From contig KZ538844.1 of the NCBI GenBank assembly GCA_000934665.2, forward strand, positions 62,001 to 94,709: a DNA stretch of 32,709 bases. Direction: 5' to 3'. A program made the translations under genes and the position numbers. Positions 1 to 32,709 of the stretch are shown here, in pieces. The notes beneath the pieces were generated by a model. That model made no database searches. It was not told the DNA's origin and was given only the letters and a program-made list of their open reading frames with translations. The stretch is from Catajapyx aquilonaris (Eukaryota). The stretch's first letter is position 1; each line of letters begins with the position of its first letter.

Positions 1-295
1 CACCGACCTTCTCAGGGTATCCTCCCCATACTGTCCCCTCAGTCTGGTGACAATGTCCGATGTTTTGATGCCTTCCGCTACCAGAAACTTAATGATAACG
101 CTGTGTCCCACTACTGCGCTGACACCACCCGATACCATCTTTTTTTGCTCTCTCACAGGACTGTTTACGGAGACTGGCCCTTGACTGAATATACAAGACA
201 GTTGAAGGAAGGTGTGGGATAAGTTTGACACCTGTGTCACTTGTGTATGATTTGTTAAAAAATAAAGTCCGGGAATGACTTGAACACTCCTCGTA
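1..295 (-). mobile_element. Mariner transposon 5' end (TIR plus start of transposase), cut by the window edge, lying antisense in a glucosidase intron
   Basis: The minus strand from ATG 138 reads MVSGGVSAVVGHSVIIKFLVAEGIKTSDIVTRLRGQYGEDTLRRSV, matching the Mos1-type N-terminal HTH (IKFL..EG.K..DI..RL..QYG...L). The terminus TA-CGAGGAGTGTTCAAGTCATTCCCGGACT (295 down to 266) resembles the one at 17359-17387. Confidence 0.85.
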
Positions 296-449
296 AGACT
301 GGGAATTTGTAGAACACCTCTCTTGTTTATTGCTCAAATTTTTGGTGCCTAGATGGTTGATAGTGTCTACTAGAAAAGTGATCGCACATCCTCAAAATAA
401 AAAAACGCTTGGATATTTTTCCATTGAAAATTAATTTATCTTGTTTTAG

Positions 450-556
450 GAAACTGGCTTCTCGATGTGATTTCGACTCAAAGGCATGGCTAGAAAAGGT
501 TGTGATTATTGGCCTACCAATAAAGCCCACCTTCATTGATGGCTCTGAAAAGATGG
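450..556 (+). CDS. GANAB: Neutral alpha-glucosidase AB-like (GH31, glucosidase II alpha subunit), penultimate exon
   Basis: ttgttttag acceptor and G|gtaagt donor. Encodes KLASRCDFDSKAWLEKVVIIGLPIKPTFIDGSEKM, similar to the GANAB C-terminal motif WIERVVIIG. GANAB versus a GANC-like paralogue cannot be resolved from this fragment. Confidence 0.8.
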
Positions 557-620
557 GTAAGTATCCTTTTGTTTCATGGATTTCAGTAATGTAATGCTAA
601 CAAAATGTAATATCTTCTAG

Positions 621-730
621 CCTTAGGAAGTGTAAAGATGCAGTACTCTTATGATTACAAGAAACAGATTTTGGTGATTCGCAAGCCTGGCTTTCTCATC
701 AAGAATGAATGGAGTATCAACTTCAAATGA
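621..730 (+). CDS. GANAB: Neutral alpha-glucosidase AB-like, last exon
   Basis: Phase-1 acceptor cttctag (an in-frame alternative AG lies 6 nt downstream). Encodes LGSVKMQYSYDYKKQILVIRKPGFLIKNEWSINFK*, matching the GANAB terminus VLVLRKPG...DWSIHLR. AATAAA at 946-951. Confidence 0.85.
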
Positions 731-1258
731 GTGGTGTTGGGGCATTAAGCCTTGGAAACAATGACTTTTCAGTTGTTTTTTATGTTGTGGATTGGGGAGG
801 GAAGGGATTGAAAGCTGGGGATTTCTTGGCAGGGGAAAATTTAAGTGAGAGAAAAAAAGAGACTGCAAGTGGAACCATCTTGAAGTGTTTCAAGTGTATT
901 TTTTCACAATGTGAAACAAGTTTCAGCTGCTGTTCAGCCTTGAGAAATAAATGGGGGAAAAAATGTACAAGTTTTGTTTGCCTATCTAGCAATTAAGCAG
1001 CCTGGAAGAGAGACTACCATGATTATTCTAAGATAAGGAATCATTATGTTTACAGGACTGAAGTTGTTCCATTTAGAATGCTCCTCATGCAAAGAAATCC
1101 TTTCATGGTCATGAAACTGTCCAGCCTCCTTGAATCAAGCTTCTGACTCTCGTCACCTAGACATGCACTGTTACGAAGGGGAATGTTTTGAGTAGCTTCC
1201 TAGATAAACTACTGTTGAAAACTGGTGGGTTAATGGGTTGCCTTTAAATATAGCTTCA

Positions 1259-1312
1259 GGGAGGGAAGGAGGGTGGAGTTGGGCAGTTGGGAGGTTAGGG
1301 TGGCGCGCCAAA
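1259..1312 (+). promoter_or_regulatory. G-quadruplex-capable tract followed by an E2F-type site
   Basis: Six GGG runs at 1259-1300, then TGGCGCGCCAAA (palindrome 1301-1310; TTTGGCGCG on the minus strand). Function is unproven. Confidence 0.3.
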
Positions 1313-1741
1313 TGAGACTGGGGTTTCAGCAGGCCGAAAAAAGTTTGTCAGCTTTTATAAGCGGTAGAACAAGAAGCAGCGTTTTGACTGGTGGGGTCTC
1401 AGATTTGTGTTACTTTATAACATGAACCCTTCCTCCTTCCAACTACCTCCCTAAACTTGCTAGTGATGAAAAAAGTTGATTGGCAGAAGAAGCAGCTGTT
1501 CCACACATTTGTAGCCACCCACTGCCAGTGTAAAGACAAGGGTAAGATTGTGATTTGTGGACTGTGAACATATCAACCCTTGGAAGTGCCACAGCTGGGA
1601 TCAACCATGGCCTGCAATTATCATTGCTTGTACTGCAAAGTTCTTTCAGAGGCACATGAAAACTTCAAGACCAACATGTTTTATTCCCAGTAAGTCTTCT
1701 GTGTAATTTTAATTACAAGTTATTCATGTTTACTAAGGGGT

Positions 1742-1850
1742 GGTTGTATGGACATGAGTCAAGGTTAACTTGAAGTCAGTTCTTGTGTACAATACATATA
1801 GAGATTATAGACTAACTCCATAGTTAACCTTAACTCATTTTCATACAACC
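1742..1850. mobile_element. Short MITE / fold-back element
   Basis: About 40-bp imperfect inverted repeats: ggttgtatggacatgagtcaaggttaacttgaagtcagt and actaactccatagttaaccttaactcattttcatacaacc. Confidence 0.7.
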
Positions 1851-2488
1851 TTACATAAGACTGAAACAGCTGAAATTAAAGGACGTGCATTAGGAAATGA
1901 CTTTTAGATCCCTGGTGAATTGGCAACATGAGAATTATTCTCGAAGGAGACATTTGTTAGTTTTTATGGCACTCCACCCTTGATGAACTATACTGTAAAT
2001 GTGGAGTGGATGGAATTTAATGAGAATATGCTTCTTGCCCACCCAGTGGCCCACATCTCTTGCTTGAAAAATGGCAAGAAGATATGCTAGTGCCACAGTA
2101 TTTCAACAGACAGGGGGTACCTCATCCTGAATACGGACATTTCAAGCCAACTAAGAGGTTTCTGGAAGAAGCTAGGACACGTATTGGACAACACCAGAGG
2201 ATGCATCCTTCTCAAGCTACATTCAAGGTAGGGCAGATTTGTTTTGCAAGGGTGGCATTTTGGCATAGTGGTTTAGGCCACTATGCCATCTTGGAGTTCC
2301 CATGTTTGATCTGTGGATTAAGCAGAGTATTTTCTTATGTGGCAAGAGTCTTAATGGGGCGTAATCATGTTTGTGTGGGTTTTCTTGGGGTGCTGTCATT
2401 TCTTCCCAATCAGTATCCAGCATCATTGAGGTTATAAACTATTGTCAGGTGAATGAAAGATGACCCCTTAATCATATAGAATCAATTT

Positions 2489-2888
2489 GTGTTATGCAAT
2501 AATGAGTCAACCCACATGAGAACCGTTTGAGAAAACCGACATTGAAGGTCATACGTGTGAAATTAATTCAGTGTTCTTTTCGGTCATTTATGGCAGAAGT
2601 ATGCAGATTTCACGAGCATGATTTTAACTGAATGAAGTAGGATCCTTTAGGTATATGTTCCTGGGCTTAGCTCAATTTTGACAATTTTGTGGGTTGACAA
2701 ATTGTTGCATAACACCGTCCATGCACACCATTCGTGAGTTATCTTTTCGGTCATTTGTGGCAGAAGTATGCAGATTTCGCCACCTTCATTTTAACTGAAT
2801 GAAGTACTATCCTTTGGGTATATGTTCCTGGAATTAACTCAATTTTGACATTTTTGTGGGTTGACCCATTATTGCATAACACGGTCCA
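2489..2888. mobile_element. Non-autonomous DNA transposon with a duplicated right end
   Basis: Left TIR gtgttatgcaataatgagtcaacccaca (2489-2516) pairs with tgtgggttgacccattattgcataacac. The right 146 bp occur twice with a 167-bp period (2576-2721 and 2743-2888). Confidence 0.75.
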
Positions 2889-4049
2889 ATTACTTGTTTT
2901 GGATTCTCTATTGATCATTCAATTGGCCCTTGGCAACACTTTATACATAAGGCTCAACCTTTAGCATGGGCCAGTACGGGCCAGTATAAAACTGGAAGCA
3001 GAGGGAGACATGTCCAAATATGATGAAACCTATGAAGGACTGATGTGAGGTCCAACATCAATTCCACGAAAGTTGATAAATATTGACTAAGAGTCTGGTA
3101 CTTGGAATGATTTAACACAACTTGAAGCAGTATCTTTTGAGCTTCAGTCATGTTTTCTATCCTTGGGTGAAGTTTGTAGGAGAAAAAAAATTGCCAGGCC
3201 CAGCAACTCTTCAGTAGCAATATGTGAATCATTAGAATATCATGGTGACTGAATGGGTGACGCATGTTTGAGTTGGATTCATAGTTCAGCACCATTGCAG
3301 CTGTTTTAAAGTGCAGTTGCAAAACAAAGCACATTATTTTTGTTGGCATGAAGGATGCGTGCCAGAAAAATTAAACCACATCCTAGAAAATGGTGCATAG
3401 ATGTGATCCTATCATGCACATTATTCACATGTCACGTTCCACGGCTATGAAGAGGGTACTGACGCGGGTGCCTGTAAGAGGTACTAATTGATCTGCATGT
3501 CTGATGGCTCAAAAACGAGATGTATGGCTCTCAATTCCTACGATCCAAGAAAGGATGCGAAATCACAACCGCAACTTGTGATTGTAGGCTTAACGGTTTT
3601 ATGCCTAAAAATGACTGTTTTTTTTCTATATGATTTGCAGAAACGCGAGTTAAAGGTCGCTTTTTACTGAACAGAACGGTCAACTGCATAAGGCGGAGGG
3701 TGAGATAACGCATTCGTGATAAGAGACTTGAGACTGCAGCAAAAGTGGTGTGCACCCTTGATTACGAGTAATCATTTTCCAGCAGGAAGCATTTGAGTCA
3801 CTGAGTGTGTGAATGCACGACAATGTGCACATCTGATTACGCGAGTACGGAATTTTCCTTCTTACGTAACAGGACTCAAACAGCGCGCACTTCACCCGCC
3901 AATAAAAATAATGCCCATTCACACACCACATATGCGTCACACTCACAATATCCTATATCCTAGCATAGTCTTATCACCTGATATTCGCATTTTTTTCGCA
4001 CGGTAATTAAAAGCGGCATTTTGAATGAGTTGCGCCTATCGGCAATACT

Positions 4050-4337
4050 GACTGAAAACATGGCGCAAGTTGTTACTGTATATCTTCGGAAATGGAATCA
4101 GGCGAGGAGTGCTTCCGAGATGAAATCCGGGTGTCAAGGGGTGGAAGTAGTGGGCTTCGGGCCAAATCCGTGGGTGGGTAGCTAGCTTGGCGGCCTCCTT
4201 TCGAGACGATCACAAGCTTCCCAGAGTACAGCCGGAACAGTCTTACGACTTTTTCCGCTCTAATACGCCGCATCCTGACACACGTGCGCTTCTTTTTAGT
4301 GCACGTGTAGGATTACAGGCAAAGGAGCAAGGTGCGT
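4050..4337 (+). promoter_or_regulatory. Probable distal calpain promoter and non-coding first exon
   Basis: Lies in a CpG-rich block (about 3450-5400). YY1/Pho-like AAAACATGGCG near 4055-4065. Donor AAG|gtgcgt at 4331/4332 could join the acceptor at 5362/5363, upstream of the ATG. Confidence 0.4.
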
Positions 4338-5137
4338 ACATTTGGTGTCCTCATGTGGTGTTTACGTAGGTCGATCACGATTTGGTTGTGGCATTGTGGA
4401 TGAATCGTCCTCGTACTCTCATCACATAATATCTCGGAAGTGACATCATGCTCCTGAAATAACGCGTGGCAAAAAAAAATGCTATTATCATACGCATCTG
4501 AATCTCGGACACATGTGATGAGTCATTTGGCAGTGGTCCAGCCATGTGAGTTCACCCCACATGTCTCGTGCAAAAACCACCCCGTTTGACTTTTTCAAAA
4601 GCCGACAGTGCCCTTATACGGGGCCAGGACATTTAACACCGCAGTATGATTACTTCTGTATTGATTCTGAGATACGACGTAGAAGGTCCCTGCAGTGGAC
4701 TGCAGCTTCTCCGTGTGCTGCAGGTTACGTGACAGGGACATGCTCGATCGTTTTGAATGTTCCTTGTGTTCAGGATATTGGTATGCAAATAGGGGGGTCC
4801 CGATGTCTACGTGCCGGAGGGGTTACGTAATGTTTGTGGGGAGTAGGAGACAATACAAACGGTATATTTCATTTGAAGGTCAGATTTTAAGTCGGGAGGA
4901 AGAACCGGTTTCCAGACGGACCTCAATCGATTTTAATGCATGTGTCAGACAGTACGATGTGCATTTTCGAATATGACAAGTTTTACATAAAAAATTATGC
5001 ATTTGGAATAATCGCACTGTAATGCGGCACTTCTGCAGTTAGTGAGATGACACTACGGCCAGGCGTTATTATAGCAATTTACTGTGCATGTACTAGGCAT
5101 ATTAGTGTGAATGTCAAGAGGTAACAAGTGCACTCCC

Positions 5138-5240
5138 ACGTGAAACCCTTCATGCACGAGAAAGCCCAATATTTTCCACCTGTGATGACGTCATCGTCCT
5201 TGCCACCAGGTGATTCCTTATTCCACCTACTGCCACCTGG
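5138..5240. promoter_or_regulatory. CRE palindrome and E-box cluster upstream of the first coding exon
   Basis: GATGACGTCATC at 5184-5195, CACGTG at 5138-5143, and CACCTG/CAGGTG near 5177, 5207 and 5234. Confidence 0.3.
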
Positions 5241-5382
5241 TGAAGGTCCCGGTGGACGAAGACTCGGTCTGTTGGCTTCGTCTTCGACAGAATCCGACGC
5301 ATTCCCGGTGTCTATTCTTGACTCTGCCAGGAAGAGAGGGTCATATACTTCTACTTGCACAGTCTGAGAAAGAGCCTCGAAG

Positions 5383-5665
5383 ATGTCGGATGAAGAGGAA
5401 GTGGTGGAGGAACCCCTGGTAGTGAAAGAGGATTCCTTGCAGTATGCTGCTGGAGGATTCGGAGGACTTTTTGGCGGGGCCTTGAAAGCACTGAATCCGA
5501 GTGCACCACCACCCCAGCAGCCTTATCCTGGTTATCCAGGAGGACCCCCACAGAATTATGGAGGATATGCACCGATGGGAAGCAACTACGGAGGATCGGC
5601 TGCAACTAGTGATGGCCTTGGAGGAGTGCTCTTTGATGCCCTCAAGGGCGTTATTGGGCAGCAAG
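5383..5665 (+). CDS. CalpA/CalpB: Calpain long-isoform exon 1 (acidic start, Gly/Pro/Tyr-rich)
   Basis: Acceptor at 5362, ATG 5383, [11 protein letters not shown]...[15 protein letters not shown], phase-1 donor G|gtgtgt. Confidence 0.8.
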
Positions 5666-8600
5666 GTGTGTCTGACTGCAAAGCTCTTTCGCAATGGTTC
5701 ACCCAAAATGTTTAGAACTGCACTGGGGAAACTGTCAGCTGAGTTGAGACATCCTGAATATTTTCGCTGCTCTTAAAAATAATTTTCACTGCAGGACACT
5801 TCCCTATGATTCACGCACGTTTTTACTTACAATTTCGACATTAACACATCCTGTTTTGTCAGCGCTTCAATTCTTGCAGTACTGCTGCCATATACAATTA
5901 TTGCAGGAAATGGCCAGTGTTGAGTCTTAAATTCATTTTCTCCGTCATGCTCAGTGTCACATTTTGCTGAGCAAGGCATTCTTCACTAAAATTGCAGTCT
6001 TTGCACCATACGTAGATTGACAGGAAAAGCATGCTTTGGGTGAACTTCTCTAAAACCAAATGCTATGCTTGATCGCTTCAAGGTGGAGGTGGGGGCGCCC
6101 CAGGAGGGTACCCTGGATACCCTAGTGGTCCACCAGGATATGGAGGCTATGGACCACCTCCTGCTCCTTATGGAGGAGGGTATGGACCTCCTCCGGGAGG
6201 TTATGGCCCTCCTCCTGGTCAGTATGGAGGCTACCCACCAGCAAACCCTTATGGGGGATATCCACCTCAAGGAGGATATCCACCTCAAGGAGGCTATGCT
6301 CCTCCAGGTTCACATGGGGGCTATGGTCCACCCCAAGGGGGCTATCCGCCTCAAGGTGCTGGACATCCAGGTGGTTTCGATATTGGAGGTTTACTGTCCA
6401 TGGCACTCAAAAGTGCCGTTGGTGGAGGAGGAGGAGGAGGAGGCGGATATCAACAGCCAGGATACCCACCACCACAGCAACCACAGCCAGGCGGATTCCA
6501 GATGCCTGGTGGCGGCGGCGGCGGCTTGATGGGAGGATTGCTGTCTGGTGCACTTGGATCTCTCGGAGGTGGGCAGCAATATGGATTTGCATTGTTGCTG
6601 AAGTGCAAGCCAGTACTTTATTTGGAAGCATCTTGCAAAAGCATGAATTTCTTAAAATGAAGTCTCAAGAGTCAGAAATTAAGAGGGGTACAGTAGAACC
6701 TTGATTATCCGACCGTCCCTCTCCGGCAATAAATCTGTTTTTTCATGAAATACTGTAATGTTCTATGCATTTGTTTATTCTGCCATAGTTAAATAGTAAC
6801 TACAGTACAGTAGAGGCTGTGTAAAAGATAAATACTTCACTATTTCTGAGAAAACCATAATATTGTACGTTATTTCATGTTTTTTTTGTTTTTCTGTGTG
6901 TTTTATTAAAGTTTTTTACTAATCGGATTATCCAACCTTTTCGGTTATCCGACAATGCCCCAGTCCCGTTGGTGACGGATAATCGGGGTGTTCAACTGTA
7001 TCTTACAATGTGTCCCAACATCTCAACTGTTATAATTTTAAAGGGCACGTACGTCCATTAACATTAACTTAGCAGGTTCTATTGCAGACAAAAAGATGAA
7101 GATAATTTTAATAGAAGATATGCTCAAAATATCTCCATCTTTGTGTCTGCTATAGTGCATCAGGGCCTGTAAACCTTAAGTGCATTGACATCTAACTCCT
7201 GAGGAATTTTTCTAATAGCCTTTTCTCAAATTGAGATGTGAATATTGTAATATACCAGTGCTCTAGTGTCACATTAATAAGTTCCAGTCATTTGTGCATT
7301 TTGAATTATCTTTTGTCCTATATGTGGTGCTAATAAAGGGCCACCTGTTATGTCGATTGTGACTGAGCCAACCCCCCGCAACTCCCATGATATGGTGGTG
7401 TAATTAGAGAGTCCCTGCAGCCTGGAATTTGGCACCCACAGGCATCTTATGATTCGGGTGGACTCCTGACCCAACCTGAACCTTCCTTTCCCAATCAGCT
7501 GGTCTGGAGAGCATTAGCAGATCGCCAGTCAGCCACCCGAATCGTAAGATGCCTATGGGGCTACGCCAGCGCCAAATTCCAGGCTGGCGAAGACTTTCTA
7601 ATTAAACTACCATCACCATAAGGCTAGGCTGGGAGTTTGGGGGGGGGGGGGTGGACTGAGCTATAAACATAGGGCATAATGGCTATCCCTTCTTCAGCAC
7701 AATTTATTAGTGAAACATGAAGTATATGATTATGCTCAAAGATCTGGAACTTGGTCCCATGTAATGCAGAAGGAACTTTGGACAGAACATAAACTCTCCT
7801 AATGTAACATAATCATAAACTAATTTATTTCTTATTTAAAGTATTAAAATATGCATCTAATTTGTAATTAATTGGATAGCTAACAATTAATTCTGGTTTG
7901 GTGTAACATATTCACACATACATACAGTGGTATACAGGTCACTATGTGTCAGGATTGAAAATTACAGTGTTCAATACATTACGTCAGATTTCATGAATGG
8001 ACTTAATATATTCCATTCTTGAAATCTGAAGTAAGATACTGTATTACAATCCAACAGGGCATGGTGTGCCATTCTGACTGGAATTGGGAGCGAATTAGGA
8101 AACTAGGCAACTTCCAAGTAGAGTACTGGTAAATTGTAACCGCTGTACATTGCATTGTTCGGTGATTGTTGTCAGGGGGAGGCCAGAAGCAGCAAGGTGG
8201 TGGGGGAGGCAACTTGGTTGGAGGGCTGCTCTCTGGAGCACTGGGAGCAATGGGTGGAAAGCAAGGGAGCGGAGGTGGAGGTGGGGGTCTGGGCAACATG
8301 CTGCAAGGAGCCCTCGTGTCCGGTCTGATGGGCGGGGGAGGGCAAAAGCAGGGGCAGGGAGATCTCTTGGGAAACCTACTGTCTGGGGCTCTCAAGTCTG
8401 CGGTGAGCCACCAGGTTGGTACAGAAGCTCCTGGTGATGAGGAAAAGTCGTCTTTTGGGAGCATGCTTCAGACTGTTGGATCCCTGCTGCCATTAGCATT
8501 CAAGATGTATGGCATCGGACAAGATGACAGTGGGCAGCCAAGCAGCCTCATAGGGGAGTTTGGGGACTTCTTCATCGACACACTCATCAGGCCAAGAAAG

Positions 8601-11600
8601 CGTCCCACACCAGATATAGGAAAGTTCAATATTGTGAGTTGAAAGTCTTCTATCTGTTTTTGTCTGCAGTTTCCAACATTCATGCTTTTAAAAAAGGGCA
8701 CTTGGATTGGAAGATTATGCCTAGTGTGTACAGTCGACATTATATATTATTTTCATTCTCTGCCAAACCTTGGGTAGGAAGGGGCATTATTACTGCTATT
8801 GCCTTAGGAGTCGTCTTATATGGTAGCTGTCTGAAATTGATTGTGGCCTCTTGAAATTATTTGGTTTTGGACTGCACAGTCCATTACAAATGTGGAGGAA
8901 ACCTCTTCTGAATGGACAATATGTGAAAAAAATGTGCTTTAATGTAGGGGTGGCTGTTTTGGAACAATTTGACCCAAACCCAGTGGCAGTAGTAGTTGTT
9001 GGCCCGTTGACTTCCATGTCATCACCCAATACCCAGTCAATGATTGAAATGTAAAAAAGACAAACTCGGAAAACTTGAGGCTATTTCAGCCTAGTTGTAG
9101 AGGATAAGCATATGTCTTGGAATTGTTGGCAATTGTGTTCTTAGCTACATTGTCATCTTTCGAGTTTTGAGATTACATTTATACTAAAATTCTACAAAAG
9201 TACGATCATTTGACAGCTTCCTGATCCATATACTGTGATTTTCCTAAGGTCTGTTGTCATTGCTAAGCAATCAGCCATACTGTGACAAATGAAGTTGCTG
9301 AGGATTTGTTTATAGCAAATGAGGTGCTTGTTGATGGGTTGGTAGCATTTAGTCCTTTGTTGTTCATCTCCAAAGTGTCATAACAGGTTCAAAATTTTCA
9401 AGTGCCACACTCTTTTTTCGATAAAAAAACGAGGTTTCCCTCTGGAAATTTAGCAGTAAGTAAATCTTTTCACATGATTAACCGCTTCTGCCATGCCTAC
9501 TATAGTAGCAGACATTTATAAACCCCGCGTTCACGTGCAGAACTTCCGGCCAATGATGACTAGCCAGTTGCGAGTAATTGAATATATGACTGCATCGACA
9601 TGTCGCCCCCGCCACGTCTCTGGATGAGCTCAGATCCTAAAATTGCTAGCTGGACTCATTGCTATCTGCAATGAGGTTGTCCATGTTCCTTGTCACTGGA
9701 TTGAAAGGTGCGTCTTGTTCTTGAGGAATACTGCTTTGGTCATTGGCCCTTTGGAAAGCTGCCAGGCTGTAGGTCTTTGCCAAGGGAAATAACTTATGGA
9801 GTGGGGATAAGACGCCAGCTGGTAGCGTTGCGTTGTATTTATTTGGCACAAATTTGCTGGACTCAACGGAGTTCGTGTCGGTATACGTATCATTGTAATT
9901 ATTTAAGTGCGGCGGGTTGCACGCTATGTCGCGTAGCTTCTAAAATAGGGTGGGGCTGTTATCAGGCGGGATTTTTAATGCCGTTCATGTAAAGCTGGAG
10001 AATAGGAATGGCTGACTTTAACTGTGTACCATGGTCACAAGAGCACGAAATTGCAATTGCTATTTTAATGTTGCACAAAACTTCGATAAAATTATTCGTG
10101 AGCTCTTTTGTGGCCTTGCATTTGGTTGAATCGGATGTGTGAAATGGAAGTATCGCCAAGTGCATGAAATTCGTCGAAGGGTCGAAAATTCCGCGAAATA
10201 TAATTGATAATTCAAAATTCGCTCGATTGTCCAAAGCCGCCATACTCGATTATGCTCTCTGGGTAATTTGACCGAAACGGACCTGACAGGTGCACTTGTG
10301 AGTGTAAGACTTCGAAATTGCCAGAAAGACGTGACGAATTTATTGTGGCATTTTAAAGCACTACATGCAATAAACAATTAAGATTTAATACCACAGCAAG
10401 AATTTGAGTCACGGACATGATAACAGCCTCTGTGGTATTGTCCGATTCCAACCTGGCAAGTGGGATACTCCAGGAGCGTAATTAGATCGCATAGGAAAAT
10501 AGTTTTCGCTCCTAATATTTCCGGCAAGTAGAACCCTATATTCAATACGCCCCGATGAATATATTGGATGACCTCACCCTGAAACGCGATCTCATACAAA
10601 CTGGATGTTGCCACATGCCAACTGCATTTACTAAGAAAGTGCGGATGTGAGTAATAATGAGGATGAGAGGACCCAATTTCGTCCCTTTGACATTGACCGC
10701 AATGGCATACACCCCCTGAATCGAAGTGCCAGCCTCGGAGGAAGCGTGTACCACGGGCTCGGAATCAATAGCGGCAATAAGGGGCGCTTTCTACCCCCCC
10801 ACTCCTGTAACCCGATAAACATGGCTTCCTTCAACTCATGTGCTTAAGTGGTCGTATCTCTTCTGAGAAGTCCCCCGAGTCAGTCCAGGATGAGTGACAC
10901 AGAAGACATGGAGGAGCACGAGGAAGAAGGTGGCGATGGAGACGTGGAAGAATTTGGTGACTTTTTGGACGAGTTGAGAGGATTTGCGCGGGAAAGACAA
11001 CAACTGACCTGGGATGTGGAACCGAGTTCTGTAGACATTTTGGATTTAGTATCGAAACACGTGTCCAAATATACACGCTTTTTGCCCTCCATACGCGGCC
11101 TGAAAGTGGTAAGTGTTGAAATGGCAGATGGTGCTCGATTTATGACCCAGCGGGTTTTTGTGTGCGGCATGTACAAATATACAGTATATTTTTATGAAAG
11201 AGCGCGCATGGCGCCAGTGACCTCATCGTGCCGACCTTTTTCCGTCGGTGTTGAGTGACATCATTTTGCGGAAATCGATGCTTTTGTTAGGTATGAATAG
11301 ACCGTTTGGTATATGTTTGGAGGGGTGGTTTTGCCTAAAAAGCGTACCGGTGTACGGCCGTGATGTAAGCGAATATGTCGCGTCTAACCGAGGCCACATG
11401 TGGCAAATAGTGGAATATTTCATAAGCTCACGCCATGCAGAAAAAAAAAACTATCGACCTCACACTATGCAGCTAAAATACACTTAACGTATGCCATAAT
11501 AGCGTAAAAGTGTTCCCGGAACGAAATAATCTTGCACACATGTCCATAACCACATCCAGCACGTATTCTGTAAGCAACACAACCCAAATCGGGACAATAG

Positions 11601-14600
11601 GCCGTGAAAAAAATGAATAGGCAGCCATATAGCATTGAACCAAGTCGCATAAATTCCGGCCATGTGCCACGTCGACCCTAATTACCCTCGTTTGCAAATT
11701 GCACCGTTTGCGTGTCTGGGCATTGTGTAGACCTCATATCCGCGCCGAATGATCGTCGACATCAAGACACGGAAATGCTGTCGCGCGCACCGTACCTTGG
11801 GATGCTGTAGGGTGGAGTCCTGCGTTATGGTCCGATCGATATAGATACATAGGCCAGGTCTGCAGTTGGCTGATGAGTTGACCAGCTTAGCAGGATGGGA
11901 AAGGTGCTCACGACGTCGGCACTTCAGCACACGGTGTTCTCAATGTGGGTTACTAGTCGATTATAGACTTGTATCCTGTGGGATTGGGATGATTGAACGG
12001 CGATGATTGACTCGGATCGCCATGCCTTACACTGACCGTGGCAGGAATATTTATAATGTAAGTAGACAGTTCAATGGTTTTATTGAAGTGTACTGGCGGA
12101 ATCGGCTGGTAATTTATATTGTAGCGCAGATGTTCCGGGAGGCTACTTGTTGAATTTTGAGAGTAACAGCTTAGGAGGAGTAATTTTATGCAGACTGCTG
12201 TCCTACACATGTGGTATGTCAGACTAATGATAACTGGGCTGAACAGGTGTAATCACAATGGGAGGGAAATACGCGTTGATAAGATAGGCCGAAAGCATAT
12301 CCTTTTGCCAAATGAATTGTATTGATTTACCTATCATATAGATTTGGATCCTGTAAGTGGTATTTGGTTGTTTTCTTTTTATCGTACCGACAGCTGGAAA
12401 TTGCCAACTTGCCGTAATGGAAGGGAACTGCGTTACGAGTAATTTATTGCGTAACAACAATGAGCTTTACGAGTGTGTAAGGAAGTCCGGGAATGTATGC
12501 AAAGTCGAAAACGACTACCTCCTGTCCAGAAATAGTGCCCAGGACGTCTTGGAAAATGGACAAGGTATTACCAGCCAAGAATTCGTCGTCTGACAAGTTA
12601 GCGCTGACCAGTCAGCGAATCCCAGTACTTACATCGTGTGAACTGGCGAAAAGTCGGTGTCCTATATACCTGTGGACGGGAGGAAATCCATGATTACACT
12701 TCCCACTAACTAGGTTCGCATTGACTCAAGAGGGACCGCAGTGCGGTTCCAGTCTTTGAGTACACTCCCGGCTGAAGTCATTTAAGCTGGTGGATATAGC
12801 CTGCAGGTGTGAGCAAAGACCGCGCTCGAAAAGATCAAAGGCTCATGCCGGTGCCATAAAACAGGGCCTTCAGTATTCCCGTTTTTCAGACGAAACCTAT
12901 TTTAGGACACTAAATTTAATATCGCGAGCATCCTGAAGATATGGTTGGTTTGAAAGCTACGTATCGGGCTTATGGGAAGGTGTTGCCGTGTGATTAGAGC
13001 CGGGTGACAGACTTGGAAGGCGTAATCGAGGACGGAAACGACGTAAGCGATATAAAATCCGAGCCTTTAGCTGTTTGCACACTCGGCTAGTTACGAAACA
13101 TAAAATGGAGAAGAAAGTCGGCAGCAGTAAAGGCTCGTTAGTGTCGAGGCTGTCGGCGCATTTCGAGGCATCAGAAGTAGTCCAGACGAGTGGACTCCAG
13201 CAGAGTCATGGACCGGCAGGGTGGAGACTACCGCCGGGATCTAGAATGGATCATGCAGACACAGTTCTGCGGGCATCCTGTGCATCTGCCACTGTCACGG
13301 TCAGGTCCACGCGGAATTCCCTTATGGCTAAGGCGGTACCGGATTGTACGCGCGTGGTTGCGCGTACCACACAGGACAAGCCCAAAACTGACATCTTTAA
13401 GGTATTGTCGCTATCTGGGGTAGATGACACGTTAGAGTGATTGATCGCCGTTTCTTTCGCGTTGGTTTGACAGAGATGTTTCGTCGCGTTTGATTTACGA
13501 GCGCCGGGTAATGACTCGGAGGTGATTTGATTCCGTGAGATGATATTGGTTTGGGGAAAAGTTGCATCCGATTGTAGGATGCTGGGGTATTGACTAGTGG
13601 AAAAAATGGGATGTAGGGCACTGCAGGGGGGTTAAATATTGTTTGCGGGGTTAAATTTTCTTATGGAGAGGATTGTGTAGATTCACGCAGGGAGTCCGCA
13701 ACTTGGTAGAAATCCTGCATCGTATCGATTTTTCGGAACTATGGCATTCATATTCCTAGAAATCCAGCCAGATTGAATTAATTTTCTAGGAAAAATCTAG
13801 GGAAAAAAATCAATTACCAAAATGCATCTCGCCAAAGAGCACAAAGGGGCATTGCACAGAATGAACTGCATGGATTTCAAAGGGGGGAAATGGGTGGGGC
13901 AGAAAGAGTAATTTGCATTGGTGTCGGGTTTCTCTGGAAGCCTTTTGATCCTATGTTTCCTTGATGGGGTGGAGGGTGGGAGACAAAGGGGGTTAACTGG
14001 GCTGGAGGTGGATAAGTGCGCTGGTACTGAAGGCATGTTGTGTGTGTGTAGACACAAACACAAGGTTATCCAATTAAATTTCTCATTTCAGTTAGCCAAT
14101 TTTGGCACTAAGATGCTTCATTTTAAGCAGTTACTTTTAGTGGTTATGAAAATATTAGCAGCTAATATTAGTCCTTGGCCTGATTAATAAATAATCTCTC
14201 CACACACTTAATTGTCATGAATTTCCGATTTGGCATGGGCCAATTGACATGGAACATAAATGATAGAATCCAATTTTGAAGACCAACATGCCCCTTACAG
14301 GCTTTGAAAAGGATGGCTCCACACAACCTAATGTTACCAACTAATACTTTTGATGACTTCTAAAAGTAACTATCCAAAAGTAACGAAAGGCTTAAATTAG
14401 CAGCTTAGTGCCACTTTGAATTGAAACGGACAATTTAATTTCAGAATGACCCTGTAAATATAATATAATGTGTGATAGTAGCCCTACTGCATGCAGGAAG
14501 CAATGGCCTATCATGTGCTCATGCTTCCTGGGTACGTTGCGTTGCAGGAACAAGGCTTGCAACTTGAACGAACAACTTACTGGAAAGATCCGGTTACAGT

Positions 14601-17600
14601 TAAATTTTTTTTTTAAACAGGCAGAGTTGATAATGAGTTCTCCGAGGTTTTATTGGGCCCATTCTTTTCATTGGCTAAGTTTAACATGAGCAGTAGAAAA
14701 GTAACATTTTATATTGGTCACTTTTAATGCTCATAGTGTGTTAAGAATTTTATTTTGATGAAGCAGCCATCATAGTAGTGCTTCTAGGTACAACACAGTG
14801 AGATGAGCTGCTACGGCATAGCTTGACTGTTATGACACTTTGCAATGTGGAAGGCACTAGTTAGAAAAATTCATGAGAAACAGGGACCTGCTAACCATCG
14901 TGAAGCTCCTGGTCGCCGTTCAGTAGGTTTTGCCTTGGAAAGTACTGGCGGGAAGCGTCAAAGCCTTCAAAATGTAATGCACAATTCAAATCTTTCACCT
15001 GTTGTGAGCCTTAGGGCCAGTTGTATGAAAGTAAATTAAGGAGAAAATTTCCAATTAAGCATATTCTAATTCATAACCAGAGCTTTTATCCTTAATTTGC
15101 AATGTTACAATTGGCCCTTCGTGTTGTGTCAGGAAATCAGGGTTCTGGAAATCTAATTCTTTGCCATTTTCAGCTTGGTGAACGTGGATCTGGCCTTCGA
15201 CCACATGGAACTGTTCAAGATTTTTATGCCCTTCGAGACCAATGCATGCAAGAGGGCAGATTGTTTGAGGATCCAGACTTTCCTTGCACCGATAAATCCA
15301 TTTTCTTCAGCAGGAAACCTCAGAAAGCATTTGTTTGGCGGCGGCCTCATGTGAGTAACATCTGTTTTATAAAATGTATTGGATTTATTGATTGCATTCA
15401 TCCACAGGAAATTATACATGATCCCCGTTTGTTTTATGAAGGGGCCAGCAGATTTGATGTTAAGCAAGGTGACCTAGGTATGTTCTGTCTTGCTTGATGA
15501 CGATGTAACTCTCACAAGGTGTAATTGCATGTTTCACTGTGAACTTCAATCTGCAGGAGATTGTTGGCTTTTGGCTGCTGTGGCCAACCTGACTCTGAAC
15601 CCCACCCTTTTGCATCGTGTGGCACCAGAAGACCAGAACTTTCAAGAGCTATATGCGGGAATATTTCACTTCAGGTATGCCATCTTGGGAGTTGCACATC
15701 CTCAGATGAAACTAAGCATAAGCTATATTTTAAAATATTTGCAGGTTCTGGCAGTATGCTCGATGGATAGATGTTGTCATTGATGACAGATTGCCAACTT
15801 ACAATGGGAAGCTTGTCTTTATGCATTCAGCCAGCAAGCAGGAGTTCTGGAGTGCCTTGCTGGAGAAGGCCTATGCAAAGTGAGACATAATCTAATCTAT
15901 GATGCAAACTGAGTCTTGGCAAGTCTTGGTACATTTTGGCTTTGCATGTACTGTACAGGAAGTACCCATTTTACGCCGTTAATTAGTTCCAGCAAAACGA
16001 GGTGTAAAGTGAATTGGTGTAAAATGAGACAAAATTATAATGTATGTCAATAAGATAGGTTCCAAAATTTCCAAAAAATTTCCATAAGCAGTACTAATGT
16101 TGCGGTTTTTAATGCTGAATATTTGAAACATTGATTAATGGGAGGTTCCAGGTTGAGGGCCATTGGGTGTTGAGGGCTCCTTTCCTTATTTAGGCAAAAA
16201 TTGCAGTACACGTTGAGTATTTAACAGCGGTTAGAGTACTTCGGGGAGTGCCGAGACCAACAATATGGTACTGTATGTATCGATAGAACCTGCCACAAGG
16301 CACCAGGAAAAACAAAAGAAGAGCCTTTACAGTTGTGTGTTTGGACTGAGAAGTGTTGCAGTGATGTGTTTATGTTTAGATTGTGCTATTTTCAAATTTT
16401 GCGATAGAAAATTTTCAAATGTAATACAGGGTCATCGAAAAAGAATGTCCCATTTTTAAAACCATATTTATAATTCGAAAACTTCCAGACATATTTTAAC
16501 CCAGATATGCAGAGTGTCCCCTATAGGGGACACCTGCACAGTTGTTATATATTTATTTTTTTGCGCTGGTTCTTCTGCTGCTAAAGAGCTGGCAGTAGTC
16601 ACGGGGGCTTCAGGAGAGTCCCAGCTAATGATGCAAGTTCAAACCTGCTCAAATATTGCTTCAGCTTTTTAAGATACAGGTGTTTGAATTTTAACTCAGG
16701 AAATAATGGCTGCACCTTCATGTTCCGTTCTCGAATATTGATTAATGTTATGAGTTATTTGTTATTTGTAATACTTAGAAAACTTATGAATGATGATGTC
16801 GAGGGGAAATATAGGGATATTTTTTACTTTCCTTGTCTGAGAGTAGTGTTGAAATCTGGTGTCCCCTCGGGGGAACACAAGAGGCAAATGCACCCACATA
16901 CCCGTGATAGGGGGAAGGGGAGGTTCCCAAGGGAGGGAGCTGTAATTTTAGTCATTTCTGACTTTGTGAAATACACCAGACCTTTTTCTCCTGGCCCTGG
17001 GCAGAGTAGGGAGTGCAATTCTGCCCCGGCATGTCAGGTGAAAAGTGGAAAAAGACCCGGCCAAGCAGAGGTAGCGGGGACGGGATTTGAACCCCGGCCT
17101 CCTGCTTGGCTGGCCAGTGGTGTAACCACTAGACCACCATGCCTCCCCTAAATTTAATACAAATCCTTTGCTCCCTAACATCAGCCATTTCGAAAAAATC
17201 GCAGAAGCACAAGAACACGGTGTCAAGATAACTGCTGAAACTCGGAAACATGTGCACCTATGGAGACGATATTTTTCAGACTAATAGCTGAAAGGTGCTC
17301 CTAGCGCCCCCTAGCGTCACAAGTTCGTACCTGCACTGGTTTGCACGGTGTATCGACAGTCCGGGAACTTTTCGATCACACCTCGTATTGTCTGGCCAGT
17401 GACTGACTGGATCATCTTGCCCTATTTGTGTCACAGTATGTCAGGATCATCAGCTTAATTATTGGAACATATAGATTTGTCAGTGTTGATGAGTGTTAGA
17501 GCTCTGTCAGAATAATGTTGGCAGGTTTCATTAGATGTGCTGATCACGATGTCAGCCTGAAATCTACAGACAGTAGTACAGTTCAAATCATCGCTTTTAA

Positions 17601-20600
17601 AACATGTTTATTCTTCAGAATTTAGCTCTCATTCTTTTATGGGTAGAAATTTTGTGAATGCTCACCCCTGTGAACCCCTGTGAATGCTGTGAACCTTCAA
17701 GTTAGGCATGTAATCATGCACACTCTTGGAAAGCCCATTAAATGGGCATTCTGACTGTGTGTGTAACTCACTCCCATACTTGAAGGCAAGGTGATAGGAG
17801 CTTGTGAATATAAGAGTCTGTCGATGTGAGGTCAATTCTGTAACATGGATTATAATGTGCTTCATCCCTTGGTAGTTGCTTGCAGAGCAGCAATTATTCT
17901 ATATTTTTGCACAAATTTTTTACCTGACTTGTTGCAAAGATGTTGAAGACGTGTAATCCCAAGCATCTTCAATGAATGTACACTTAATACATCTTCCTTA
18001 CTTTTGGCAGGCTGTTTGGTTCCTATGAAGCACTCAAAGGTGGCACCACCATGGAGGCCATGGAGGACTTCACTGGTGGAGTTACTGAAATGTATGAACT
18101 GGAAAAAGCACCCACGAACCTGTTCAAGATTGTGCTGAAGGCTGCAGAACGGGATTCCCTTATGGGCTGTTCCCTTGAGGTACCTTGAATGAATATACCA
18201 TTTTGCATATACCAGGTTTGATGGTTGGGATCACGGTCTTAGAAGGAGAGGTCGGGAAACTCCCCGCCATCTTGCGATCCGTTACTCAATCCCGCCGTGG
18301 CGCTGACTGGAGGTGGCCATGATGTGAGGATCTCCATATTGCGGCCATCTTGGTATACGCTATCGGTAGTAATCGGGAGGGGAATCGTCCACGGACCGCC
18401 AATTCAAATCGAGTGTTCTCCAGGGTCGCGAGATCGTGATCACAACGGATATCGATACCTGCCGATGGTGATACCGGTATGCAAAATCGATTCCATAAGT
18501 GCTGTTGATGGGTTGTACCGACAGGGTCGCTAGTTGTTATGGCGAATGAACGACACGCACAGCGAGATTCCATTGTTTTTACTAGCGCCGCTGCGGGAAG
18601 GAATAACGGATCGGCCTTTTCTATTGCGCTGGGATAGAAGTGTCCAGGGGCTGGTTGGGATATTGATAACATCGGTGCAGAGCATTTCCTCTCCCCCTTG
18701 ACATTTGCATATCAAGTGTAATTTATTGCTATCACAGTAAATTATTGTCCATTACAACAACTTTTCAAATGATGTGTTCAGGCATGTATGCAAGCTGTAC
18801 AATGACACACTATGGACTGTTGCACCTGTTCAAAAATCCCATCAAAGGGAAATATCTCTTTACATGCCGTCATCATCTGTGGTTGGTTTCCTTATAGAGT
18901 TATGTGCTTTAAAAATGTCAAACCTCTCTAACTCAAAACTTCTATAACTCGAAGTTTTTTCCTGTCCCATGGAGATTCGACTTATAGAAGTTTTACTGTA
19001 CTTCAATGTGACGTGCACTAATCTTTTTCATTTCATCTGCAGCCTGACCCAAACATAACTGAAGCAGAGACTCCTGAGGGCCTGATAAAGGGTCATGCTT
19101 ATAGTGTGACTCGGGTGAAGATGGTGGACATTAGCACCCCCCGGGTGTCGGGGAAGATTCCCTTGATCCGTCTGCGAAATCCATGGGGGAATGAGGCAGA
19201 GTGGAAGGGACCATGGAGTGATGGGTCACAGGAATGGCAATTCATCTCAGAGGATGAGAAAGAGGCCCTTGGATTGACCTTTGATGATGATGGGGAATTT
19301 TGGATGTCCTGGAAGGACTTCCTCACTCGGTTCACACGAATGGAAATCTGCAACCTGAGCCCAGACTCACTGGAGGGGGAGGATGGAGAAGGACGCTTTA
19401 AGTGGGAAATGAGCCTGTTTGAGGCTGCATGGATCAAGGGAGCTACTGCAGGTGGATGCAGGAACTTCCTTGAGACCTTTGCACATAACCCACAGTATCG
19501 GATTGAGCTGGATGATCCAGACGAGGATGATGAGGATGACAAGTGCACTGTCATTATTGCCCTGATGCAGAAGAACAGGAGGGCACAAAGGAAGCTTGGA
19601 GTTGACTGCTTGGCCGTAGGGTTCGCCATCTATCATGTGAGATGACAGTAGTCTTGCATGCTTTGGAGAGGGAAGATGAAACAATAAAACAGTCAAATTT
19701 TTTAATTATGTAAATCGGGAAATTTTGTGGACTTGAAATTTTCATCTTAACTTGAGGGCCTTTAAGGCCATGGTAATTGTTGATGTGGGGTAGGGCTGCA
19801 TGAGACATGCATTGATTTCATTGCCATCATGAGGCAAGTTGTATTTTGCATACATGTAGTGTAATTATCAAATAGTTTCTCTATATTTGGGTAATTAGGT
19901 GGGTGGATTTACTTAGGGATGCAGGTATTATGCTAGAGTTGCAGGCATGCAGTAGTGCATCATTATTGGCAGAATTTTAATTGAATGTTCAAGGGATTCC
20001 ACATGATGGTATCAACGATGATGATACAATGCCTCCCAATAATATTATACAAAACTATACAAAATTATACAAACATAGTCTATCTAGGAGATTATTGCCT
20101 CTTCAGCAGAAAGTTACTGTTGTCGACCACTGCTATCAGGGTATGCATACTGATCATAATAATGGATACCCCGTGATAGGCCCCTTGGGTCTCGTAGAGG
20201 ATCATCTTTTGAATAACCGACTTTAATCATTTGACTGTAATGTGATGGATTTTGATAGTGGGAGGAAATGGGAGAACCCCGAGAAACCCACGCGAACACG
20301 GAGAGAACCCATCGAAACTCTCTCCGCATAAGTATCCTCCGTCCGACCCAGGGATCGAACTCGGGACCTTAGAGGTGGAAGGCTGCGGCGCTAACCACTC
20401 TGCCACCGTGTCACCCTTATGCATACTGATCAACTAACGTTGCCAGTTTTCAAACAGGGGCACACATACCCAGATCGTACATGCAATTTCTGATATAGGC
20501 TATGCTTCTGTGTAGTTTTTAGGGGGATATTCTGTAAACATTTTAAAACTTTTCACAATATCTCTTTTTTCTGTATATGCTAATATTACCATCAAACAAT

Positions 20601-23600
20601 ATTGAGTGATTGACAGTGTTACATAGCAGTTGATCATCAGCAAAATAGTTCATAAATTGCAATGAAGGAAATTAGTAAAGGGCATTGGAAATTAATTTTG
20701 AACTTTGAGTGTGTAGTGCTACTTTTTCTATGTGGTGGTTTGCATTGTACAGTACCCTGCATTAATGGCCATTCACAGACATCGCCACCTGTCCAAGAAC
20801 GAGCGGAATTAGGCGTCGGTGGGCTGTGTCCAAAATACTTGGACAGCTCAAGATATCGCTGTTGATTCAAACGCTTGCTACGAAGCTGGATCACAGCAGA
20901 TCACAGATATATCTGTAGGATGAATTGTAAGGCCATTGCGGTTCCTGTCAATGTATTGAGGTTGTGAACCAGTTATTACACGTACCACGTGAATACCTGT
21001 TAATCCACCGTGATATCTTGAGCCGTCTAGAGCGGTCTCGTGAGCAGTATTGGTGATCAAAGTATTTTGGACACAGCCCACCGACGCCTAGTTCCGCTCA
21101 ATCCCGCCAGGTGGCGATGTCTGTGCATGGCCATTAATGCAGGGTACTGTATGATTTGGGTACTCGCTTCAACGGTACATATACTAAATTGGAACTGTAT
21201 GATTTGGTGACCATTGAATTCATATGATGCTTTATTTATATTAAATGATTTAATTGCAATGATTTGTATCAGTTTCTGATTAAAAATTTCGCAATATTTT
21301 GGGAGAATTTGCATGAGATTACCATTAGTTAACCTTAGCTTCTATGGTGCAGAATGACTTGAAGAGCCAGAAATGATATTGTGCATATTTGATCTGACTG
21401 ATCTGCACTGATCTAATTTCAACCAAAAACAATTTGTATTGATTGAAAATTTGTAAGAAATATTTTGCATTGGTAGTACGCACTTTTCACTTAAAATTGA
21501 TGAGATGCCCTAAAGACCTTATTTCATTTAAAAATAACCAACATTTTATTTGTTTGGCTAAATTCAGATTTGACGTAAGGCACAAGTTGGCTGGGTAATG
21601 GAGGCTCTACCCATGTAATTACATGCTGTAATTGGGTGCAAGGTCGTTATGATGTGGAAAAAATTCGCTCAACAACACCTCTTTATTTTCTATTGTTGTA
21701 TGATGTTATATGCCTTTTAAATGAAATGTAACTTGATTATCTATCTTCCGTTTCAGTTAAGAGACCCTGACAGGCTGCCCAAGCCTCTGGACATGAACTT
21801 TTTCAAGTACAACAGCTGTGTAGGAAGAACGCCCACTTTTATCAACCTGAGGGAGGTGAGCTGCAGGTTCAAGCTACCTCCAGGTACCTACTGCATTGTG
21901 CCTTCCACCTTTGACCCCAATGAGGAGGGGGAGTTCATCATCAGGGTCTTCTCAGAAAAAGGAAGCCACATGCAGTGAGTGAATTTATAACACACTGACT
22001 TTCACCAAATATTTTTCTCTTTTGCAGCAGTAACTCATGCTGAAAATTTGAACATGTAAAAGTGACTGATGTTTCAAAATGTTACTGAGTGCATTTTTTT
22101 ATTTTTTAGGGAAAATGATGAGTCTTTAGGTGTGGGAAATGTGGATGATACAGTAAGTGAATGAGAACCTGACACGAATGTTTCAAAATTCAACATCCTC
22201 ATGACACTGTTCTTTGTTCAAGGTTAATGAGGTAACACCTCAGGAAGAAGAGCATGAGGAGAAAATTCGTCAGTTTTATGTCACAATTGCTGGCGAGGAT
22301 GGTGAAATTGACTGGCGGGAGTTGAAGCAGATCCTAGATTATGCTCTCAAGAAAGGTGAGTGGCTGTTTACTCCTAAAATGAGGAGTGGAAAGCAATTGG
22401 AGTTGGTACAATGAGGGTGCTTCTGGTGTGTTGAGGAATTTAGGACATTCGCCTGCATTACATTAATATACTGCACAATTCTTGTGTAGCAGCTCTAAGT
22501 CAAGAAGTTTGTTTGCACCCTAATTTGGACAGATTTGTTGAAGACAACAGTCACGGGAAGCACAAGTTTGCAAAATTAACATGGAATTATGGTGTGGTTG
22601 GTTTTGATATAAAATTTAATCCTCAGTCTCGGAGTTTGTGTGTACAGTAGTGGTGTTAGGTGGTGTGTGTGGATTTAACACTTGTAATATTTTTGGAATG
22701 TACATGTATTTTTTATTATTTTTCGTGCTTCGTCCGTTGGATTCTTCCAGATGAGGATGGAGATGGCATCCTGGGTAAGCCAAGAAGCATGTTTGTTGAC
22801 ATGCCAAACCTGTAACAATAGTCGCTTTCTCTGGTGAAGGGACAGCACACACAAGTTGTGAACTGTATCAACAAGCACTTATATCCACAAAGCATAAAGT
22901 AGTGCAAGATGTACCCATGTAGCATTGGGTGCACTCATTCTTTTCTGTCACTGTTCTTTTACTGTTGCTTACTGTCTGGACATTTTCCCCATAACATTCC
23001 TTACTTCTATTTTTGGTGAGTGCACTGCACCAGTAGTGTATTAGCGTATATGCCTGCCAGGTTAGCTACTCAGCTATTGATGCTGTGATGAATTACTAGA
23101 ATTTTGTGAAGTTGTCATATTCATTAATATGGAACCTGATGGTTTTCCACTTTCTTCTGCACCAAATCACGGGCTGGAAATCAGAACAATTCACAAAATA
23201 CTTGTTTTTAAGATAGTTGCATTCTTGGCCAGCTACAGCTAATACATATTATGAACGAAGTGCAAGGACATGACCCAATTTCTAATTCTTTCCTTGCTTT
23301 CTACAAGGCGGCTGTGTCATGGACACCACTGGTGGGGATTCCTGCACCAGTGATAACAAAAATTAATTAGTATTTCTGGTTTCAAAGCAAACATTGTATC
23401 TGAACAAGCATTAGCTAATGGCTTAAGTCATGTGCAATCCGTTGCTATTAGCTTATACTGCAATAATAATGCTCATGTCTTAAACTGTAAAAATAGACTT
23501 AATATGGACCTAATATCTTAACGTTTTAAAAACACTTTGACATATAAACCACTTGTGCAGTTCCTATCTGAAGAAATACATTGACATTTAAAATATCTAT

Positions 23601-25910
23601 AAAATATCTATAGAAATCATGACAAAGACAACGGGTGGAATTTTCGTCCCACTGCTAGTTATTACTGCTAACTTGGCAGTGCCAGTGTTGGCATTGGTAC
23701 TGCTATGTTAGCAGTATCTAGCAGTGGGACGAAAATTCCAACCAGCATTTTCATTTACAACAGGCAATATTTATTAAGTAAAGCAAAGTTTAAAATGTTA
23801 AAAAAAAAAATCCTTCGAGAGAAAGAGTCGTCACTTGTTGCCATGTGCTTTGAATCAGGCTATACCTATATGTTGCAGCTTGCTAGGAGAGTCTCTGTCC
23901 AGTATCTGAATATCTTGCTTCATCGGTGGTCTGTATTATAGCTCCCAGCACTCCATGCCATTTTTTAAAATCACTGATGGATCTTTGCTTGTTGGTCCTC
24001 CCAACCCCCTTATGAGTTGAAGTACAAAATGTGCACCATATTGTTTCCTTAATTTTTTCTCTGCCTTTGCGTCTAATTCTCAGTAGCACGTTGGTGGTGT
24101 TAGTAATGTGAAATTAATCATTTTGAATGTCCTTTATTTTACAATGCAGAGTTCCAGTTTGAAGGATTCAGTAAAGACGTATGCCGCAGCATGATAGCTA
24201 TGCTTGATTCCGACCGTTCTGGAAAACTTGGTTTGGAGGAATTCAAGACACTATGGATGGACATCAGAAAGTGGAAGGTATTATAACTGAGACTTTTATC
24301 AAATCATTATTATTAAAAGTAAATTTAAAGGCAGTTTCTACTCAATAAAGCAGGTATTACAACTCATAGATTGGTACATGTTGTATACTGTGCTTTTTTG
24401 AGAGCCTCCAATGTGTTAAGTGGAAACTGCTATTTTTTTTATACATTGGATATACTATATGGACTACCTTTCTCACTTTTGTAAACACTGGCAGAGAGAG
24501 AATATTTACAGTCATATAAAACAGCATTATTACCATTAGTCTATAATTGCTATTCTAGTATCAAGTGTATAACCAAAAGCCATGTTGCTGAGATTTACCC
24601 ATGCTTAAATAATAACCTTATGTGCACCTAATATGAATACCAATCATGTATTGTTAAAAAGCACTCACACACACAATCATGTTTTGGTATTCCCCTGTTA
24701 TTTTTATATATGCTATTTCTTGATTTCAGAATGTCTTCAGCCAGTTTGACCATGACAAGTCAGGCCACTTGAATTCATTTGAACTCCGGGCTGCACTGAA
24801 CCATGCTGGTTACCGTCTAAACAACCACGTCCTGAATGCCCTGGTCCTGCGCTACGGAAATCGTGAGGGCCATCTCTCCTTTGATGATTTCATCATGTGT
24901 GCTGTGAAGCTCAAGACTATGATAGGTGAGGATGGTGGGGGATTGGAGGGTTTGGAAGGGGTCGACGTTGATGACTACATGGCAGTGGATGATTATTTCG
25001 ACCGGTCTAATGACTACCTGGATAACCTGGAGTCTGCTCCTGATGAAGGGGAGGAGGATGGGGAGGAAGGGGAGGAAGAGGTGGTGGAGGATCCAGCAGA
25101 ACTGGACTTTGAGGACCAGATTGTTCAGGGAGAGGATGACATGTGAGATAATGCCATCAGAAAGGGGAAAGTCTTGACGTTATTTTTGCAAAGCCCACGC
25201 AATTCACGTTATATTTTTGTAGGTTGAAGAAATTGCAATGTTGTTTTGTACAGGTTATTTTTGGTACTACACTAATGTTTTTTTCACCTGAACTTATAGC
25301 TATTTATGGTACATTGTAGAAGTGCAAGCTGTACCAAAGTCCTGCTACTTGCCACCATCATCCTAGGTGATGGTGTTAAGCACAGGAAACTTTAGGATCA
25401 CCTAAATCATAATATGTAATGCACAAAGTAATTAGAGTAGAAGGCAAACATGTGCAATGACATACAATAGGTTAACATGCACATTCCATGTAGTACACTG
25501 CACAAATGCTGTAGGTTGTGCTGTCAGCTGCATCACTCTGTCATTTTGGTGGAGAGATGACAATGAAGTCCAAGGCGTGTGAAATCCTTTCTGATGGTGT
25601 TTTCTGCAGGATGCTTACGCTTGACTAAAAATGATGGGGAGATGAGCATGACCTGCTGACAGTATTTTGGCTTTTTCTGGTGGTGGTATTTTTTATTTTT
25701 ATTTCTTTTATGGTTGTGGGAGGTTGTGGGAAAGGAAAGATACAAAACAATATCTGTGAATGCAATTTACAGCTGACTGGCTCTCATCTTTATTTTCTCT
25801 CTTTCCCCCCTCCCACCCATGCAGAACTCTTTCAGGAGCGTGACCCCCTGCGAACCAACAAGGCCGTTTTCACGCTTGATGAGTGGGTGGAAAGAACACT
25901 GTACTCTTAA
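5383..25910 (+). CDS. CalpA/CalpB: Classical calpain (calpain-A/B-like), long isoform, 15 coding exons, 1097 aa: Gly/Pro/Tyr-rich domain I, CysPc, CBSW/C2-like, penta-EF-hand
   Basis: join(5383-5665,6083-6568,8176-8633,15174-15350,15408-15477,15557-15674,15745-15879,18011-18179,19043-19636,21757-21974,22110-22152,22223-22355,24150-24277,24730-24925,25825-25910) = 3294 nt, all GT-AG with matching phases. Motifs [12 protein letters not shown] (Cys 15562-4), GHAYS (His 19094-6), RNPWG (Asn 19178-80), EWVERTLYS*. Confidence 0.93.
6083..6568 (+). CDS. CalpA/CalpB: Calpain long-isoform exon 2 (GYPP/GYGPPP repeats, poly-Gly)
   Basis: Open 486-nt phase 1-1 exon [26 protein letters not shown]...[12 protein letters not shown], with an exact 18-nt tandem repeat at 6256-6291. 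The ORF track shows only part of this frame. Confidence 0.8.
6691..6998. mobile_element. pogo/Tigger-type MITE
   Basis: TA-CAGTAGAACCTTGATTATCCG ... CGGATAATCGGGGTGTTCAACTG-TA, with internal TTATCCG motifs. Confidence 0.75.
7327..7700. mobile_element. Fold-back element with long imperfect inverted arms
   Basis: taattagagagtc..cagcctggaatttggc..aggcatcttatgattcgggtgg (about 7400-7461) pairs with ccacccgaatcgtaagatgcct..gccaaattccaggctg..gactttctaatta (about 7533-7604). Outer ends gtgctaataaaggg and cccttcttcagcac. Confidence 0.75.
8176..8633 (+). CDS. CalpA/CalpB: Calpain long-isoform exon 3 (Gly clusters and GGLLSGAL repeats)
   Basis: Phase-1 gtcag acceptor. Ends ...[27 protein letters not shown]|gtgagt in phase 0, joining LGERGSG at 15174. 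Confidence 0.85.
9512..9713 (+). promoter_or_regulatory. Candidate internal promoter and non-coding exon
   Basis: TTTATAAA near 9515, then CACGTG, ETS-like ACTTCCGG, CCAAT and an Inr-like CCAGTT by 9570. Donor AAG|gtgcgt at 9707/9708. Marks the start of a CpG-rich block. Confidence 0.35.
10555..10638 (+). CDS. Candidate alternative first coding exon of calpain (28 aa, Cys-Cys)
   Basis: [28 protein letters not shown], phase-0 donor AAA|gtgcgg. A stronger gtgagt at 10647 is phase 2. Confidence 0.45.
10890..11108 (+). CDS. CalpA/CalpB: Alternative first coding exon of calpain, CalpA-like N-terminus (73 aa)
   Basis: [15 protein letters not shown]...[11 protein letters not shown]...[12 protein letters not shown]|gtaagt, phase 0. 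Resembles the Drosophila CalpA N-terminus as recalled (MDDLRGFLRQ...KRVLPSIKNMRV-LGE). Confidence 0.85.
12022..12057 (+). CDS. Alternative first coding exon of calpain, minimal N-terminus (12 aa)
   Basis: cgccATG context, [12 protein letters not shown], consensus phase-0 donor |gtaagt. Confidence 0.7.
12493..12564 (+). CDS. Weak candidate alternative first exon (24 aa, or MDK from 12556)
   Basis: [24 protein letters not shown], phase-0 donor AAG|gtatta, identical to the constitutive donor at 24277. Confidence 0.3.
13105..13401 (+). CDS. Alternative first coding exon of calpain (99 aa, basic, Ser/Thr-rich)
   Basis: TATAAAA at 13051-13057, aaaATG at 13105, open frame [24 protein letters not shown]...KPKTDIFK, phase-0 donor AAG|gtattg. 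Confidence 0.7.
14491..14592 (+). CDS. Weak candidate alternative first exon (34 aa)
   Basis: [34 protein letters not shown]. Only weak phase-0 donors (CCG|gttaca, ACA|gttaaa). Confidence 0.3.
14845..14973 (+). CDS. Candidate proximal alternative first exon (43 aa)
   Basis: [43 protein letters not shown]. Phase-0 donors at 14923 (gtaggt) and 14974 (gtaatg). CpG-containing Arg codons are retained in CpG-poor surroundings. Confidence 0.4.
15174..15350 (+). CDS. CalpA/CalpB: Calpain first common exon (start of CysPc)
   Basis: ttttcag|[37 protein letters not shown]...FVWRRPH|gtgagt. Confidence 0.95.
15408..15477 (+). CDS. CalpA/CalpB: Calpain CysPc exon
   Basis: [24 protein letters not shown]|gtatgt. 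Confidence 0.95.
15557..15674 (+). CDS. CalpA/CalpB: Calpain CysPc exon with the catalytic Cys
   Basis: [40 protein letters not shown]. Confidence 0.96.
15745..15879 (+). CDS. CalpA/CalpB: Calpain CysPc exon
   Basis: [45 protein letters not shown]. Confidence 0.96.
15956..16072 (+). mobile_element. Tigger/pogo-like left-end fragment
   Basis: TA-CAGGAAGTACCCATTTTACGCCGTTAATTAGTTCC followed by repeated GGTGTAAA. No partner end found. Confidence 0.4.
16496..16533 (+). mobile_element. piggyBac-like terminus with a 20-bp palindrome
   Basis: TTAA-CCC start and perfect palindrome gtgtcccctataggggacac at 16514-16533. Confidence 0.4.
16820..17148 (-). mobile_element. tRNA-derived SINE (family 1)
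   Basis: A box TGGTCTAGTGG (17136-17126), B box GGTTCAAATCC (17093-17083) and an A-rich end near 16820. The body recurs at 27702-27849. Confidence 0.85.
17190..17387. mobile_element. Mariner-related non-autonomous element end
   Basis: Terminus agtccgggaacttttcgatcacacctcg-TA resembles the mariner TIR at 266-295 (agtccgggaatgacttgaacactcctcg-TA). Left boundary is approximate. Confidence 0.6.
18011..18179 (+). CDS. CalpA/CalpB: Calpain CysPc exon
   Basis: [56 protein letters not shown]|gtacct. Confidence 0.96.
18240..18700. mobile_element. GC/CpG-rich intronic insertion, probable transposon remnant
   Basis: Abrupt CpG-rich block in a CpG-poor intron, repeated GCCATCTTG motifs, weak terminal complementarity, no recognisable ORF. 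Confidence 0.35.
18917..18998. mobile_element. Tiny pogo/Tigger-type MITE
   Basis: aaaacttctataactcgaa pairs with ttcgacttatagaagttttactg-TA. Confidence 0.6.
19043..19636 (+). CDS. CalpA/CalpB: Calpain exon with catalytic His and Asn and the start of the CBSW/C2-like domain
   Basis: [51 protein letters not shown] and acidic loop [10 protein letters not shown]. Confidence 0.97.
20157..20417 (-). mobile_element. tRNA-derived SINE (family 2, V-SINE-like core), full length with target-site duplication
   Basis: A box TGGCAGAGTGG (20405-20395), B box GAGTTCGATCCC (20362-20351), ATT-repeat tail and exact 15-bp TSD tatgcatactgatca at 20142-20156 and 20418-20432. Confidence 0.9.
20750..21149. mobile_element. 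Tc1/mariner-superfamily MITE, 400 bp
   Basis: TA flanks and about 90-bp TIRs: cagtaccctgcattaatggccat..acagacatcgccacctg..taggcgtcggtgggctgtgtccaaaatactt and its reverse complement. Confidence 0.9.
21757..21974 (+). CDS. CalpA/CalpB: Calpain CBSW/C2-like exon
   Basis: [19 protein letters not shown]...[41 protein letters not shown]. Confidence 0.96.
22110..22152 (+). CDS. CalpA/CalpB: Calpain linker exon
   Basis: ttttttag|(Q)[14 protein letters not shown]|gtaagt, phases 2 to 0. Confidence 0.9.
22223..22355 (+). CDS. CalpA/CalpB: Calpain PEF exon (EF1)
   Basis: [45 protein letters not shown]|gtgagt. Confidence 0.93.
22493..22591 (+). CDS. Candidate cassette exon 1 of the PEF insert (33 aa)
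   Basis: tagcag tandem acceptor, open phase 1-1 [33 protein letters not shown]. The donor G|gtgtgg is uncertain. Confidence 0.4.
22751..22774 (+). CDS. 24-nt cassette microexon of the PEF insert (DEDGDGIL)
   Basis: attcttccag acceptor, G|gtaagc donor, phase 1-1. Confidence 0.7.
22923..23015 (+). CDS. Candidate hydrophobic cassette exon of the PEF insert (31 aa)
   Basis: Strong donor G|gtgagt at 23016 and open phase 1-1 [31 protein letters not shown]. The acceptor catgtag is weak. Confidence 0.35.
23308..23331 (+). CDS. Candidate 24-nt cassette microexon of the PEF insert (GGCVMDTT)
   Basis: Branch-like ctaat, then polypyrimidine tctttccttgctttctacaag acceptor; donor G|gtgggg; phase 1-1. 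Confidence 0.45.
23634..23743. repeat. 110-bp near-perfect hairpin (palindromic MITE)
   Basis: tggaattttcgtcccactgctag..tactgctaac..gcagtgccagtg pairs with cattggtactgc..gttagcagta..ctagcagtgggacgaaaattcca. Confidence 0.85.
24150..24277 (+). CDS. CalpA/CalpB: Calpain PEF exon (EF2)
   Basis: [43 protein letters not shown]|gtatta. Confidence 0.96.
24730..24925 (+). CDS. CalpA/CalpB: Calpain PEF exon (EF3-EF4)
   Basis: [66 protein letters not shown]|gtgagg. Confidence 0.96.
24926..25146 (+). CDS. Alternative acidic C-terminal extension (read-through of the last donor), 73 aa
   Basis: Frame stays open [12 protein letters not shown]...[24 protein letters not shown], 32 of 73 residues Asp/Glu. 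Exon-like composition ends shortly after the stop. Confidence 0.65.
25825..25910 (+). CDS. CalpA/CalpB: Calpain terminal exon (EF5)
   Basis: Long polypyrimidine tract, gcag|[28 protein letters not shown]. Confidence 0.95.
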
Positions 25911-27011
25911 ATAAGAGTAGCTGACCGCTGGAATGACTTTGGGTGCCAATCATATTCTCCCTTTTCTTCTCTTGAAAAAAATGGCTTCTTTTATGCAATG
26001 TGCAAAGCATGCACAGAAAGAGAGAAGAAAGAGTGAAAAGTAGAAGCCTGGTGGTGGGTTTTTCCTGCATCACAAGTACTGATGGATTCCAAAGCAGTAT
26101 GCGCCATACTTCAGCCAGTGGAAAATTAAATCATTCAAAAAAATATATCTTGTGATCTGCTTGAAATTTTGTCCCAGAAAGACAGCGGGCAACAGTTTTC
26201 CGTGCCTTGAGTAGGAATTTGGCCATAACCCTTGATGAGATACTAACCGCCATGTTAGCACTGCTATTAGAAGCATGATTCAGAGCAGTTTGTCTATTTC
26301 TCTCGTTCCACTGCCTCAATGCACAATATTCTTCCTGATTATACCCTAACTCCTAACTCATGAGCATGTGTTTCATGTGCATGTGGGCGCCATCTTAAAA
26401 GTGCTGAACTATTTTTAGCATCAAGTTTTGATCAGCCTAATGTGTATTTCCGCCCCCAAACTTTGTTATCTCATTTTACTGAATGTAATGATTGTAATGT
26501 GTGTGTGATCAACATGTATAACATGATGGTAAGTGTAATTGAAGTTGGCGACAAAAACAACATTTTGTGAGTATTTAGATGCAGCACTATTCAAAATTGC
26601 CATCAGGGGAAGTAGGTACGGTACTTGTGGCAAATGTGTTTTTGTTGCATATGTTACCTATTATTTTACCATCATTGGAATCCACTCGTTGATTTAGAGT
26701 TACAAGAACTGCATGGATGGACTTGAATCTGTTGGAGAGGGTGAATATGTGAACCAAGTTTTAATCTTGTTGAATTTAATGTGCTTCATAATATAGCAGT
26801 ACATAATTATGTGCTGGCCAACAACGCAATCACATTTAATTTTGATGACATGTATGAGCAGAAATATATTAATCCATTACAGTCTTAGTGTTTTCTTAAC
26901 GATTGAAAAGTGACTTTTTTACAGTAAGAAAATTGTGCACTCATGCACTGCATGAGTGAGGTATGTCATTCACTGAGGAATGTGTGTTCTGGGTGTTTCT
27001 CCGGCCTCTGC

Positions 27012-27017
27012 AATAAA
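27012..27017 (+). terminator. Candidate calpain polyadenylation signal
   Basis: First canonical AATAAA found after the stop, giving a 3' UTR of about 1.1 kb. Another lies at 27872-27877. Confidence 0.45.
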
Positions 27018-27701
27018 ACTTTAATGTTATTGGCATCTAGTACAGTACAAAGTGTGGAGCACAACCAAAAAAAAATCATATCCTCTTGTAAAGCCTAAAA
27101 TTATATTATGTCCAACCACTGCTTCTTGCCTTGTCCAGAGTTACAATCTGGGCCATATCAATATTCACTCTGACGTCTATCAGCATTGTAATAGCTTTTA
27201 GGTACTGTGATGTTGCGCTGGATTAAAAAATTCAGCAAGACTCTGAAAGGACTTGTGTTTCTGTGTCAGTTCTTGGAATACAAGGTCCTTCATTGGATGA
27301 TGTACCTCACTTGCAATCTGCGTCTGTCCTTTCTGTAAATCCCAAAGGTGCATAAGCACAGATGGTAACTAACATTTACAATGGGCAATTATCTTCTAAC
27401 TGCTTCCATTGAAAATACACGTGCAGCTCAACTTGGTTGCAAGCATTCCTGCCTTCACAAGACGTTCCTAGATCTGCAGAGAAGAAGGAGACTTAAATGG
27501 ATCTTGTTGGTCCAGCATCTGCCTGGACTTCCAAACCCTAAGAAATATGTACTGTGCATGGATATGTAGTAAATCTAGAAGAGGTTGGTTCTATAAGTTT
27601 TTTGCACGGTCGTAGATATATAGGTCTGGTCACTTTCGCCTTTGGGGACTGATGGGGTGGTGGAGAGAGGGTTGGCCACGATAGGGCTTTTCTTCAGGGT
27701 C

Positions 27702-27849
27702 AGGTCTTTTTCCGCTTTTCACCTGACATGCCTGGGCAGAATTGCACTCCCTTCTCTGCCCAGGGCCAGGAGAAAAGGTCTGGTATTTAAGAGGGTCAGA
27801 AATGACTAGAAACTACTTCAGAGCACCGTCCCTTTGGAACCTCCCCTTC
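27702..27849 (+). mobile_element. Headless fragment of SINE family 1
   Basis: ggtctttttccgcttttcacctgacatgcctgggcagaattgcactcccttctctgcccagggccaggagaaaaggtctggt matches the reverse complement of about 16915-17058. Confidence 0.8.
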
Positions 27850-27949
27850 AGAGTAGTAATTTAATTCTCACAATAAAGTACAACGGTTTCAGCTACTTCC
27901 TTAAGCAGGTTTCTCAAGGTAATGTCCCGTGTCTTTTAATTTTAATGTA

Positions 27950-28390
27950 TTTCAAAATTCGATCAGCCTAACAGTTGGCAGGTAGTACTTGAATTTTGAA
28001 TTTTTACAGCGATATTATTTAAAATTTATTTGGGAACTTTTAGGCGAAGTAAGTGATTCAAAAAAAGTAGTCACAGTGAAGAGCATGGACGTGTAAGTGT
28101 AACTGTTATTTTGTAAAATATCTTGTCCTTCAAAGTATGAGTAAGCAAAAAATAATCTAGTAGGCGACTAACATTTGTCCCGTAGTACTTGAATTTCAAG
28201 TTTTTACAGCGATCTATTTGGAAATTAATTTTGGGACTTCTAGCCCAGGGAAATTGTTCCCAAAACACATTCATAGTGTTTTGCATAAATGGCTAAGTAT
28301 AGCTGTTTTAGTTGTAAAATCGTATCTTGTCCGCATTTTCCGAGTATCCGTAAGCGAAAATCTAGGCGTTTTCGGCCTAGCTGGTAGCGA
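27950..28390. repeat. Degenerate tandem repeat, about 200-bp unit, two or more copies
   Basis: gtagtacttgaattt..tttttacagcgat at 27982 and 28182; ttgtaaaat..atcttgtcc..gtaagc.aaaa..tctag near 28111 and 28312. Confidence 0.7.
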
Positions 28391-29108
28391 AGAGATTAAG
28401 AATGAAACTCGCGTGAAATGTGAAATTATTCGATTATTAATATTTGTGTGAAAGCCTTGAGGTGTAGGGAAACATGTAGGATATATTTACCCAAATGTTT
28501 CCGCGTAAGCTTGCGAACAAAAGAAACCAAATTAAAATCGGGCCACTATAGGAGCTGAGATTTTTAGGAAAAACGGTGGCGGCCTTCTTTAATTATTTCA
28601 ATGGCGACCTACAATAATTTTGAAGTGGCTCCCCCATATTCAAAGCTCAATTATGTTATATTATCTTCTGGGAAACGTTTATTATTTTATAACTCTTTGT
28701 TCGCGAGGCATTATTTCCGACTTTTAATTCTAACTTATTTCTTGGGCGATGCACGGATAATCCGCACCCGAATAATCGGGAGTATAGCGTAGATAATGTG
28801 CAGAAGCATTTTGTATCATTTAAAATTTTGTATAAATGTACTAAGTCAATAATATTAGTTGTTAACTGTATTAACAATGCAGTTCGTGTGAAACGTGAAA
28901 TGTCACTAATCATTTTTAATTGTGCGAAACCTTTGAGGTTTAGAGACACGCGACTGTCTACATAAATGAAGACCACAATTCAATAAGGGCCCAATTTAGA
29001 AAATTGAAAATGTCCAGGAAGCGGGAAAAAAAACTATTTATTTCTGTTTCTGTTCATGGTAGGCAATAATATTGTGCTCTAAACCTAATGACAGATACCT
29101 AAGGTATA

Positions 29109-29800
29109 CAGGGTGTATCTGAACTCAGTGCCCCGACGTATATGACTGCCTTCCTAGCCACCAGAGGATCGATTTAAGTATAGGAGTCATTATGTTTGGC
29201 CGCCGCATTACGGAGATAATTGGCCGCAAACATGTAGTACAAAATATCCTGTCNTATAAAGTGATTGAACATGTCACCTCACTAGAATGCAAAATCAATG
29301 AGAACCCTGAGCTTGTTTCTTTATTGCAACGAGACGGTTCCATCTGGGGGTATATAGCGTTGGAAATACCCTGCCAAGGCCAGAAATACCGTACCATGGC
29401 CCCAGATCAGACGATATATCGATAAAATAATGTAGAAAAAAAATGGAAATAACTGGGCGGCCCGGTACCACTTGATCCACGGACCGGTACCGGTCCGCGG
29501 CCCGGGGGTTGGGGACCACTGGGTTAGGCCACCCATCGAACCCTCCCCCAGTCAGAAGGCTCTGGAAGGTCTGGGGGCGGGACTTTGTTGGTTTGTTGCC
29601 CACAGGTGGTAAGGCCTCTTTGGCTAGTTACACCAGAAAATTCTAATTAAAAGTCAGAAGGAGCGATTAGGCAAAAATCGCTAAAGAGTGTATCTCAGTA
29701 ATGAGGCTGCCCAGACATATGACTCCTATACTTAAATCGATCCTCTGGTGGCTAGGAAGGCAGTCATATACGTCGGGGCACTGAGTTCAGATACACCCTG
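29109..29800. mobile_element. Tc1/mariner-superfamily non-autonomous element with perfect 82-bp TIRs
   Basis: TA-CAGGGTGTATCTGAACTCAG...ATAGGAGTCAT (29109-29190) is the exact reverse complement of 29719-29800, followed by TA. An N lies at 29254. Confidence 0.92.
29453..29521 (-). mobile_element. hAT (Charlie/Buster-like) terminus nested in the MITE
   Basis: Minus strand reads CAGTGGTCCCCAACCCCCGGGCCGCGGACCGGTACCGGTCCGTGGATCAAGTGGTACCGGGCCGCCCAG, a typical hAT terminal/subterminal motif with palindrome CGGACCGGTACCGGTCCG. Confidence 0.75.
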
Positions 29801-31086
29801 TATACAACATGAATACCTGACAGCACTTTCATTGAAATGGCATGTAATTTATATTTTATTTAAATTCTTTTAATGCTCACAGTTGGGCCCTTCTTGCATT
29901 GTATCGTTCCTTGGGCTAAACTATGGAGAAATAAACCGTCTCAGGATAAAATTAATGAATGATTATGATATCCAGGAGACATAGTATTCGCCTCAGAGTA
30001 ATTACACATTATATTTAATTATATTTAATGTTTTTTTTGGTCTCCCATGCCACCTAGGTCTACCTCATAAGATAGCGGCCATTTTTGACCACTTCCCGAG
30101 GGCGTATGTCAAAGATTTTTTGGTGACATATACGTAGATCCACAAGTCTACTTTATTTTCCACTTGGTTTAGCACTGCTCCTCAGAGGGGAACATTCTAA
30201 TGGTAAAGTAACGCATCTCCTTTAGAAGTAGCGCTTAGACAAAATTCACGTCTCGCTTAAAAATTACCGGTATTTTCAAATCGCTGGTCGCTCTATTATG
30301 ACCTCATCTATGATTCCTGAAAGTATCACATTCCAATCAAAAAGTGCAGCTTCTTTTTAACGTACCAGGCGTAGGCCCTACTATCCTCACCCATTGGCCA
30401 TTACGGGTATTTTTCATCACAGGGTAATTCCAGGACAGGTCAACCAAAAAAGAATTCCAGATAATTACCACCCCACCTACTCCAATTTTTACAAAAAGTA
30501 GCACATAGTCTACAGAATATTATTGTGCAGAACAAAACAAACCTATTATATGGTAAAAATGCTGCAGATGACTAGATACTGTTGAGGCATTGAGTAGTCT
30601 CCCAAGTGGTGGCATAGGCATATAGTGTAATCTTAAAGTCGTAAAATTTTTAATATTGAATCAAATAAAACAGAAGGGCATGCCCTTCAAAAATGTCAAA
30701 GGGAAAATGCCGGCGGAATTAATTCGTCACGTTTTCATTGTTGGGCTAGTAGGGGGGTGCACTTAGCTCTACATTGTCTTTCCTCCCAGCAGTAAGACTA
30801 ACTACAGTACTTATAATATTAAAATGCTTGCGGACTATATGGTTATGCCCTCTGATTCCCACCTCCATATTGTTGTTACCCCCACGTTTCGATTGACCCG
30901 CGTTCATTTTTACCTGGTCGTATTGTTACCATGACGCCTCACAAAAACATTGTTTTTATTTATTTATACGTGCCATTTTCATATTTAGCTAATTTTATCG
31001 ATTTTCAGAGAATTTAATGATAATTTATTCAATTAATGGAAGTTCATTTAAAACGATGGATATATTGTAAACTTTTTTATAAGTTG

Positions 31087-31180
31087 AAATTTCTTTTGTT
31101 AGATGCGGGCCGCATCTAACAAAGGAAATTTTTTGAAAATCTCTATGCGGCTCACGGAGAAAAAGGTTTGCCGATCCCTG
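31087..31180. mobile_element. Hairpin with 22-bp arms plus a hAT-type right end
   Basis: aaatttcttttgttagatgcgg-g-ccgcatctaacaaaggaaattt (31087-31131, one mismatch), then gcggctc...aaaaaggtttgccgatccctg. Confidence 0.55.
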
Positions 31181-31498
31181 AAATAGGGTCTACTTATACC
31201 GGGTTGTGATCTTAGAAGTAGTCTTACTTTATAAAACTATTTTTTTTAAAGTATTAAAATTGATATTTTAGGAAGAAAATTTGTGAAGTATGAATGTTTC
31301 TGTATAAAGAAAACAAGAATTAACCACTTCCAAAAGTTGAATAACTTATCGCAAATATACACCGGATTTTGACACTTTTATAGGATATAACCGGCAACCG
31401 GCCTTGTTTGTAAAATAAAGTAAAATATAATCTTAATTTGTGAAACGTACATGTTTTTAGTTTTTACTCTATTGTTACATGATTACATGGTTACAAGT

Positions 31499-31640
31499 TT
31501 ATCCGAAATGTTCGGGACCAGCAATGTTGCGAATTTCGGGTGTTTTCGGATTTTGGAATTTTTGTACGTATATTTGGAACTATGAAATAGGACATGTTTG
31601 GGACGGGATAAATGCCTCTAAACACTATATTCATGTACAT
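31499..31640 (+). mobile_element. Tigger4/Zombi-like (pogo) fragment
   Basis: ttatccgaaatgttcgggaccag..gaatttcgggtgttttcggattttggaat..tctaaacac resembles the Tigger4 left subterminal sequence as recalled. Confidence 0.6.
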
Positions 31641-31923
31641 TATTTTTTGTAATTATAAAATAAAAGGGGGAAAAATAGGGTGTGTTTTCGAATCAGGTAT
31701 AAAAATAATCATTCTGTTTTCCACTATCTGACTACTTTAAAAGGGGGGGGGGGGTGGGGGTGCGACTTAGATTGGAGTAAATACTGGGTATNGGTGCGAC
31801 TTAGATTGGAGTAAATACTGGGTATGTAATGATTTACATAAGAAATAGATTAATCACAGTCGTTTTCATGCCTTATTTATTTTCCATATCTTGGCAGCAG
31901 AAGTTGGCGCACCCCCACATCAT

Positions 31924-31966
31924 TTAACCGTCGTAATTGACAACGCATTCTGGATGACGGTCGACC
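31924..31966 (-). CDS. Aldo-keto reductase (AKR1/AKR2-like), last exon
   Basis: atatttcag|(G)VDRHPECVVNYDG*, phase 2 matching the upstream exon. AATAAA on the minus strand at 31881-31876. Confidence 0.8.
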
Positions 31967-32423
31967 CTGAAATATAATGCAATTTACAATATTTATTAGT
32001 TTTGCTTTTCTGCAAACTTATACGCATTCCAAGAAAAAAGCAGTTCCTACAGGGTTAATTGAGACAACGTTTACCCCACCTTGATATATAGGGCTACTGT
32101 ATATAAAAGAACTGCATATCGTCGGTGATCATGCAAAACCTCGTATCTTCCATTGCAGGATTATTCGGGATTATTACAAGTAGATATTGAGCAAGGCAAG
32201 TGTTATTTTGTATGTAATATGCTGTAATTTAGTTCTGGATCCATTTACTCAACGTGCGTTCTATGAGACTCACAATATTATTATGATACAATGTGTAGAT
32301 CATCATTCTTTCCAGTTATAAATATTTGGAAAAATTGTAAGAAACGTTAATTTGTCCCTAGACACTATTATAGTTGTTTTGGAGCAATGAAAAATCTAAT
32401 TAAAATAATAAAAATTTATATAC

Positions 32424-32521
32424 CCTTTGAAAAGAGTAAAGCTGAAGGTTCTTCCAGCCTTCCCCTTGTCTAAAGCGCTCAGCTTCTCCATGTCCGACGT
32501 ATCCAGCACAAAATCAAAAAT
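32424..32521 (-). CDS. Aldo-keto reductase (AKR1/AKR2-like), penultimate exon; gene continues beyond the window
   Basis: tag|IFDFVLDTSDMEKLSALDKGKAGRTFSFTLFK-G|gtatat, matching the AKR C-terminal pattern IFDF.L...(D/E)M..L..LD(K/R)G..GR. Confidence 0.88.
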
Positions 32522-32709
32522 CTATATGTGAGATATCACACATTAGTAAGTGCATACATACAGGTATATAATTCCAAGAACATAAGGGCGGATTAAATTA
32601 AGGCAATTTTTTTATATTGCAGAATAGTAAAAATTTTCCTTAATTGAAACAAAAATGTAAGTGTTGAAATCATTCCAACCTTAATATTTTCTTGAATACG
32701 TTCAGTGTT

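Follow-up and report, generated by a model that had tools for sequence, protein, structure and literature searches.

Arthropod calpains have roles in moulting-related muscle remodelling, in development and in immunity. In the calpain gene considered here the reading frame of the penultimate coding exon does not close at the last donor site and runs on into the last intron. Is this stretch an alternative end of the protein, or is it intron sequence which happens to be poor in stop codons? We analysed a window of 32,709 nucleotides, that is, the whole stretch of DNA at its full length. In our view the read-through sequence probably provides a pancrustacean classical calpain with an alternative coding 3′ end, of a kind already found in annotations.

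The calpain gene and its last intron

We assign the gene, which is crustacean-like, to the pancrustacean classical calpains of the CalpA/B type. The exons for the protease core and the C2L domain lie upstream on the same strand. They are ordered from 15168 to 21975 and have 50–80% identity to four arthropod calpains (tblastn). The domains PF00648 and PF01067 are present in the best full-length relatives. RNA evidence comes from X1, one public run of assembled contigs with an unrecorded library type; such contigs cannot mark RNA ends. At the 3′ end of the gene we delineated the following features:

24730..24925, plus strand: penultimate coding exon with a phase-1 end, encoding PEF EF-hands 3 and 4 (tblastn, Pfam, PDB, X1 joint)
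24926..25824, plus strand: last intron of the canonical isoform, 899 nt, GT..AG (X1 joint 24923->25823, cut +2, 899 letters skipped)
24926..25146, plus strand: read-through coding extension, with G24925 an acidic tail of 73 codons, then TGA (open reading frame, codon model, X1 contig)
25048..25092, plus strand: short low-complexity run of period 3/9/12 and GGA/GAG type, encoding 12 residues (Tandem Repeats Finder, scores 35–45)
25147..25576, plus strand: AT-richer stretch after the tail stop, candidate 3′ UTR of the tail isoform (X1 contig record 5; GC 0.39)
25562..25567, plus strand: AATGAA hexamer, 9 nt ahead of the unspliced contig's end and with GT/T-rich sequence behind it; perhaps a weak poly(A) signal, as a hint only (hexamer scan)
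25825..25910, plus strand: canonical last coding exon, EF-hand 5 (EF5), (E) + 27 residues, TAA at 25908–25910 (tblastn, sequence)
25911..26861, plus strand: 3′ UTR of the canonical isoform (X1 contig record 6, 25823–26861, joined to the exon ending at 24925)

The penultimate exon has 70–72% identity to arthropod calpains (tblastn), and its match to Pfam EF-hand_6 reaches 25.8 bits with a cut-off of 25. All matches in the PDB extend over residues 1–65. The exon ends with ...AAG ACT ATG ATA G|GTGAGG. The donor (tag|GTGAGG) is near consensus, thus efficient splicing is expected, and the acceptor is of the polypyrimidine type. The EF5 exon has 74% identity to P0060 (tblastn) and matches the EF5 endings found in 166 of the 206 arthropod calpains surveyed. 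It is the only exon 3′ of the donor 24925|24926, which is therefore the last donor of the gene. A PEF domain with a terminal EF5 exon is present according to the Pfam EF-hand and PDB PEF matches, the EF5 exon itself and the spliced joint.

Probable coding character of the read-through frame

The original prediction stated that beyond the last donor the frame remains open for 73 codons with 32 Asp/Glu and a single basic residue, and that the GC-rich, exon-like sequence becomes AT-rich after the stop. We confirm both statements. Read from G24925 the first codon is GGT for glycine and 72 further codons lead to the TGA at 25144–25146. The 73 residues comprise 16 D, 16 E, 10 G and one R as the basic residue, no K or H, with a net charge of -31. 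The GC content is 0.534 in 24926–25146 and 0.485 in the exon, and it drops from 53% to 39% behind the stop (0.391 in 25147–25823). The tail starts with a Gly-rich break (GEDGGG), and the strongly acidic sequence scores as disordered by sequence criteria.

From the stop-codon frequency of the window itself the probability of 73 open codons is 0.018, and mononucleotide shuffling of the tail, repeated 20,000 times, leaves 1.2% of the sequences open. Across 24926–25146 one other plus-strand frame and one minus-strand frame are open too, which fits the strong codon periodicity of the tail (G at 70% of the first and A at 53% of the second positions). A codon log-odds model, trained on 715 codons from the exons of this gene against its introns, gives the tail +47.4 bits in the calpain frame and +8.3 and -14.0 bits in the other two frames. 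None of 888 intron windows matches this score; their maximum is 6.7. In three other arthropod-like loci with this intron, which served as controls, a stop follows 9, 5 and 14 non-acidic codons of read-through. The tail frame looks coding, and it looks to act as a coding extension replacing EF5.

Transcripts and competing explanations

In X1 we find five GT..AG joints in the calpain gene, and the run thus contains spliced molecules. One of these joints is 24275->24728, and the adjoining intron 24278–24729 is spanned by a joined contig. The unspliced contig record 5 covers 24896–25576 (682 nt) and includes the whole tail frame with no differences; it has 30 letters on the exon side of the donor against 31 set for bridging, and it may derive from pre-mRNA. 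Other intron pieces of the gene also occur among the X1 contigs, for example 23163–23498 and 23711–24177. The depth, which is given per contig, cannot rank parts of the gene and serves as a hint only, is 20.1 for the unspliced contig and 33.4 for the upstream exon contig; under the same per-contig limit it is 5.7 in the bin 25520–25720 and 4.2–5 in the other intron contigs. Retention of the final intron had been proposed. The unspliced contig crosses the donor and stops at 25576, and none of the X1 contigs listed links this position to the EF5 exon at 25825. As a hint only, a transcript end within the intron appears no less likely than an intron retained in full.

What else could explain these observations? 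The best-surviving alternative, which we consider unlikely, is a non-functional intron: the open frame would result from a composition rich in purines and poor in stops, and the unspliced contig would reflect pre-mRNA or occasional retention, with no protein made. Another plus frame and a minus frame are open and 1–2% of composition-matched or window-wide trials stay open, yet the high codon score is confined to one frame, where it far exceeds that of every one of the 888 intron windows, and the GC content falls directly after the tail stop. The near-consensus donor, the further intron pieces of the gene among the X1 contigs and the fact that no search returned a tail homologue (see below) would all suit an intron without function; on the other hand a selected tail persists at this very position in related lineages, and the read-through ends within 14 codons in the three control loci.

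Improbable to a higher degree is that the GA-rich stretch is mainly an element for splicing or polyadenylation control at the RNA level, of the purine-rich enhancer type, with incidental coding capacity. The stretch 24926–25146 is 66% purine, has the GGA/GAG-type run at 25048–25092 and lies directly 3′ of a last donor which looks regulated. However, only about 45 of its 221 nt are repeat-like according to Tandem Repeats Finder, and the non-repetitive part outside 25048–25092 has the same codon periodicity; furthermore no Rfam family matches in 24000–27000. An RNA element would also be compatible with coding, and both could hold. Finally, an origin of the frame from another gene, either nested or as an exon spliced from elsewhere, is highly improbable: an internal ATG (MAVDDYF...) would allow a product of 55 aa, but no support was found, the frame carries on from the calpain exon without a break, the tail has no Pfam family or protein relative, and among the X1 contigs no joint enters or leaves 24926–25576.

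For the alternative coding 3′ end we suggest the following mode of action. Splicing at the last 5′ site, 24925|24926, would add the EF5 exon 25825–25910 to the mRNA. If this site is left unused, translation would run 73 codons into the intron, and the transcript would probably end inside the intron near 25576 so that the whole intron is not kept. The product would retain the protease core, C2L and EF-hands 1–4, with EF5 exchanged for the GEDGGG break and the acidic tail of net charge -31. We infer that in this organism the tail isoform is translated and under selection. Loss of the EF5 pairing element and gain of a polyanionic tail could change partner binding, solubility or the response to Ca2+. 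The original prediction put forward a non-dimerising isoform whose tail may buffer Ca2+ or bind basic partners.

Acidic tails of other calpains and known systems

The original prediction regarded the acidic end as hidden. As a kind it is not, since RefSeq-type annotations already list acidic-tail isoforms for lobster, crayfish, shrimp and mantis shrimp. Annotations show the same switch in 13 proteins from seven malacostracan genera (Oratosquilla, Homarus, Panulirus, Petrolisthes, Cherax, Procambarus and Penaeus), and in five of these species the EF5 isoform co-occurs. Examples of these calpain-A/B-like proteins are Penaeus chinensis calpain-A-like isoform X1, Homarus americanus calpain-A-like isoform X3 and Oratosquilla oratoria calpain-B-like isoform X6. 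In these isoforms the same phase-1 donor after KLKTM(I/M) is followed by Gly and an acidic tail, with KLKTMM-G at the junction in the 13 proteins. The tails have DDPEKLQEFYDELM in common, then an E/Q run, and are 30–37 aa long with a net charge of -13 to -18. Nine aligned tail isoforms have G, Y, L and three E invariant in the tail, which is not as expected for unconstrained intron sequence. All 19 read-through-type tails in our survey start with Gly, as G|GT dictates. The candidate isoform of the window resembles the malacostracan ones in its phase-1 donor read-through after ...FIMC.VKLKTM(M/I), in the first Gly, in the strongly acidic character, in having its own stop and in the replacement of EF5; it differs in that its tail has 73 aa and is without the DDPEKLQEFYDELM motif. 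In wasps (Nasonia vitripennis X9/X14 GKDITEFDLLDYPYDPQSM, Copidosoma floridanum X3 and Cotesia glomerata) the donor is the same, the first residue is Gly, EF5 is lost and, as a further point in common, the read-through tail is mildly acidic and aromatic. Unlike the window tail, these tails have 15–22 aa, a net charge of about -4 and no polyacidic run.

Homology to the malacostracan tails at the sequence level was not supported. Scored with an HMM of seven tails, shuffled sequences do at least as well as the window tail in 54 of 2000 cases for the full sequence and in 1254 of 2000 for the best domain; for a motif-only HMM these numbers are 319 and 1179 of 2000. An alignment by eye of a 13-residue window segment with DDPEKLQEFYDELM likewise found no support. 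As judged by these sequence comparisons, there is no detectable likeness between the window tail and the malacostracan tails beyond composition. A word-indexed search of a collection of 5.8 billion clusters gave no tail relatives at E <= 10 among 329 candidates scored, an exact look-up of seven variants of the open reading frame in the protein collection found none, and the tail has no match in Pfam or PDB. One phmmer match among 1.84 billion representatives (P0207, E = 1.4e-4) is an unrelated repeat protein (EGVDVDEF units) that lacks calpain domains, and we discarded it. We also rejected derivation of the tail from a degenerated EF5 (hhalign gives 6.3 over 6 columns; 100 column shuffles give a mean of 5.8 and a maximum of 9.8) and a copy of the acidic or Gly-rich upstream open reading frames of the gene (E = 17 and 0.54).

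In a tree from a quick search with 204 columns of one exon, the gene of the window is placed outside the malacostracan clade (SH-aLRT 99), thus common descent of the tails is unsupported; in this one-exon tree the window has springtails and a barnacle as loose neighbours (86). A single [FYW]xx[LIV] site occurs in 10 of the 11 tails examined, in most of them preceded by acidic residues, which we regard as a lead only. In a check for an amphipathic helix 5.9–8.9% of the shuffles reach the hydrophobic moment of the window tail, and the malacostracan tails are mixed.

It is conceivable, although we would not expect it, that the exchange of EF5 for an acidic tail through an unused last PEF splice site is an old, selected switch of pancrustacean calpains, kept in Malacostraca, shorter in wasps and double-length and unrelated in sequence here. 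The tail may then be a regulatory module, either as an acidic–aromatic motif for partner docking or as a polyanionic sink for Ca2+ or partners. If true, such a module would be a second mode of control for these small-subunit-less calpains. A conserved isoform in which an acidic tail takes the place of EF5 alone would be a natural experiment on the role of EF5 in arthropod calpains, and the isoform pair would offer a handle for testing EF5 by isoform-specific knock-down and with recombinant PEF domains with and without the tail. For annotation, two 3′ ends are due in the calpain gene models of new crustacean-like genomes.

How does this compare to known calpains? In vertebrate calpains EF5 pairs PEF domains; CAPN1 and CAPN2 pair with the small subunit and CAPN3 forms a homodimer (PDB 4okh). 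The EF3–EF4 exon of the window matches the vertebrate PEF chains (E = 1.8e-21 to 1e-12), and the canonical isoform likewise has the EF5 exon. Whereas the vertebrate enzymes pair via the small subunit or as a dimer, a small subunit or a dimer would be hypothetical for the arthropod enzyme of the window. Drosophila CalpB is described in one report (PMC5650170) as thought to act as a monomer. We found no description of an EF5-replacing tail in arthropod calpains in the literature searched. Drosophila CalpA' and crustacean CalpM are truncated calpains without the calmodulin-like domain. Like these two proteins, the isoform of the window would have a changed C-terminus which affects the Ca2+-binding domain. 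However, CalpA' and CalpM are devoid of the whole PEF domain, whereas the isoform of the window would keep EF-hands 1–4 and exchange EF5 only.

Gene layout and the last intron

A classical calpain gene lies on the + strand, and its exons were mapped by tblastn with four arthropod calpains.

Features of the calpain gene (window coordinates; tblastn, with sequence inspection for the last two exons)
15168-15479, +, calpain exon
15556-15678, +, calpain exon
15743-15880, +, calpain exon
18003-18179, +, calpain exon
19037-19642, +, calpain exon
21721-21975, +, calpain exon
about 22223-22355, +, calpain exon
24150-24277, +, calpain exon
24730-24925, +, calpain exon with EF-hands 3-4, phase 1 end ...ATG ATA G|GTGAGG
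24926-25824, +, last intron
25825-25910, +, last coding exon (EF5), starting after a pyrimidine-rich acceptor

The original prediction placed the last donor of the gene at 24925|24926. This is borne out, since the only coding exon downstream starts at 25825 and carries the EF5 ending, (E) plus 27 residues followed by a stop. The same type of ending is present in 166 of 206 fetched arthropod calpains; 26 have other endings and 14 were unmatched by the search pattern.

Further features were noted along the gene. Located between the C2L exons and those of the PEF domain, a 43-nt micro-exon (22110-22152) escaped tblastn and is backed by two GT..AG joints (21974 to 22110 and 22152 to 22223) in X1, a public sequencing run with assembled contigs matching the window. 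Long Gly/Pro/Tyr-rich open frames (5368-5715, 6073-6660 and 8166-8642, +; GGYPPQGGY..., GGLLSGALG...) precede the protease exons. Their composition resembles the long N-terminal extensions of decapod isoforms of 1000-1590 aa; no alignment was significant (E = 1.0 and 0.083), and the frames match no Pfam family. An acidic frame at 10848-10960 (+) opens with ATG, has no Pfam match, shares the motif EFGDF(F/L) with the frame at 8166-8642 and might serve as a first coding exon used alternatively. Near-identical translations at about 16950-17130 (-) and 27630-27810 (+), ...F(S/H)LTC(R/L)GRIALP(T/S)LPRARRK..., suggest an interspersed repeat present twice, in opposite orientations, with one copy intronic and the other downstream of the gene.

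The open frame beyond the donor

When the donor is read through, G24925 and the following GT form a Gly codon, after which the frame continues for 72 codons to a TGA at 25144-25146. A recount agrees with the 73 codons, 32 Asp/Glu and single basic residue claimed for this tail: GEDGGG...QGEDDM has 16 D, 16 E, 10 G, one R and neither K nor H. The claimed drop in GC after the stop is likewise real (0.53 in the tail and 0.49 in the exon vs 0.39 in the 677 nt past the stop). With the stop frequency of the window itself, 73 open codons have P = 0.018, and 1.2% of 20,000 letter shuffles of the tail remain open. Codon log-odds, modelled on 715 in-frame codons from the other exons against the introns of the gene, reach +47.4 bits when the tail is read in the read-through frame, compared with +8.3 and -14.0 in the other two; among 888 equally long intron windows the maximum is 6.7 bits. 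The tail's score is partly composition because the gene is rich in acidic codons. First codon positions are 70% G and second positions 53% A, a periodicity which also accounts for a second + frame being open. Only about 45 nt (25048-25092) of the stretch are repeat-like. By the charge-hydropathy criterion the tail is predicted to be disordered. Its interpretation as a degenerate EF5, as a copy of the upstream acidic exons or as a clear amphipathic helix was unsupported when compared or tested.

Transcripts from X1

Of the words sampled from 24730-25330, 98% are present in X1, one public run whose library type is not on record. Its contigs on 21500-27500 show five GT..AG joints and the run therefore includes spliced molecules. 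Among these joints is the canonical one from 24925 to 25825, on a contig which reaches 26861; the intron before exon 24730-24925 is spanned by a joined contig as well. A further contig of 682 nt covers 24896-25576 with zero differences, that is, the unspliced donor, the entire tail frame and 430 nt more. On the exon side it has 30 letters, one under the rule for 'bridging', which we infer to be the product of a 31-letter word graph at a fork. Per-contig depth is 20.1 for the unspliced contig, 33.4 for the upstream exon contig and 4.2-5 for two other intron contigs, values unfit for ranking gene parts. Within the 1.8-kb intron, X1 has a bin at 23624-23911 with a summed depth of 26.9 and a loose contig end at 23624; this signal may stem from a repeat that is expressed or from an exon missing in the annotation.

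Retention of the final intron, as originally predicted, would fit the contig in so far as this crosses the unspliced donor and runs through the tail. The contig stops at 25576, however, 9 nt past an AATGAA and ahead of a GT/T-rich stretch, and no joint leaving 25576 is among the X1 joints listed. Although contigs cannot show RNA ends, this hints at an RNA end inside the last intron rather than at full retention.

The calpain gene has two mutually exclusive 3′ ends, and we consider it fairly probable that the tail is a real alternative C-terminus. Which end is made would depend on whether 24925 is spliced or read through, the latter probably paired with cleavage within the intron. In the read-through product EF1-4 would stay, the exit helix of EF4 would be broken at GEDGGG, and a polyanionic tail would follow. 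In PMC5650170, PEF domains are described as usually pairing through EF5, and Drosophila CalpB as thought to be monomeric (citing Park & Emori 2008). The earlier term 'non-dimerising' may therefore misdescribe the difference between the isoforms in arthropods. Loss of an unpaired, partly hydrophobic EF5 together with gain of a charged tail could alter stability, Ca2+ response or partner binding.

Comparison with other arthropod calpains

Relatives were sought by an exon plus tail search and by a survey of calpain C-termini. Thirteen annotated proteins from seven malacostracan genera (Oratosquilla, Homarus, Panulirus, Petrolisthes, Cherax, Procambarus, Penaeus) read ...FIMC(S/T)VKLKTMM-G and then continue with an acidic tail of 30-37 aa, for example GLEDDPEKLQEFYDELMAEVEDRPEEEDQEEDQEEE. 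Homarus, Panulirus, Cherax, Procambarus and Penaeus have the EF5 isoform too. An alignment of nine tail isoforms has G, Y, L and three E as invariant tail positions, a degree of conservation among shrimps, lobsters and a mantis shrimp that intron-only sequence would not be expected to show. Annotations of wasps (Nasonia, Copidosoma, Cotesia), Limulus and a moth also contain read-through tails, of shorter length. Gly is the first residue in 19 of 19 read-through-type tails surveyed, because of the G|GT at the donor. Three metagenome loci with an intron at the same position served for control, and there read-through lasts for only 9, 5 and 14 codons, none of them acidic in character. The intron is missing from a fourth locus. 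On the metagenome contig L003 (2272-2466) the EF3-EF4 exon is directly fused to EF5, with no intron at this position.

HMMs of the malacostracan tails score the window tail no higher than its own shuffles, and a word search with the tail alone gave no match at E <= 10. Exhaustive phmmer against 1.84 billion representatives returned a sole match, the unrelated repeat protein P0207 (640 aa, at least five EGVDVDEF(K)..D units, not a calpain), probably by chance aided by repetition. The best relative of the catalytic exon has 76% identity. A quick tree of this single exon (204 columns) places the gene within the pancrustacean group (SH-aLRT 96). Neither the malacostracan (99) nor the insect (96) clade includes it, and it loosely (86) adjoins springtails and a barnacle.

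No paper on such an isoform was found in the full-text literature, a scope outside which lie most subscription journals, including older crustacean and Drosophila calpain papers. In CalpA' and CalpM the entire calmodulin-like domain is absent. The window tail and the malacostracan tails are alike in position, first residue Gly and acidic charge, and given the null searches and the place of the gene outside the malacostracan clade the likeness seems limited to these; the former is 73 aa long, the latter 30-37 aa. As isoforms of the same construction stand in public annotations, the window tail would most likely be an unusually long example of a kind of C-terminus already annotated.
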